64,000 nucleotides of DNA from NCBI GenBank assembly GCA_963796955.1, contig CAWCNJ010000006.1, positions 64,001-128,000 on the forward strand. Reading direction: 5' to 3'. The DNA comes from Endomicrobiales bacterium. GTDB lineage: Bacteria; Elusimicrobiota; Endomicrobiia; Endomicrobiales; JALOBY01. The translations under genes and the position numbers were made by a program. A model generated the notes under the pieces. It made no database searches. It was not told the DNA's origin and saw only the letters and a program-made list of their open reading frames with translations. Shown piece after piece: positions 1 through 64,000 of this stretch; position 1 is the first letter of the stretch, and every line of letters starts with the position of its first letter.

Positions 1-603
1 AGCGGTTTTCGCCCGGTGCGCTGGGTGCTGGCCGTGCCGAACGATTCAAAGATACACGCCCTGAAAGACCTGAACGGCAAGCGCGTAGCGACGGAACTGA
101 TCAACTACACGAAAAAATATCTCACCAAGAATAAAATTAAATGCGAAGTGGAATTTTCCTGGGGCGCGACGGAAGCCAAGGCGCCGCAGCTGGTGGACGC
201 GATCGTGGAGCTGACTGAGACCGGTTCTTCCCTGCGGGCCAACAATCTGCGCATCGTGCAGGATGTGCTGGTATCCTCCACCCGCTTCATAGCCAACGGT
301 GCCGCTATGAAAGACGCCTGGAAACGCCAGAAGATAGAGAATATCGCCATTTTGCTGAAAGGCGCCCTTGCCGCCGAAGGCATGGTGGGCATAAAGCTGA
401 ACGTGGCGCAGAAAAATTTGACCGCGATCACCAAGCTGCTGCCGGCGCTGCGCAAGCCGACCATCTCCTCTCTCAGCGAGCCGGGCTGGGTAGCGCTTGA
501 AGTTATCATGGAAGAAAAAACCGTCAAAAAACTGATACCGGCCCTGAAACGCGCCGGCGCCGAAGGCATCATAGAGTATCCGCTCAACAAAATAATATAC
601 TAA
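1..603 (+). CDS. hisG: ATP phosphoribosyltransferase, long form (5'-truncated by window)
   Basis: [25 protein letters not shown] motifs and C-terminal regulatory domain (PALRKPTIS...GAEGIIEYP); frame open from base 1. Confidence 0.95.
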
Positions 604-615
604 TAAGGCAGGCCA

Positions 616-2097
616 ATGACAGTTCGCGTAAGGTTCGCTCCATCACCGACGGGATATTTGCACATAGGCGGCGCCCGTACGGCGTTGTTTAACTGGCTTT
701 TCGCGAGAAAAATGAAAGGTACTTTTATTTTGCGCATAGAAGATACCGATGAAGCGCGGTCAACCGAAGAATCCGTCAACGCGATACTGAGAAGCATGGA
801 ATGGCTGAACCTTAACTGGGACGAAGGCCCCCAGACGCGCGAAGACCATTCGGTGAAAGGCAATTACGGACCGTATTTTCAGATGGTGCGTAAGGACCAG
901 GGTATCTACCAGAAATATATCGATCAATTGCTTGCCTCGGGCAAAGCGTATAAATGTTACTGCACCACGGAAGAGCTGGACGCCATGCGTACCAGGCAGA
1001 CCGCTGCCAAGCAGAACCCGCGCTACGACGGCACATGCCGCTGCCTGGACGCTGAGCAGAGAGCCGCAAAAGAAGCCGCGGGCAAGACGGCAGTGATACG
1101 TTTCGCTATGCCCTCAGACGGCTCCGTGCACGTGGATGATATTATCCGCGGCCGCGTGACCTTTGAGAACGGCCAGCTGGATGATTTTGTACTGATGAAG
1201 CCCAACGGCGTGCCGACCTACAATTTTGCCTGCGTAATAGACGACCATCTTATGGAAATATCGCACGTGATCAGAGGCGACGACCATTTGTCCAACACGC
1301 CGCGCCAGGTGCACATTTACCACACGCTCGGCTGGGCCTTGCCGCAATTCGCGCACCTGTCCATGATCCTGGGCCCCGACGGAACGCGCCTTTCCAAGCG
1401 CCACGGCCACACCTCTGTTATGGAATACCGCAACGAAGGCTACCTGCCGGAAGCGCTGATAAATTATCTGGCCCTGCTTGGCTGGTCCACGGAAGACAGC
1501 CAGCAGCTGTTCGAACTTAACGATCTTATAGAAAAATTCTCACTGGAACGCTGCTCAAAAAGCCCGGCCGTTTTTGACCCCCAGAAGCTGCACTGGATGA
1601 ACGGCGAATATATCCGTAACCTGACCAATGAACAATTTATAAACCGCTTCAAATTCTGGCTGCGCCACGCACCGACGGAGTTCCCCTTCGCCGTCTGGGA
1701 CGAAAGCGTTATGGAAAAAGCCGTCGCCATGGAGCACGATAAAGCCAAAACCCTAAAGGATGTTCCCGGTTTAATTGACATCTTCTTGCTTGATAAGGTA
1801 GAATATGTTCCCGAAGCTGTAGAAAAAGTTTTCAAAGCCGCCAGCGCCAAAGACGTGCTGTTAAAAGTGGTGGAGCGCCTCCCGGCACAACAAGATTTTT
1901 CACCCGAAGCCCTGGAAGCCTTCGCAAGAGCCTTAGCCGTAGAAATGGGTGTGGGAAATGGCAAAATATTCCACCCGATAAGAGTAGCTATTTCCGGCCG
2001 TACCAATGGACCAAGCCTTTTTCATATGATGGAACTGATGGGACGCGAAACAGTAATGAAGCGCCTGAACGAAACATTAGAAAAGTTCTTTAAATAG
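616..2097 (+). CDS. gltX: Glutamate--tRNA ligase
   Basis: RFAPSPTGYLHIGG (HIGH), LRIEDTD, RGDDHLSNT, LSKR (KMSKS-like). Confidence 0.97.
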   Translation: MTVRVRFAPSPTGYLHIGGARTALFNWLFARKMKGTFILRIEDTDEARSTEESVNAILRSMEWLNLNWDEGPQTREDHSVKGNYGPYFQMVRKDQGIYQKYIDQLLASGKAYKCYCTTEELDAMRTRQTAAKQNPRYDGTCRCLDAEQRAAKEAAGKTAVIRFAMPSDGSVHVDDIIRGRVTFENGQLDDFVLMKPNGVPTYNFACVIDDHLMEISHVIRGDDHLSNTPRQVHIYHTLGWALPQFAHLSMILGPDGTRLSKRHGHTSVMEYRNEGYLPEALINYLALLGWSTEDSQQLFELNDLIEKFSLERCSKSPAVFDPQKLHWMNGEYIRNLTNEQFINRFKFWLRHAPTEFPFAVWDESVMEKAVAMEHDKAKTLKDVPGLIDIFLLDKVEYVPEAVEKVFKAASAKDVLLKVVERLPAQQDFSPEALEAFARALAVEMGVGNGKIFHPIRVAISGRTNGPSLFHMMELMGRETVMKRLNETLEKFFK

Positions 2098-2347
2098 AAA
2101 TATTCCGTTGAAGTTAGAAGTAGAAGTAAGAAGTTATGCGGCCGCGAAGCCAGCCGCGACGTTGTTGTTGAGGTTAGATGTATTTGTTCATAGCGAAAAA
2201 GTATCTGTTTTATATTAAGTTGAGTAGCCCCGTGGCCCGCAGTCCGAGGAATAACGAGGACGAGTCTTGCGGGGGGCGCGAGTCGGTGAGCGCCCTGGCA
2301 CCACTGGCTGGCAAGCTCAATGGGTTGTTATAGATTGCAGTTTCGCT

Positions 2348-2421
2348 TGCCCCGTGGTGTAACGGTAACACAATCGCCTCTGGAGCGGTCATTCATGGTT
2401 CGAATCCATGCGGGGCAGCCA
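2348..2421 (+). tRNA. tRNA-Gln (anticodon CTG)
   Basis: Acceptor stem TGCCCCG/CGGGGCA, anticodon arm ATCGC-CTCTGGA-GCGGT, T-loop GGTTCGAATCC, encoded CCA. Confidence 0.96.
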
Positions 2422-2457
2422 GTTTTTCCAGAAAAAGACCGACCATAAAGAATTCCG

Positions 2458-2496
2458 AAGCTCGAAGTCCGCACCAGCGGCCTCCGGGCTTTTTTT
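2458..2496 (+). terminator. Putative intrinsic terminator after tRNA-Gln
   Basis: Imperfect GC-rich hairpin (AAGCTCG...CGGGCTT) followed by a T tract. Confidence 0.55.
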
Positions 2497-2580
2497 GTCT
2501 CAAAATTACATGCAACTAATCGCTGCATTATATGGTCTAATATATAAGGCCGAGACCGTGACATCCGGCATTGAGGGAAC

Positions 2581-5500
2581 ATGCAACTGCTTCACGAACT
2601 TTTTGAAAAAAGCGCGGATCTATATCCTGATAAGATAGCTGTTCAAAGCGGCGACCGGGTTTTCACCTATGGAACTATAGAACAAAATGCCAACAGGCTT
2701 GCCCATGTTTTTCAAGAGCATGGCGCAAAGCCTGAAAGCCTTGTCGCCATACTTTTACCAAGGAGCGAATGGCTTTATTGCTCCATGCTGGCAACCCTTA
2801 AAGCGGGCGCCGCCTACCTGCCCCTTGACCCTGAAACCCCGCCGGAGAGAATTAACTATATCCTTGAAGATGCTAACGTCACATTCGTTATTACAACTAA
2901 CGAACTTGCCGCCAAAGTTCATAAAACTAAAGTCTTATATTTAGAAAAAGTAATGGCTGAGCTCTCATCATTGCCCGCCTTGCGGCTGTTTCCCGCTAAG
3001 ACCGGCGTTGATCCCGAAAATCTCTGTTATGTGATATACACCTCCGGAACCACTGGCCGCCCTAAAGGCGCAATGGTAGAGCATAGGAACGTGGTAAGCC
3101 TTGTCCAGGCGGAGTGCGGCCTCTACGGGATAAAACAGGAGGACAGGGTATTTCAGTTCGCTTCGCCCGCCTTTGATGCCTCAGTTGAAGAGATCTGGAT
3201 GGCCTTTGCCAACGGCGCTGCATTGATAGCCGGCACCCCGGATATCATCAGGTCCGGCCCCGATTTTTCCAAACATCTTGAATGCCTTGGCGTTACAGTC
3301 CTCTCCTGCGTGCCTACCTTTATAGCGATGCTGGATAAGGATATCTCAACCCTGCGCCTGCTCATTTTTGGCGGCGAGGAATGCCCGCCCGCGTTAGCGG
3401 CCCGCTGGTTTAAACCTGGCAGAAAGGTTTTTAACACATACGGCCCGACAGAAGGAACGGTTATTACAACAGCGGCCTTGCTTGAAAGCATTAAACCCGT
3501 TAATATCGGCCAGCCTATTGCCGGATACAAAGTCTATATTCTGGACGTATTGGGAAATCAACTTCCTCAGGGCGAAGCGGGCGAGCTTTGTATAGCGGGC
3601 ACCGGCGTTGTGCGCGGCTATCTGGGCCAGCCTGAGCTCACCGCAAAAAAATTCACCACAATTATGAATGCCGATGGGATCCGCGAGCGGATCTATCACT
3701 CGGGCGATAAGGCGAGATATTTGCCGGATGGCAACCTTGAATTCCTCGGCAGGCTGGATGATCAGGTTAAAGTCCGTGGCTACCGCATCGAGCGCGGCGA
3801 GGTCGAGGCTGTTTTGGCAGAGGTACCGCAGATCCAGGCGGCCGCGGTGGATGTTTTTAAAGCGACCGACCAGTTGGCGGCCTGGGTTGTTCTGTGCCCG
3901 GGGCAAATTCTTGACCGTAAAATGGTACGGGAATATCTTTCCAAAAAACTTCCTGATTACATGATCCCCGCATTCCTTGAGCAGATCGATACGTTGCCGT
4001 TAACCACCTCAGGTAAGATCGACCGGGCCCGTTTGCCGGCTCCCAAAATAGCTATGGGAGAACATAAGCGCGATTATATCGCACCGTGCACCGAAGCGGA
4101 AAAAGCCATCGCTTCTGTCTGGCAGAAAGTATTAAAACGCCCCGCTATTTCGATCACCGATGATTTTTTCCTCGATCTGGACGGCCACTCTTTGCTCGCC
4201 GCGATGATAGTGTCTCAGCTGCGCCAAAATGAAGCATTCTCCCATGTTTCGGTTGGCGATATGTATAATGCCCCCACGGTGGAAAAACTGTCGGGCCTTC
4301 TAGAGAAAAAGAAAGATACTGATAAAAAGGTTTCAAACAAAACCGATAACTTCCGGCCGGTTTCCCGTTCAGCGTATATACTATGCACGGTCGCACAGGC
4401 CTTTGGGGTATTGTTTTTATGCGGCATCAACATCGCGCAATGGTTAGGCGCTTTCTTAACCTATGGCTATCTGGCTGTGGCAGATTACCCTGTTAAAATC
4501 TGTTTGATCGTTGCCACCATAGTTTTGCTGCTTATAACCCCCGCGACACTGTTCCTTTCAGTAATTTTAAAATGGCTCCTGCTCGGCAAAATAAAGCCTG
4601 GAAAATATCCGCTGTGGGGTTGGTTCTATTTCCGTTATTGGCTTGTGCGCTCGATAGTCCGGGCCGTGCCCGTGCATTATCTTGACGGCACCCCGTATCT
4701 CAATGTATATTATCGCCTCATGGGTGCCAGGATCGGCAAGCATGTTTTCATCGCCTCGCACGGCCTGGCTTCTTTTGATCTTTTAACCGTTGGTGACGGC
4801 TCCAGCATCGGCCTTAACAGCTCGGTGGATGGTGTTTCTGTTTACAACGGTATGCTTCATTTAGCCCCGGTAACTATCGGCGCGCGCTGTTACGTAGGTA
4901 ATCGCAGCGTGCTCGGCGGCGATAACGTTATGGAAGACGGCTCAAGCCTTGGCGACCTTTCCGTCCTCGCCGCCGGCGAGCGGATAACTGAGGGAAAAGT
5001 ATGGAACGGCTCGCCGGCCGAGCCCACCGGCACAAGAAAACTTGAACCGTTTGCGAAACCATGGACTATGTGGTCGTGGGCTATATACAGTTTCGGCATA
5101 TTTCTTTTCCCGTTAGTGATCACCGCGGCGGTAATGCCGGGCATAATGGTAATAACCGAGCTTGGCCACGCGGCGGAGGGTTATGCCTTCCTGCTTGCCG
5201 CGCCTTTGATAGCGGTTTCATTCGTTATTTTCCTCAGCTTGGAGTTGTGGCTTTGCAAATGGCTGATAGTAGGCCGGCTTAAGCCCGGGCGCTACCCGAT
5301 CAAGAGTTTCTGGTATATAAAAACCTGGTTCTTCAACCAGCTTATGACCATGAGCACCGATGTTACAGAGTCATTATACGAAACACTGTACGCCGCCCCC
5401 TGGTTACGCTCACTGGGCGCCAGGATAGGCAAACGCGTAGAGATAGCCGCCGTAGAACTTATTCAGCCCGATCTGCTGATCCTCGGCGAAGAAAGCATGA

Positions 5501-6462
5501 TAGCCGACCTTGCGCTCATAGGCGCGCCGGAAGTTAACGACGGCTGGGCAACCATTGCTGAGGTTAAAACAGGGAAGCGGGTTTTCCTTGGCAACAGCGC
5601 CGTTATCCCATCCGGCACAGTACTTGAAGATAACGTTCTTATCGGTTTAATGTCCAAGCCGCCCGATAACGCGGGAAAACCCGTAGCAGCCGCCACCAGC
5701 TGGTTCGGCTCACCCGCCATAGCCATGCCCCAGCGTTATAAGAGCGGTGATTTTCAGGAATCAGTTACATACCATCCCTCAGGCAAGCTTATAGCCATGA
5801 GAATGTCCATTGAGCTCTTCCGCATATTTTTACCTTCGACAATATTTATTGTTCTTGCCTCCCTTATCATCACCGCGACCGATATTCTGCAGGATTACAT
5901 CCATTTCCACCATTGGTTATTGCTGCTGCCCTTTCTGTACGCGATCGCCGGCATTTTGGGCATCGGTATAACGGTAATGCTTAAATGGCTCATAGCTGGA
6001 CGTTATAAACCTCAAGAAAGGCCGCTCTGGAGCCCGTTCGTCTGGCGCAACGATCTTATCAACGCCGTATACTCTAATTTTTGCGAACACTTTTTCCTGA
6101 CCATGCTGCGCGGCACACCCTTTATCTCCTGGGCTCTGCGCCTTTTCGGCATGCGCATAGGCAAGCGATGCTACATAGATTCCACCTGGTACACAGAATT
6201 TGACCTTATCGATATCGGCGATGACGTCGCATTGAACGAGAATGCCAACCTGCAGACCCATTTATTCGAGGACAGGATCATCAAAATGGGCCCCGTATCC
6301 ATCGCCTCCCAAACAAGCGTAGGCAGCATGTCCACGGTCCTCTATAATTGCAAAATGGATGAAGGCAGCATCCTCGACGACCTGTCCCTGATGATGAAAG
6401 GCGAAGTTTTACCAGCCAACACCCGCTGGCAGGGCATACCGGCGCAGTCGTCCAAAGAGTAA
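2581..6462 (+). CDS. Pls/PosA-family single-module membrane NRPS (poly-amino-acid synthetase-like)
   Basis: A domain (YTSGTTGRPKG, FDASV, YGPTE, GRLDDQVKVRGYRIE), carrier domain DDFFLDLDGHSL, then three TM-flanked repeats with MGARIG/hexapeptide-like segments and W.G.PA ends. Confidence 0.9.
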   Translation: MQLLHELFEKSADLYPDKIAVQSGDRVFTYGTIEQNANRLAHVFQEHGAKPESLVAILLPRSEWLYCSMLATLKAGAAYLPLDPETPPERINYILEDANVTFVITTNELAAKVHKTKVLYLEKVMAELSSLPALRLFPAKTGVDPENLCYVIYTSGTTGRPKGAMVEHRNVVSLVQAECGLYGIKQEDRVFQFASPAFDASVEEIWMAFANGAALIAGTPDIIRSGPDFSKHLECLGVTVLSCVPTFIAMLDKDISTLRLLIFGGEECPPALAARWFKPGRKVFNTYGPTEGTVITTAALLESIKPVNIGQPIAGYKVYILDVLGNQLPQGEAGELCIAGTGVVRGYLGQPELTAKKFTTIMNADGIRERIYHSGDKARYLPDGNLEFLGRLDDQVKVRGYRIERGEVEAVLAEVPQIQAAAVDVFKATDQLAAWVVLCPGQILDRKMVREYLSKKLPDYMIPAFLEQIDTLPLTTSGKIDRARLPAPKIAMGEHKRDYIAPCTEAEKAIASVWQKVLKRPAISITDDFFLDLDGHSLLAAMIVSQLRQNEAFSHVSVGDMYNAPTVEKLSGLLEKKKDTDKKVSNKTDNFRPVSRSAYILCTVAQAFGVLFLCGINIAQWLGAFLTYGYLAVADYPVKICLIVATIVLLLITPATLFLSVILKWLLLGKIKPGKYPLWGWFYFRYWLVRSIVRAVPVHYLDGTPYLNVYYRLMGARIGKHVFIASHGLASFDLLTVGDGSSIGLNSSVDGVSVYNGMLHLAPVTIGARCYVGNRSVLGGDNVMEDGSSLGDLSVLAAGERITEGKVWNGSPAEPTGTRKLEPFAKPWTMWSWAIYSFGIFLFPLVITAAVMPGIMVITELGHAAEGYAFLLAAPLIAVSFVIFLSLELWLCKWLIVGRLKPGRYPIKSFWYIKTWFFNQLMTMSTDVTESLYETLYAAPWLRSLGARIGKRVEIAAVELIQPDLLILGEESMIADLALIGAPEVNDGWATIAEVKTGKRVFLGNSAVIPSGTVLEDNVLIGLMSKPPDNAGKPVAAATSWFGSPAIAMPQRYKSGDFQESVTYHPSGKLIAMRMSIELFRIFLPSTIFIVLASLIITATDILQDYIHFHHWLLLLPFLYAIAGILGIGITVMLKWLIAGRYKPQERPLWSPFVWRNDLINAVYSNFCEHFFLTMLRGTPFISWALRLFGMRIGKRCYIDSTWYTEFDLIDIGDDVALNENANLQTHLFEDRIIKMGPVSIASQTSVGSMSTVLYNCKMDEGSILDDLSLMMKGEVLPANTRWQGIPAQSSKE

Positions 6463-6465
6463 GCA

Positions 6466-7071
6466 ATGAAAATACCTGATAACGAAATTCATGTGTGGTC
6501 TAGTGAGTCAGAAGATAAAAACTTCTGCCGCCAGATCCTTTCCCAATATACAGGTGAAGCCCCCGATGAAATGGTATTCACCAAAAACCAATGGGGCAAA
6601 CCTGAATTACAAGATAATCCGGGAATATTCTTTAATCTCTCCCACACCGAAGGATTTACCGTTTTAGCCGTTACCAACTTCCCCGGCATAGGCATAGATA
6701 TAGAAAAAATAGTGCCGATAGATGAAAGAACGGCCCTGGCCAAAACCTGCCTTTCAGCCCGGGAGCTCCAACAAATGGAACAAGTCCCGCCAGAAAATTG
6801 GGAACCAGCCTTCTACGACTACTGGACCAGAAAAGAATCCGTGATAAAAGCCCTAGGCAAAGGTTTGTCCACCAGCTTGCAGAGTTTTTCCGTCCCACTA
6901 AGCCAAACCTGGTCAAAAGTAACCCTGGCCCAGCAAACCTGGTACCTAAAACCCTTAACCCTACCCCACCCCTGGACAGGCGCCCTAACCGCCGCCCGAA
7001 AATACCCTATCATGGAATATAAATACATCCATGTCACAGATTTTGCAAGAATCGCAGCTACTTGTATTTGA
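6466..7071 (+). CDS. Sfp-type 4'-phosphopantetheinyl transferase
   Basis: GKP, FNLSHT, GIDIE, WTRKESVIKALGKG motifs; 3 bp after the NRPS stop. Confidence 0.92.
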   Translation: MKIPDNEIHVWSSESEDKNFCRQILSQYTGEAPDEMVFTKNQWGKPELQDNPGIFFNLSHTEGFTVLAVTNFPGIGIDIEKIVPIDERTALAKTCLSARELQQMEQVPPENWEPAFYDYWTRKESVIKALGKGLSTSLQSFSVPLSQTWSKVTLAQQTWYLKPLTLPHPWTGALTAARKYPIMEYKYIHVTDFARIAATCI

Positions 7072-7282
7072 GGCGATTACTATAGATAATCGCTTCATGA
7101 CGAGTACTGAAAACGCTGGATATTGGCCACTCTCCTTACCTGATCCGCTTTCCACAGGGAATATCTTTGTTCCGCTATTGTAAATAAATCGCAAGAGCGG
7201 TATAATAACTCATCTCCATGGGGGAGATCGACCAAACCCCGTAAAATCCCTCAAGTTGTATATTATCTCATAAGGAGTAGAT

Positions 7283-7915
7283 ATGCTCAAAATGGAACAG
7301 ATCAAGCTTCTAAAACCAAAATTCAATGGCGGCAAAACCGTGATGATGGCGCTGAAGAACAGGAAAACCGTGCGCGTGATTGGCGGTAAAAAACTGACCG
7401 CTCAGCAGTTATCCAACCTCCTGTGGGCCGCCTGCGGCGTTAACCGGAAAAAAGGCCCCTTCGGGGCTTCCGGCAGAACCGCCGCCTCCGCCAGCAATTC
7501 ACAGGAAATAGAGCTTTACGTGGCTATGGCGGATGGGGTTTGCCTTTATGACCCTAACGCGCACAGCCTAAAACCGGTAGTTGGGCAAGACCTGCGACCA
7601 TACGCCATTAATTACGGCCAAAGAAAGATCAGCGCCGATGCACCTGTAAGGATATTATATGTAGTTGACCTCGCGAAATTCCGCACAGCAGGCTTCCAGG
7701 AGCCAGGCCTGTGGGACCCGGAAATACAAAAATCCTATTATTACGTCGACATCGGCCTGATAGCCGGTAACGTAGCCCTGTTCGCCGCCGCAACAGGAAT
7801 GGCCGCCTGGTTCCACAACTGCCAGAAGGAAAAACTCACATCAAAACTAAAGCTGCGCCCGGATCAGAAAGTCCTATTCGCCCAAACCATAGGCTGGCCG
7901 CAGAAGGATTGTTAG
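7283..7915 (+). CDS. Nitroreductase-family (SagB/ThcOx-like) protein
   Basis: ALKNRKTVR, LSNLLWAACG, RTAASASNSQEI; RBS AAGGAG. Confidence 0.85.
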   Translation: MLKMEQIKLLKPKFNGGKTVMMALKNRKTVRVIGGKKLTAQQLSNLLWAACGVNRKKGPFGASGRTAASASNSQEIELYVAMADGVCLYDPNAHSLKPVVGQDLRPYAINYGQRKISADAPVRILYVVDLAKFRTAGFQEPGLWDPEIQKSYYYVDIGLIAGNVALFAAATGMAAWFHNCQKEKLTSKLKLRPDQKVLFAQTIGWPQKDC

Positions 7916-7939
7916 GGGACGTAGTTAAGTATGTAAGTA

Positions 7940-7969
7940 TTGACAACGTTAGACTTTAATAAATATAAT
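7940..7969 (+). promoter_or_regulatory. Sigma70 promoter of transposase, probably leaderless
   Basis: TTGACA-18 bp-TATAAT, ATG 5 nt later with no Shine-Dalgarno; -35 overlaps the left inverted repeat. Confidence 0.75.
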
Positions 7970-7974
7970 AACTT

Positions 7975-8979
7975 ATGCCCAGACAAGGACGAATAAACAT
8001 TGAAGGTGGAATATATCACGTAATTCAGCGAGGAATAGAGCGAAAAGCGATATTTCATGATGATGCTGACCGTGAGATGTTTCTAAGCAGATTATCTGAA
8101 GGACTAAAAGAAACCGGGCACAAATGTTATGGTTGGGCGCTGATGCCCAATCATTTTCATTTATTGATAAGAACCGGCGCAAAACCATTAAGCGACCTGA
8201 TGCGGGTATTGTTAACGGGGTATGCGTTGTGCTTTAATAAGAAATACAAGCGAAGCGGCTATGTGTACCAGGGAAGATATAAATCAATATTGTGCCAGGA
8301 AGATAATTATCTGATGGAATTGGTAAGATATATACACCTAAACCCTCTGAGGGGAAAGATCGTAAAAGATATGCAGGAATTGAAGGCGTATAAATGGACT
8401 GGCCATAGCGTAATAATGGGTAACAGAAAGGCACCATGGCAGAGCAGCGACGAAGTTCTGGGATATTTTGGAAAGAAGAAAAGTGAAGCTGTGAGGGAAT
8501 ATGAAAAATTTGTAGCGCAGGCAAAAGATATGCCAAGGCGGGAAGATTTGACTGGCGGCGGCTTGATAAGGAGCGCGGGCGGTTGGAGCGGATTGATGGA
8601 CTTAAGGCGGTCAAAAGAGCGTTGGATGGCAGATGAACGAATCTTGGGTGATGGTGATTTTGTAGACAGAGTATTAAATACAGTTGAAGAAAAAGTTAAC
8701 CGGAAGGAACAGTTACAACGCGAAGGCTGGAATAAAGAAAAACTGGTAGAGCAGGTGTGTAAGCTAACAGGCATAACGAAAAAAGAAATATACAGATACA
8801 GCAAGAACAGTAAAATAGCAGAAGCGAGAAAACTTCTTACATATTGGGGAAACAAGGAATTAGGCATGAGTGGAATGGAGCTGGCAGAGATGCTAGGAAT
8901 CACAAGGTCAGCAGTTTCACAAAGCATAAAACAAGGGGAAGCAATTGCCGCAAGGTATGGTCAATACTTACATACTTAA
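7975..8979 (+). CDS. REP-associated tyrosine transposase-like (Y1 HUH) with C-terminal HTH
   Basis: YHVIQRG, LMPNHFHLLI (HUH), YQGRYKS, RYIHLNP; C-terminal ELAEMLGITRSAVSQ helix-turn-helix. Confidence 0.9.
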   Translation: MPRQGRINIEGGIYHVIQRGIERKAIFHDDADREMFLSRLSEGLKETGHKCYGWALMPNHFHLLIRTGAKPLSDLMRVLLTGYALCFNKKYKRSGYVYQGRYKSILCQEDNYLMELVRYIHLNPLRGKIVKDMQELKAYKWTGHSVIMGNRKAPWQSSDEVLGYFGKKKSEAVREYEKFVAQAKDMPRREDLTGGGLIRSAGGWSGLMDLRRSKERWMADERILGDGDFVDRVLNTVEEKVNRKEQLQREGWNKEKLVEQVCKLTGITKKEIYRYSKNSKIAEARKLLTYWGNKELGMSGMELAEMLGITRSAVSQSIKQGEAIAARYGQYLHT

Positions 8980-8987
8980 CTATGGAC

Positions 8988-9815
8988 TTAACCCGTTTTT
9001 GTGGACACAAGAGCGGGTAATTTTGCCTCGAACTGTGTGGGGCTAAGATACCCCAACGTTGAGTGCATTCTCTTGCGATTATAAAATATTTCGATGTACT
9101 CAAACAACTGTGCTCTCGCTTCTTCGCGAGAATTGAATCTGGCGTCGTTTTGTAATTCGTACTTCAATGTCTTGAAGAAGCTCTCTGCAACAGCGTTGTC
9201 CCAGCAATTTCCTTTGCGGCTCATGCTCATCTGAATGTTATGCTCTTTTAATCTAGCCTGAAACGCATAGCTCTTATACTGGCTACCCTGGTCCGAGTGA
9301 TGAATCAACGGCCCCGTCGGTCTGCGACTCTCAATGGCCATTTCCAGGGCATTCACTATAAGGCGCTCCGTCATCTGGCCGTGAATGGCCCAACCAACGA
9401 CCCTGCGCGAATAAAGGTCTAGCACAACCGCCAGATGAACCCATCCGGAACCTGTCCAGAACGTCGTCATGTCTGCGACCCAGACCCGGTTTGGTTCAGG
9501 AACATTGAACTGTTGTTGCACCAGGTTGTCAGCTGCTATAGCTGTCTTAAACACTCGTTTCCATCGCATACGGCGATGTGGCGCTGCAACGATACCGTTC
9601 TTTCTCATCAGTCTTGCTACGCGCTTTCGTCCCAGCTTTAAACCTTCGGACTTCAGCGCTTCATGAATTCGGGGAGCTCCGTATACTTTCCGGTTTTTAT
9701 CATAAATGCCCCGAATTTTGCTCAGTAATACGGTGTCTGTCCGGCTATGCTTGCTTTGACCGCGCGATTTCCATGCATAATATCCGGATCTGGAAACCGA
9801 CAGAACATCGCACAT
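8988..9815 (-). CDS. IS3 OrfB, DDE integrase core (expressed as OrfAB by -1 frameshift)
   Basis: WVADMT, LDLYSRRVVGW, HHSDQGSQY, GNCWDNAVAESFF; A8G slippery run on minus strand at 9894-9902. Confidence 0.93.
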   Translation of the reverse strand: MCDVLSVSRSGYYAWKSRGQSKHSRTDTVLLSKIRGIYDKNRKVYGAPRIHEALKSEGLKLGRKRVARLMRKNGIVAAPHRRMRWKRVFKTAIAADNLVQQQFNVPEPNRVWVADMTTFWTGSGWVHLAVVLDLYSRRVVGWAIHGQMTERLIVNALEMAIESRRPTGPLIHHSDQGSQYKSYAFQARLKEHNIQMSMSRKGNCWDNAVAESFFKTLKYELQNDARFNSREEARAQLFEYIEIFYNRKRMHSTLGYLSPTQFEAKLPALVSTKTG

Positions 9816-9820
9816 TGTTG

Positions 9821-10159
9821 CTATTCTGAAGTCCCGTTCGTGTTCCCTGATGAACCGGAATCGTTCAATGCGTCCTTGGCAAAGTAAATTAGGCTTTTTT
9901 TTAAAACGTCCCGCTCTTCGCGCAAGCGTTTGTTCTCTCGGCGAAGATCTTCTAGCTCTGTGTTGGGGGTGTTGTGGCCAACACCGGGAAATGCTTCAGT
10001 GGTTTTTTTATCAACCTCGGTTCGCCACTTGTAAAGATGATGTACGGGCAACTCAAGCTCGCGGGCTACTTCGGCAACACTTTTGCCGCTTACCTGCGTC
10101 CGGCGAACTGCTTCAAGCTTGAACTCCCGATTGTAACGCATCCGGTCTCTCTTTTGCAT
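9821..10159 (-). CDS. IS3 OrfA (HTH transposase subunit)
   Basis: YNREFKLEAV, SVAEVAREL, LRRENKRLREERDVLKK; RBS GGAGG. Confidence 0.92.
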   Translation of the reverse strand: MQKRDRMRYNREFKLEAVRRTQVSGKSVAEVARELELPVHHLYKWRTEVDKKTTEAFPGVGHNTPNTELEDLRRENKRLREERDVLKKSLIYFAKDALNDSGSSGNTNGTSE

Positions 10160-10359
10160 CGGACACCTCCAGGGTCTTCATATTATACCCTTTTCTGTGT
10201 CCACTAAACCGGGGCAAGTCCACTACGTCCCCTATGCTAAAAGGGTTTTAATGTCTCCAAACTTGAAAAGACGCCGCAAGGAAACACGGACGTTGTTAGG
10301 TAATTAGGTATCGGTTTTGCAACGTAATCAATGGTCTAAATAGGAATAATCAAATAATG

Positions 10360-10401
10360 AAAGCCTGAAGTTCGTCGGCCGCGAAACTTCGGGCTTTTTT
10401 T
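10360..10401 (+). terminator. Intrinsic terminator-like hairpin
   Basis: AAAGCCTGAAGTT...AACTTCGGGCTTT followed by T tract. Confidence 0.65.
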
Positions 10402-10542
10402 ATTTGTCTAATGTATATCGGGCGTGGAAAGGCGTCAGGTGCTGCGCTATGCGGGTCATGGCGCGGGCGGTATTTAAGAGTATTATCAATATTGAGAACA
10501 ATACTATGACATAAGACGGTTATGTTTAAAGGCAGGTATCCT

Positions 10543-11343
10543 ATGAGAAAAATTTCACTTATTTTTGCGGCGTTGTTATTGAGTTCGGCTGCCATGGCGG
10601 ATATCGTATATTTAAAGGACGGTCAGGCGTTGCGTGGTAATGTGGTCTCGCAGGATGAAAATACGGTGGTTATAGAGACCTATAACGGCAATACCGAAAC
10701 GCTGGATAGAAAATACGTGGACAGGGTAAGCGAAGATGATACCTACAGCAACTATCGCAAGAGAATGAGACGCGGATACGAAAGCGGCGAGGGGTGGACG
10801 AGCGATGAATGGATATTTAAGTTCGGGGTGGATTTTGACGGTAAGCATGAAACCTCTAACAGCAATCTTTTTATAGTAGGGCAGGGAAATACTTCCCTTG
10901 ACGGAACGCAGGATGTGAATTCCGGGGTGGGTTTCGGCCTGGAATATGTGACCTACGACACCCAACACCTCGGTTTCGGCGGCGGTATAACCATTCAGGG
11001 TTCCCGCGGGTTGGCGGATGTTACCGGCAATTTCAGCTTTACGCCGATCTACGCGCTGGCGAAATGGCGCACGGCGTCCGACAGGCGCAACCACTATAAG
11101 TATCTGATCGGCCAGCTGGGTTACAACTTTTTCAGCGGCGACCGCGATTATCGGGGCGATAACGGCAGCCTGGACGGCGGCTTATATTTCGGCGCTGGCG
11201 CCGGTGTTACGCTTAACCGGGTGCAGTTTGAGTTGTTGTACACCGAAGATCGCGGCAAGGTACGGGCTTCGGGCTTCGACTTCGTTGAATCCGGCGATAT
11301 ACGTTATTCGAAATTGGGTTTGACCGTCGGCTTCCTGTTCTAA
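10543..11343 (+). CDS. Secreted outer-membrane beta-barrel protein
   Basis: Signal peptide (MRKISLIF...AMA), DIVYLKDGQALRGNVV N-terminal domain, amphipathic strands, terminal aromatic (GFLF); start placed at second Met. Confidence 0.7.
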   Translation: MRKISLIFAALLLSSAAMADIVYLKDGQALRGNVVSQDENTVVIETYNGNTETLDRKYVDRVSEDDTYSNYRKRMRRGYESGEGWTSDEWIFKFGVDFDGKHETSNSNLFIVGQGNTSLDGTQDVNSGVGFGLEYVTYDTQHLGFGGGITIQGSRGLADVTGNFSFTPIYALAKWRTASDRRNHYKYLIGQLGYNFFSGDRDYRGDNGSLDGGLYFGAGAGVTLNRVQFELLYTEDRGKVRASGFDFVESGDIRYSKLGLTVGFLF

Positions 11344-11366
11344 ATATTATCGTAAAGGAAAAAATT

Positions 11367-13583
11367 ATGAAGAGAATCATTCAAGCAGCTTCCCTGCTCC
11401 TGTTGTTAACCTTCGCTTTGGCGGGCCCTCTGAGGGCGGCAGCCGCGAACCCTTCGGATGAAGATCTGTGGCCGAAAGTCGTTAAGGGCGAGAACGCCGT
11501 GTTCAAGGTTTACCAGCCGCAGGTAGATGCCTGGGACGGATTCACTCTTCAGGCGCATTCGGCCATCAGCGTGCAGAAATCCGCCGGTGACAGCCACGTC
11601 GCGTATGGGGTTGCCAGCTTTACGGCAAAGACGATCGTCAATAAAGTTTCAAGGATCGTCGATTTTGAAGATCTCAAGATAAATGATCTCAGTTTCCCTT
11701 CCGATCCTGCTAAGGAAAAACCCTATCTGGACGACCTGCGCAAGACGGCTCCTCTGCAGATGAAAAGCATAGCCTTGGACCGGCTTGAGGCGAACCTTGA
11801 TATATTGGAAGAACAAAAAAAGGGCGAGGCCCACCGGCTTAACAACGAGCCGCCGAGAATACTTTTTTCGGATAAGCTTGCCGTGCTGGTGCTGATAGAC
11901 GGGGATCCGGTGTTCGGTCCGGTCAAAGGCACAACGCTTTCCCGGGTGCTGAATACGCACGTGTTGTTATTGAAGGACAGCGCCAACAGGTATTACCTGC
12001 ACGTCTTCGGCGGGTATATGCAGGCGGATAACATGAACGGTCCCTGGGCGCCGGCCGCTAAACCGCCGCAGGGCGCCGAGACGGCGGAGAAAGAAACGAA
12101 AGGGTTGGACCTTATGGACGCCGCTGCCGACACTACCGATAACAAGACCCCGCCTCCGTCATTGGCGAAGGGGGATATTCCCGTGGTATATGTCTCAACC
12201 GTGCCCGCGGAACTGATAGTGACCGAGGGGGAACCGAATTTTGTGCCGCTGGAAGGCACTAAGCTGCTGTATGTCTCCAATACCTCGGCCAATGTCTTCG
12301 AAGAAATGCGCGGACAGAAGCTGTACGTGCTTGCCTCGGGAAGGTGGTTCCGCGCCCCCTCAAAGGACGGGCCGTGGGAATATGTTCCGGCGGATAAGCT
12401 CCCCGACGACTTCGCTAATATTTCAGATAACAGCACCAAGGAGAACGTAAAAGCCTCCATTCCCGGAACGCCGCAGGCGCAGGAAGCACTGATCGCCAAC
12501 AATATACCGGACACCTCAAAAATAGACCGTTCTTCCGCTAAAATAGATATAAAGATAGACGGTGAGCCTGTGATCAAGCCGATAGAAGGAACCTCACTGT
12601 CGTATGTTTTCAACTGCTCCCTGCCGCTTATCAGGGTTGATGAGGATAGCTGGTTCGCCGTATATAACGGGGTGTGGTTCAACGCAAAAAGCGTTGACGG
12701 CCCCTGGACCGTTGCAGATTCTGTGCCGCCGGTAATATACTCCATTCCCACCGATTCACCCCTGCATTACGTTACGTATGTGCGGATCTACGATGCGAAC
12801 GACCGGTATGTGTACGAGGGCTACACCCCGGGCTATTACGGTACCGTGGTAAGCCGCGACGGTACGGTGGTATACGGCACGGGTTACGCCTATCCGTCAT
12901 ATATCGGTAACGATTATTGGTATCCGCCGATGTATACCTACGGCTTCGGCAGCGATCTGTGCTGGACGCCGTGGTATGGCTGGAGTTTCGGGTTCGGCTT
13001 CGGTTGGGGCTTTGGGCCCGCCTGGTTCGACCTTGATTTCCCCTTCTTTTTCCACGACAGGTTCTTCAACAGGTTCGGCGAGCGCCACCGCAGGTTCGGG
13101 AATTTTGGCCATTTCGGCAGGGCTTATAACTCAAGAAATGGTATGATAATAACCGGTCATGGCCAGCCTCACGCGATCAGAAATGTTTTCCACGGCGGCA
13201 GCAGCAGAATGGGCACCGCTCTCGGCGGAAGCCGCCATGTCTACGGTACCAGGTCGGGCCATGTCTATTCTTATACGCCGCGGGGGAATACCGGCTCCTG
13301 GGGCTCTTTGGGCCGTCAGCCCAGGCAGGTGCCCTCAGTGGGCAGGGAAGCGCCAAACTCGCTTAACCGCGAAATGCGCGGCAGGGAGACCGGCGAAACA
13401 CGGTTCCGCAGTTTCAGGGAAAATCGCGGTATGGGCAGCTGGGGCGGGCATGAAAGCGGCCCCGCGCAAAGCCCGGGTACCACGGCGCCTGAAGCGCCGC
13501 GAGGCGGTGCCGGAAGCTCTGGAAGCTCCGGAGGGTCCGGAGGCGGCGGCGGTCACATGGGCGGTTGGGGCGGACGGCGGTAA
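11367..13583 (+). CDS. Large secreted hypothetical protein with Trp/Tyr-rich repeats and Gly/Arg-rich disordered tail
   Basis: Signal peptide; repeated WF.A.S..GPW motifs; YTPGYYG, WGFG region; low-complexity C-terminus. Confidence 0.7.
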   Translation: MKRIIQAASLLLLLTFALAGPLRAAAANPSDEDLWPKVVKGENAVFKVYQPQVDAWDGFTLQAHSAISVQKSAGDSHVAYGVASFTAKTIVNKVSRIVDFEDLKINDLSFPSDPAKEKPYLDDLRKTAPLQMKSIALDRLEANLDILEEQKKGEAHRLNNEPPRILFSDKLAVLVLIDGDPVFGPVKGTTLSRVLNTHVLLLKDSANRYYLHVFGGYMQADNMNGPWAPAAKPPQGAETAEKETKGLDLMDAAADTTDNKTPPPSLAKGDIPVVYVSTVPAELIVTEGEPNFVPLEGTKLLYVSNTSANVFEEMRGQKLYVLASGRWFRAPSKDGPWEYVPADKLPDDFANISDNSTKENVKASIPGTPQAQEALIANNIPDTSKIDRSSAKIDIKIDGEPVIKPIEGTSLSYVFNCSLPLIRVDEDSWFAVYNGVWFNAKSVDGPWTVADSVPPVIYSIPTDSPLHYVTYVRIYDANDRYVYEGYTPGYYGTVVSRDGTVVYGTGYAYPSYIGNDYWYPPMYTYGFGSDLCWTPWYGWSFGFGFGWGFGPAWFDLDFPFFFHDRFFNRFGERHRRFGNFGHFGRAYNSRNGMIITGHGQPHAIRNVFHGGSSRMGTALGGSRHVYGTRSGHVYSYTPRGNTGSWGSLGRQPRQVPSVGREAPNSLNREMRGRETGETRFRSFRENRGMGSWGGHESGPAQSPGTTAPEAPRGGAGSSGSSGGSGGGGGHMGGWGGRR

Positions 13584-13586
13584 CAT

Positions 13587-14666
13587 ATGCTAAAAAATAT
13601 TATTATCATCTTTACCATATGTGCGGCATTTACAGGGGGCATACAGGCTATGGAAAATAAAACAGATACGGCAACTTTCGCCGGCGGGTGTTTTTGGTGC
13701 ATGGTGCATCCGTTCGACACGTATGCCGGCGTCAGCAAGGTCGTTTCGGGTTATGCCGGCGGTACGGGCAAGAGCCCTACCTATGAGGATTACGCTGAAA
13801 AAGGGTATGTAGAGGCCGTACAGATAACCTTCGACCCTTCCGTCATATCGTATGAACGGTTGCTGGATATATTCTGGAAGCAGATAGATCCGACGGACGC
13901 CGGCGGTGAGTTCGTCGACCGCGGGCCGCAGTACCGCTCTGCCATATTTTATCATGACAACGAACAAAAACAGACGGCACTGAAAACGAAACAGGAACTG
14001 GCCTCCTCGGGCAAATTCACAAAACCGATCGTTACGGAAATACTGCCGTTCACTAATTTTTACCCCGCCGAGGATTATCACCAGGATTATTACAAAAAAA
14101 ATCCGGTGAAATATAAATATTACCGCCATAACGCCGGCAGGGACCAGTTCCTGAACAAGGTCTGGAAGGATCAGCGCAACACGCCTGAGCTGACGGGCTC
14201 CACCGCCACCGTTAGTTCCGCAATATCAAAAGATGAACTTAAAAGCAGGCTGAGCCCGATACAATATGAGGTTACGCAGCTGAAGGGCACCGAAAAGCCC
14301 TTTAAGAACGAATACTGGGACAATGAACGCGACGGCATTTATGTGGATATCGTTTCGGGCGAGCCGCTGTTCAGCTCTCTCGATAAATTTGATTCGGCTA
14401 CCGGGTGGCCCAGCTTTACGCGCCCGCTGGAACCGGATAATATCGTTGAGAAACCTGACAACACCCTGTTCGTTACCAGAACAGAGGTGCGCAGCAAGCA
14501 CGGGGACTCCCATCTGGGCCACGTTTTTAAGGACGGCCCGAAACCGACGGGACTGCGTTATTGCATGAACTCAGCGGCCCTCCGGTTCATCTCAAAAGAA
14601 AATCTCGAAAAAGAAGGCTACGGGCAATACACGAAGCTGTTCGAGAACCAGCTGCAGCATAGATAA
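13587..14666 (+). CDS. msrAB: Exported bifunctional methionine sulfoxide reductase MsrA/MsrB
   Basis: [18 protein letters not shown] (MsrA); [20 protein letters not shown] (MsrB); N-terminal signal peptide. Confidence 0.95.
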
Positions 14667-14696
14667 TGATTCCCTGTTCGGGGTGAGGTTGGGCGT

Positions 14697-15383
14697 TTGA
14701 AAATATCGATAATAATACCGGTGTACCATGAAGCCGCTCGGATCAACGCGCTGCTGGAAGAGTTGCGCTCGGGCGGGGCCGGTAAACCTTTTGAAATTAT
14801 CGTCGTGGATGGAAGCCCGTCTAAAGATACGCTGCGGGTTATAACAGATCCGGACGTGAAACAAAGGGTTTCCGCCAAGGGGCGCGCCGCGCAGATGAAT
14901 GCCGGCGCATCTATGGCCGGCGGCGACATCCTCCTGTTCCTGCATGCCGACACGCGTTTGCCTCAAGACGCTTTGCAGGATATTACCGCTCAAGTGCGTC
15001 TGGGCTTTGATGCCGGCGCCTTCGAATTAAAACTGGATTCCGCTCATCCCTTCCTTCGTTTTGTGTCGTTTACCGCCTCTTTCAGGTCCAAACTCCTCAA
15101 GATGCCCTTCGGCGATCAGGCGCTGTTCGTTAAGACCGGTATGTTCCGGTCGATAGGCGGCTTTACGGATATGGCGTTGATGGAAGATTTTGACCTGATG
15201 AAAAGGCTGAAGAAAAAGGGCTGCCGTATAGGTATCATAGATAAACCGGTGATCTCATCGGCGAGGAAGTGGGAGAGCGGCGGCATATACCGCAACACCG
15301 TTCGAAATCATTTGATGCGGCTGCTCTATCGTTTCGGAGCGGCCCCGGCCGTGCTTGAAAAATTCTATTATGGCGAACAATGA
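14697..15383 (+). CDS. GT2 glycosyltransferase, TIGR04283-like (radical SAM/arsenosugar-associated)
   Basis: ISIIIPV, GRAAQMNAGA, LLFLHADT, PFGDQALF, LMED, SARKW. Confidence 0.88.
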   Translation: MKISIIIPVYHEAARINALLEELRSGGAGKPFEIIVVDGSPSKDTLRVITDPDVKQRVSAKGRAAQMNAGASMAGGDILLFLHADTRLPQDALQDITAQVRLGFDAGAFELKLDSAHPFLRFVSFTASFRSKLLKMPFGDQALFVKTGMFRSIGGFTDMALMEDFDLMKRLKKKGCRIGIIDKPVISSARKWESGGIYRNTVRNHLMRLLYRFGAAPAVLEKFYYGEQ

Positions 15384-16917
15384 ATGTGTGGCGGTCTTTC
15401 TTAAATACCCCCAAAGGGGAAAAGTTAAGACGAGGCTCGCAAAAGGAATAGGCAGCACCAGTGCGACCTCTCTTTACGCTGCCATGGTGGAAAAGATAGT
15501 CCATGAGGCGAAAAACTCGGGGCGTGTTGTTGCCGTATTCTGTTCGCCGGCGAATGCGTTGCCTGCGATACGACAATGGCTGGGCACAGGCTGTCTGTAT
15601 TTCACTCAAAAAGGGCGCGGCCTTGGCGCCCGCATGAGGAACGCGTTTACCGAGCTCTTTGAAGCCGGGTACGAAAATGTCGTGCTGAGCGGCAGCGATA
15701 TACCGGCGTTGGATAAAACTATTTTTGTGAAAGCCTTTAAGGCGTTACAGGGCACCGGCGCGGCGCTTGGACCGAGCGTTGACGGCGGTTATTATCTGAT
15801 CGGATCAGCTAAAAGGTCGTTTAACGGTGATATCTTTAAGGGTATACCCTGGAGCGGTCCTGACGTGTTTTTCCAAACGGTCGCCGCCGCGCGGAAGAAT
15901 AATATAATCTTTACGCTGCTGCCCCGGCTGCGCGATATAGACGATGCCGACGGGCTGGAGGCCGGTATGATCGAGAGTTTTCAACAGCGTCTGAAAAAGG
16001 CCGGCCATTTTCCGCTTAAAGCGGATTCCGTCGGTGTGCTGCAGCTGAACGTCGGCAGGAAATGCAACCTATCCTGCGCTCATTGCCACGTAGAGGCGGG
16101 CCCGCACAGAACGGAAGTTATGGGCAGGGAAACCTTTGCCGACTGCCTGAATGTGATAAAGAACGCGCCGGGTATCCACACCGTTGATATAACGGGCGGA
16201 GCCCCGGAGCTGAACCCGTCCCTGGAATGGTTCCTGGGTGAAGTTTCAAAGCTTTCCCGGCGGCTTATCGTCCGCACGAATCTGGCCATACTGACAGAAA
16301 AGCCGTACAAAAAATTTATCGGTATCTATGCAGCCAACAAGATCGAGGTTTGCGGTTCGCTTCCCTGCTATCTTTCAGAAAATGCAGACAGTCAGCGGGG
16401 CAAGGGGAATTTCGCCAAATGCGTTGAGGCGCTGCAGGCGTTGAACACCCTCGGTTACGGCAAAGAAGGTTCCGGTCTTATACTGGATCTGGTACACAAC
16501 CCTGTGGAGGCTGCCCTGCCAGGCCCGCAAAAAGATTTGGAAGAGGCCTACAAAAAACATTTGAAGGCCGGTTACAACATAGAGTTCAATACCCTGTTCT
16601 GCCTGACCAATATTCCTGTTGGACGGTATCGTAAGACGCTTAGAGAGGAAGGACGGCTTGAAACGTATATGCAGGCATTGGCGAACGCCTACAACCCTGC
16701 CACGATACAGAGCGTTATGTGCAGGAACACGGTTTCCGTGGGCTGGGACGGCCGGCTCTATGACTGTGATTTTAACCAGATGCTGGAAATGCCGGCGGGA
16801 ACTTCCATAAAAGATTTTGACGGTACCAGGCTGAAGGATCGTACCATTCAGACCGGCAGCCACTGCTACGGTTGTACCGCAGGAAGCGGTTCTTCCTGCC
16901 AGGGGACGGTTATTTGA
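15370..16917 (+). CDS. arsS: Fusion of DUF2064/TIGR04282-like glycosyltransferase and ArsS-like radical SAM protein
   Basis: N-half KYP..GKVKTRLA, LGARM, GSDIP, LGPSVDGGYYLIG, DIDD; C-half CNLSCAHC, DITGGAPE, YDCDFNQ, HCYGCTAGSGSSCQG. Confidence 0.85.
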   Translation: MANNECVAVFLKYPQRGKVKTRLAKGIGSTSATSLYAAMVEKIVHEAKNSGRVVAVFCSPANALPAIRQWLGTGCLYFTQKGRGLGARMRNAFTELFEAGYENVVLSGSDIPALDKTIFVKAFKALQGTGAALGPSVDGGYYLIGSAKRSFNGDIFKGIPWSGPDVFFQTVAAARKNNIIFTLLPRLRDIDDADGLEAGMIESFQQRLKKAGHFPLKADSVGVLQLNVGRKCNLSCAHCHVEAGPHRTEVMGRETFADCLNVIKNAPGIHTVDITGGAPELNPSLEWFLGEVSKLSRRLIVRTNLAILTEKPYKKFIGIYAANKIEVCGSLPCYLSENADSQRGKGNFAKCVEALQALNTLGYGKEGSGLILDLVHNPVEAALPGPQKDLEEAYKKHLKAGYNIEFNTLFCLTNIPVGRYRKTLREEGRLETYMQALANAYNPATIQSVMCRNTVSVGWDGRLYDCDFNQMLEMPAGTSIKDFDGTRLKDRTIQTGSHCYGCTAGSGSSCQGTVI

Positions 16918-17567
16918 AAAAGCTGACGAAAGTAGTTTTATTCATTGTAGTGATCGCCGTTCTTGCCCTGGCCGCCCATCAGCTGGGACTCGGCGAGCGC
17001 CTTGCCCAGTTACGGGAATGGATCATCTCGCTTGGGTATTGGGGTCCGCTGGTTTTTATGATTGTTTACGCGTTTGCGGTAACTCTGCTGGTGCCGGCGT
17101 CGGCGTTGACCATTACCGCAGGGGCGATCTTCGGCTCGGGGTGGGGCGTCGTGGTGGTAAGTATTGCCTCGAGCGCCGGCGCGGCGCTGTCTTTTGTTAT
17201 AGCGCGTTATTTCGCGCGCGATCTGGTTGAGGCTTGGGCCCGCAGGAACCGGAGCTTTGCGAAACTGTACGAACTTACCGGCAGCAAGGGCGGTGTGATA
17301 GTGGCGCTGACCAGGCTGGTGCCTTTGTTCCCCTACACGCTGTTGAATTATGGTTTCGGTTTAACAAAAGTTGGCTTTAAGACATATTTATTCTGGTCGT
17401 GGTTGTGCATGCTGCCGGGCACGGTCCTCTATGTCGTCGGCGGCGATGTGGTCGTAAAAACCATCATGCGCGGCAAATTGCCCTGGGTCCTTATCGGTGT
17501 GCTGGCGGCCGTTATTGTCCTGCTTGGCGTGCTGGTGAGTTTCGCTCAAAGAAGGTTAAAAGAATGA
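16914..17567 (+). CDS. TVP38/TMEM64 (VTT/DedA-like) membrane protein
   Basis: LTITAGAIFG, RLVPLFPYTLLNY; TTG start overlaps upstream TGA. Confidence 0.88.
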   Translation: MKKLTKVVLFIVVIAVLALAAHQLGLGERLAQLREWIISLGYWGPLVFMIVYAFAVTLLVPASALTITAGAIFGSGWGVVVVSIASSAGAALSFVIARYFARDLVEAWARRNRSFAKLYELTGSKGGVIVALTRLVPLFPYTLLNYGFGLTKVGFKTYLFWSWLCMLPGTVLYVVGGDVVVKTIMRGKLPWVLIGVLAAVIVLLGVLVSFAQRRLKE

Positions 17568-18994
17568 AATACGAATATCATGCCATCATTATCGGCGGCG
17601 GCAGCGCGGGCCTTACCGTCGCCTCTGGTTGCGCGGCGCTGGGCGCCGGGGTTGCGCTCATAGAAAAAGGAAAAATGGGCGGCGACTGCCTTAACAACGG
17701 CTGTGTGCCCAGTAAGGCGTTCTTAAGGTCGGCGCATCTGCTTAACGAAATACGGTCCTCGGACCGTCTGAATATCACGGCGAAATATGAAGCGGTCGAT
17801 ATTAAGCGTATCATGGAACGGGTGCGCAACATCATTGGGGCTATCGCTCCGCATGATTCAAAAGAGCGTTTTGAAAAACTGGGCGTCAGCGTTATACGGG
17901 GGGAGGCTGTGCTGCTGGACAACCATCGCGTGAAAGCGAACGGCGTAACCCTGACCGGTAAGCATATCGTTATCGCCGCCGGCTCAAAGCCTGCGCTGCC
18001 GCCGATCCCCGGGTTAAAAGACGTGCCGTATTTTACCAACGAAAGCATTTTTAATATCGATGCGCTGCCGAAACATCTGCTGGTGCTCGGCGCGGGCCCC
18101 ATCGGCCTGGAGCTCGGCCAGGCCTTCAAGTATCTGGGGAGCGAGGTTTCCATAATAGATCTGCTTCCCTGTCTGTTGCCAAATGATGATGCGGAGGCCG
18201 GCCGCCTTTTGGGACAAAAGCTTGCCGGGGAAGGCGTCAATTTCCATCTCGGTTCAAAGATCATCGGGACAAAGCCGGTGCCCGGCGGCGTTGCCGTGAC
18301 CGTTGAAAAGAACGGCGTGCTGCAGGAGCTGGCGGGCGATATGCTGCTGGTAGCGCTCGGCCGTGCGCCGGCGGTAAAGGGCCTGGGACTTGAAAATGCC
18401 GGTGTGAAGCTCGATGAGCGCGGCTATATCGTCACGGATGACCGGTTCCTGACGAGCGCCGGGAATATTTATGCCTGCGGCGACTGCGCCGTGGTAGGCG
18501 GCCATGGCCCCTATCAATTCACGCATACCGCCGGTTATCAGGGAGCCATCGTGGCGCGCAACCTGATAGTACCTTTTAAGGGATCCATGGACCACGCCAT
18601 TGTTCCCTGGGTCACGTATACCACACCTGAGGTGGCCCATGTCGGCCTCACGGAACACGTCGCGGCGGACCGCGGTCTGTTCGGCCATTCTATCGTCGTA
18701 GATCTTGATAATGCCGACCGTTCTAAAACCGACGGCGAAGAAGGCGGTTTTCTGAAGCTGGTCGTAGGAAGCAACGGCCGTGTTGTCGGTGTTACTATCG
18801 TTGCTGAGAAAGCGGGAGAGATGATAGGGGCCGGCATACTGGCTGTAAAAAATAAACTCAAACCTTCGGTGTTCGCCTCCCTGATGTTCCCCTATCCGAC
18901 CCAGTCGGAACTCTACAAGACGGCCGCCTACCTTTCGTTGAAGGATTCTTTCAAGCCCTGGATGAAAAACCTGGTTAAAAAATTCTTGATCTGA
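17564..18994 (+). CDS. FAD-dependent pyridine nucleotide-disulfide oxidoreductase (MerA/LPD-like)
   Basis: IGGGSAG, GGDCLNNGCVPSK, GAGPIGLE, PYPTQSE; ATG overlaps upstream TGA. Confidence 0.9.
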   Translation: MKYEYHAIIIGGGSAGLTVASGCAALGAGVALIEKGKMGGDCLNNGCVPSKAFLRSAHLLNEIRSSDRLNITAKYEAVDIKRIMERVRNIIGAIAPHDSKERFEKLGVSVIRGEAVLLDNHRVKANGVTLTGKHIVIAAGSKPALPPIPGLKDVPYFTNESIFNIDALPKHLLVLGAGPIGLELGQAFKYLGSEVSIIDLLPCLLPNDDAEAGRLLGQKLAGEGVNFHLGSKIIGTKPVPGGVAVTVEKNGVLQELAGDMLLVALGRAPAVKGLGLENAGVKLDERGYIVTDDRFLTSAGNIYACGDCAVVGGHGPYQFTHTAGYQGAIVARNLIVPFKGSMDHAIVPWVTYTTPEVAHVGLTEHVAADRGLFGHSIVVDLDNADRSKTDGEEGGFLKLVVGSNGRVVGVTIVAEKAGEMIGAGILAVKNKLKPSVFASLMFPYPTQSELYKTAAYLSLKDSFKPWMKNLVKKFLI

Positions 18995-19122
18995 CGATAC
19001 CCCGGGAAACTGATCAGTGTCCGGTAGCGCCCGGCTATGGTCTGAGATTTTTATGTTTGCGATAATATCAGCTGATACTATTTCAAACTAAATTCTCTAG
19101 TTTTCGATCCCCGGGGGACACT

Positions 19123-19314
19123 ATGGATAACTACAGGTGTAAGGTGTGCGGCTATGTTTACGAGCCGGCCGAAGGCGACGCCAGCCAGCATGTAACGCCC
19201 AATACGCCTTTTGAAAGCCTGCCGGATGACTGGCTTTGCCCGGAATGCGGCGCCGACCAGGCGGAGTTCGAGATGGTGGACGAGTGCGACAGGCCTGTTC
19301 AGGATGTTATATGA
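19123..19314 (+). CDS. Rubredoxin
   Basis: CKVCGYVY...FESLPDDWLCPECG. Confidence 0.93.
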   Translation: MDNYRCKVCGYVYEPAEGDASQHVTPNTPFESLPDDWLCPECGADQAEFEMVDECDRPVQDVI

Positions 19315-19934
19315 AGAGCGGCAAAAAGGCGGTTTTCTTTCCGGGTCTGGCTGCCGTTTTGCTTATAGCAGGCTGTGCCACCACGCTGATAACCTCCAGC
19401 TGGCGGGACAGGAACTATACCGCCTACCCGAACAAGATACTGGTTATCGCCATCGCAAAAAGCCCCTCTGAAAAAAGATCCTTTGAAGATGACTTTGTCG
19501 GCCTGCTGAAAGCCCGGGGAAATGACGCGATAGCCGGCTACGCCGTTATCCCGGATGAAGTGCAGGAAGACACCGCGGCGATATCTGCGGCGATGTATAA
19601 AACCGGTTCCGATACGCTGCTGGTAACAAGGCTTGCCTCGAAAGACTCGATCTGCACCTACGGCAATGACCCTTCCGTCCCCAATATGTACCCAAGCTAC
19701 TACAACACCTGGCGGGATTACTGCGGGAACGTATATTCGAACCGGAACGCGCCCTATTACGTGTATGAAGATGTTTACGCGGCGATAGAAACGAACATGT
19801 ACTCCGGACAGAAAGACGATCTGGTCTGGTCGGCCTCCTCGACCAGCGAGATCTACGGCAGTGACCAGCGGTATATCAGGTCGTATACGGACGTTATGGT
19901 AAAAACTATGGCACGGCGTCATTTGATCAAATAA
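19311..19934 (+). CDS. Putative lipoprotein
   Basis: Lipobox IAGC after a hydrophobic signal; ATG overlaps rubredoxin stop. Confidence 0.75.
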   Translation: MKSGKKAVFFPGLAAVLLIAGCATTLITSSWRDRNYTAYPNKILVIAIAKSPSEKRSFEDDFVGLLKARGNDAIAGYAVIPDEVQEDTAAISAAMYKTGSDTLLVTRLASKDSICTYGNDPSVPNMYPSYYNTWRDYCGNVYSNRNAPYYVYEDVYAAIETNMYSGQKDDLVWSASSTSEIYGSDQRYIRSYTDVMVKTMARRHLIK

Positions 19935-20166
19935 CGGGGGCTTTATGGCATATCTGAAAAAATTAAGTGACTTTTGTTTTGAATATTTTCTGGGAAAATT
20001 GTTTTTCGGCGGATCGTTCTACCTGTATAAAAGCCGGCATAACAGTATTCGCAAATAAAAAATATGATATAATTGAAACTTGGCAGGAGTTCTATATTTA
20101 AAATCACTTGAATGATGGGTGATTTTTTTTGCTTTAAAAATCCGTGCCGCCGGGGAACGTATAATC

Positions 20167-20682
20167 ATGCTGAAATTATTTTATAAAATATTAAAAACGC
20201 CGCAGCAGGTGATAGATGTTCCAGGCGGATGCAGCCAGGCCGATATCATGGCCGTCGGCGAAAAGATACAGTATAACGTTAAGCGCCTGTTCCGGGGCTC
20301 TCTGGCTATCCGGCATATTGACGCCGGCTCCGACAATGCCTGCGAACAGGAACTTACCGCGCTCTCCAACAGTTTCTACGATATCGAACGTTTCGGTATT
20401 AATTTTGTCGCTTCCCCCAGACACGCCGATATGCTTTTGGTCTCCGGTCCCGTTACACGCAACATGGCGGAGGCCCTCAAAAAGTCGTATGAGGCGATGC
20501 CTGCGCCGAAGCTGGTCATCGCCGTGGGTGACGATGCTATAGACGGGGGAATATATACAGGCAACTACGCCGTATTGGATGGTGTTGCTTCCGTGCTGCC
20601 CGTGAATTATGTTATCCCGGGAGATCCGCCTTCCCCAAAAACGATCCTGTGCTATTTACTCAACATATTGGAAAAGGTATGA
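20167..20682 (+). CDS. hyfI: Ehr/Hyf small subunit (NuoB/HyfI-like) with Cys-to-Asp substitutions
   Basis: YDIERFG, ASPRHAD, GPVTRNM; motifs read GSDNACE, VGDDA, PGDPP. Confidence 0.88.
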   Translation: MLKLFYKILKTPQQVIDVPGGCSQADIMAVGEKIQYNVKRLFRGSLAIRHIDAGSDNACEQELTALSNSFYDIERFGINFVASPRHADMLLVSGPVTRNMAEALKKSYEAMPAPKLVIAVGDDAIDGGIYTGNYAVLDGVASVLPVNYVIPGDPPSPKTILCYLLNILEKV

Positions 20683-22724
20683 GCGTTATTCTTTCTCAAA
20701 CCGGTTTTTTTGCGTTGTTCGCCTTGTTCGCCGTCGCCGGCGCCGGTTCCCTGCTGCTGGGCAAATATGACGAGCTGGCAAATAAATGGAACAGTATATT
20801 CTCAGCGCTCGGCTCGTTGTATGGTGTGGTTTTCGCTCTGTGCGCGATATTGTCTGGGCACACACTGGCTTTTTCATACAGCTCCGATCTCTTCCCGCTT
20901 CTCTTTCTTTCTTTCCGTATAGACATGCTTTCGGCCTATTTTATCTTTATCATTTCATCGATCGCCCTCTGGTGTTCGCTGTACGGTCTGGGCTACCTGC
21001 GGCATTACTACAAGAAATATAACCTCGGTGTGCTGGGTTTCTTTTATAATCTGCTGGTCGGCAGCCTCATGCTGGTCGTAACCGCGTCGAACGGCATATT
21101 CTTTTTGCTGGCCTGGGAACTTATGGCTATCGCGTCATATTTTCTTATCGTGTACGAACGTGATGAACCGGCGAATATCAAGGCCGGCTTCCTGTATTTT
21201 GTCATGACTTACGGGGCGACCGCCTTCATTATCGCCGCATTCCTGTTGTGCTACAAATACACCGGGTCGTTTGATTTTACTGCCATACACAACGGGATCG
21301 GCACCATGCCCGCGGCGGTTAAGGATCTGGTTTTCTTTCTGGCGGTGATCGGTTTCGGTACCAAGGCCGGCATCATTCCTTTTCACATCTGGCTTCCCGC
21401 GGCACACTCGGCGGCTCCTTCAAATGTCTCCGCCTTCCTTTCCGGTGTCATGATAAAAACAGGCATATACATGATGATCAGGATGTTTTTAGAGCTGCTG
21501 CAGCCGGCGCCCCTCTGGTGGGGCCAGGTGATCCTGGTTATCGGCTCAGTATCGGCGCTGCTGGGCGTTCTGTACGCTCTGACCGAACACGATATCAAAA
21601 GGCTGCTCGCGTATCACAGCATAGAAAATATCGGTATCATCCTGCTGGGTCTTGGCAGCGCGATGGTTTTTTCCTCTCTGGGGATGGCGCCTCTGGCGCT
21701 GCTCAGCCTTACCGCCGCCCTATTTCATACGCTCAACCACGCCACGTTCAAGTCGCTGCTTTTCCTGAGCGCCGGCTCGGTCATCAACCAGATGCACACC
21801 CGCAACATGGAAGAATACGGCGGCCTTATCAAGTACATGCCGCAGACGGCTTTTTTCTTTCTGATCGGTTCCATGGCGATATCGGCGCTGCCGCCCTTTA
21901 ACGGTTTTTTCAGCGAATGGCTTACCTACCAATCCCTTTTCCAGGGGATAAGTACGCTGGACCCGTCCACCAAGTGGATCTTTATTTTCGCGGCCGGCGC
22001 CCTTGCTTTTACGGGCGGTCTTGCCATCGCCTGTTTCGTAAAAGTCTTCGGTGTAACTTTTCTTGCACGCCCCAGAAGCCCGCGCGTGGCCGAAGCCGGG
22101 GAATCTTCTCCGGCGCTTCTTATCAGCATGGGGGCGCTTGCGTTGCTGTCCTTGTTGTTCGGGGTTTTTTCAGGGCCGTTGTCCGCCCTGCTGCAAACAG
22201 TATCGCATAGTATGGGCATGTACAAGACACAACCGCCGACCGTGGTTTCCTCGGGGTTGAGCCTTACCACGAACAACGGTTTTTCTTCTGTTTCCGGCCC
22301 GGCGTTTTTCCTTTTCTTCGCCGCGGTGCTCATAGCTGCGGCCTTTGTGGTACGGCGTTTTGTTTATAAAACCCAGAACGTCCGGGAAGGCGAGACCTGG
22401 AACTGCGGCACCCCGCTGACCCCCCGCATGGAGATAACGGCCGCGGGATTCAGCCGTTCCATCATCATGATCTACCGAGGCGTTCTAAAACCCAGCATAC
22501 AGCACGAGATAGAATACCACGACTCCGAAAGCCGCTACCTGCCGAAATCCCGGACGGTCATTATCGGCGTAAAAGATGTGCACAATTCGTATATCTACCG
22601 GCCGCTGAACCGGGTCTTTAACGCGTTGTCCCAGCGGGCCAAGAAAATTCAGACCGGTAATATCAATGTCTACATTTTGTATATATTCATAACGCTGGTC
22701 ATAGCGTTGTACTGGGTGCTCTAG
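20679..22724 (+). CDS. hyfB: Antiporter-like membrane subunit HyfB/EhrA
   Basis: AWELM, KAGIIPFHIWLPAAH, KRLLAYHSIENIG, LPPFNGFFSEW. Confidence 0.92.
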   Translation: MSVILSQTGFFALFALFAVAGAGSLLLGKYDELANKWNSIFSALGSLYGVVFALCAILSGHTLAFSYSSDLFPLLFLSFRIDMLSAYFIFIISSIALWCSLYGLGYLRHYYKKYNLGVLGFFYNLLVGSLMLVVTASNGIFFLLAWELMAIASYFLIVYERDEPANIKAGFLYFVMTYGATAFIIAAFLLCYKYTGSFDFTAIHNGIGTMPAAVKDLVFFLAVIGFGTKAGIIPFHIWLPAAHSAAPSNVSAFLSGVMIKTGIYMMIRMFLELLQPAPLWWGQVILVIGSVSALLGVLYALTEHDIKRLLAYHSIENIGIILLGLGSAMVFSSLGMAPLALLSLTAALFHTLNHATFKSLLFLSAGSVINQMHTRNMEEYGGLIKYMPQTAFFFLIGSMAISALPPFNGFFSEWLTYQSLFQGISTLDPSTKWIFIFAAGALAFTGGLAIACFVKVFGVTFLARPRSPRVAEAGESSPALLISMGALALLSLLFGVFSGPLSALLQTVSHSMGMYKTQPPTVVSSGLSLTTNNGFSSVSGPAFFLFFAAVLIAAAFVVRRFVYKTQNVREGETWNCGTPLTPRMEITAAGFSRSIIMIYRGVLKPSIQHEIEYHDSESRYLPKSRTVIIGVKDVHNSYIYRPLNRVFNALSQRAKKIQTGNINVYILYIFITLVIALYWVL

Positions 22725-22725
22725 C

Positions 22726-23652
22726 ATGAGATCTTTATGCTGGCTGCTTCAACTATTATTCATACCGCTGCTCTCGCCGCTCTGTATCGGCGTGATAAAA
22801 AAAGTGAAGGCCCGGCTACAGAACCGCAGGGGCGCGGGTGTTCTGCAGCCGTATAAAGATCTCTGGAAGCTTTTCCATAAGGACGAAGTTATCAGCCGGG
22901 ACGCCTCCTGGATCTTCCGCTGGGCGCCTTACATTGTTTTTACCGTGACCATCGTTGTGGGCGCCAGTATTCCGCTGTTCGCTTCTTTTGTGAGAAATGC
23001 CTATACCGGCGACATTTTGCTGATCGTATACACCCTGGCTCTGGGCGCCTTCTTTCTGGCGCTGGGAGGCCTTGACGCCGGCAGCACCTTCGGCGGCTTC
23101 AGCGCAAGCCGCGAAATGACGATCACGGCGCTGGCGGAGGGCGGCTTTATATTCTCTCTGCTGACCCTTGCGATCATAACCGGCACCACTAATGTTTTCG
23201 CGATAGCCGATAAAGGCGCCTTGCTGCAGGGCCAGTCGTTCTTAGCGGCGCTGCTGGCGTTCAGCGGATTTTTTATCATATTGCTCGCCGAGAGCGCGCG
23301 CTTTCCCTTTGACAACCCGGCCACGCACCTGGAGCTTACCATGATCCATGAGGCCATGCTGCTGGAATATTCCGGCAAACGCCTGGCGCTGATGGAATGG
23401 GCGGCGGCCAACAAACTATTGATCTTTATCGCGCTCGGCGCGAACCTGTTTTTTCATTCCGCGCTTGCGCAAAGCGCCGCACTGCTGCCGGTAGTCTTAA
23501 GCCTGCTGTTGTTCGGCGCAAAGGCTGCGGTCTTCTGTCTCATGATAGCGTTCCTGGAATCAGGCATGGCAAAATATCGTTTTTTCAGGCTGCCGGACCT
23601 GTTAATGGTGGCATTCATACTGAACGCGATAGCCATAGGATTGGGTAAATAA
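22726..23652 (+). CDS. hyfC: HyfC/NuoH-like membrane subunit
   Basis: ARLQNRRG, QPYKDLWKLF, PFDNPATHLELTMIHEAM.LEYSG. Confidence 0.92.
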   Translation: MRSLCWLLQLLFIPLLSPLCIGVIKKVKARLQNRRGAGVLQPYKDLWKLFHKDEVISRDASWIFRWAPYIVFTVTIVVGASIPLFASFVRNAYTGDILLIVYTLALGAFFLALGGLDAGSTFGGFSASREMTITALAEGGFIFSLLTLAIITGTTNVFAIADKGALLQGQSFLAALLAFSGFFIILLAESARFPFDNPATHLELTMIHEAMLLEYSGKRLALMEWAAANKLLIFIALGANLFFHSALAQSAALLPVVLSLLLFGAKAAVFCLMIAFLESGMAKYRFFRLPDLLMVAFILNAIAIGLGK

Positions 23653-23653
23653 T

Positions 23654-24301
23654 ATGTCAATGTTATCACTGGAAATGTTATCGGGGATCGTTTTCCTGAG
23701 TATCGTATTCCTGCATATCACAAAAAAGAATTACGAGGCCGTGCTCGCCTACAACATCCAGTCCCTGGCGGTCGTAATTATCCTTTTCAACTCGTACTTT
23801 GAGACGGGTAATATATTCCTGCTGCTGATAGCCCTGTTGGTGCTCAGCCTTAAAGTTATACTGGCCCATATTTTCTTCGTGAGATTGATAAACAAATATG
23901 AGCTTACATTTTCCGTGACAACGTATCTGGAAACACCCGTAGCCCTGATATTTATCGCCGTTGTGACCGGTATTGCGCATTCCACCAAATTCATGCCGCT
24001 GACCAGGATGATACCCGCCAATCAGGTGCCGCTCTCCCTGGCTCTTTCAGCGATCTTTACCGCTCTTTTACTGATAGTTAACCGCAAGGGCGCACTCTCG
24101 CAGATCATCAGCATACTCTCTCTGGAAAACAGCATTGTGGTGTTCTCCATGTTCGCCGGTCTTGAGCAATCGCCGGTTTTTCAAGTCGGCATGATATTCA
24201 ATATTTTCGTATGGCTTATGATAACGACGGTTTTTATCTCCATGATCTATAAACATTACGGCACGCTTGATATAACATCCATGAAGCACCTGAGGGAATA
24301 A
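23654..24301 (+). CDS. hyfE: HyfE-like membrane subunit
   Basis: Multi-TM, RKGALSQIISILSLEN; position in operon. Confidence 0.82.
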   Translation: MSMLSLEMLSGIVFLSIVFLHITKKNYEAVLAYNIQSLAVVIILFNSYFETGNIFLLLIALLVLSLKVILAHIFFVRLINKYELTFSVTTYLETPVALIFIAVVTGIAHSTKFMPLTRMIPANQVPLSLALSAIFTALLLIVNRKGALSQIISILSLENSIVVFSMFAGLEQSPVFQVGMIFNIFVWLMITTVFISMIYKHYGTLDITSMKHLRE

Positions 24302-24305
24302 AGGT

Positions 24306-25748
24306 ATGTTACTCAGTATAATTTTCCTGTCATTTTTAACCGCCGCGGCTGCCGGTCTTATGGCCAAAAGCAGGTCGCGCCTGGAATACGGTTCGCTTGC
24401 CGCTATAATTATTTCACTGGCCGCTTCATTCGCAATAGCGTTCAGGGTCGCATCCGCAGGCCACTATTCGCCGTTCTCTCTCTTCCATGTGGATGCCTTC
24501 GGCGCCGTATTGCTGCTGGTAATTTCCGTCGTAGGGTGCTCAACGGTTGTCTATTCCATACCGTACCTGCGTAAAGAAACTGAAAAAGAGATCATCGGTT
24601 TCAGCCGGGTAAAACAGTATTACGTGTTATTGAATTTATTTTTTATCGCCTTGTATCTGGCGGTTTCGGCCAGCAGCCCCATAGTTGCTTTTATAGCGAT
24701 AGAGGCGACAACGCTTTCAACGGCGCTGCTGGTAAGTTTCTATAACAAGCCGTCCACCGTCGAGGCTGCCTGGAAGTATGTGATAATCAATTCCGTAGGA
24801 TTGTTGCTGGGATTCTTCGGCACCCTGCTGTATTTCTCTCCTTTCAGGCTTGCGGCGATGAACGGCGCCATCAGCTGGCAATTCCTTGCTGAAAACGCGA
24901 CGCGCATGGATCCGCTGACCGCCAAGATCGCCTTCGTCTTTGTGATCATCGGCTACGGCACCAAGGCCGGTTTCGCCCCCATGCACACCTGGAAGCCCGA
25001 TGCCTATAGCAAGGCGCCCTCCGCCCTTGGCGCCATGCTTTCCGGCGCGGTGCTTCCGGTTTCCTTTCTGCTGCTGCTGAAATTCAAACGGATAACGGAT
25101 ATCGCTATCGGCATAACGTTCAGCCAGCATTTAATGATCGCGTTCGGGCTGCTGTCCATAATCGTTGCCGCGGTGATCATGTTCAGCTCAAATAATTATA
25201 AACGGCTTCTGGCCTATTCCAGCATAGAGAACGCAGGCGTCATGGCGCTCGGTTTTTCGTTCGGCGGCCTGGGAGTCTTTGCGGCCATCCTGCATTTGAT
25301 ATACCATTCACTGGTAAAAGTGGTAACGTTCTTCGCTGCCGGGAACTTGCTGCTGAAATACAGCTCGTCTAAAATTAATAACGTTAAGGGCGCCTTGAAA
25401 GTATTGCCGGTAACCAGCGTGCTGTTTATCGCGGGATTTTTGGTGGTTACGGGTCTTCCGCCGTTCGGCATATTCCTTACGAAAATGCTGATCCTCAGCG
25501 CGGGCATTAAGATCTACCCCGTTGCGGCTATAACCGCTCTCATTTTCATGACGCTTGTTTTTATCGGGTTCCTTAAACACGTTTCGGCCATGTTCTTCGG
25601 CGCGCCGCCCGCCGGTATAGAGGCCGGCGAAGGTTCGGTCTGGCTGGTAGTGCCTTCCTGCGTGTGCCTGGCTTTGATTCTGTTGTTAAGTTTTTATATG
25701 CCGCCGTTCCTGTATAAACTAATACGCGAGAGCGCCTTAAGGTATTGA
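24306..25748 (+). CDS. hyfF: HyfF-like antiporter subunit
   Basis: IEATTL, EAAWKY, GYGTKAGFAPMHTWKPDAYS, KRLLAYSSIE. Confidence 0.92.
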   Translation: MLLSIIFLSFLTAAAAGLMAKSRSRLEYGSLAAIIISLAASFAIAFRVASAGHYSPFSLFHVDAFGAVLLLVISVVGCSTVVYSIPYLRKETEKEIIGFSRVKQYYVLLNLFFIALYLAVSASSPIVAFIAIEATTLSTALLVSFYNKPSTVEAAWKYVIINSVGLLLGFFGTLLYFSPFRLAAMNGAISWQFLAENATRMDPLTAKIAFVFVIIGYGTKAGFAPMHTWKPDAYSKAPSALGAMLSGAVLPVSFLLLLKFKRITDIAIGITFSQHLMIAFGLLSIIVAAVIMFSSNNYKRLLAYSSIENAGVMALGFSFGGLGVFAAILHLIYHSLVKVVTFFAAGNLLLKYSSSKINNVKGALKVLPVTSVLFIAGFLVVTGLPPFGIFLTKMLILSAGIKIYPVAAITALIFMTLVFIGFLKHVSAMFFGAPPAGIEAGEGSVWLVVPSCVCLALILLLSFYMPPFLYKLIRESALRY

Positions 25749-27271
25749 TCATGACAACTATGAAACCGGAACAAATTATCGAAGTACCGGCCGCTGATAT
25801 TCAAAACGTTATCAGCCGCATCCGCGATGAAAAGCAACTGCGCCTGAAACTGCTTACCGCTACCGACGAACGGTCGCAGCAGGGCCATTTTAAGATCTGG
25901 TACATTTTCTTAAACCCGGAAAGCCGGAGCTGGCAGATATTTTATATAACGCCCACCGGGACGGAATTCCCTTCGGTCGCACATATCCTCCATGAGGCCT
26001 GGGACTACGAAAGGAAGATACAAACATTTTTCGGTCTTACACCGGCCGGCCACCCGGACGCACGGCCTCTCCTGCTGCATGAGAATTGGCCTGAGGATCT
26101 CTTCCCGCTCAGAAAAGATTTCCCGTGGCAGACACGGCCGCCGGCAGCCAATGGCACTTATCATTTCCAGAAAGTTAAGGGCGAAGGGATTTATGAAGTT
26201 TCCGTGGGTCCGGTACACGCCGGCATAATAGAGCCGGGTTATTTTAAGATCAGCGTTGCGGGCGAAATGATGGTGCTGCTGGAGCCGCGGCTTGGCTACA
26301 CCCATAAAGGCAGCGAAAAACTATTTGAGACGCTGCCGCTTGCCAAAAAGATAAAGCTGTCGGAAAAAATATCAGGCGACAGCTCGTTCAGCCATTCGCT
26401 GGCTTTTTGCCAGGCGCTGGAGCAGCTTGCCTCCATAACCGTTCCCCGGCGTATGCGCTATCTCAGGGTAATTTACGGTGAGTTGGAGCGGTTGGCAAAC
26501 CACCTGGGCGATATCGGCGCCCTGACGCTTGATTGCGGCTATAATTTCGGCGGTGCGCAAAACGGCCGGCTGCGCGAGGTGCTGATGCAAATGAATGAAC
26601 GCCTTACCGGCAGCCGTTTTCTGCGGGGCGTGAATGTTGTCGGCGGTGTTACCAGGGATATTTCCGCTCAAGACGGTGAGAGGTTAGGTAAGGAGCTGGC
26701 AGGTATCGCGGTAGATTTTACCGAAATAATCGAAGTCATGAAAAATAGCTCGTCTCTTCTGAACCGGTTAAAGGGAGCGGGCGCGCTTCCGCACCGGCTT
26801 GCTTTCGACCGCGGTGTCCTTGGCGTAGCCGCCAAAGCGCTTGGCCTGGAGTACGACACGCGCCTTGATATGCCCTACGCCGCCTATGATGAACTGGCGC
26901 CGGAAAGGATAGAACCCGAACTGAGCGGCGATGCCTACGCCAGATTCAGTGTGCGCGTTAAAGAAGTTTATACCTCAATAAAACTTATCCAGGAGGCCCT
27001 GCGCACCCTGCCTGCAATGGACGGGCCGCTGCCGCAAAATATCGTTTTCGAAAAAAATTCCTTCGCGCTCGGCTGCGTTGAAGGCTGGCGCGGGGAAATA
27101 CTCTATTTTGTTGCCACGGACTCTCAGGGTACTATCTGCCGCGTCGCCCCGCGGGATCCGTCTTTCATCAACTGGCCGCTGCTGAAAAATTCGGCCTTCG
27201 ATAACATTATCCCCGATTTCCCGCTGATAAATAAAAGCTACAATCTGTCGTATTCCGGGAACGATCTGTAG
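25745..27271 (+). CDS. hyfG: Ehr large subunit (HyfG/NuoCD-like) lacking NiFe-binding CxxC motifs
   Basis: GPVHAGIIEPG, ELERLANH, VEGWRGE, DPSF.NW; EKISGDSS in place of RxCGxC and NLSYSGNDL in place of DPCxxC. Confidence 0.9.
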   Translation: MIMTTMKPEQIIEVPAADIQNVISRIRDEKQLRLKLLTATDERSQQGHFKIWYIFLNPESRSWQIFYITPTGTEFPSVAHILHEAWDYERKIQTFFGLTPAGHPDARPLLLHENWPEDLFPLRKDFPWQTRPPAANGTYHFQKVKGEGIYEVSVGPVHAGIIEPGYFKISVAGEMMVLLEPRLGYTHKGSEKLFETLPLAKKIKLSEKISGDSSFSHSLAFCQALEQLASITVPRRMRYLRVIYGELERLANHLGDIGALTLDCGYNFGGAQNGRLREVLMQMNERLTGSRFLRGVNVVGGVTRDISAQDGERLGKELAGIAVDFTEIIEVMKNSSSLLNRLKGAGALPHRLAFDRGVLGVAAKALGLEYDTRLDMPYAAYDELAPERIEPELSGDAYARFSVRVKEVYTSIKLIQEALRTLPAMDGPLPQNIVFEKNSFALGCVEGWRGEILYFVATDSQGTICRVAPRDPSFINWPLLKNSAFDNIIPDFPLINKSYNLSYSGNDL

Positions 27272-27295
27272 AAATAGCGCATAGGAGAAGCCATT

Positions 27296-28957
27296 GTGTT
27301 GCGACCGAAATTGTTCGATGTGTTCAAGTCGTACGACAGTAAAAAGTTCACGAAAGACGCGGTAGCCGGGGTGGTGGTGGGCATCGTCGCCCTGCCGCTG
27401 GCCATCGCGTTCGCCATCGCCTCCGGCGTAACGCCTGATAAAGGGCTTTACACCGCGATCGTAGCCGGTTTTCTTATCTCGGCGCTGGGCGGCAGCCGCG
27501 TGCAGATAGGCGGCCCGACGGGGGCCTTCGTGGTTATCGTCTATGGTATTATCCAGCAGCACGGCATCGACGGCTTGCTTGTGGCGACGATCATGGCCGG
27601 TATCATACTGATGATCATGGGTTTTGCCAAACTTGGCGGTGTCATAAAATTCATTCCCTACGCGGTAACGGTGGGCTTCACCCTGGGCATAGCTTTTTTA
27701 ATTTTTACCGGGCAGATAAGCGATATGCTGGGTCTCGGCCTGAGAGGCCTGCCTGCGGATTTTTTTGATAAGATGGGGATCGTTATGCGGCATGTGCCGC
27801 AATTCAGCATTTCAGCCGTTTGCATAGCCCTGGCGACTATGGCAACGATCGCCCTGTGCGGCAAAATATCCAGGCGCATACCCGGCTCGCTTATCGCTAT
27901 CATCGGCACCTCCGCCGCCGCCTATTTCCTGAAGCTGCCGGTTGAGACGATCGGTTCGCGTTTCGGCGCCATACCGCATACCCTGCCAATGCCCGTGGTC
28001 CCGCACATAAATTTCAATATGGTACGAAGCCTGATCAACCCCGCTATCACTATCGCCATGCTCGGCGCCATTGAATCGCTGCTCTCCGCGGTAGTAGCCG
28101 ACGGCATGATAGGCGGACGGCACCGTTCAAACATGGAGCTTATAGGTCAGGGCGTAGCGAACATCGTCTCGCCCCTGTTCGGCGGCCTGCCGGCGACCGG
28201 CGCTATCGCCCGTACCGCCACGAACGTTAAAAACGGCGGTCGCACACCCATAGCCGGTATCATTCACGCCATCACGTTGTTGCTGCTCATGCTGTTCTTC
28301 GGCGGCATGGCTGGGCGCATACCGCTCGCCTGCCTGGCAGGTATTCTTATGGTAGTGGCCTATCACATGTCAGAGTGGCGTTCAGCGGTCTCCATCGTAA
28401 AAACCGCCCGCACCAGCGCTTTGGTACTCATTGTCACCTTCATACTGACGGTGGCAGTAGACCTTACGGTTGCTATAGAGGTTGGCCTGTTGCTTGCGAT
28501 CGTGATATTCATCCGCAGCATGAGCATGCACACGAATATCGCCATGATCACGCCCGAAGAAGAGGATCCCGTGGCGGAAACGGATTTTGACACCACCCAG
28601 ATACTGCAAACCGTGCTGCCAAAAGGCGCCGTGCTGTATGAAGTTAACGGTCCTCTGTTCTTCGGCGCCGTCTACAAATTCCGCGAGGCGCTTGAAGGCA
28701 TAGAAAAACCGCCCAAAGTGCTGATAGTGCAAATGGAACAGGCGCCCATGATAGACGCTACCGGTACCCATCTTTTGGAAGAGACATTTCGCTCCATGAG
28801 CGCGCATGGCACCGTTTTCGTTGTCTGCTGTATGCGTCCCGCCGTACTGAACATGTTCAAACGCGCCGGCCTCTTCGACTATCTGCACGATGAGAACATC
28901 TGCGAAACCCTTGCCTGTGCCATAGCCCGCGCCCGCGCTATTTGCCTTTCTAAATAG
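27296..28957 (+). CDS. SulP-family anion transporter with STAS domain
   Basis: GIVALPLAIAFA, GGPTGAF, PATGAIARTA, GPLFFG, IDATG. Confidence 0.93.
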   Translation: MLRPKLFDVFKSYDSKKFTKDAVAGVVVGIVALPLAIAFAIASGVTPDKGLYTAIVAGFLISALGGSRVQIGGPTGAFVVIVYGIIQQHGIDGLLVATIMAGIILMIMGFAKLGGVIKFIPYAVTVGFTLGIAFLIFTGQISDMLGLGLRGLPADFFDKMGIVMRHVPQFSISAVCIALATMATIALCGKISRRIPGSLIAIIGTSAAAYFLKLPVETIGSRFGAIPHTLPMPVVPHINFNMVRSLINPAITIAMLGAIESLLSAVVADGMIGGRHRSNMELIGQGVANIVSPLFGGLPATGAIARTATNVKNGGRTPIAGIIHAITLLLLMLFFGGMAGRIPLACLAGILMVVAYHMSEWRSAVSIVKTARTSALVLIVTFILTVAVDLTVAIEVGLLLAIVIFIRSMSMHTNIAMITPEEEDPVAETDFDTTQILQTVLPKGAVLYEVNGPLFFGAVYKFREALEGIEKPPKVLIVQMEQAPMIDATGTHLLEETFRSMSAHGTVFVVCCMRPAVLNMFKRAGLFDYLHDENICETLACAIARARAICLSK

Positions 28958-28960
28958 CAG

Positions 28961-28997
28961 ACCGGACCGGGTGAAGTTATCAACGGCCGGGTTTTTT
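28961..28997 (+). terminator. Putative intrinsic terminator
   Basis: ACCGGACCG...CGGCCGGG hairpin followed by T6. Confidence 0.55.
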
Positions 28998-29061
28998 GCC
29001 GAGTTCGGCATATTTATTGTATAATGTCGCTTCAATCGCAACTACTCTCAGGAGGACGTAC

Positions 29062-30735
29062 ATGGCCAAGATACAGGTGTCAGAATTACAGATGGAACGC
29101 TCAAAATTTAAGCCGGTTTTGCCGGCTATACTTAAGAATGGGGCCGGCTCGGTTGTGCCGAAAAAAGGGAAGATCACTAAAAGCATTTCCGACCACGAAA
29201 CAGTGAATGCCTTGTTCCCTGCAACCTACGGCTTGCCGATGATAGGGTTTTCGAAAGGCAAAAGCAATGTCGGCAAAAAGGCCGTTAAAATCGGCGTGGT
29301 TCTTTCAGGCGGGCAGGCGCCCGGCGGGCATAATGTGATAGCCGGCCTTTACGACGGCCTGAAAAAAGCCAACCCAAAAAATAAGCTTATCGGTTTCCTG
29401 GGCGGGCCTTCGGGCATTCTGGATAACAAATGGAAAGAAATTACCGGGCCTTTGATGGACGAATACCGCAATACCGGCGGTTTTGATATTATCCAGTCCG
29501 GACGCACTAAAATAGAAACCCCTGAGCAGTTCGCGCTTACAAAAAAAAATATCCTGGCCAATAAGATAGATGCTCTTGTGGTTGTCGGCGGTGACGATTC
29601 CAACACCAACGCCGCCCTGCTTGCCGAGTACTTTGTTAAAGAAGACACCGGCGTCAGCGTTGTAGGGGTGCCCAAAACGATAGACGGCGATCTGAAGAAT
29701 GATGCGATCGAAACCTCATTTGGTTTTGATACCGCCACCAAGATCTACGCCGAGATGGTGGGCAACGTTTGCCGCGACGTAAATTCCGCCCAGAAGTACT
29801 GGCACTTTGTGCGTCTTATGGGCCGCAGCGCCAGCCACATTACGCTGGAAGTCGGCTTTAAGACCCAGCCAAACGTTGTGCTTATAGGCGAGGAAGTGCT
29901 CTCCAAACAGCTGCGCTTGTCGCAGGTCGTGGAAACCATCACTGACGTTATCATCGCCCGCGCTGAAAAGAAAAAGAACTTCGGCGTCGTGCTGGTGCCC
30001 GAAGGTTTAATAGAGTTCGTGCCGGAAATGAAAGAACTAATTTCGTCCCTGAATGATGTGCTTGCCGATAACGAAGAGGCGATCAATGCCGTAAACCACA
30101 TGGATGACAAGCGGAACATCGTTTACGCCAAACTCCCTTCGCATCTTTCAGCGCTTATGAAGTCTTTGCCGGATGCGATCGAAGCCCAGCTGATGCTGGA
30201 ACGCGACCCGCACGGCAACGTACAGGTCTCTCTTATTGAGACGGAAAAATTGCTTATAGAGATGGTGAGAGAACGCCTTATGCAGCTCAAGAAACAGGGT
30301 GTATACACCGGCAAGTTCGCCGCCATAACCCATTTCTTCGGCTACGAAGGCCGCTGCGGCGCACCCAGCAACTTTGACGCGAATTATACGTACGCCCTCG
30401 GCTACAACGCCGCCGTCCTTGCGTTGAACGGCTTTACCGGCTATCTTTCATCAGTGCGCAAGCTTACCAAACCCGCAGCCCAGTGGGAATGCGGCGGTGT
30501 GCCCCTTACCATGATGATGAACATAGAGCGCCGCAAAGGCAAAGAAAAGCCGGTGATCCAAAAAGCCCTTGTCCGCCTCGACGATGCCCCCTTCAAAGAG
30601 TTGGTAAAGAACCGCGAAACCTGGGCTAAGACCGAAAGCTACCTTTTTCCCGGCCCCATCCAGTACTTCGGCCCCGCCGTTGTCACAGAAATGACGACGA
30701 AAACATTACAGTACGAACAGTCTGGAAAGAAATAA
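29062..30735 (+). CDS. pfp: Pyrophosphate-dependent phosphofructokinase
   Basis: SGGQAPGG, GGDDSNT (PPi-type Asp), PKTIDGD, MGRSASH; RBS GGAGG before ATG 29062. Confidence 0.95.
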   Translation: MAKIQVSELQMERSKFKPVLPAILKNGAGSVVPKKGKITKSISDHETVNALFPATYGLPMIGFSKGKSNVGKKAVKIGVVLSGGQAPGGHNVIAGLYDGLKKANPKNKLIGFLGGPSGILDNKWKEITGPLMDEYRNTGGFDIIQSGRTKIETPEQFALTKKNILANKIDALVVVGGDDSNTNAALLAEYFVKEDTGVSVVGVPKTIDGDLKNDAIETSFGFDTATKIYAEMVGNVCRDVNSAQKYWHFVRLMGRSASHITLEVGFKTQPNVVLIGEEVLSKQLRLSQVVETITDVIIARAEKKKNFGVVLVPEGLIEFVPEMKELISSLNDVLADNEEAINAVNHMDDKRNIVYAKLPSHLSALMKSLPDAIEAQLMLERDPHGNVQVSLIETEKLLIEMVRERLMQLKKQGVYTGKFAAITHFFGYEGRCGAPSNFDANYTYALGYNAAVLALNGFTGYLSSVRKLTKPAAQWECGGVPLTMMMNIERRKGKEKPVIQKALVRLDDAPFKELVKNRETWAKTESYLFPGPIQYFGPAVVTEMTTKTLQYEQSGKK

Positions 30736-30757
30736 GACGATTAATTAACAAACAACG

Positions 30758-30800
30758 AACCGCGTGAGACCTGTTTAGGGTTTTGCGCGGTTTTGTTTTT
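30758..30800 (+). terminator. Intrinsic terminator after pfp
   Basis: AACCGCGTGAGACC...GGTTTTGCGCGGTT plus T-rich tail. Confidence 0.7.
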
Positions 30801-30814
30801 GTTAGATGAAATAA

Positions 30815-31240
30815 GGTCGGTCTTGGCAATTTTGTACTACGTAAATCCGGCTAACCATTTCGGGATTGCGATCTTCGCCGGCTCAGAACTTGCCCCACAC
30901 CCCCATTCAAAATACTTAGGAGTGGGGCTTCAAACAGCTGAGCCGAAGGAATGAAGATCGCAACCCTCATTGGCGGTTAGAAGGATTTACTCCGCACAAA
31001 ACAGCCAAGCCCTCCTATCTCTCGCAGAAAAACCGCGTCTCAGTGGATCCGGGTTTCCTGCAGGTCCGAACTCGATGCGTCAATGAGAGAGGTATTTTCG
31101 TTCCTTCGGGAGCGCCTGTTTGAAACCCCGCTCCGATATCTGTTGAATTTGGGGGTGCGGGGGAGAGTTCGCTCCCGCAGAAAATGCCGAACGAAATGCA
31201 TCGACTGAGGCCAGCGGGAAATCCGGATCCACTGAGACGC
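30815..31240. repeat. Structured palindromic repeat, copy A (two nested hairpin units)
   Basis: Long nested stem 30822-31009; unit 31035-31240 closed by GCGTCTCAGTGGATCCGG/CCGGATCCACTGAGACGC; homologous to 33924-34205 in inverted orientation. Confidence 0.85.
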
Positions 31241-31259
31241 CAAACGAGGAGAAATCCAA

Positions 31260-33008
31260 CTAGCGCGGGCGTTTGGTTTTGAAGTAAGGTTTGTTGTTGT
31301 GGTGTTTAGAAGATGACCGGTGCTGGGTAGCACCATGCCACGGCGCAGTTGGGTTACGTATTTCGTCTTTCTGGCGTTGTTTGCCGGAGGTGGTGCGTTC
31401 GCAGGGGATGTAGTTGCCGGCCATATCGGTACCGCAATAGTACATTAACGATGATTTGGTGGAAGGGGTGGGAGTAAATATTTGTACCTGTTCAGGCATA
31501 ATTTTGAGGCCGCCTTTAAGGAAATCTTTCAGGCGCAGCATGTGGCTCATGGTGCAGCCGGGGTGCGCGGCCATTAAATAGTAGGTCATGAAATATTTCT
31601 TGCTTTGCTTTTTGCATTCCTCGTCGAAGGCAGTTTTAAAGCGCATAAGGGGTTTTATAGTCGGTTTGCCCATAAGCGTCAGAACATCATTGTCGTAATG
31701 CTCTGGCGCCAGTTTTATCTGGCCCGAGACATGAAAACCTACCAGCTGGGCTATGTAGGCGGGGCCCCATTTTTTGTCGGCATCAACGATGTCGTGGCGG
31801 ATACCGGAAGAAATGAATACTTTTTTAATTCCCGGTAACAGTAACAAGCGTTTAAGCAAATCTATTTGCTGCTGGTGACCGAAGGAAAGGTTAGGGCATA
31901 CCTGCGGCAGAAGGCAGTGGCGGTTAAGGCAGGGCGAGCCGCCTTTGTTACAAAGACTGGCGAACATATTCGCCGTCGCGCCGCCTACGTCATAAATGAT
32001 GCCGTTGAATCCTTTCAGTTTGGCGATGCGTCCGGCTTCGGCAAGAATAGAATCAATACTGCGCGAAATTACCCTTCTGCCCTGATGCACGGCTATAGCG
32101 CAAAAATTGCACTGGCCGTAACAGCCGCGGTGTGTTGTGATGGATTGTTTAATAGTTTCTAAGGCGCGCACTTCGCCGTTCGCCTTGTAAAACGGGTGAA
32201 CGTCGCGTTCAAATTCCATCGCGTAAACCTCGTCCAGTTCGGCGGTGGTCATAACGGGCTGTGATGGGTTATGGATCAGCCAGCGGGTGCCATGTTGCTG
32301 CTGCAAACCGGGGCCCGGCTGGTCAATGCTGTTATAAAATTCTTCGAACATTTTCCGGAACGCTTCTTTGTCGGTTGAAACGTTCTCGTATGACGGCAGT
32401 TCCTTGCGGCCTTCAACCATGGACGGTGAGATGTAGCAAATACCGGCGATATCGTGCCAGGGTTTGCCGTCTCGCAGGGCACCTGCCAGCTGCAAAACGG
32501 CTTTTTCGCCCATGCCGTAAACAAGGATATCGGCTTTGGCATCAAATAGTATTGAGCGGCGCACCGCGTCGTCCCAGTAATCATAGTGGGCCACGCGGCG
32601 CAGGCTGGCCTCAAGACCTCCCAACACGACCGGGACAGTATTTTTGAAATACTTGCGAATGAGATTGGTGTAGGCCATGGCGGCACGCGGCGGGCGGATA
32701 TTGTTTCCGCCGGGTGTGTAATCGTCCTGGTTACGGAACTTTTTGAGAGGAGTGTAATTGGCAACCATGGAATCAATGCAGCCGCCGGTAACGCCCCAAA
32801 ATAGTTTCGGCTCACCCAGGCGCGCAATGTCGGCATCAGCCGGCTGGGCAATGATCGCGACGGTAAAGCCGTGCGCTATCAGCCACTTCCCGACAACCGC
32901 TACACCGATATGCGGGCTGTCTATGTACGTATCACCCGTTATCAAAATAACATCGGGCTGCATTATGCCTTGCGCGGTAAGTTCTTCTCTGGTCGTTGGG
33001 ATATACAT
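31260..33008 (-). CDS. ygiQ: YgiQ/UPF0313-family radical SAM protein
   Basis: TGDTYIDSP, HYDYW, THRGCYGQCNFC, SGIRHD, KLAPEH, AAHPGC, EQVQIFTPTP. Confidence 0.92.
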   Translation of the reverse strand: MYIPTTREELTAQGIMQPDVILITGDTYIDSPHIGVAVVGKWLIAHGFTVAIIAQPADADIARLGEPKLFWGVTGGCIDSMVANYTPLKKFRNQDDYTPGGNNIRPPRAAMAYTNLIRKYFKNTVPVVLGGLEASLRRVAHYDYWDDAVRRSILFDAKADILVYGMGEKAVLQLAGALRDGKPWHDIAGICYISPSMVEGRKELPSYENVSTDKEAFRKMFEEFYNSIDQPGPGLQQQHGTRWLIHNPSQPVMTTAELDEVYAMEFERDVHPFYKANGEVRALETIKQSITTHRGCYGQCNFCAIAVHQGRRVISRSIDSILAEAGRIAKLKGFNGIIYDVGGATANMFASLCNKGGSPCLNRHCLLPQVCPNLSFGHQQQIDLLKRLLLLPGIKKVFISSGIRHDIVDADKKWGPAYIAQLVGFHVSGQIKLAPEHYDNDVLTLMGKPTIKPLMRFKTAFDEECKKQSKKYFMTYYLMAAHPGCTMSHMLRLKDFLKGGLKIMPEQVQIFTPTPSTKSSLMYYCGTDMAGNYIPCERTTSGKQRQKDEIRNPTAPWHGATQHRSSSKHHNNKPYFKTKRPR

Positions 33009-33043
33009 TTAACTGATTATAACAAATTTGATAGAATGAACCT
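33009..33043. promoter_or_regulatory. Back-to-back extended -10 promoters for divergent ygiQ and prmA
   Basis: Plus TGaTAGAAT (33029-33037) 6 nt before prmA ATG; minus TGtTATAAT (33024-33016) 7 nt before ygiQ ATG. Confidence 0.65.
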
Positions 33044-33889
33044 ATGAGTATTGTTCACGAAATATTAATTACAGCCGCCAGCGCTGCGCAAATCGCTGCA
33101 GCAGTTAAATGCCTTGCGAAACTTGGCATACCGGCAAGCGCGCTGGTGATCGGTCGTACGGAGGGGGGAAACACGATACAGTGTTATCCTGAAGAAGGTT
33201 TACTGCGGCAAGTCCGTACAGCAACATTCCCTGCGGGGGTCAAATTAGTATATCGCCGGCTTGTTCCCTCAGATTGGGAAACAAGGTGGAAACAGGATTT
33301 TAAGCCCGTAATGCTGACTAAAAAGATCAGGGTAGTGCCCGCCTGGTGCAAGGCTGCGGCCCATTATAACCTTAAACGCGATATCCTGCTTGATACAACT
33401 TCCGCCTTCGGTACAGGCCTGCACCCTACAACGCGTATGGTGGCGCAGTATATAGAGGATAATTCAAGCGAAGTTGATTCATTGCTGGATGTCGGCACAG
33501 GCAGCGGTATATTATCCGTCGTAGCCAGGAAGCGCGGTATAAAAACCGTCCACGCTTTTGACAACGACCCCGAAAGCGTAGTAACCGCTAAACTTAATCT
33601 TAAAGCCAACCATTGCAAAATAGCACGGTTGAATGCTTCCGGCATAGAAACATATCAGCCCGTGCGCTTATTCGATATGGTTGCCGCCAACGTCCTTGCC
33701 AAGCCATTGCTGGAAAACAAATCCCGCCTGGCATCGTGGGTTAAACCAGGCGGCTTACTGGCCGTCTCAGGAATATGGTCCGGCGACCGGCAACGCTTTA
33801 AAAAACAATTCGCCCACCCCGGTCTCCAATGCATTTCAGAATGCATCGAAAACGATTGGATGGGATTGTTGTATAAAAAACTGAACTGA
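33044..33889 (+). CDS. prmA: Ribosomal protein L11 methyltransferase
   Basis: DWETRWK, AFGTGLHPTT, LDVGTGSGILS, ANVLA, SGI. Confidence 0.9.
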   Translation: MSIVHEILITAASAAQIAAAVKCLAKLGIPASALVIGRTEGGNTIQCYPEEGLLRQVRTATFPAGVKLVYRRLVPSDWETRWKQDFKPVMLTKKIRVVPAWCKAAAHYNLKRDILLDTTSAFGTGLHPTTRMVAQYIEDNSSEVDSLLDVGTGSGILSVVARKRGIKTVHAFDNDPESVVTAKLNLKANHCKIARLNASGIETYQPVRLFDMVAANVLAKPLLENKSRLASWVKPGGLLAVSGIWSGDRQRFKKQFAHPGLQCISECIENDWMGLLYKKLN

Positions 33890-33923
33890 TTTAGTGGTAT
33901 AGCTTTGGTTAGGTGGGGTTATG

Positions 33924-34205
33924 GCGTCCCAGCGAATTCGAATTTCCCCGGCCTCAATCGATGCATTTCAGGAATGTTTTCCGGCTGGCCCCAACTCGCC
34001 CCCGCGCCCCATTCAACTTCAACATCCATTTGAGCGGGGTCTCAAACACTAGGGGCCAGATGCAAGGAAATCATTCCTTCATTGGCGCATCGAGTTCGGA
34101 CCTAAGGGAAATCCGAATCCGCTGAGCCGCGGTTTTCTCCGTAAAGCCATGGAGGTCTCGTCTGGTTGTCCCCTTGGGGGACAACCAGACGAGACCGACC
34201 CCTAC
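33924..34205. repeat. Structured palindromic repeat, copy B, with perfect 20-bp hairpin at 34154-34196
   Basis: Inverted homologue of 31035-31240; GGTCTCGTCTGGTTGTCCCC-TTG-GGGGACAACCAGACGAGACC; ends CCCCTAC (GTAG on minus strand). Confidence 0.85.
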
Positions 34206-34249
34206 GCTTAAAAACTGCACTAAACGTACCGCAAACTTAAAGTTAATTT

Positions 34250-34278
34250 TTGCAGAACAGCTCGTAAAATCATATAAT
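34250..34278 (+). promoter_or_regulatory. Putative sigma70 promoter of glnS
   Basis: TTGCAG-17 bp-TATAAT. Confidence 0.55.
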
Positions 34279-34307
34279 AATCAAAATAATTTATAAGGGT
34301 TACTACT

Positions 34308-36002
34308 ATGGAACCAATTAATACCGAAGAAAAGAAAGGGAAGAATTTTATTCAGTTGCAGATAGACGCCGATCTGGCCGAAGGGAAGAACGGCGGTCGA
34401 GTTGAGACGCGTTTTCCGCCGGAGCCTAACGGCTATCTGCATATAGGGCATGCAAAATCTATTTGCCTGAATTTTGGCATTGCCCGGGATTATAACGGGG
34501 TGTGTCACCTGCGCTTTGACGATACTAATCCTGAAAAAGAAGATATTGAATATGTTGAGTCCATACAAGAAGATGTTAAGTGGCTTGGTTTTGAGTGGGG
34601 TAAGCACCTTTATTACGCCTCCGATTATTACGAAAAATGCTATCAGTACGCCATTGAGCTTATAAACAAAGGCCTGGCGTATGTTTGCAATCTAACTGCC
34701 GATCAGATGCGTGAATACCGCGGCACACCGACCGAAGCCGGCAAGAACAGCCCTTTCCGTGAACGCACCGTCGCCGAGCACCTGAATTTGTTCGAACGTA
34801 TGCGAAACGGTGATTTTCCTGATGGTTTTTGCACCCTGCGCGCCAAAATAGACATGGCGCACCCGAACATAAATATGCGCGACCCGGCCCTCTACCGTAT
34901 TAAACGCGCCCACCACCACCGCACCGGCGATGCCTGGCTTATATACCCGATGTACGATTACGCCCACCCTATCGGCGATGCGCTGGAAAATATAACGCAT
35001 TCCATCTGCACCCTGGAGTTTGAGGACCACCGCCCGCTCTACGAGTGGGTGGTAAACAATATTTCTGTTCCTGCGAAACCGCGCCAGATAGAGTTCGCCC
35101 GCCTGAACCTGACCTATACCGTGATGAGCAAACGCAAACTACTGCAGTTGGTAAAAGACAAACTCGTCTCCGGCTGGGATGACCCCCGGATGCCCACTAT
35201 TTCCGGTATGCGCCGCCGTGGATATTCACCGGCAGCTATCCGCAACTTCTGCGACCGCATCGGCGTTGATAAGACCAACAGCACCATAGACCTGCAACTG
35301 CTTGAATTTTTCATTCGCGAAGACCTCAACAAGTCTGCCGCGCGTGTGATGGCCGTGCTTAAGCCGTTGAAGGTTATAATTGACAATTATCCTGATGGTC
35401 AGACGGAAGAATTCGACGCGGACAATAACCCGGAGGATCCTTCTGCCGGAACGCGCAAAGTTACCTTCTCAAAAGAAATATATATCGAGCAAACCGATTT
35501 TCTTGAAGTTCCGCCTAAAGGATATTTCCGCCTGTCGGTCGGCGCCGAAGTGCGATTGAAGCACGCCTATTACATTACCTGCACAAGCGTTGATAAAGAT
35601 GCCGCTGGAAATATCGTGGCCTTGCATTGCAGCTACGACCCGCAGTCTCGCGGGGGTGGTACGCCCGATAACCGCAAGGTGAAGGGAACGCTGCACTGGG
35701 TAAGCGCGGCGCACGCTCTGGACGCCGAGATACGCCTGTACGACACACTGTTCACCAAGCCAAACCCCGACGAAGTTGAAGAGGGGAAAAGCTTCACTGA
35801 TTTCATGAACAAAGATTCTCTGCAACTCCTTGCCGGCGCAAAGCTGGAATCAAGCCTGGTGAACGCAAAGCCCAATGTGGCTTACCAATTCCTGCGCAAC
35901 GCCTACTTTTGCCTGGATAAAGATTCTCACCCCGGCAAGCTGGTTTTCAACCGTACCATAACCCTGAAGGATACCTGGGCGAAAATCGAGAAAAAGAAAT
36001 AG
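34308..36002 (+). CDS. glnS: Glutamine--tRNA ligase
   Basis: [49 protein letters not shown]. Confidence 0.97.
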
Positions 36003-36016
36003 TATAAAGGGGAACT

Positions 36017-36838
36017 ATGCGCGCGCTTTTCACAGCTCTTTGTGTTAGTCTGTGTTCAGTTGCAATGTCATATGGCGTTGAAGGCTTTGGCGCTACCGTT
36101 ACTGCCTGCGAAAATTCCGTCGTGGTAAGCACCGCTGCGGGTGCGCCGTGGTTAAAGGCCGCCAAGGGCATGAGGCTGGTTCAGGGTGGCGCGGTTAGAA
36201 CGTCGGCTATGTCCGGCGCCGAGATAATGTATGACGACGGCACAGCGGTGCGCCTGGAAAGCAACTCGCACGCCGCCATAGAACAAGCCGTGCAAAAAGA
36301 CGGGATAAGCGAATATGTAATGTCTTTGTTCAACGGTCGCGCCTTGAATGCCATAAAACGTAATTTGAACGTTAACAAGAAAAATAAATTCACTATAAAG
36401 TCTCCGGTAAGCGTTGCCTCCGTGCGCGGAACGGTGTTCGTGATAGACGCCTCGACCGTAACTTCCACGGTGGCGGTTTACGAAGGCATGGTGGAAGCAA
36501 AATCTACGGACGAAAAATATCCGGAGCCGGTGCAGGTGGTCACCAACAGGCAGGTAAGCATTGACGACGGTATTATGCCCGGGCGCGTGCTGCCGGTAAC
36601 GGATGAATACGATGCATATCGCAGGAAGGTCGCCAACCTGTTCGTTAACCGCATAGAATGGTTCCGCGACCACATGGAAGAAGTGCGCCGCATGCACCAG
36701 GATTATATGGACGCCTGGCGTAAAGAGCAGGAAAAAGAGATGAAGGGTTTTCGCGACCAGCTGAAGGATGAGAAGAAGGACCGGGAAAATCTTAAAAAGC
36801 AGCAGGAAATGGAGCAGGAGATTGACCAGCAAAAATAG
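36017..36838 (+). CDS. Secreted FecR-domain protein with coiled-coil tail
   Basis: Signal peptide, DGTAVRL.SNS, PVSVASVRGTVF, VAVYEG.V. Confidence 0.8.
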   Translation: MRALFTALCVSLCSVAMSYGVEGFGATVTACENSVVVSTAAGAPWLKAAKGMRLVQGGAVRTSAMSGAEIMYDDGTAVRLESNSHAAIEQAVQKDGISEYVMSLFNGRALNAIKRNLNVNKKNKFTIKSPVSVASVRGTVFVIDASTVTSTVAVYEGMVEAKSTDEKYPEPVQVVTNRQVSIDDGIMPGRVLPVTDEYDAYRRKVANLFVNRIEWFRDHMEEVRRMHQDYMDAWRKEQEKEMKGFRDQLKDEKKDRENLKKQQEMEQEIDQQK

Positions 36839-38174
36839 CTTTTTATTCATACTAGTGTGCCTTGCCGGCACGGCCGTTTCGGTTTTCGCAGGTGACGCAA
36901 TGCAGCCCGACCCGGTGGATGTGCTGGCAAAAAGAGGGTCAACGCTTGCCTTCCGTTCGGGCGAGACGTGGCGCCAACTGGATACCAGGACCGGCAAGAT
37001 AAGCCCTATGCACCCGCTCGGCCTTGCCCCGGATATGCCCTGCGTCATAGGCGGTTTTACTGTCGTGCGCGGTCAGGTAAACGGCGCTGATATCCTGGAA
37101 AATTATCACCCGCCCTATTGCAGCGTGGTAGACCCTCACACGGTTATGATGGGCGGCAAGGGCCTGCCGGATACCATAGTGCAATGGCCCCTGAGCACTT
37201 CCGCGATCGCACTGGACCGTAAGCAGCATGCGGTGTATGACGAATCCAGATATTTCTCTTCGGACCATAATTATTACTGGGTCGCCTCTTCCATTACAGA
37301 CGATAAAGAATTCCCGACGGGCCAGTGGGTGCTGCAGCGCTACCCCGACGGCCTTACCGTACGCCCGCCGGCGTGCATAGCCACCTCGTTCGAGACCATG
37401 AATAATTGCGTTTTCCTGGGCACGACGAACGGCCTGCTTAAGATCTCCCTGCCTGCCGGGGTTTGCACCCTCTACGCCCAGGCGCCGCGCATAGAAGGCC
37501 TGGAGGGATTGCTGCGCAAAGATATAAACTGGATCCACGTGATCACCGGCGTGTTGCAGTTGAAGGGCCGCACCCTGTATTGCGGCTATTTCGACCGGCC
37601 CGGGGGCGGCACGTCGTTCATTATCAGCAGGGACAAACGGAGCGGTTATATGTCGTATCTTCCCGTGCCGATCGCGGGTTTGCAGCAGATGGTGCCGATA
37701 GACGGCAACAGGATCGCGCTTGCCGGCTGCGTGCTGAAAAATTATGAGACCGCCGAATACGCTTATTTCGGCGGCTTTGCGGTATACAATCTGCGCGCTT
37801 CCTCCATAAAGGTGATCAATACCGAACCGTCGTCCAACGTTACCGTCAGCAGCAGCGCTGTCATTGTGGAAAGGGTGCTGGGCGCCGGTGTTAATATGGC
37901 GCTGATGGAACGAGAAGTCGTTAAATATGACCCCTTAAAAATTATGGAGCTGGAAAGGGTCAACGAGGAATATGGCCTTGATGAGCCCGAAAAATATAAC
38001 GGGTTAAAAGCCATTCAGGATACGGTTCTCGCCCGGCGCGCCGCCCTTCCCGATGTTAAGCCCTCAGAGACAGTCCGCTACGTCTTGCCGCAAAAAGCGG
38101 TCATAAGCACCGAAGAGATCCCGTCGCGCGTAGTCCCCATCACCGACCAGTCAAGAAAAACGACTGAGCGGTAA
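36822..38174 (+). CDS. Secreted hypothetical protein (start uncertain)
   Basis: Long ORF filling the gap between FecR and ABC-F genes; signal-like N-terminus from TTG 36822. Confidence 0.65.
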   Translation: MTSKNSFLFILVCLAGTAVSVFAGDAMQPDPVDVLAKRGSTLAFRSGETWRQLDTRTGKISPMHPLGLAPDMPCVIGGFTVVRGQVNGADILENYHPPYCSVVDPHTVMMGGKGLPDTIVQWPLSTSAIALDRKQHAVYDESRYFSSDHNYYWVASSITDDKEFPTGQWVLQRYPDGLTVRPPACIATSFETMNNCVFLGTTNGLLKISLPAGVCTLYAQAPRIEGLEGLLRKDINWIHVITGVLQLKGRTLYCGYFDRPGGGTSFIISRDKRSGYMSYLPVPIAGLQQMVPIDGNRIALAGCVLKNYETAEYAYFGGFAVYNLRASSIKVINTEPSSNVTVSSSAVIVERVLGAGVNMALMEREVVKYDPLKIMELERVNEEYGLDEPEKYNGLKAIQDTVLARRAALPDVKPSETVRYVLPQKAVISTEEIPSRVVPITDQSRKTTER

Positions 38175-38182
38175 AGGAAATT

Positions 38183-39787
38183 ATGATATCCACTGAAAAC
38201 ATCACGCTGCAATACGGTAAACGCATCCTTTTTGAAGATGTAAGCATCAAGTTCGCTCCCGGTAACTGTTACGGGTTGATCGGCGCCAACGGCTCGGGCA
38301 AGTCCACCTTCATGAAGATACTTTCCGGCGAGATAGAGTCCACCCATGGGCACGTACATATTACGCCGGGCGAACGCCTGGCCATGCTGAAACAGAACCA
38401 TTTCGAGTTCGATGAGATACCCGTGCTGCAAACCGTGATCATGGGCCATAAGAGGCTTTTTGAGATCACGCAGGAACGCGACGCGCTGTATGCCAAGCCG
38501 GATTTTAGCGATGCCGACGGCGTGCGCGTCTCAACGCTGGAAGAAGAATTCACGCACATGAACGGTTATGAAGCTGATTCCGAGGCGGCGAAACTGTTAA
38601 GCGGTCTTGGCATACCCGACAGTATGCATGAGATGAAAATGAAAGAGCTGGACGGCAGCCAGAAGGTGCGCGTGCTGCTGGCGCAGGCGCTGTTCGGCAA
38701 CCCCGACATACTGCTGCTGGACGAACCGACGAACAACCTGGACGTTGAGACGGTAGAGTGGCTTGAGGACTTTTTGTATGATTTTAAGAACACCGTCATA
38801 GTAGTCTCGCATGACCGCCACTTCCTGGATAAAGTTTGCACGCATATCGCCGACATAGATTTCGGCAAGATAACGCTGTTTACCGGCAACTTCAGCTTCT
38901 GGAAAGAGGCGAGCCAGCTGGTGCTGAACCAGAAAAAAGATTATAACCGCAAGATGGAAGCGAAAGTTGATGAGCTGAAAGAATTCATTGCGCGGTTTTC
39001 CGCGAACCTTTCGAAATCGCGGCAGGCGACCTCACGTCGGAACCTGCTGGAGAAGATCACCCTTGAAGATATCAAGCCTTCCAGCCGCAAGTACCCTTTT
39101 GTCGGTTTCAAACCGGACCGCGAAGCGGGCGACCAGATCCTTTCGGTAACCGATCTTTCTAAAAAAGAATTGTTCAGCAACCTGTCATTTACCGTCAACA
39201 AAGGAGACAAGATAGCCCTGGTGGGCCGCAACCGCCTTGCCATCACGGCGCTGATGCAGCTGCTGGCCTGTGAAGAACAGGCGGATTCGGGTGAGATCAA
39301 GTGGGGCAGTACCATAACCAAATCCTATTTCCCTAAGGATAACACGAAATATTTTGAATCGAACGACAACCTGGTGGACTGGCTGCGGCAATATTCAAAA
39401 GAAAAAGATGAAGGTTTCATTCGAGGTTATCTGGGCCGAATGCTGTTTTCCGGCGAGGAAACGCAGAAAAAGTGCAATGTGCTTTCCGGCGGCGAGAAAG
39501 TGCGCTGTATGCTTTCCCGCATGATGCTGAGCGGAGCCAATTTTCTTATTTTCGACGAGCCGACGAACCACCTGGACCTTGAATCCATTACCGCCCTTAA
39601 CGACGGCGTCGCCGAATTCAAAGGGACGGCACTATTCTCCTCGCACGACCATCAATTCGTTCAGACCATTGCCAACCGTATCATAGAGATCGGGCCCGAC
39701 GGTATGCTGGACAAGAACGTTACCTACGACGAATTTTTACACGACGAACGCACCAAACAGCAGCGTGCCCAACTATATGGCGAGTAA
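38183..39787 (+). CDS. ABC-F family ATPase (YbiT/YkpA-like)
   Basis: Two ABC domains, no TM: GANGSGKST, LLDEPTNNLD, LSGGEK, FDEPTNHLD. Confidence 0.93.
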   Translation: MISTENITLQYGKRILFEDVSIKFAPGNCYGLIGANGSGKSTFMKILSGEIESTHGHVHITPGERLAMLKQNHFEFDEIPVLQTVIMGHKRLFEITQERDALYAKPDFSDADGVRVSTLEEEFTHMNGYEADSEAAKLLSGLGIPDSMHEMKMKELDGSQKVRVLLAQALFGNPDILLLDEPTNNLDVETVEWLEDFLYDFKNTVIVVSHDRHFLDKVCTHIADIDFGKITLFTGNFSFWKEASQLVLNQKKDYNRKMEAKVDELKEFIARFSANLSKSRQATSRRNLLEKITLEDIKPSSRKYPFVGFKPDREAGDQILSVTDLSKKELFSNLSFTVNKGDKIALVGRNRLAITALMQLLACEEQADSGEIKWGSTITKSYFPKDNTKYFESNDNLVDWLRQYSKEKDEGFIRGYLGRMLFSGEETQKKCNVLSGGEKVRCMLSRMMLSGANFLIFDEPTNHLDLESITALNDGVAEFKGTALFSSHDHQFVQTIANRIIEIGPDGMLDKNVTYDEFLHDERTKQQRAQLYGE

Positions 39788-39802
39788 TAGGAGGCAGCGA
39801 AG

Positions 39803-40174
39803 ATGCCGAAAGTTATTCTTGTGGCCGATGACGACGAAAATATCCGTACTTCAATAAAGGATATTTTGGAGCTGGAAGGTTACACCGTCTATGAGGCTGA
39901 TAACGGAATTAAAACGCTGGCTCTCTACGAGCAGGTGAACCCCGACCTGATGGTGCTGGATATCATGATGCCGGAAATGGACGGTGCTTCCCTTTCGTTT
40001 GAGTTGAACAGCAGGTTTTCCGCCAAGAAAGTACCGATCATTTTTATTTCGGGCATGGTCGCCAAGGATGTTAAAAAAGCGGATTCCTGGCCGGCAAACA
40101 CGGTGTATCTGCCGAAGCCGTTCGCGGTCCACGAACTTTTGGCGCTGGTGAAAAAAAGTCTGGGCGAAAATTAA
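39803..40174 (+). CDS. Single-domain response regulator (receiver)
   Basis: ILVADDD, LDIMMPEMDG, IFISG, KPF. Confidence 0.92.
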   Translation: MPKVILVADDDENIRTSIKDILELEGYTVYEADNGIKTLALYEQVNPDLMVLDIMMPEMDGASLSFELNSRFSAKKVPIIFISGMVAKDVKKADSWPANTVYLPKPFAVHELLALVKKSLGEN

Positions 40175-40392
40175 TTTTAATTTTCCGTCGGGGAAATGGA
40201 AGATCGAAAAATAGTATTCTAATTACGCTAAAAAACTCTTGAATTCTATTTACGTTTGTGTCATACTAATGACAGATGAAAACACGATGCTTCGTCTACG
40301 AAATCGATCTTATTTAAAATCACGCTGCGAAAGCAGGCCGTGATTTTTTTTGTTTCATGCCGTTCATCTTAACAAAAAGGGGTGATACAGAA

Positions 40393-40458
40393 ATGGCAGC
40401 CAAGAAAAAAGTAGCCAAGAAAGCCGTAAAGAAAGTAGCAAAAAAGAAAAAGAAATAA
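40393..40458 (+). CDS. 21-aa Lys/Ala-rich basic peptide MAAKKKVAKKAVKKVAKKKKK (histone H1-like composition)
   Basis: RBS AAGGGGTGA before ATG; clean TAA stop; below ORF-track length cutoff. Confidence 0.7.
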   Translation: MAAKKKVAKKAVKKVAKKKKK

Positions 40459-40653
40459 CTTTTTCTGTTCCATGGGGGCGTTTCTATAGCCTGATGCAGC
40501 ATTATAATTTTTCCGCTGCATGCCGATCGCCGTTAGACTTTTCAGGCGAATAGAAATGCCCCTCTAGTCATTGCCGCGCTAAATATGCTATAATCTTGCA
40601 ACCTTCACCCAGTAAGTACGGGTGGGGGATTATTTATTTTATAGGAGCAACCA

Positions 40654-42459
40654 TTGAAGACCATGCAAAAGAACGAAAAGATCCGTAACATCGCCGTTAT
40701 AGCCCACGTTGACCACGGCAAAACCACCCTGGTGGATTTTATGCTTCGCCAGAGCGGTACATTTCGCGAAAATCAGGATGTTAACGACCGCGTAATGGAC
40801 AATATGGATCTGGAAAAAGAGCGAGGTATCACTATTGCCGCGAAGAACTGCGCGATCTGGCATAAGGGCGTTCGCATAAATATCCTTGATACACCGGGCC
40901 ATGCCGATTTCGGCGGAGAAGTTGAACGCAGCCTTAAAATGGTTGATGGTGTTATCCTGCTTGTTGATTCTTCCGAGGGCCCGTTGCCTCAGACGCGTTT
41001 TGTGCTGCGCAAGGCGCTGGAAGGCGGCTTGAAAGTTATAGTTGTCGTCAATAAAATAGACCGCAAAGATGCCCGCCCCAAAGAAGTGCTGGATGAAGTT
41101 TATTCTTTGTTCATGGACCTGGACGCCAAAGACGATCAGATAGAATTCCCGATCCTTTACGCTATAGGAAGGGAAGGCATCGCGCAGAAGACTTTGGAAG
41201 AAAAAGGCGTTAACCTGCAGCCGTTGTTCGATTGTATCGTCGATGAAATTCCTGCCCCGACTTTTGACCCTGCCGAGCCCTTTCAGATGCTGGTTTGCGA
41301 CCTGGATTATTCGGATTATGTTGGCCGTCTTGCGATCGGACGCGTATTTAACGGCTCCATTAAAATGGGCCAGGACCTGGTTTGCGTCGGCGAAGACAAC
41401 CAGGTGGTGCCCTTGCGCGTAACAAAATTACAGGCTTACGACGGTGTAAGTATCCGGGAAGTAGAATCTGTCTCCGCCGGCGACATCACCATTATTGCCG
41501 GGATAGAAAATGTGCGCATAGGCGATACCGTTTGTACAAAAGAATCTCCAAAGCCGCTTAAGCGCATAAAAGTTGATGAACCGACATTGTCTATGATATT
41601 CACGATAAATTCTTCGCCGCTATCGGGCAAAGAAGGCAAATTTGTTCAGTCCAAAAAGATCGGCGAACGCCTGCAACGCGAAACCTTGCAGAACGTAGCC
41701 ATTGTTGTTGAGCCTATGGCTGACTCTGATAAGTTCATGGTCAAGGGCAGGGGCGAATTCCAGATGGAAATTCTGCTGGAGACCATGCGCCGGGAAGGTT
41801 TTGAACTGAGCGTAGGCCGCCCGAAAGTGATTTTCAAACAGATAAACGGCGCCAACTGCGAACCTATTGAACATCTGTTCGTTGACTGCGATGAAACTTT
41901 CATAGGTGTAATAACCGAGAAGCTTTCTCGTCGGAAAGGCCGCATGACGAACCTTATAAACCACGGCACCGGCCGCGTACGCATGGAGTTTTCCATACCC
42001 AGCCGTGGCTTGATCGGTTATCGCAGCGAGTTTCTCACCGATACACGCGGCACCGGCATAATGAATTCATATTTAAGCGGCTATGAAGAATTCCGCGGCG
42101 AATTCATTACCCGCCAGAACGGCTCGCTGGTCTCAGACCGCGCGGGTAATGGCGTCGCCTATGCGATATTCAACTTGGAGCCCAGAGGCATAATGTTCGT
42201 GGTGCCCGGTGACCCTGTTTATGAAGGCATGATAGTGGGCGAGCACAACCGCGAGAACAACCTGAACGTTAACCCCACAAAAGAAAAGAAACTCACCAAC
42301 ATGCGAGCGGCGGGAAGCGATGATAATGTGCTGCTTACCCCGGTACAGCCGATGTCCCTTGAACGCGCTATAATGTTCATAAAAGATGACGAGATGGTAG
42401 AGATCACTCCCAAATCCATCCGCCTGCGCAAAATGAAGCTTTCGATACATGATCGGTAA
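40654..42459 (+). CDS. typA: Translational GTPase TypA/BipA
   Basis: [42 protein letters not shown]. Confidence 0.97.
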
Positions 42460-42487
42460 GGGAAATAACATTGTATGTAATATGGAG

Positions 42488-42516
42488 TTGACAACATCCA
42501 AATATACATGTAAAAT
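42488..42516 (+). promoter_or_regulatory. Sigma70 promoter of AAA gene, probably leaderless
   Basis: TTGACA-17 bp-TAAAAT, ATG 6 nt later. Confidence 0.75.
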
Positions 42517-42522
42517 GGAAGT

Positions 42523-43662
42523 ATGTATTCCAGAATAATTAAACCACCGACGGATAAAAGCTTCTTTTTGTTCGGGCCGAGAGGCACGGGTAAGACAACG
42601 TGGGTAAAGTCTTGCTTCCCTGATGCGTTGTACATTGACCTTCTTGAGGCCGAAATGTATAACGATCTTCTGGCAAACCCGCAACGGCTTGAAAACTTTA
42701 TTCCCAAAGAGTCTAAGAATTGGGTGATAATTGATGAAATACAGCGCGTGCCGGAATTGCTAAATGAAGTACACCGGCTGATCGAAAAATACAAGTACAA
42801 ATTTATACTAACCGGATCGAGCGCACGCAAACTGAGAAAAAAAGGAAATAATCTGTTGGGAGGGCGCGCTCTCTCGTACTCAATGTATCCATTGGCTGCC
42901 GTCGAACTTGGAAAAGATTTTGTTTTGGCAAGCTCGCTGAAATATGGGTTCTTACCAAGCGTCTATCTTGAAAAAGAACCGAAGGCGTATCTTGAAAGTT
43001 ATGTGAAGACGTATTTGGATGAGGAAATACGCCACGAAGGGTTGACTAGAAATTTAGGCGCATTCGCAAGATTTTTAGAAGCCGCCAGCTTTTCACAGGG
43101 ATCAATATTAAGCGTATCCGCTATCGCTCGGGAGTGTGCGGTAGAAAGAAAAGTTGTTGAAAACTATTTTTCCATCCTTGAAGACCTTCTTATCGCCTAC
43201 AAATTGCCTGTTTTTACCAAAAAAGCCAAAAGGCGTATGGTTTCTCATCCAAAATTCTATTTTTTCGACGTAGGTGTATACAGGACACTACGGCCCATGG
43301 GACCATTAGACAGGCCGGAAGAAGTTGAAGGCATTGCACTTGAGACAGTACTGTACCAGCAATTGATCGCGGTTAACGAATCTCTGCGATTGGGCTATTC
43401 AATTTACTACTGGCGGACGGCCAACAACATGGAAGTCGATTTTGTTTTGTATGGCGAAAAGGGAATAATGGCGTTTGAGATCAAAAGAACCGGTAAAGTT
43501 TCGGGCTCAATGCTTTCAGGTTTAAAAGCATTTTTGAAAGACTATCCGATGGCAAAAGCATATTTTGTATATGGCGGAGATAGGTACATGAGGGATGGCA
43601 ATATAGAAATAGTGCCGGTTAACGATATGATAAAAAAGCTGCCATCTGTCCTGCAGCAATAA
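42523..43662 (+). CDS. AAA_14 ATPase with DUF4143 domain and PD-(D/E)xK-like tail
   Basis: GPRGTGKTT, IDEIQ, LTGSSA, PKFYFFDVG, YWRT...EVDFV, FEIK. Confidence 0.9.
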   Translation: MYSRIIKPPTDKSFFLFGPRGTGKTTWVKSCFPDALYIDLLEAEMYNDLLANPQRLENFIPKESKNWVIIDEIQRVPELLNEVHRLIEKYKYKFILTGSSARKLRKKGNNLLGGRALSYSMYPLAAVELGKDFVLASSLKYGFLPSVYLEKEPKAYLESYVKTYLDEEIRHEGLTRNLGAFARFLEAASFSQGSILSVSAIARECAVERKVVENYFSILEDLLIAYKLPVFTKKAKRRMVSHPKFYFFDVGVYRTLRPMGPLDRPEEVEGIALETVLYQQLIAVNESLRLGYSIYYWRTANNMEVDFVLYGEKGIMAFEIKRTGKVSGSMLSGLKAFLKDYPMAKAYFVYGGDRYMRDGNIEIVPVNDMIKKLPSVLQQ

Positions 43663-43721
43663 GCTGCGCAAAATGAAGCTTTCCATACACGACCGGTAGG
43701 CTTGAAAGGATTTTCCAGAAT

Positions 43722-43778
43722 AAAAACAAAAAAACACACACTTGGAATAATTGGTGTGTGTTTTTTGTTGCTTTTTTA
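43722..43778 (+). terminator. Terminator-like hairpin, probably the original typA terminator
   Basis: AAAAAACACACAC...GTGTGTGTTTTTT with A/T flanks. Confidence 0.65.
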
Positions 43779-43879
43779 TTGAAAATTCAGTAAGATTTTG
43801 TGTTGCCAGCCTGAAAATACTGCAAAACGCATAAAAGAATTGATATTTATAGTATTTAACATATAATTTATAGTGACGA

Positions 43880-46800
43880 ATGAGCGTAACATTGCTCCGA
43901 TTCACGTTTTTTTTATTTTGCATGGGACCTGCAATGCTCGGCCGCTCGATCTCGCGAATCGTACCATTCAAAAGCGCCATGGCCGCGATTATTTTTGCGG
44001 TTATCGCGCTGTTGTTTTTTTCAATAGTTTCCAACGCGGCCCCAAACGCTCCCAGTAACCTGACGCAGTGCAGTTCCACCGGCCTTAGCCTTTCGTCGTT
44101 TACCTGGACCAATTCCACGCTTATCACCTCATCCTTCACGCTGACAACTGCGAGCGTTCACTATCGTATTCAGGTATCAACGGTCACTGATGCAAACGGG
44201 GCGGCTGTTTGGAATAAAGGCTTATTCGTGGATGCTACCTCGGCGGCGTTGCTGCCTGCGGGCACTACCTGGTACGCCTGGACACCGGCCATTCCAGCTT
44301 TCTATTGGTGGCGTGTCTCCTGTTTCGACGGTTCGAATGTGTATTCCTCAACAACTTCGGTTTTGCAAAGCGGTGGCCCGGCGGTGGTTGCCTGGAATAC
44401 GCCCTTCGACCCGAAGTACCGGGAACCCATGCCGGGTGACGGTATCGGCGGCGGCGGCTCCAGTCTTGCCTGGGGCGACTTCGACGGCGACGGGTATCAG
44501 GATCTTGCCATACTTGGCAACAGCAATAGCAGCGGTGACATAACCAAAGTGTTTCCCGGCAAGAGCGACGGTACATTCAACGCGGCGGTAACCTTGCCTT
44601 CGGGGCAAACGTTCAGCTCTGGCGGTGTGGCCTGGGGAGATTTTAACAACGACGGTTTGCTTGACCTGGCCATTGCCGGCAAGAATAGTACTACGGGTAA
44701 TGGCTCAGTGCGCGTGTACCGAAATACCGGAGGCGCCTTCAGCGCCACATTTGTGTCGCCGGAAACCGTGGGATACAGCTTCTCCAATCTGGCCTGGGGC
44801 GACTATGACAATGACGGCTGCCTCAACCTGGTCGTAGCGGGGTGGACCGATAGCTATGCAATCGTGTCGCGGGTATATCACAATAATGGCAATGCCGGGT
44901 TCACCGTCGCCTACAATAATAACTTTGGAGTCGCCTCTACTGATGTCGGTTCTTGTGCCCCCTCGCTTCAGTGGCTGGATGTTGAAAATGATGGCGATCT
45001 GGATCTCGCGATGGCCGGCAACGCGGGCGGCACCTACAGTATGTCAATATACCGCAACCAGAACAGTACCTTTGCGTTCGGCTCGGCCCCGGTCTTCGAA
45101 TACGACCCTGTCTCCGCCGCCGCCTGGGGCGATTTTAACAACGACGGTTTTATGGATTTCGCGGGCGTTGACTCTAATTCCCGGGTAGCTGTTTTCCTCA
45201 ACACCGGTAATTTCACCTTCAATACCGTGTCTCCCATTGTACTGACATCCACTATCAACAATTTCACGAACGTCGCCGCGGGTGACGTTGATAATGACGG
45301 CCTCTCGGACGTATTTGTCGCCGGCAGCACCGGCACGGCATTGTATTACAATCGTAATGGAAGTTTTGTAAATCAACCCACCTTTCCATTCTGGCCGCTG
45401 TATGGTGACGAAAGTATTGCCCTTGCCGATTATAACGCCGATGGCGCCCTGGATGCCGCCTTTGCCGGCGGCGATCTTTTCAGTGCCGACTACCTCAGGG
45501 TTTTTAACGGCAAGCAGGCGAATGCCGCGCCGGTGCCGCCAACTATTTCCACGGTGACATTTAGCTATAGCGCTACCCGAAGCACATTTACCGTTGCCTG
45601 GGCCCCGGGATATTACGACGTAGGCCATTCTTCCAACTCGGTTTATTACAATGTGGAAGTCGCCACATACCCTACTACGCTGCAATCGGATAATAAACGT
45701 GTCGTAAATTCAAACAAGTTCGTGGAGTCCTGGGATTTCGGCAGCCCGAACCTTGGCAGTTACATCCGTCCCGCGGTTTCCACCAACTGGGCCGGTGTTA
45801 AAGGTACCCAGATGGTTGGTTATACGATCGCACCTTCAACAAGTAATTATCTGCTGAACGCCACAACATTCTATTTCCGCGTGCAAACCATCGATTCAGG
45901 CCTAATGCGCAGCGTCTGGTCGTCGGAATATGCCTGCATCGCCAGTTCCTATGTCGTTTTTACTAATCATGCTCCTGACGCACCCGCGAACCTCGTCCAA
46001 CTGGACGGCTCGTTTGTTTCACTCTCGTCTTTCAGCTGGACGAATTCCGGTACGATAATATCATCGTTTACGCTTACCGACCAGGATGCCGGCACTCAGG
46101 TGAAATACCATTTACAGATCACTACCGTCTCAGACTCCGGCCTTGCCACCTGGACCAGTGGTTACTTCCTGAATTATACGTCACCGTTGTTGAACCAGGG
46201 AACCACTACGTATACCTGGCCGGCATTAGCTGCGAATAAATTTTACTGGTGGCAGGTGTGGACGGAAGACGCAGGCGGTTTAGCTTCAACATCAACCTCA
46301 ACTTCACTGTTAAGCGGCGGCCCGGCGGCGCTGGCGTATAAAACGGTGTATGATCCGAACGCAATGGATGTGCTGCCCGGCTGGGGTGTTGGTTACACTA
46401 AAACGGAACTGGCCTGGGGCGATATGGATAACGACGGCTACGCGGACCTGGCCATTGCGGGCGATGGTGAATTCAGAGTATTCAAAAACAACAAAGACGG
46501 AACAATGGATCCCAACTCTATAGCGGTCGACCCTGCCTTGGGTGGCCTTAATACTGTTTCCGTTAAATGGGGGGATTTTAACAACGACGGTAAGCTGGAC
46601 CTGGTAGAAATGGGTGGTTGGTGGTATGGGACTGGATACAATTTACGTGTGTATTATAACAACGGCGCGGGCGGCTTTGATCCAAACTATGAAGAACCGG
46701 TACCCGATTGGGGGCTTGAAGGCGGCTGCGTGGCGCCGGGAGATTATGACAATGATGGAAATCTTGATATCGCTGTTATGGGATACGACGGATCGAACGC

Positions 46801-49800
46801 ATATTTTCAGGTATACCGTAACAACGGCGACGGTACTTTTGATCCCGATTACATAGAGCCTCAACCAGGCTGGGGCACCTATGCGGGAACACTTGCCTGG
46901 GGCGATTATAATAATGACGGAGACCTGGATATAGCGGTACATGGCACTGATAGCTATTTGCGCATATTTAAGAACAATGGCAATGGAAGTTTTGACCCCC
47001 ACCCAATAGAACTCGGTACCAGCGGTGATTGGGAGGCGCTTGCCTGGGGTGATTTTAATAATGACGGTAATCTTGACATATCTGGCCTGGATTCTTCCGA
47101 TTGGTTGTACTTATACACCAATAACGGCGATGGATCTTTTGATGACACGCGGGTAACTATAGACGGGGTAGCAGGTTCTAATAATAATACTTTGTGCGTT
47201 GGCGACTTCGACAATGATGGATACACAGACATAGCGGGATCTTATGGTGTGGGGAATTACCCTTATGTTGATAACAGGGCGTATATTTACCACAACAACA
47301 GCGGCGCAGGAACATTTGCAAAAAGCGAGATATTGCCCGGCTGGGGTGTTTCATTCGGCAGCCTTGCCTTTGCGGATTTTGACAACGACAACGACCTGGA
47401 TCTTGCGGTTTCCGGGCGGGAAAACAACTGCATAGATTATGCGACAGGTGGTTACAGAACATGTATCTACAAGAACAAAGAAGCCCAACTGGGCAACCCC
47501 AACACCCCGCCGACTGCGCCCACCGGCCTTACCGCGCTTTACGCCTACGACGTTAATACCTCAACGCTGACCCTGTGCTGGACGCCGGCGGCTTCTTACT
47601 ACAACATAGAGCTGAGCACATTCCCTACCACGCTTTCGGGCGGCAATTTACAGCTGGCCACCACCGGCCATTACGAAATGCCCTGGAACTTCGGCAGCCC
47701 CAACACCGGCAATTACACACGCCCGCCGTCAAAAACATGGCCCGGCTTGAGCGGCACTAAAGCAGGCCAGCTCTACACCGTGCCGGATTACGACATTGAA
47801 CCCGGCGCAACCTACTATTTCCGCGCACAGGCGATAAATGCCAGCCTGATAAAGGGCCAGTGGTCTTCTGAGTTCTCAATCTGCCCCCAGGGCGCTTTTT
47901 CGCCGAACCCGCCGACAGGCATAAGCCAGTACAAAGAAAACGGTGGTGCTGTTTACCTGAGCTCTTACAGTTGGGTACAGGGTTCCGATATCGTAGTGTC
48001 ATCTTTTACGCTCACATCGCCCAACGCCGGCATGCAGGTACGCTACCGTATACAAATAACGACAGTAACGCTGCCAAATACGGCCGCAGCCGACTGGGGC
48101 CATGGGATACTGGTAGACTACACCTCCGGGTTGTTAACGCAAGGAGCTACAAACTATCACTGGCAGTTGCCGGGCAGTGTTTCAAGCCTGTGCTGGTGGC
48201 GCATAAGCTGTATAGACCAAAACGGTTATAGCTCAGAGCCTGTTCCGGTATTAAATGATGGCGGTGCTGCGATGGTGGCATATAAAACCATTTTCGCGCC
48301 GAAGGCGCTTGACGTGATGCCCGGTTGGGGTGTCGTCTATTATAAAACAGGCCTGGCCTGGGGGGATATGAACAATGACGGCTGGCAGGATCTGGCTGCT
48401 ATAGGCAACAATAATTTTCTGTTGTTTAAAAACAAGAAAGATGGTACCTTTGACCCCATAACGGTTGATCCTGCCTGGTCCGGTGCGGCTACCTCGGCCG
48501 CACTTAAATGGGGGGATTTCAACAACGATGGTAATTTAGACCTTGTAGCGCTGGGCTATACCGGCGCAGGAAATCTGCGGGTGTACTACAACAACGGATC
48601 AGGCGGTTTTAGGTCCAGCTATCAGGAACCGATACCCGGTTGGGGGCTGTACAATGGTGATATAGCCCCCGGTGATTACAATAACGACGGCAACCTTGAC
48701 ATCGCGGTCATTGGAACAGACGGCTCGAACAACTATTTCCGCATATTCCGTAACAAAGGCGATGGGACATTCGATCCAAATCCGATAGAGCCTCAGCCTG
48801 GTTGGGGAACTTATGCGGGAGCGCTTGCCTGGGCCGATTATAACAATGATGGTGATCTTGATATAGCAGTAAAAGGTATAGATTCCGCTCTGCGTATATA
48901 CAAGAACAATGGTGATGGATCGTTTTACTCTCCGATGGATCTCAGTTCGGTGGCGTATGGTGACTGGAACGCAATGGCCTGGGATGATTACAATAACGAC
49001 GGTTACCTTGATCTATTCTGCCAGGATTATAACGGCCTGGATCTTTATCAAAATAAAGGTGATGGGACGTTCAATACGTCGGGTGTGAGTGTATATAACG
49101 GGGCATCAGCAAATACATTTGCGATGTGCATCGGAGATTTTGATAATGATGGATATGCCGATATTGCCGATCTCGGTTCTATCAACGCACATCTTTATCA
49201 TAATAACGGCGGTTCGGGAAGCTTTACCACAAGCCCGCTCAGGCCGGCCTGGGGAGTGCCAAACAACGTCAGCATTGCCTTTGCGGATTTTGATAATGAC
49301 AACGATCTTGATCTGGCGGTGTCCGGGCAAGACAGCACTTCCCAAAATTTATTCTGCATCTTTAGCAATGAAGAAGCCCAGATGGGCAACGCCAACACGG
49401 CGCCGGTGCCGCCTTCTGGCATACAATCGCAGACAGCCTACAACATAACAAAGTCGACGATGATCATAACCTGGCCGCCGGCCCAGTATGACATCGGCAA
49501 ATCTTCATGCACGCTTTCCTATCAGGTGGTTATCGCTACCTGTTCCATGACTCTGGCTGCGGATCAAAAATTAATAGCAGCACCAGGCTCGTTTATTACT
49601 ACATGGGCCGCTGAGGGGGATAGCTTTGGAAACTATAACCGGCCTCCTGTAAAGATATGGGGAACCGATTCAACGCCCAGGCAGGGGTTTGGGTTATGCC
49701 TCAGTACGGCTTCTATTAAAGCTGACACCACTTATTATTACCGGGTGCAAACCATTGACTCCTGTCTTGCCCGCAGTACCTGGTCGGTGGAAGGCATGGT

Positions 49801-50923
49801 CTACATGGGTGTGGGCGCGCCCCCCGCTGCGATAACTAACCTTACCGCTCTGAAAGGTTCATCCGGCGGAGAAATTAAATTAAGCTGGAGCTCGCCCGGC
49901 GCCGACGGCACAGCAAATAATATTATTAACGGCGCCTTTAAAATACGCTATTCCACATACACAACGGGTTCTGCAAATTTCTGGACGGATGCAGCATCCA
50001 ACTGGGTAGATCAAACCAATAAATATCAGATTACAATACCTACTAATTCCATACCAGGCGTAACGCAATCAGCCACGCTTGTCGGCCTTACACCGGGCGG
50101 AACGTATTACGTGCGCGCCTGGGCACGGGATGAAGTTGGCGTAGACAGCACCAGCTGGAACGGCAACTGGTCTGCATTGTCTAACGCAGCTACAGCCTAT
50201 TCGATGTCGGCAACAACGCCGCAGGTGATAAGCGATCTTGTGGCTACCAACAATAGCGCGCTCAGCGCGATAACCTTAACCTGGACAGCTCCGGGAAGCA
50301 ACGGGCAGACCGGCGACCTGAACGCCGGCTCGGCATTTAAGATAGAATACTCGACGGTAAATGTTATCAATACAAACAACTTTGCCGTTATGCAGGCCAC
50401 CATGGCAATACAGGGCGTAACAATTTCAACGGTTACAACGGCAATGAGCAGGCAGACCTATAATATAGGCGGACTTACAAACAACAAAAAGTACTGGTTC
50501 GCTATAGAGACGGAAAACTCCGGCGGTGTATGGTCAGCGTGGTATTCCTCGGCTCCCGAAGACGGTCATACTACCTACAACGTACTCGCAAGCACGGTTT
50601 GCTCATTCACCAATACCCCGCCGACCATATCCGCACTGGAACAACTGGATGGCTCACTGGTTTCCATGACCTCGTTTACATGGACCAACTCGGGAACCAT
50701 TATCTCATCATTTACTATTAGCGATGCTAATTACGGCCAGCTGGTGCATTATAACATTCAAATCACTTCTGTCGTTACAAATAATGGCGTCGATTGGACT
50801 AACATTTTTGCAAGTTCACGTTCAGCGTTAATAAGCCAGGGAACCGTATCCTACACCTGGCCGGCCTTGACTCCAAACGCCTTCTACGCATGGCGAGCAG
50901 GGCGGAGGATAGCTTCGGCCTGA
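43880..50923 (+). CDS. Giant FG-GAP/FN3 surface protein, 5' segment (start may be 43922 or 43979)
   Basis: Signal-like FAVIALLFFSIVSNA; three propellers of AWGD.NNDG.LDL repeats and FN3-like domains; last 7 codons out of register after 50899. Confidence 0.88.
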   Translation: MSVTLLRFTFFLFCMGPAMLGRSISRIVPFKSAMAAIIFAVIALLFFSIVSNAAPNAPSNLTQCSSTGLSLSSFTWTNSTLITSSFTLTTASVHYRIQVSTVTDANGAAVWNKGLFVDATSAALLPAGTTWYAWTPAIPAFYWWRVSCFDGSNVYSSTTSVLQSGGPAVVAWNTPFDPKYREPMPGDGIGGGGSSLAWGDFDGDGYQDLAILGNSNSSGDITKVFPGKSDGTFNAAVTLPSGQTFSSGGVAWGDFNNDGLLDLAIAGKNSTTGNGSVRVYRNTGGAFSATFVSPETVGYSFSNLAWGDYDNDGCLNLVVAGWTDSYAIVSRVYHNNGNAGFTVAYNNNFGVASTDVGSCAPSLQWLDVENDGDLDLAMAGNAGGTYSMSIYRNQNSTFAFGSAPVFEYDPVSAAAWGDFNNDGFMDFAGVDSNSRVAVFLNTGNFTFNTVSPIVLTSTINNFTNVAAGDVDNDGLSDVFVAGSTGTALYYNRNGSFVNQPTFPFWPLYGDESIALADYNADGALDAAFAGGDLFSADYLRVFNGKQANAAPVPPTISTVTFSYSATRSTFTVAWAPGYYDVGHSSNSVYYNVEVATYPTTLQSDNKRVVNSNKFVESWDFGSPNLGSYIRPAVSTNWAGVKGTQMVGYTIAPSTSNYLLNATTFYFRVQTIDSGLMRSVWSSEYACIASSYVVFTNHAPDAPANLVQLDGSFVSLSSFSWTNSGTIISSFTLTDQDAGTQVKYHLQITTVSDSGLATWTSGYFLNYTSPLLNQGTTTYTWPALAANKFYWWQVWTEDAGGLASTSTSTSLLSGGPAALAYKTVYDPNAMDVLPGWGVGYTKTELAWGDMDNDGYADLAIAGDGEFRVFKNNKDGTMDPNSIAVDPALGGLNTVSVKWGDFNNDGKLDLVEMGGWWYGTGYNLRVYYNNGAGGFDPNYEEPVPDWGLEGGCVAPGDYDNDGNLDIAVMGYDGSNAYFQVYRNNGDGTFDPDYIEPQPGWGTYAGTLAWGDYNNDGDLDIAVHGTDSYLRIFKNNGNGSFDPHPIELGTSGDWEALAWGDFNNDGNLDISGLDSSDWLYLYTNNGDGSFDDTRVTIDGVAGSNNNTLCVGDFDNDGYTDIAGSYGVGNYPYVDNRAYIYHNNSGAGTFAKSEILPGWGVSFGSLAFADFDNDNDLDLAVSGRENNCIDYATGGYRTCIYKNKEAQLGNPNTPPTAPTGLTALYAYDVNTSTLTLCWTPAASYYNIELSTFPTTLSGGNLQLATTGHYEMPWNFGSPNTGNYTRPPSKTWPGLSGTKAGQLYTVPDYDIEPGATYYFRAQAINASLIKGQWSSEFSICPQGAFSPNPPTGISQYKENGGAVYLSSYSWVQGSDIVVSSFTLTSPNAGMQVRYRIQITTVTLPNTAAADWGHGILVDYTSGLLTQGATNYHWQLPGSVSSLCWWRISCIDQNGYSSEPVPVLNDGGAAMVAYKTIFAPKALDVMPGWGVVYYKTGLAWGDMNNDGWQDLAAIGNNNFLLFKNKKDGTFDPITVDPAWSGAATSAALKWGDFNNDGNLDLVALGYTGAGNLRVYYNNGSGGFRSSYQEPIPGWGLYNGDIAPGDYNNDGNLDIAVIGTDGSNNYFRIFRNKGDGTFDPNPIEPQPGWGTYAGALAWADYNNDGDLDIAVKGIDSALRIYKNNGDGSFYSPMDLSSVAYGDWNAMAWDDYNNDGYLDLFCQDYNGLDLYQNKGDGTFNTSGVSVYNGASANTFAMCIGDFDNDGYADIADLGSINAHLYHNNGGSGSFTTSPLRPAWGVPNNVSIAFADFDNDNDLDLAVSGQDSTSQNLFCIFSNEEAQMGNANTAPVPPSGIQSQTAYNITKSTMIITWPPAQYDIGKSSCTLSYQVVIATCSMTLAADQKLIAAPGSFITTWAAEGDSFGNYNRPPVKIWGTDSTPRQGFGLCLSTASIKADTTYYYRVQTIDSCLARSTWSVEGMVYMGVGAPPAAITNLTALKGSSGGEIKLSWSSPGADGTANNIINGAFKIRYSTYTTGSANFWTDAASNWVDQTNKYQITIPTNSIPGVTQSATLVGLTPGGTYYVRAWARDEVGVDSTSWNGNWSALSNAATAYSMSATTPQVISDLVATNNSALSAITLTWTAPGSNGQTGDLNAGSAFKIEYSTVNVINTNNFAVMQATMAIQGVTISTVTTAMSRQTYNIGGLTNNKKYWFAIETENSGGVWSAWYSSAPEDGHTTYNVLASTVCSFTNTPPTISALEQLDGSLVSMTSFTWTNSGTIISSFTISDANYGQLVHYNIQITSVVTNNGVDWTNIFASSRSALISQGTVSYTWPALTPNAFYAWRAGRRIASA

Positions 50924-53900
50924 CTTCGTCAACTTCCACAGCACTGGTCTCCGGCGGCCTGGCGGTGCTGGCATATAAAACGCCTTTCGATTCAAGGTAC
51001 GTTGAGCCCACACCCGGCTGGGGTTGCGGACATTATGGATCGGCGCTTGCCTGGGGAGACCTTAACGATGACGGCTATCAGGACCTTGCAGTAAGCGGCA
51101 TCATTGGTACGACGCCCTATACCCGTATATATAAAAATAATAAAGACGGCACTTTTAGTGCATATTCCACCCTGCCCGGCGGTGTAGATGCCGGTTGTCC
51201 GGAACTACAGTTCAGCGACTTTAATAACGACGGAAAAATGGACCTTTTGGTTGCAGGCTGGCCAGGCAGCGATCCCGGTATAGAAAGAATTTATCTCGGT
51301 AACGGCGACGGAACGCTCAACCCGGCATACGTTGATGCAATGCCGGGGTTTGGACGGTATTGGGTCTCGGCTAAACTGGGCGATTATGACAATGACGGTA
51401 ACCTGGACATAGCAATAATGGGCGCCGATGATGCAGGGCCGGGGGTTTCAACCTTCAGGATATACCGTAATAACGGTAACGGTGCCTTTAGTCCAAATTA
51501 TATAGAACCTGAAACGGGCTGGGGTCTTTGCACGCAGGCGCCCGGCTGGAATTATGTCGGCGGCCGTCTGCTCTGGGGCGACTACGATAATGACGGCGAT
51601 CTTGACCTGGCCGTTTGCGGCGATGATGTTAACGATAATCAGTTAATGCGCGTATACCATAACAGCGGCAGCGGCAATCATTTTGGCCCGGCGCACGAGT
51701 TGCAGGTAAGCGATATAAACGATATCAGCTGGATAGATTATGATAACAACGGTTATCTGGATATAGCCGCCTTTTCTCAGGCAGCCCAAAAAACCCGGAT
51801 ATACCGCAATAACGGCAATGGCTCATTCAATACTACGCCGCTTGAGATCTTCCCGGGCATATCAATGCAGAATGTGGCGATCGCAGTCGGCGATTATGAC
51901 AATGACGGCAATTCCGATCTGTTCCTTACCGGTAACACCAATACGCAGGGTGATATAGCAGGCGTTTACCGTAACCGCGGTGACGGAACATTCGATCAGT
52001 CCATCGTCTCGCCGCTGCCGCTATGGGGCATAAACGGCTGTGGGTCGATCGCGTTGTCCGACTACAACAATGACGGCGGCCTGGATATGGCCGTTGACGG
52101 CTTCGGCTCAGGCGGCGATCTGAGCCTGCGCGTCTTCAAAAACATGGAAGCACAGCTGGGCAACGCAAACACCGCGCCCGTGCCGCCGGGTACGGCAAAC
52201 ATCAACTTTAATTACAGCGCGTCAAAGAGCACATTTACAATAACATGGCAGCCTTCGCAATATGACATAGGCCATTCGTCTAATTCTGTCTTCTTTAACG
52301 TGGAAGCCTCAACTTCGCCGACTACGCTTTCCACGGACAAAACGCGCATAACAGCCCCCGATCATTTTGTGGAACCCTGGAACTTCGGCAGCTCCAACCT
52401 GGGCAATTTCGTGCGCCCCGCGGTTTCCACTTCTTGGGCCGGAGTGACTGGCACATCAATGCATGGCTTTACCCTGGCGCCCTCGACAAACACTTGGTTG
52501 TTGAACACCACAACATTCTATTTCCGTATCCAAACAATAGATTCCGGCCTTATGCGCAGCACCTGGTCCGCCGAGTTTTCTTGCTTTGCATCTTCAACGT
52601 CGAACTTGGCGCCCAATGCTCCAACGAACCTTGCGCAGCTGGATGGGACGCATGTTTCGCTCTCATCCTTCGGCTGGACGAACTCGGGTACTATAATTTC
52701 ATCGTTCACCCTAACCGACCCAGACGACGGCCAGCAGGTGCGCTTTAACCTGCAGATAACTTCTGTTACCACTAACGGCGCGGCAGATTGGACAAGCATA
52801 TTCGCCAGCACGCGCTCCGCCCTGCTCAACCAGGGAACCACAACCTATAGTTGGCCGACGCTTAACCCGAATGCTTTCTACTGGTGGCGTGCCTGGACGG
52901 AAGATAGTTATGGTTTAACGTCGGCTACGTCAGCTGCGCTTGGAGTTAATGGAAGCAGTGGCACGGCTGTCCTTGCGTACGATACATTCTTCGATCCTCA
53001 TACGGTCCGGCTGGACCCGTCCGCCGGGACCGGATTGTGGGGTGGCAACATAATCAGCGGCGATTTTGATAATGACGGGTATCAGGATATCGCCACATGC
53101 GGAGCCAATGCTGTGGCATCTGCGGGGCATCTTGATGTCTTATTCTACGATCACGTCTCCGGCACATTCGGCAGCCCCGTAATTCAGGGCAATATGTGGG
53201 GCCATATTCAGACCGCGGATTTCAATAATGACGGATCGCTCGACATTGTGGCTATCGTTGAAGATTTCAATGACTATTCCAACAGGGTATACACGATAAA
53301 TAATCTCGGCGGGCGCGTGTTTGGTACGCCAACGGATATAAGCCCCGGGTTGTCGCCATCTATCACAAATGCCACCGTTGCCTGTGGAGATTACGATAAT
53401 GACGGCAGTCCTGATATCGCGGTTGCCGGCACTATAGGAGGCGGGGCTCACATGTACGCTTTGCATAATAACGGCAATGGCTCCTTCGACCCGACGCCCA
53501 GAGACATTCTATATCCCGGCAATGGCACGAGTGCTATTGGCGGATTAGCGTGGGGCGATTACAACAACGACGGCTATTTGGACCTACTGGCGACCGATAA
53601 CGGTTACAACTATTGTGTTTTCAAAAACAACAGCAATTGCACGTTCAACTACGTTTCCCTGAGCGCAGGCGCAGATCATTATGGGGCATGGGCAGATTAT
53701 GACAATGACGGTAACATAGACATAGTAATCTCGGGCGCTGTTGTGAGGAACAAAGGCGATGGCTCTGCGAATCCCTTCGATCCATCGCTCGTAGTTATTG
53801 ATCCCAATTGTTCTTTATATGCCGGAGATCTGGCCGTAGGCGATCTGAACAACGATGGCAACATAGATATGGCGATTTTTGGCGAATATAATTATCAGGC

Positions 53901-56900
53901 CAGCGATTGCCGCATGCAGGCATATTTAAACAAAGGCAATGGTAGTTTCGACCCTCAACAACATGCGTTTATGCCTGGTTTAGGCTTATACGATGGCGGC
54001 ATCACACTTGCAGATTTTGACGGGGATGGCGACCTGGATATGGCGGCGTGCGGCATGGATTCCAGTGGCAATCTCTTTTGTGGTCTCTTCACTTCAAAAT
54101 ATACACAGATGTTCAGCGCCAACACCGCGCCCGTGCCGCCCGCAATATCCAGTATGACGTTCGTCTACAGCGGCTACACGACGGCAAAAAGCACATTTAC
54201 CATAACCTGGCACCCGGCACAATACGATGTGGGCCATTCTTCCAACTCTGTTTACTTCAATGTTGAGGCGTCAACGTTCCCGACCACGCTTTCCACCGAT
54301 AGGCTGCGCCTGGCCACCACGGGCCACTATCAGGAGGCTTGGAACTTCGGCACACCCAACATGGGTAACTTCATTCGCCCATCGGTATCCACCAGCTGGG
54401 CCGGCGTAACCGGCACGCAGATGGTGGGCTACTTGTTCCAGCCATCAACCAGCGCATTTACGTTTAACACAACGTATTACTTCCGAGTACAGACCATAGA
54501 CAGTAGTCTTGCGCGCAGCACCTGGTCTGTGGAACAATCATACTATTGCGGCGACACCACGCCGCCCGCCGCTTTAACCAACCTTGCGGCGATAACCGGT
54601 TTCGGCCCTGGCACAATAAATCTTACATGGACCTCGCCGGGCGATGACGGCATAAGCGGCAACATAGTGGGTGGCGCTTACAAGATACGTTATTCCACTT
54701 ACACGCCGTCATCATGGAATGACGCGGCTTCAAACTGGACTGATTATCTAAATAAATACCAGATAACGATCGCCACAAATTCTACGCCCGGCGTAACGCA
54801 GTCGTACTTGTTAACGGGCCTGACGGGCGGTGTCACCTATTACGTCCGCGCCTGGACGCGCGACGAAGTGGGTGTAGACAGCACCAGCTGGAACGGCAAC
54901 TGGTCGGCGCTGTCGAATGGTGCGACATGCTGGGCGCAAATAAACCATGCGCCGAACGCCCCGACGAATCTAGCGCAACTTGATAGTTCACTGGTAAATC
55001 TTTCATCCTTCAGCTGGACGAACTCGGGCACTATAATTTCGTCGTTTACGATAACCGACCCCGACGCCGGCCAGCAGGTGAAATATCATATTCAGATAAC
55101 AACTGTTTCCAGCAGCGGCCTTGCCACGTGGACGAGCGGTTACTTCCTGAACTACACTTCGTCGCTGTTGAACCAGGGAACAACAACTTACACATGGTCC
55201 GCGCTTACGGCCGGCAACTTCTACTGGTGGAGGGTGTGGACTGAAGATGCAGGCGGCCTTACGTCGTCAACCTCAACATTGCTTGGTGTTAGCGGCAGCG
55301 GCGGCCCGGCGGTGTTGGCGTATAAAACTATGTTCGATCCTGTAGCGCTACAGCCGGATCCTGGGTTTAGTCCTAACGGCCAGGTTGATGTTAGCTCTGT
55401 GTGGGGCGATTTCGATAATGACGGATATCAGGACATTGCTGTAACAGGTAACAATTACACCGGGGAGGTTTTGTTCTATGACCATACCTCCGGCACATTC
55501 CCAGCTAAAACACAGATCGGGCAGTTAAGCGGACGCATACAGGCTGTAGATTACAATAACGATGGATCGCTTGATCTGGTGTTTGCGGGTTATGATAACA
55601 GCGTTTATGAGCAAAGATGCCGCGTTATTAAGAACCTTGGCGGCAAGGCATTCGCGGCGCCGGCTGATGTTGTGTCGGGCCTTACGGTAGGTAATTTTAT
55701 GATCGCCGCGGCAGATTACGATAACGACGGGTATGCCGATATCGCACTTTGCGGCGGCGGAACTGGTAACGCTTTGTTTGTTTATACCATTCACAACAAT
55801 GGCGATGCTACATTTGGCAACGTCGTGTTGTTAGACACCGGTGGTAACAGCTATTACGGTTATGTGCCAGTTGCCTGGGGCGACATTAATAACGATGGCT
55901 ACCTGGATCTGCTGGCGAACATGAGTAGTACCAGGGAACTATGCGTTTACAAAAATAATTGCAACGGTACGCTGAACCATACGCCGATAGTGCCCGTGCC
56001 GGCCATGTCATATAACAGCCAGGTTGCATTTGCGGATTTCAACAATGACGGCAACCTTGATATTGTGTTGACTGGTCAACCCGGGATTAATTTTATTAAG
56101 AACACCGGCAGCGGAAATAATCCGTTTGATCCTTCATATACCACAGTGGCAGGCAATGCCACCGGCGGCTATTTTGGGATTGGCGACCTTAACAATGATG
56201 GGTACCCCGATGTAATGCTTGAAGGCGAGAATAACTATCATAGTGACGACTTAAATTTCATGGCCTATTTAAATAAAAGCGGTAATTTCGATCAGGATTA
56301 CGTTGAAGTTGTCCCGGGCGGCGGTGTGGACAGAGGTAGTATAACTTTCGCAGATTTTGACGCTGACGGCGATCTGGATGTTCTCAGGCAGGGTATGGAC
56401 GCAAACAGTGTAACCTCGCTAAGTGTATTTAAATCTAAGTACGCCGATATGAATGGCGCAAATATTGCGCCAGTGCCGCCCTCCGGCCTTGCCTGCCAGC
56501 CGGTTTACGCAACAACGGGTTCAACCGTAACGGTAACCTGGCCTGTTGCGCAGTATGATGCCGGCATCTCTTCGTGCGCGTTGTCTTTTCAGGTTGTTAT
56601 ATCCTCCGTTCCAATGACGTTGGATACCTCTAAAAAACTTGTAACAGCGCCAGGAGCATTTCTAAACAGCTGGACCTCGGAAGGCGATGGCTACGGAAGT
56701 TTTAACCGGCCAGCTGTAAAAGCCTGGGGCCTGGAACCAGCCGTTAAGTTTGGTTACCAGATGCGTATTAGCACAACGCAAATTGCTGTGGCAACAACCT
56801 ATTATTACCGCGTGCAAACTATAGATTCCAGCCTGGCACGAAGCACCTGGTCTGCTGAAAGTATCATATACTTTGTGGCCAACAGTTCGCCGGCGGCTAT

Positions 56901-57230
56901 TACCAATCTTTCTGCGTTAACAGGCAATTCAGCCGGTGAGATAAGCTTAAGCTGGGCATCTCCCGGAGCAGATGGAGCCATGAACGATATTTACGGCGGG
57001 GCGTTCAAGATACGTTATTCCACCTATACCACGGCCTCCGCCGGTTTCTGGTTGGACGCGGCCTCTAACTGGACGGACCAGGCCAACAAGTATCAGGTGA
57101 CCATTAACACTAATACTACGCCAGGCGCAATCCAATACTATACACTTGTTGGACTGTTGCCGGGTGTGACATATTATGTGCGTACCTGGACGCGCGATGA
57201 AGTCGGCGTAGACAGCACCAGCTGGAACGG
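50141..57230 (+). repeat. Intragenic exact 23-bp repeat, three copies
   Basis: GTAGACAGCACCAGCTGGAACGG at 50141, 54874 and 57208 (DEVGVDSTSWNGNWS motif). Confidence 0.85.
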
Positions 57231-60200
57231 TAACTGGTCTACTCTATCTAATGGCGCGACGGCCTGGGCTATGACAACAACAATGCCTGCCGGTATTACC
57301 GACCTTGTGGCCACAAACAATAGTGCGCTCAGCACCGTTTTGCTAACATGGACGGCCCCGGGCGGTAACGGCCAGACGGCAGGCCTTCTAAGCGGTTCTG
57401 CTTTTAAGATAGCGTATTCCACCGTAAATGTGATATCCGCTGATAACTTTAACGTCTTGCCTTCGACCATGGCAATACAAACCATAACTATCTCAACGGT
57501 TGCCGCGGCCATGAGCCCGCAAAGCTATAATGTTGGCGGCCTTGTAAACAACACCAAATATTGGTTTGCCATAAAGACCATGAACTCGGTCGGAAATTGG
57601 TCTGTCTGGCAGTCGTCGGCAGATGTTGCCGCCGATAACACACTTGCCAGCACGGTGTGTTCTTACGCTAATGTTGCCCCTACTATATCCAGCCTGCAAA
57701 CGTTAAACGGTTCGTTCATTCCCATCAACTGGACAAACGCCGGCACCGTAATTTCATCGTTTACCATAAGCGATGCTAATGTTGGCCAGCTGGTAAGGTA
57801 CAACGTCCAGATAACATCGCTCACGACGAATGGGGCGGCGGACTGGTCAGGTATATTTGTCAGCACCCGCTCAGCTTTAGTCAACCAGGGCGTTGAAACC
57901 TTTACCTGGCCCGCTCTTAATTCCAATGCCACCTTCTACTGGTGGCGCGCCTGGGCGGAAGACATAAATGGGGCAGTATCTTCCACCACAACGGTTTCAG
58001 TTAGCGGCGACAAGGCCTTGGTGGCGAACAGGTCTATGTTTGATCCTGGTTACATCGCCCTTGACGCCGGCACACCGGCACCGGATTATGGAAAAACAGT
58101 CACTTTTGGTGATTTTAACGGCGACGGGTACCAGGACATAGCGACAGCGGGCTATCGCGATGCCGGCGGGTATACAGACATTACAAGAGTATTTCTAAAT
58201 AACGGCACGGGTGACGGTACTTTTAACGCGTCGTATATTACGCCGCCGCTACAAGCAGGCAATACCAGAAATATAATGAGATGGGGCGACTTCAATAATG
58301 ACGGTAATCTGGACCTGGTGCTTGGCGGATTCAACAAGCGCCTTGCTATTTGCCAGAACAACGGGGCCGGCGACTTTAACAACCCGCCGATCTACCTTGA
58401 TCCTGATGCCAGTTTCTGGTGTTGCAACGGTGCAGGTGCCGTTGGTGATGTGGATAATGACGGCCAGCTGGACATAGTGGTAAGTGGAAATACCAATACT
58501 TCCGTCCTGATGCGTATATACCGCAATAATGGCGACGGCACATTTACGCAAAGCGAGCCTCAGGCCGGGTGGGGTACCAATACAGGCGCATTGTCGTTGG
58601 TGGATGTTGATAATAACGGCAGTTTGGATATCGCGATGGGTGGTATTGACACCAACAGCGCTCCAGCATTCCGCATTTACAGGAATAACGGCAATGGAAC
58701 CTATACATCTTACATTACGCCGGAAACTATCGATACGCCGTTTACAAGCATTTATACTGCCTGGGCAGATTTTGACAACGATGGCTTGCTGGATTGCGCT
58801 TTGGAAGGCGATGGCGTAGTGCGGCAGTACCATAATAACGGCAACAACACTTTTACCAGGTCGTCAATAACAAGCGATGTGTATTATAACGGCGCTATTG
58901 ATGCCGCTGATCTTAACAGCGATGGTTTTGTTGATGTTATCGTTACCGGCCGTGACGCCGGCTTTATAAGAGACCTGAAGACCTATCTAAACAATGGTAA
59001 CGGAACATTTGCCGCAGGCGATAGTATTCTGCCCGGTTGGGGCGTAGGCGGCACAAATTATTATGATAACGGCAGTATGGAAGCTGCCGATACGAACAAC
59101 GACGGTTTTCCCGACCTGGCAGCATATGGAGAAGACACCGCTCATACCGTATCATTGCGCGTATTTACCAACAAAGAAGCTGCTTTAGGCAATACGAACA
59201 CGGCTCCCGTGCCGCCTGGAATTTCCAATATGACGTTTACCTACAGCGCCTCAAGAAGCACATTTACCGTAACGTGGCAGCCGTCTCGGTATGATGTGGG
59301 CCATTCCTCCAACTCGGTTTATTATAATGTGGAAGTTTCCACTTATCCCACAACACTGCGATCAGACAAAAAGCGCATCGTAAATTCAAACAAGTTCGTA
59401 GAAACCTGGGATTTTGGCAGCCCGAATCTGGGTAGTTTCATCCGCCCGTCTGTTTCCACCAGCTGGGCAGGCGTTAGCGGTACATCGATGGTGGGTTATA
59501 CGATCGCACCCTCAACAAACAATTACCTGTTGAACGCCACCACCTTCTATTTCCGCATTCAGACAATAGATTCCGGATTAATGCGCAGTACCTGGTCGGC
59601 GGAGTTCTCATGCCTTGCTTCAACGAACATTGCACCTGCTGGTCCTGCAGGCATAACGGATCTTTATGCAGCAAACAACGCCGGCATCAGCGGCATTTCG
59701 CTGACTTGGACAGCCTCCGGCGACGCTGGCCAAAGCGGCAACCTTACCAGCGGCTCGGCTTTCAAGATAGAATATTCGACAGTAGGAATAATTACCACCG
59801 GCAATTTCGATACGCCGCCTGCAAACCTTGCCGTGACAACGATCAATATCTCTACAACGACAACGGCACAAAGCCGCCAGAGCTGGAGCCTGCCCGGGCT
59901 GCTTAATAACACCACCTACTGGTTCGCGATTAAGACAGAAAACAGCGAAGGCCAGTGGTCAACGTGGCAGTCATCAGCTGATGTGGCGGCTTACAATTTA
60001 TTCTCAAGCACTGTTTGCCTCTATTCGAATGTTGCACCCGATGCGCCCGCAAATCTTGTTCAGATAGATGGCACACTGGGCAATGTATCTTCATTTACCT
60101 GGACAAGTTCCGGCAACATTGTTTCGTCGTTCACGATAACCGATCCAAATGGCGGCCAGCAGGTGCGCTACCACATACAGGTTTCAACGGTTTCGGATTT

Positions 60201-63200
60201 TGTGTCTGGCCTTGCCACGTGGACTAGCGGCTACTTCCTTAACTACACATCGTCATATTTGAACCAGGGAACAACGACATATGCATGGCCTGCCCTTACA
60301 GCCGGTAAATTCTACTGGTGGCGCGCGTGGGTGGAAGATGCTTATGGCCTTGCATCATCCACTTCTTCGGTGCTCTTAAGCGGCGGCACCGCGGCATTCG
60401 CTTACAAGACCTCATTTGATCCGCAGGGCAGCAATCCAATACCATGGACGGCGAACGCGTCAGCCAATGGCCAATTTACCTTTGGAGATTATAACAACGA
60501 CGGTTACCCTGACCTTGCAATATGGGGCGACGACCCTACGGCGAAACTGCACGTTTACAACAATTTGGGCGGTGGATCTTTTAACGCGACACCGGTGCAG
60601 CCAGCTTCCGGCTTTGGCGTCGATCACACTTCAAATGACGCTTGCAGCTGGGGAGATTTCAACAACGATGGTTACCTGGACCTTGCGGTTTCGGGCTGGG
60701 GCAGTGGGTCAGCATACACCTGTGAAGTTTTCAAAAATAACGGAAGCGGGGGTTTTGCAGCGACACCGATATTGCCAATAACCGGCTGGGGCGTTGCGTA
60801 TAGCCCATCTGTCGCCTGGGGCGATATTAATAATGACGGCAATCTGGATCTTGCTGTTATGGGTGGTTATAATGCTGTCAACTTCCTTCGTATCTTCAAG
60901 AACAAAGGAGATGGAACTTTTGACACGAATTATATTGAGCCAACCCCCGGCTGGTCGCCAAAATCGGGTTATATAAACGGAAGCCTTACTTTTGCCGACA
61001 TCAACAACGATGGAGCCATGGACCTTATTGTGGGCGTAGATGCTCCGGGCACGGAAGGAAGGGTTTACCTGAACAAGGGAGACGGCACCTTTAACCCGGC
61101 TTACGTATCGATAGACGCTGCCAAGACGGTCTGCGGTGATCTTGACAATGATGGATGGATAGATCTGGCTATGTCGGAATACAATAATATCAGGATCTAC
61201 ACCAACAACCACAGTGGCGGTTTTACCACAAGCACTTTGCCAAACTCAAACTATAATGACGGGATCCTTGCCTGCGGCGATTTTGACGGTGATGGTTTCC
61301 TGGATTTAGCGGCGGCGGGGCAGGTTCTTAACAATAATGCCAATTCTGCTTCATTGAAGATAATACGCAATAACGGCGCTGGAAGCTATGCGGCGGCTGT
61401 GGATGTTTTCCCGGGCTGGGGCCTGTTTAGCTCCTGCATAGGTGCCATCGATTACGAAAACGATGGAGACCTGGATATAGCCGTTTGCGGCACCGACAGG
61501 AACAACAGCAGCAATGTTTTCAGGATATTAAAAAACACACAAGCGCAGATGTCCAACGCCAATGTGGCGCCCACTCCGCCCGCAGGCATAACGGCTTTGT
61601 CTTCTTACGACCTTAATATCGCGTCCATAACCCTATGCTGGACGCCCGCGCAATATGATGTAAGCCATTCGTCTAACTCCATTTATTATAACGTGGAGAT
61701 GTCCACATTCCCTACAACGCTTTCCGGTGATAATCTGCGCCTGGCAACCAACGGCCGCTACACTTTGCCCTGGGACTTTGGCAACCAAACCCTTGGCTCA
61801 TACGTCCGCCCGCCGGTAAAACAGTGGCCGGGTTCGTCTCAGCCAACACACGGAACTGCCTTTAATGTTTCACTTGCCGCTTTAGGCGCGAACCCTACAT
61901 ATTATTACCGCGTTCAGACCATTGACAGCGGCCTTATGCGCAGCACCTGGTCGGCGGAATACCAAGTTTGTATTCCCGCGCCCTCTGCCCCCAATGCGCC
62001 CACAGGTTTAACGCAGTATATTGTCGGTGGCTCCACGCTTGTAACGTTTGGCTGGGCTGGCAAGACGGGCGATGTTGTAGCTTCGTCATTTACCATAACT
62101 GACCCTAACGGAAGCACGCAGGTTAAATACCATATTCAGATAACCTCCGTAACGCCGCAAAATTCGCCTCTTTGGAGCCAGGGTTTGTTCGTGGATTATA
62201 CTTCCGGCTGGCTTACTCAGGGCTCAACAACCTATTCCTGGCCGGCACCGCCCAATGGCGGCAGGTACTGGTGGCGTGTATACGCGATAAACCAGAGCAG
62301 CGTGGCATCCTCCGCCGCGACACTGCTTCTCGATGGTTCGAACCCAGTAATATCTTTAAAAACGGACATAGACCCGATAGGCGCCGACATTGTGCCCGGC
62401 CTTGGGGTTACAGACGGTTCTTTAGAGCTTGGTGATTTTGATAACAACGGAACGCTTGACCTTGCGGTTATCGGTTGGAACGGCACCGGCCAGATATGCC
62501 GCGTATATAAAAATAACGGGGACGGGACATTTAACCAGACACCGGTTTCACCGATCACAGGCTTTGGCGCCGAACGCGGCCAGGCCGCCTGGGGAGATTT
62601 CAACAATGACGGCTATTTGGATCTCGCCGTTTGCGGCAATGGCTCCACCCGGTCGTGTTATGTTTTCCGCAACAAAGGGAACAGCACGTTTGACTCTACA
62701 CCCATACAGCCACAAACAGGCTTCACAGCAAGATGGGCCGCTATAGCCTGGGGCGATTTCAATGGCGACGGTTACCTTGACCTTGCCGTAACCGGCAGGG
62801 ATGACTCGAACAATTACAAGTTCTATACATTTAATAATTTTGGCAACGGCAGCTTTAATCAAACGCCTGTAGAGCCCGATCCAGGCTGGGGCGTTGGCAA
62901 CTACCAATCAGGCCTGGCCTGCGCGGATTACGATAACAATGGCACCCTGGACCTTGCAATTACGGGACTGGCTCAAAATGGTAGCGGTTATGCGCGAATT
63001 TACAAGGGTTATGGCAATGGAACATTCAATCCTGCGTTCGTAAATCCCGACGTAAACAGCGATACGTTCCTTGGCACGAACGCATTCGCAGATTATAACA
63101 ATGACGGTAATCTGGATCTGGCGATAGCTGCCGGCACATTCAGGATAGATACAAACAAAGGCGACGGCACTTTTAACGCTACTCCAGTTATGCCTGAAGG

Positions 63201-64000
63201 CAGCGGCGGTTACCAACGTGCCGCTACCAATGGTTATATGGCAAGCCTTGCCTGGGGCGACCTTAACAATGACGGTAAGCCTGACTTGGTAATGAACGGC
63301 GCGACTATTGGCGGCACAAACACCTCACGCACATACACTAACAACGGGAACGGCACATTTACCGCGGCTGATATTTCTCCGGGTTGGGGTGTTAATGGCG
63401 CTGTGGCCATCGGAGATATTGACAACGACGGCGACGAAGATATTATTGCAGAGGGCACTCAGGCTTCTAACAGCGCAATATACTTGCGTGCCTTCCGTAA
63501 CAGAAACAACGATATGGGCAATGTTAACGTTGCACCCAGCGCCCCAAGCGGTATGTTGTCGCAGGTTTCGTATTCTGTAACATCATCCACCATAATTATC
63601 ACCTGGCCGCCATCTCAATACGACAGCGGCATGTCTTCCTGCTCGCTTTCTTATCAGGTAGCTGTTGCCACGATGTCTATGACGCTGGCCTCGAACCAGA
63701 CGTTGATACAATCCCCCACATCATTCATGACCCCATGGGCCAGTGAAGGCGACAGCTACGGCACATTCAACCGCCCGCCGGTAAAGGTGTGGGGAACAGA
63801 TGTTACGCCTAAACATGGCTACCAGCTGAACTTAAGCACCAACTCAATAAAAGCCAACACCACCTATTATTACCGCGTGCAGACAATAGACAGCAGCCTT
63901 GCAAGAAGCAACTGGTCAACGGAATTTACGTATTTCACGGGCACACCGCCCTCTGGCGTAACAGACCTGTATGCAACCGCCGGCGGAATCGGCACTGGTG
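50902..64000 (+). CDS. Giant FG-GAP/FN3 surface protein, 3' segment in frame +1, open to window end
   Basis: Frame +1 reads AEDSFGLTSSTSTALVSGGLAVLAYKTPFD... to ...TDLYATAGGIGTG with six more propellers; ORF track lists no + frame-1 ORF here, consistent with no stop codon. Confidence 0.88.

Follow-up and report, generated by a model that had tools for sequence, protein, structure and literature searches.

Carboxylates at the iron-sulfur ligand positions of an Ehr-type small subunit: a candidate redox-free ion translocator

The Ehr-type complex encoded in a 64,000-nucleotide stretch of DNA from an Endomicrobiales bacterium (hereafter, the window) has a small subunit, EhrS, that carries aspartate at three of the four positions at which cysteines would ligate an Fe-S cluster, and this departure from the four-cysteine (four-Cys) form recurs among its relatives. 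We propose that the ligand-less Ehr complex is a redox-free ion translocator in which carboxylates stand in for the cluster, a reading that we judge to have about an even chance of being right.

The ligand positions of EhrS and the Ehr operon

The features of the window on which the analysis rests are as follows.

20167..20682, + strand: ehrS, HyfI/NuoB-like small subunit, 171 aa, ATG start (Pfam PF01058, PDB alignments, AlphaFold2, Foldseek)
20332..20334, + strand: Asp56 (GAC), ligand site 1 (structure-sequence alignments and homologue alignment)
20341..20343, + strand: Cys59 (TGC), the sole ligand Cys left, dispensable in relatives (homologue alignments)
20533..20535, + strand: Asp123 (GAT), ligand site 3 (structure-sequence alignments and homologue alignment)
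20623..20625, + strand: Asp153 (GAT), ligand site 4 (structure-sequence alignments and homologue alignment)
20679..22724, + strand: ehrA, HyfB-like antiporter-type subunit (PF00361; NCBIfam hydrogenase 4 subunit B just below the cut-off; conservation)
22726..23652, + strand: ehrB, HyfC/NuoH-like (PF00146)
23654..24301, + strand: ehrC, HyfE-like with a NuoK-type C-terminal part (domain and family matches)
24306..25748, + strand: ehrD, HyfF-like antiporter-type subunit (domain and family matches)
25745..27271, + strand: ehrL, HyfG-like NuoC+NuoD fusion, start TTG 25745 or ATG 25751 (PF00329 and PF00346)
27296..28957, + strand: SulP/DauA-type anion transporter gene (PF00916 and STAS)

The start codon of ehrS is backed by an aligned Met in 119 of its 120 closest homologues (the best 120 of 7960 scored protein matches). 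The protein holds the motifs GSDNACE (D56, C59), VGDDA and PGDPP (D153); in VGDDA, D122 is the ordinary residue preceding the ligand and D123 occupies the ligand position. When EhrS is aligned with MbhJ (6cfw_J), HycG (7z0s_G) and PSST, D56, D123 and D153 fall on ligand cysteines and C59 falls on the second Cys of the CxxC. Motifs, codons and structure alignments therefore agree with the initial annotation that Asp occupies three of the four Fe-S ligand sites (D56, C59, D123, D153), and its statement that each Cys-to-Asp replacement takes more than one base change is confirmed, the minimum being two. Cys is absent from sites 1, 3 and 4 in all 120 closest homologues, and the replacements therefore reflect neither chance nor sequencing error. 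EhrS has no fused ferredoxin domain.

An AlphaFold2 model of EhrS built from a 142-row alignment has a mean pLDDT of 92, and Foldseek superimposes it on MbhJ with an rmsd of 2.0 A over 133 columns, indicating that the fold is intact. Helices of the model begin at sites 2 and 3 (residues 59-65 and 122-126). This model weakens the case for site 1 as a strict helix N-cap, since the helix starts at residue 59; a weaker reading, in which site 1 may form a putative Asx/Ser/Thr turn, is retained.

As the first gene of an intact, tightly coupled six-gene Ehr operon in which all six frames are open, ehrS has a stop codon that overlaps the start of ehrA (ATGA). Conserved residues are present throughout the membrane subunits: E147, K229, H243, K260, H350, H354 and a C-terminal WNCG motif in EhrA; E189, D196, H201, E203, H208 and E209 in EhrB; K67 and E158 in EhrC; and E133 and K220 in EhrD. 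EhrL lacks all four NiFe cysteines, RVCGIC reading KISGDS and DPCYSC reading NLSYSG in an alignment to HycE (7z0s_E). Since the Ehr operon also contains no NuoI/HyfH gene and no fused ferredoxin domain, the complex is without a recognisable redox cofactor site.

Ligand patterns, repeated loss and conservation among relatives

The residues at sites 1 to 4 of the 120 closest homologues read DCDD in 86, DCDN in 25, DADD and TCDD in 3 each, DVDD in 2 and DGDD in 1, so that site 3 is D in all 120 and the C59 equivalent is kept in 114. Among the best 80 of 389 genome loci, the patterns are TCDD (26), DCDD (22), DADD (5), SEDD and TEGD (4 each), DCDN and CCCC (3 each), TEDD and TADD (2 each) and nine singletons; in 23 of these 80 loci all four sites lack Cys. 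Counts from 84 dereplicated ligand-less EhrS sequences are D44 T26 S9 N3 E1 C1 at site 1, C47 E18 A8 T4 V4 P2 I1 at site 2, D64 G12 E4 A3 S1 at site 3, and D68 N11 S3 P1 A1 at site 4. These per-site counts indicate that relatives can do without the last Cys, which is replaced in 37 of 84, and that the set of ligands varies, site 1 being T, S or N in 38 of 84. Of the 84 sequences, 79 have two or three acidic residues at the ligand sites and the remaining 5 have one or none. At the level of sequence, the property that persists is net carboxylate content and not the Asp3Cys set.

The initial annotation had inferred a re-purposed Asp3Cys site holding an unusual cluster, and this part of it is not supported by the wider alignment, in which only 22 of the 80 best loci have the exact DCDD pattern and the Cys is so often replaced. 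Nor is a fixed Asp3Cys site supported, given the variation among D, T, S and N at site 1 and among D, N and S at site 4. Alternative Cys ligands, the finding that would have undercut the annotation's claim of ligand replacement, did not appear: no EhrS column besides site 2 reaches 30% Cys in 81 aligned ligand-less sequences. Ligands from EhrL or the membrane subunits were also considered and rejected. The only cysteines conserved there in the ligand-less set are C452 and C576 of EhrA, which are equally conserved in four-Cys Ehr, and C222 of EhrL, which is found in 46% of four-Cys Ehr.

If the Asp3Cys site nevertheless bound an unusual Fe-S or Fe centre, the complex could remain a redox-driven pump. 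Single Asp ligands to [4Fe-4S] clusters have precedent in P. furiosus ferredoxin and DPOR BchB, and both the intact fold of EhrS and the retention of C59 in 114 of the 120 nearest homologues accord with such a centre. Against it, close relatives at 23 of the 80 best loci lack Cys at all four sites, and the main-clade operon has no recurrent electron-input gene next to it. In complex I an Arg stabilises N2; this residue, whose placement on the HRG motif is inferred, is Lys in 65 of 66 ligand-less EhrL sequences, a weak point because Lys is also found in 25 of 52 four-Cys EhrL sequences. We consider a surviving Fe-S or Fe centre highly unlikely.

In a 199-row FastTree phylogeny with the four ligand columns masked, 66 ligand-less rows, including the query, form one clade (0.987), and the remaining ligand-less rows are scattered in many places among four-Cys rows. 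An IQ-TREE analysis of a 76-row subset, also with the ligand columns masked, places 10 changes of ligand state, at least 5 of them forced by starred branches, and recovers a single origin in 0% of bootstrap trees; an AU test on a 37-row subset under a simpler model rejects a single origin of the ligand-less form with a p of 8e-29. The TEGD group is separate from the main clade on both the 76-row tree and the concatenated tree. The EhrS trees are based on a short alignment of 125 columns, and many of their forks are open. The direction of change, taken as loss and not regain, depends on the four-Cys outgroups, and we conclude from these trees that ligand loss arose repeatedly and independently.

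Families beyond the main clade extend this pattern. All 120 best matches to one protein (P0259), with source names from Bacteroidota, one of them Niastella vici, read DCDN. The best matches to another (P0222), with source names of Chloroflexi, Acidimicrobiales and Gaiellaceae, are ligand-less in 119 of 120 cases (DEDS 89, DDDS 7, DIDD 6, and others). In both families a fused N-terminal domain retains CP plus CxxCxxC cysteines, which we take to be one ferredoxin-type site, so these Bacteroidota and Actinobacteria families are not cofactor-free. Among 251 genomes of one phylum, 14 matched, 4 with DCDN and 10 with CCCC, all with the genes A, B, D, L and S. Within one family, DCDN operons are intermingled with CCCC operons, and one DCDN operon is sister to a CCCC operon (98/93). 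The archaeal loci L072 and L079 (DTDN, DPDN) form another ligand-less group.

It is also possible that a non-redox cation (Mg, Mn, Ca, Zn, Na or K) sits where the cluster used to be, bound by the carboxylates. Such a site would have a structural or sensory part in a redox-free ion translocator, a version of the initial annotation's non-redox metal ion in which the Cys is not needed. This possibility arises because two or three carboxylates are present in 79 of 84 sequences and because Asp was reached at sites 1 and 3 by three families independently, as in the DCDN (120/120) and DEDS (89/120) matches above. The invariance of D at site 3 in the 120 nearest homologues points the same way, as does the pairing of Gly at site 3 with a compensating Glu at site 2 in 11 of 12 ligand-less sequences. 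Judged by sequence, the convergence would fit a metal or proton site as well as a filler. Against a cation site, ligand identity shifts at every position (D/T/S/N; C/E/A/T/V/P; D/G/E/A; D/N/S), 5 of 84 sequences have at most one acidic residue, and the model places sites 2 and 3 at helix starts, which favour anions. We regard a bound cation, the main rival of our preferred reading, as doubtful, though quite conceivable.

For 11 pairs of relatives, hand-picked as close sisters on the tree, Nei-Gojobori dN/dS estimates span 0.04-0.24 in ehrS and 0.04-0.25 in the four further genes examined. Conservation is highest in the EhrS core, with a mean identity of 0.74 versus 0.46-0.58. When 81 ligand-less EhrS sequences (query included) are compared with 53 four-Cys sequences, the conserved positions lost are sites 1, 3 and 4 and T107 only; likewise, 66 ligand-less EhrL sequences have lost none of the residues conserved in 52 sequences of the four-Cys type. 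The charged membrane residues are kept in both types (E147, K229, K260, H350 and H354 in A; E189, E203 and E209 in B; K67 and E158 in C; E133 and K220 in D), and the pairs E147/K229 of A and E133/K220 of D, which we assign to TM5/TM7, are each found in 67 of 67 sequences.

These data bear out, for the family, the initial annotation's view that the pattern reflects selection and not decay: operons are intact, dN/dS is low and EhrS is the most conserved subunit. A decaying operon in which the Asp residues are neutral leftovers would be suggested by the window copy itself, which departs from near-invariant columns at 27 positions versus a median of 8 and ranks joint second among 55 full operons counted outside the TEGD lineage; its departures in EhrL include H166Y, R168K and F169I. 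The window copy may therefore be under relaxed selection. Decay at the level of the family, however, is ruled out by the low dN/dS across five subunits in relatives, by the six open, tightly coupled frames and by a pattern common to hundreds of relatives, and for the operon we hold it to be very improbable.

Host genome and genomic neighbours

On a FastTree phylogeny of concatenated A-B-D-L sequences (81 rows), the window operon groups with Patescibacteria sequences (local support 99), and it nests among four-Cys Ehr operons. This grouping makes lateral acquisition likely, and we conclude from the trees that the operon was probably acquired by transfer into a non-CPR host, the host genome being 2.1 Mb in size, 81% complete and not of CPR type. 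Five of 40 relatives have an Ehr-type EhrS, at 48-53% identity and all CCCC, and all 19 fetched non-self loci are CCCC. A compositional trace of recent transfer was not found, the operon GC3 being 0.59-0.69 versus a genome median of 0.605.

When 400 genomes were drawn evenly from the phylum to which a Magasanikbacteria genome belongs, Ehr-type EhrS was ligand-less in 9 and four-Cys in 1, and one further partial match read ??DD. The pattern is CCCC in 30 of 30 fetched loci from the phylum of a Rhizobium genome (34 places matched) and in 29 of 30 from the phylum of a Syntrophus genome (42 places matched), where the exception is the centre genome. Ligand-less forms are also present in named isolates, namely Cryobacterium sp. 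Y50 (L054) and a protein named Niastella vici (P0459).

We considered and rejected the possibility that the ligands were lost because the host cannot make clusters. By motif reading, the host carries Ech-type and Mbh-like hydrogenase operons with NiFe motifs, and their small subunits are four-Cys. SufBD was not found in the 81% complete genome, but a NifU/IscU scaffold gene was; together with the four-Cys Ech and Mbh-like small subunits, this gene indicates that the host is able to build clusters.

Several other features of the host genome were observed, the two hydrogenase labels again by motif reading. The Mbh-like hydrogenase cluster includes Cys-rich input subunits (G000:C8:247977-261499), and the Ech-type operon adjoins a gene for a 792-aa membrane protein (G000:C11:28899-36737). 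About 10 kb upstream of the ehr operon lies an HTH_Tnp_1 transposase ORF (window 9821-10159, - strand), and window 13587-18994 encodes an MsrA-MsrB fusion, a GT2 glycosyltransferase, a DUF2064 + radical SAM + DUF3641 fusion, a VTT-domain protein and a pyridine nucleotide-disulphide oxidoreductase. The three-domain fusion looks unusual.

ATP synthase genes (atpB, E, F, H, A, G, D and C) recur next to the operon in the main ligand-less clade, which centres on Patescibacteria; they lie in the fetched flank of 17 of the 80 best loci and also of L136. With a flank of at least 5 kb, atp genes are near 15 of 59 ligand-less loci versus 0 of 40 cluster-type loci (Fisher p 2e-4, a value overstated because of kinship, flank length and genome size, the cluster-type loci having shorter flanks and larger genomes). 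The ehr operon follows atpC directly (by 7 nt in L012 and L027), precedes atpB (L033), converges on the atp genes (L004) or lies inside the atp operon between atpG and atpD (L035). Adjacency to atp genes changes state 11 times on the tree, and it is found in 1 of 8 evenly drawn Patescibacteria loci. Among Patescibacteria, atpG is present in 10 of 10 genomes with ligand-less Ehr versus 45 of 80 without it (p 0.005-0.008, overstated by kinship). In the window's host, the F-type ATP synthase operon is on another contig than the ehr operon. The typical Na+ signature is absent from 10 c subunits encoded adjacent to Ehr, which does not decide between Na+ and H+ specificity.

Besides the atp genes, no dedicated regulator or electron-input gene recurs beside the main-clade operon in 80 loci, nor does an HTH-type neighbour. 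A set of four-Cys Ehr loci (L208-L247) is often preceded by a protein of about 180 aa of HTH type (11 loci) or by a 236-aa protein with a helix-turn-helix-like start (11 loci), both labelled by sequence reading.

A few loci have unusual architectures. The DIDD-type operons of L249-L264 have the gene order B-C-D-L-S-A, and their EhrL differs at several otherwise invariant positions. In L042:1-20513, a complete TCDD operon is inserted between the L and S genes of a four-Cys Ehr operon. Two genomes each combine a pair of non-standard Ehr operons from separate lineages: DCDD with DCDN in one (G996; L048, L286) and DTDD with CCCS, about 18 kb apart, in the other (G042; L054, L147).

The SulP gene of the window begins 24 nt past ehrL on the same strand and is possibly co-transcribed with the ehr operon; a promoter scan yielded 11 sites versus 10.5 expected and nothing specific. 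This gene bears on a further alternative, in which the proton gradient drives non-redox chemistry or solute binding in a pocket of EhrL and the EhrB loop, the cluster being dispensable and never needed for the real job. The DAB and NDH-1MS complexes use a gradient in this way for CO2/bicarbonate. Consistent with such a pocket, a polar set in EhrL (H158, H166, H187, D212, H253, D256, N496, K497, S498, Y503 and D507) and H201 and H208 of EhrB are near-invariant in both ligand-less and four-Cys Ehr. SulP-type transporters adjoin Ehr in the window and in several other loci: genes 50-54% identical to the window SulP adjoin four-Cys Ehr operons in L244 and L289-L291, and more distant ones adjoin Ehr in L023 and L287. 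In addition, the passages on Ehr in PMC7894505 describe the Geobacter complex as more abundant on formate, its role never having been investigated. However, the SulP gene is not a conserved part of the main clade's operon (it adjoins in 1 of 80 best loci), H166 is Tyr in the window copy, and one actinobacterial-type family differs at several of these polar positions. We consider gradient-driven chemistry as the primary role of the complex unlikely.

Proposed function and comparison with known systems

Our preferred reading remains a redox-free ion translocator. Lacking a redox cofactor at both the NiFe and the N2-type site, the complex would be unable to pass electrons and, having no electron path, could only couple one gradient to another process. 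It would act as a secondary, gradient-coupled translocator that exchanges protons against another cation or a small solute, on the same ion circuit as the F-type ATP synthase; both the ion and the direction of transport are inferred. D, N, S and T, as observed at sites 1 and 4, are able to serve as acceptors for backbone N-H bonds in turns. Two or three carboxylates would fill the empty cluster pocket and take over its backbone N-H bonds and negative charge, thereby holding the EhrS-EhrL-EhrB interface in working shape, and their protonation may act as a gate. An essential metal would be unnecessary to such a translocator. The repeated dropping of the last cluster while other conserved residues are kept suggests that the core job has no need of electron transfer.

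A bolder extension, which we offer tentatively and would not expect to hold, is that the whole Ehr family is a redox-independent machine on a complex I chassis. The N2-type cluster would then be a relic dropped many times. Each loss would leave behind a small group of carboxylates that substitute for the redox switch by becoming protonated or by binding a cation. The conserved His/Asp/Lys pocket of EhrL and EhrB would couple the proton gradient of the ATP synthase to work other than redox chemistry, such as exchanging cations or handling anions or CO2. If true, this would be a natural complex I whose coupling machinery runs without electrons.

Ehr complexes have been interpreted as pumps driven by redox chemistry or as connecting hydrogenases with complex I. 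Ligand-less Ehr could serve as a model for coupling and antiporting in the complex I membrane arm without redox input, and the question is made testable by natural near-pairs, such as DCDN beside CCCC operons in one family, and by named isolates. The link to ATP synthase bears on ion-gradient management in Patescibacteria, which lack a respiratory chain.

In its Ehr sections, PMC6349859 (Matheus Carnevali 2019) takes the absence of Ni/Fe ligands as the defining trait of Ehr and anticipates redox-coupled charge translocation, which, according to PMC7894505, was never shown for Geobacter. A passage of PMC4758237 refers to Ehr as a proposed intermediate. As described in part of PMC8042128, complex I assembles without N2, and the R121K variant loses the cluster. 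In the searched literature we found no description of small-subunit ligand loss in Ehr; bioRxiv supplements and figure images lay outside this search, and a prior mention is possible.

By operon, large subunit and tree, the window complex is a member of the Ehr family in which the four-Cys feature of the small subunit is absent, a feature that is usually assumed for Ehr but is not a naming criterion. Like the Ehr of Geobacter sulfurreducens (GSU0739-45), it has the same six subunit types, a large subunit without NiFe ligands and the shared invariant residues of EhrL, EhrA, EhrB and EhrD. Unlike that complex, it has ehrS as the first gene and an EhrS with one dispensable Cys and no ferredoxin domain, whereas all 53 comparison EhrS sequences are four-Cys; the redox-coupled charge translocation assumed for Ehr would be impossible by the known route in the ligand-less form. 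The CPR-specific Ehr clade (Jaffe 2020) also lacks Cys in the large-subunit L1/L2 motifs, and the L1/L2-focused text and Fig. S6 legend of PMC7304191 mention neither small-subunit ligands nor ATP synthase linkage. The window operon groups with Patescibacteria, but its host, with a 2.1-Mb genome and its own Ech and Mbh-like hydrogenases, is not CPR-type.

Group 4 [NiFe] hydrogenases (Hyc/Hyf FHL, Mbh, Ech) and complex I share the small-subunit fold and the charged axis of the membrane arm with the window complex. It differs from the former in an EhrL without RxCxxC and DPCxxC motifs and in having no HyfH gene, and from the latter (Nuo) in an EhrS without the NuoB tandem CC/N2 ligands (all NuoB models fall below the cut-off) and in having no NuoI. 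Asp-ligated Fe-S proteins of the Cys3Asp type have three Cys and one Asp, unlike EhrS, whose one Cys is replaced in 37 of 84 relatives.

Mrp Na+/H+ antiporters have an architecture that includes an MrpB/E/F/G Na+ module. A domain and family search of the six operon genes found no such module, so that classical Mrp-type Na+/H+ antiport would be without its known parts, and the operon encodes NuoH-, NuoCD- and NuoB-like subunits that are absent from Mrp. Like Mrp, the window complex has two MrpD/MrpA-like subunits, an MrpC/NuoK-like part, no redox cofactor and transmembrane Glu/Lys pairs, and by this analogy ligand-less Ehr most likely works as the Mrp antiporters do.
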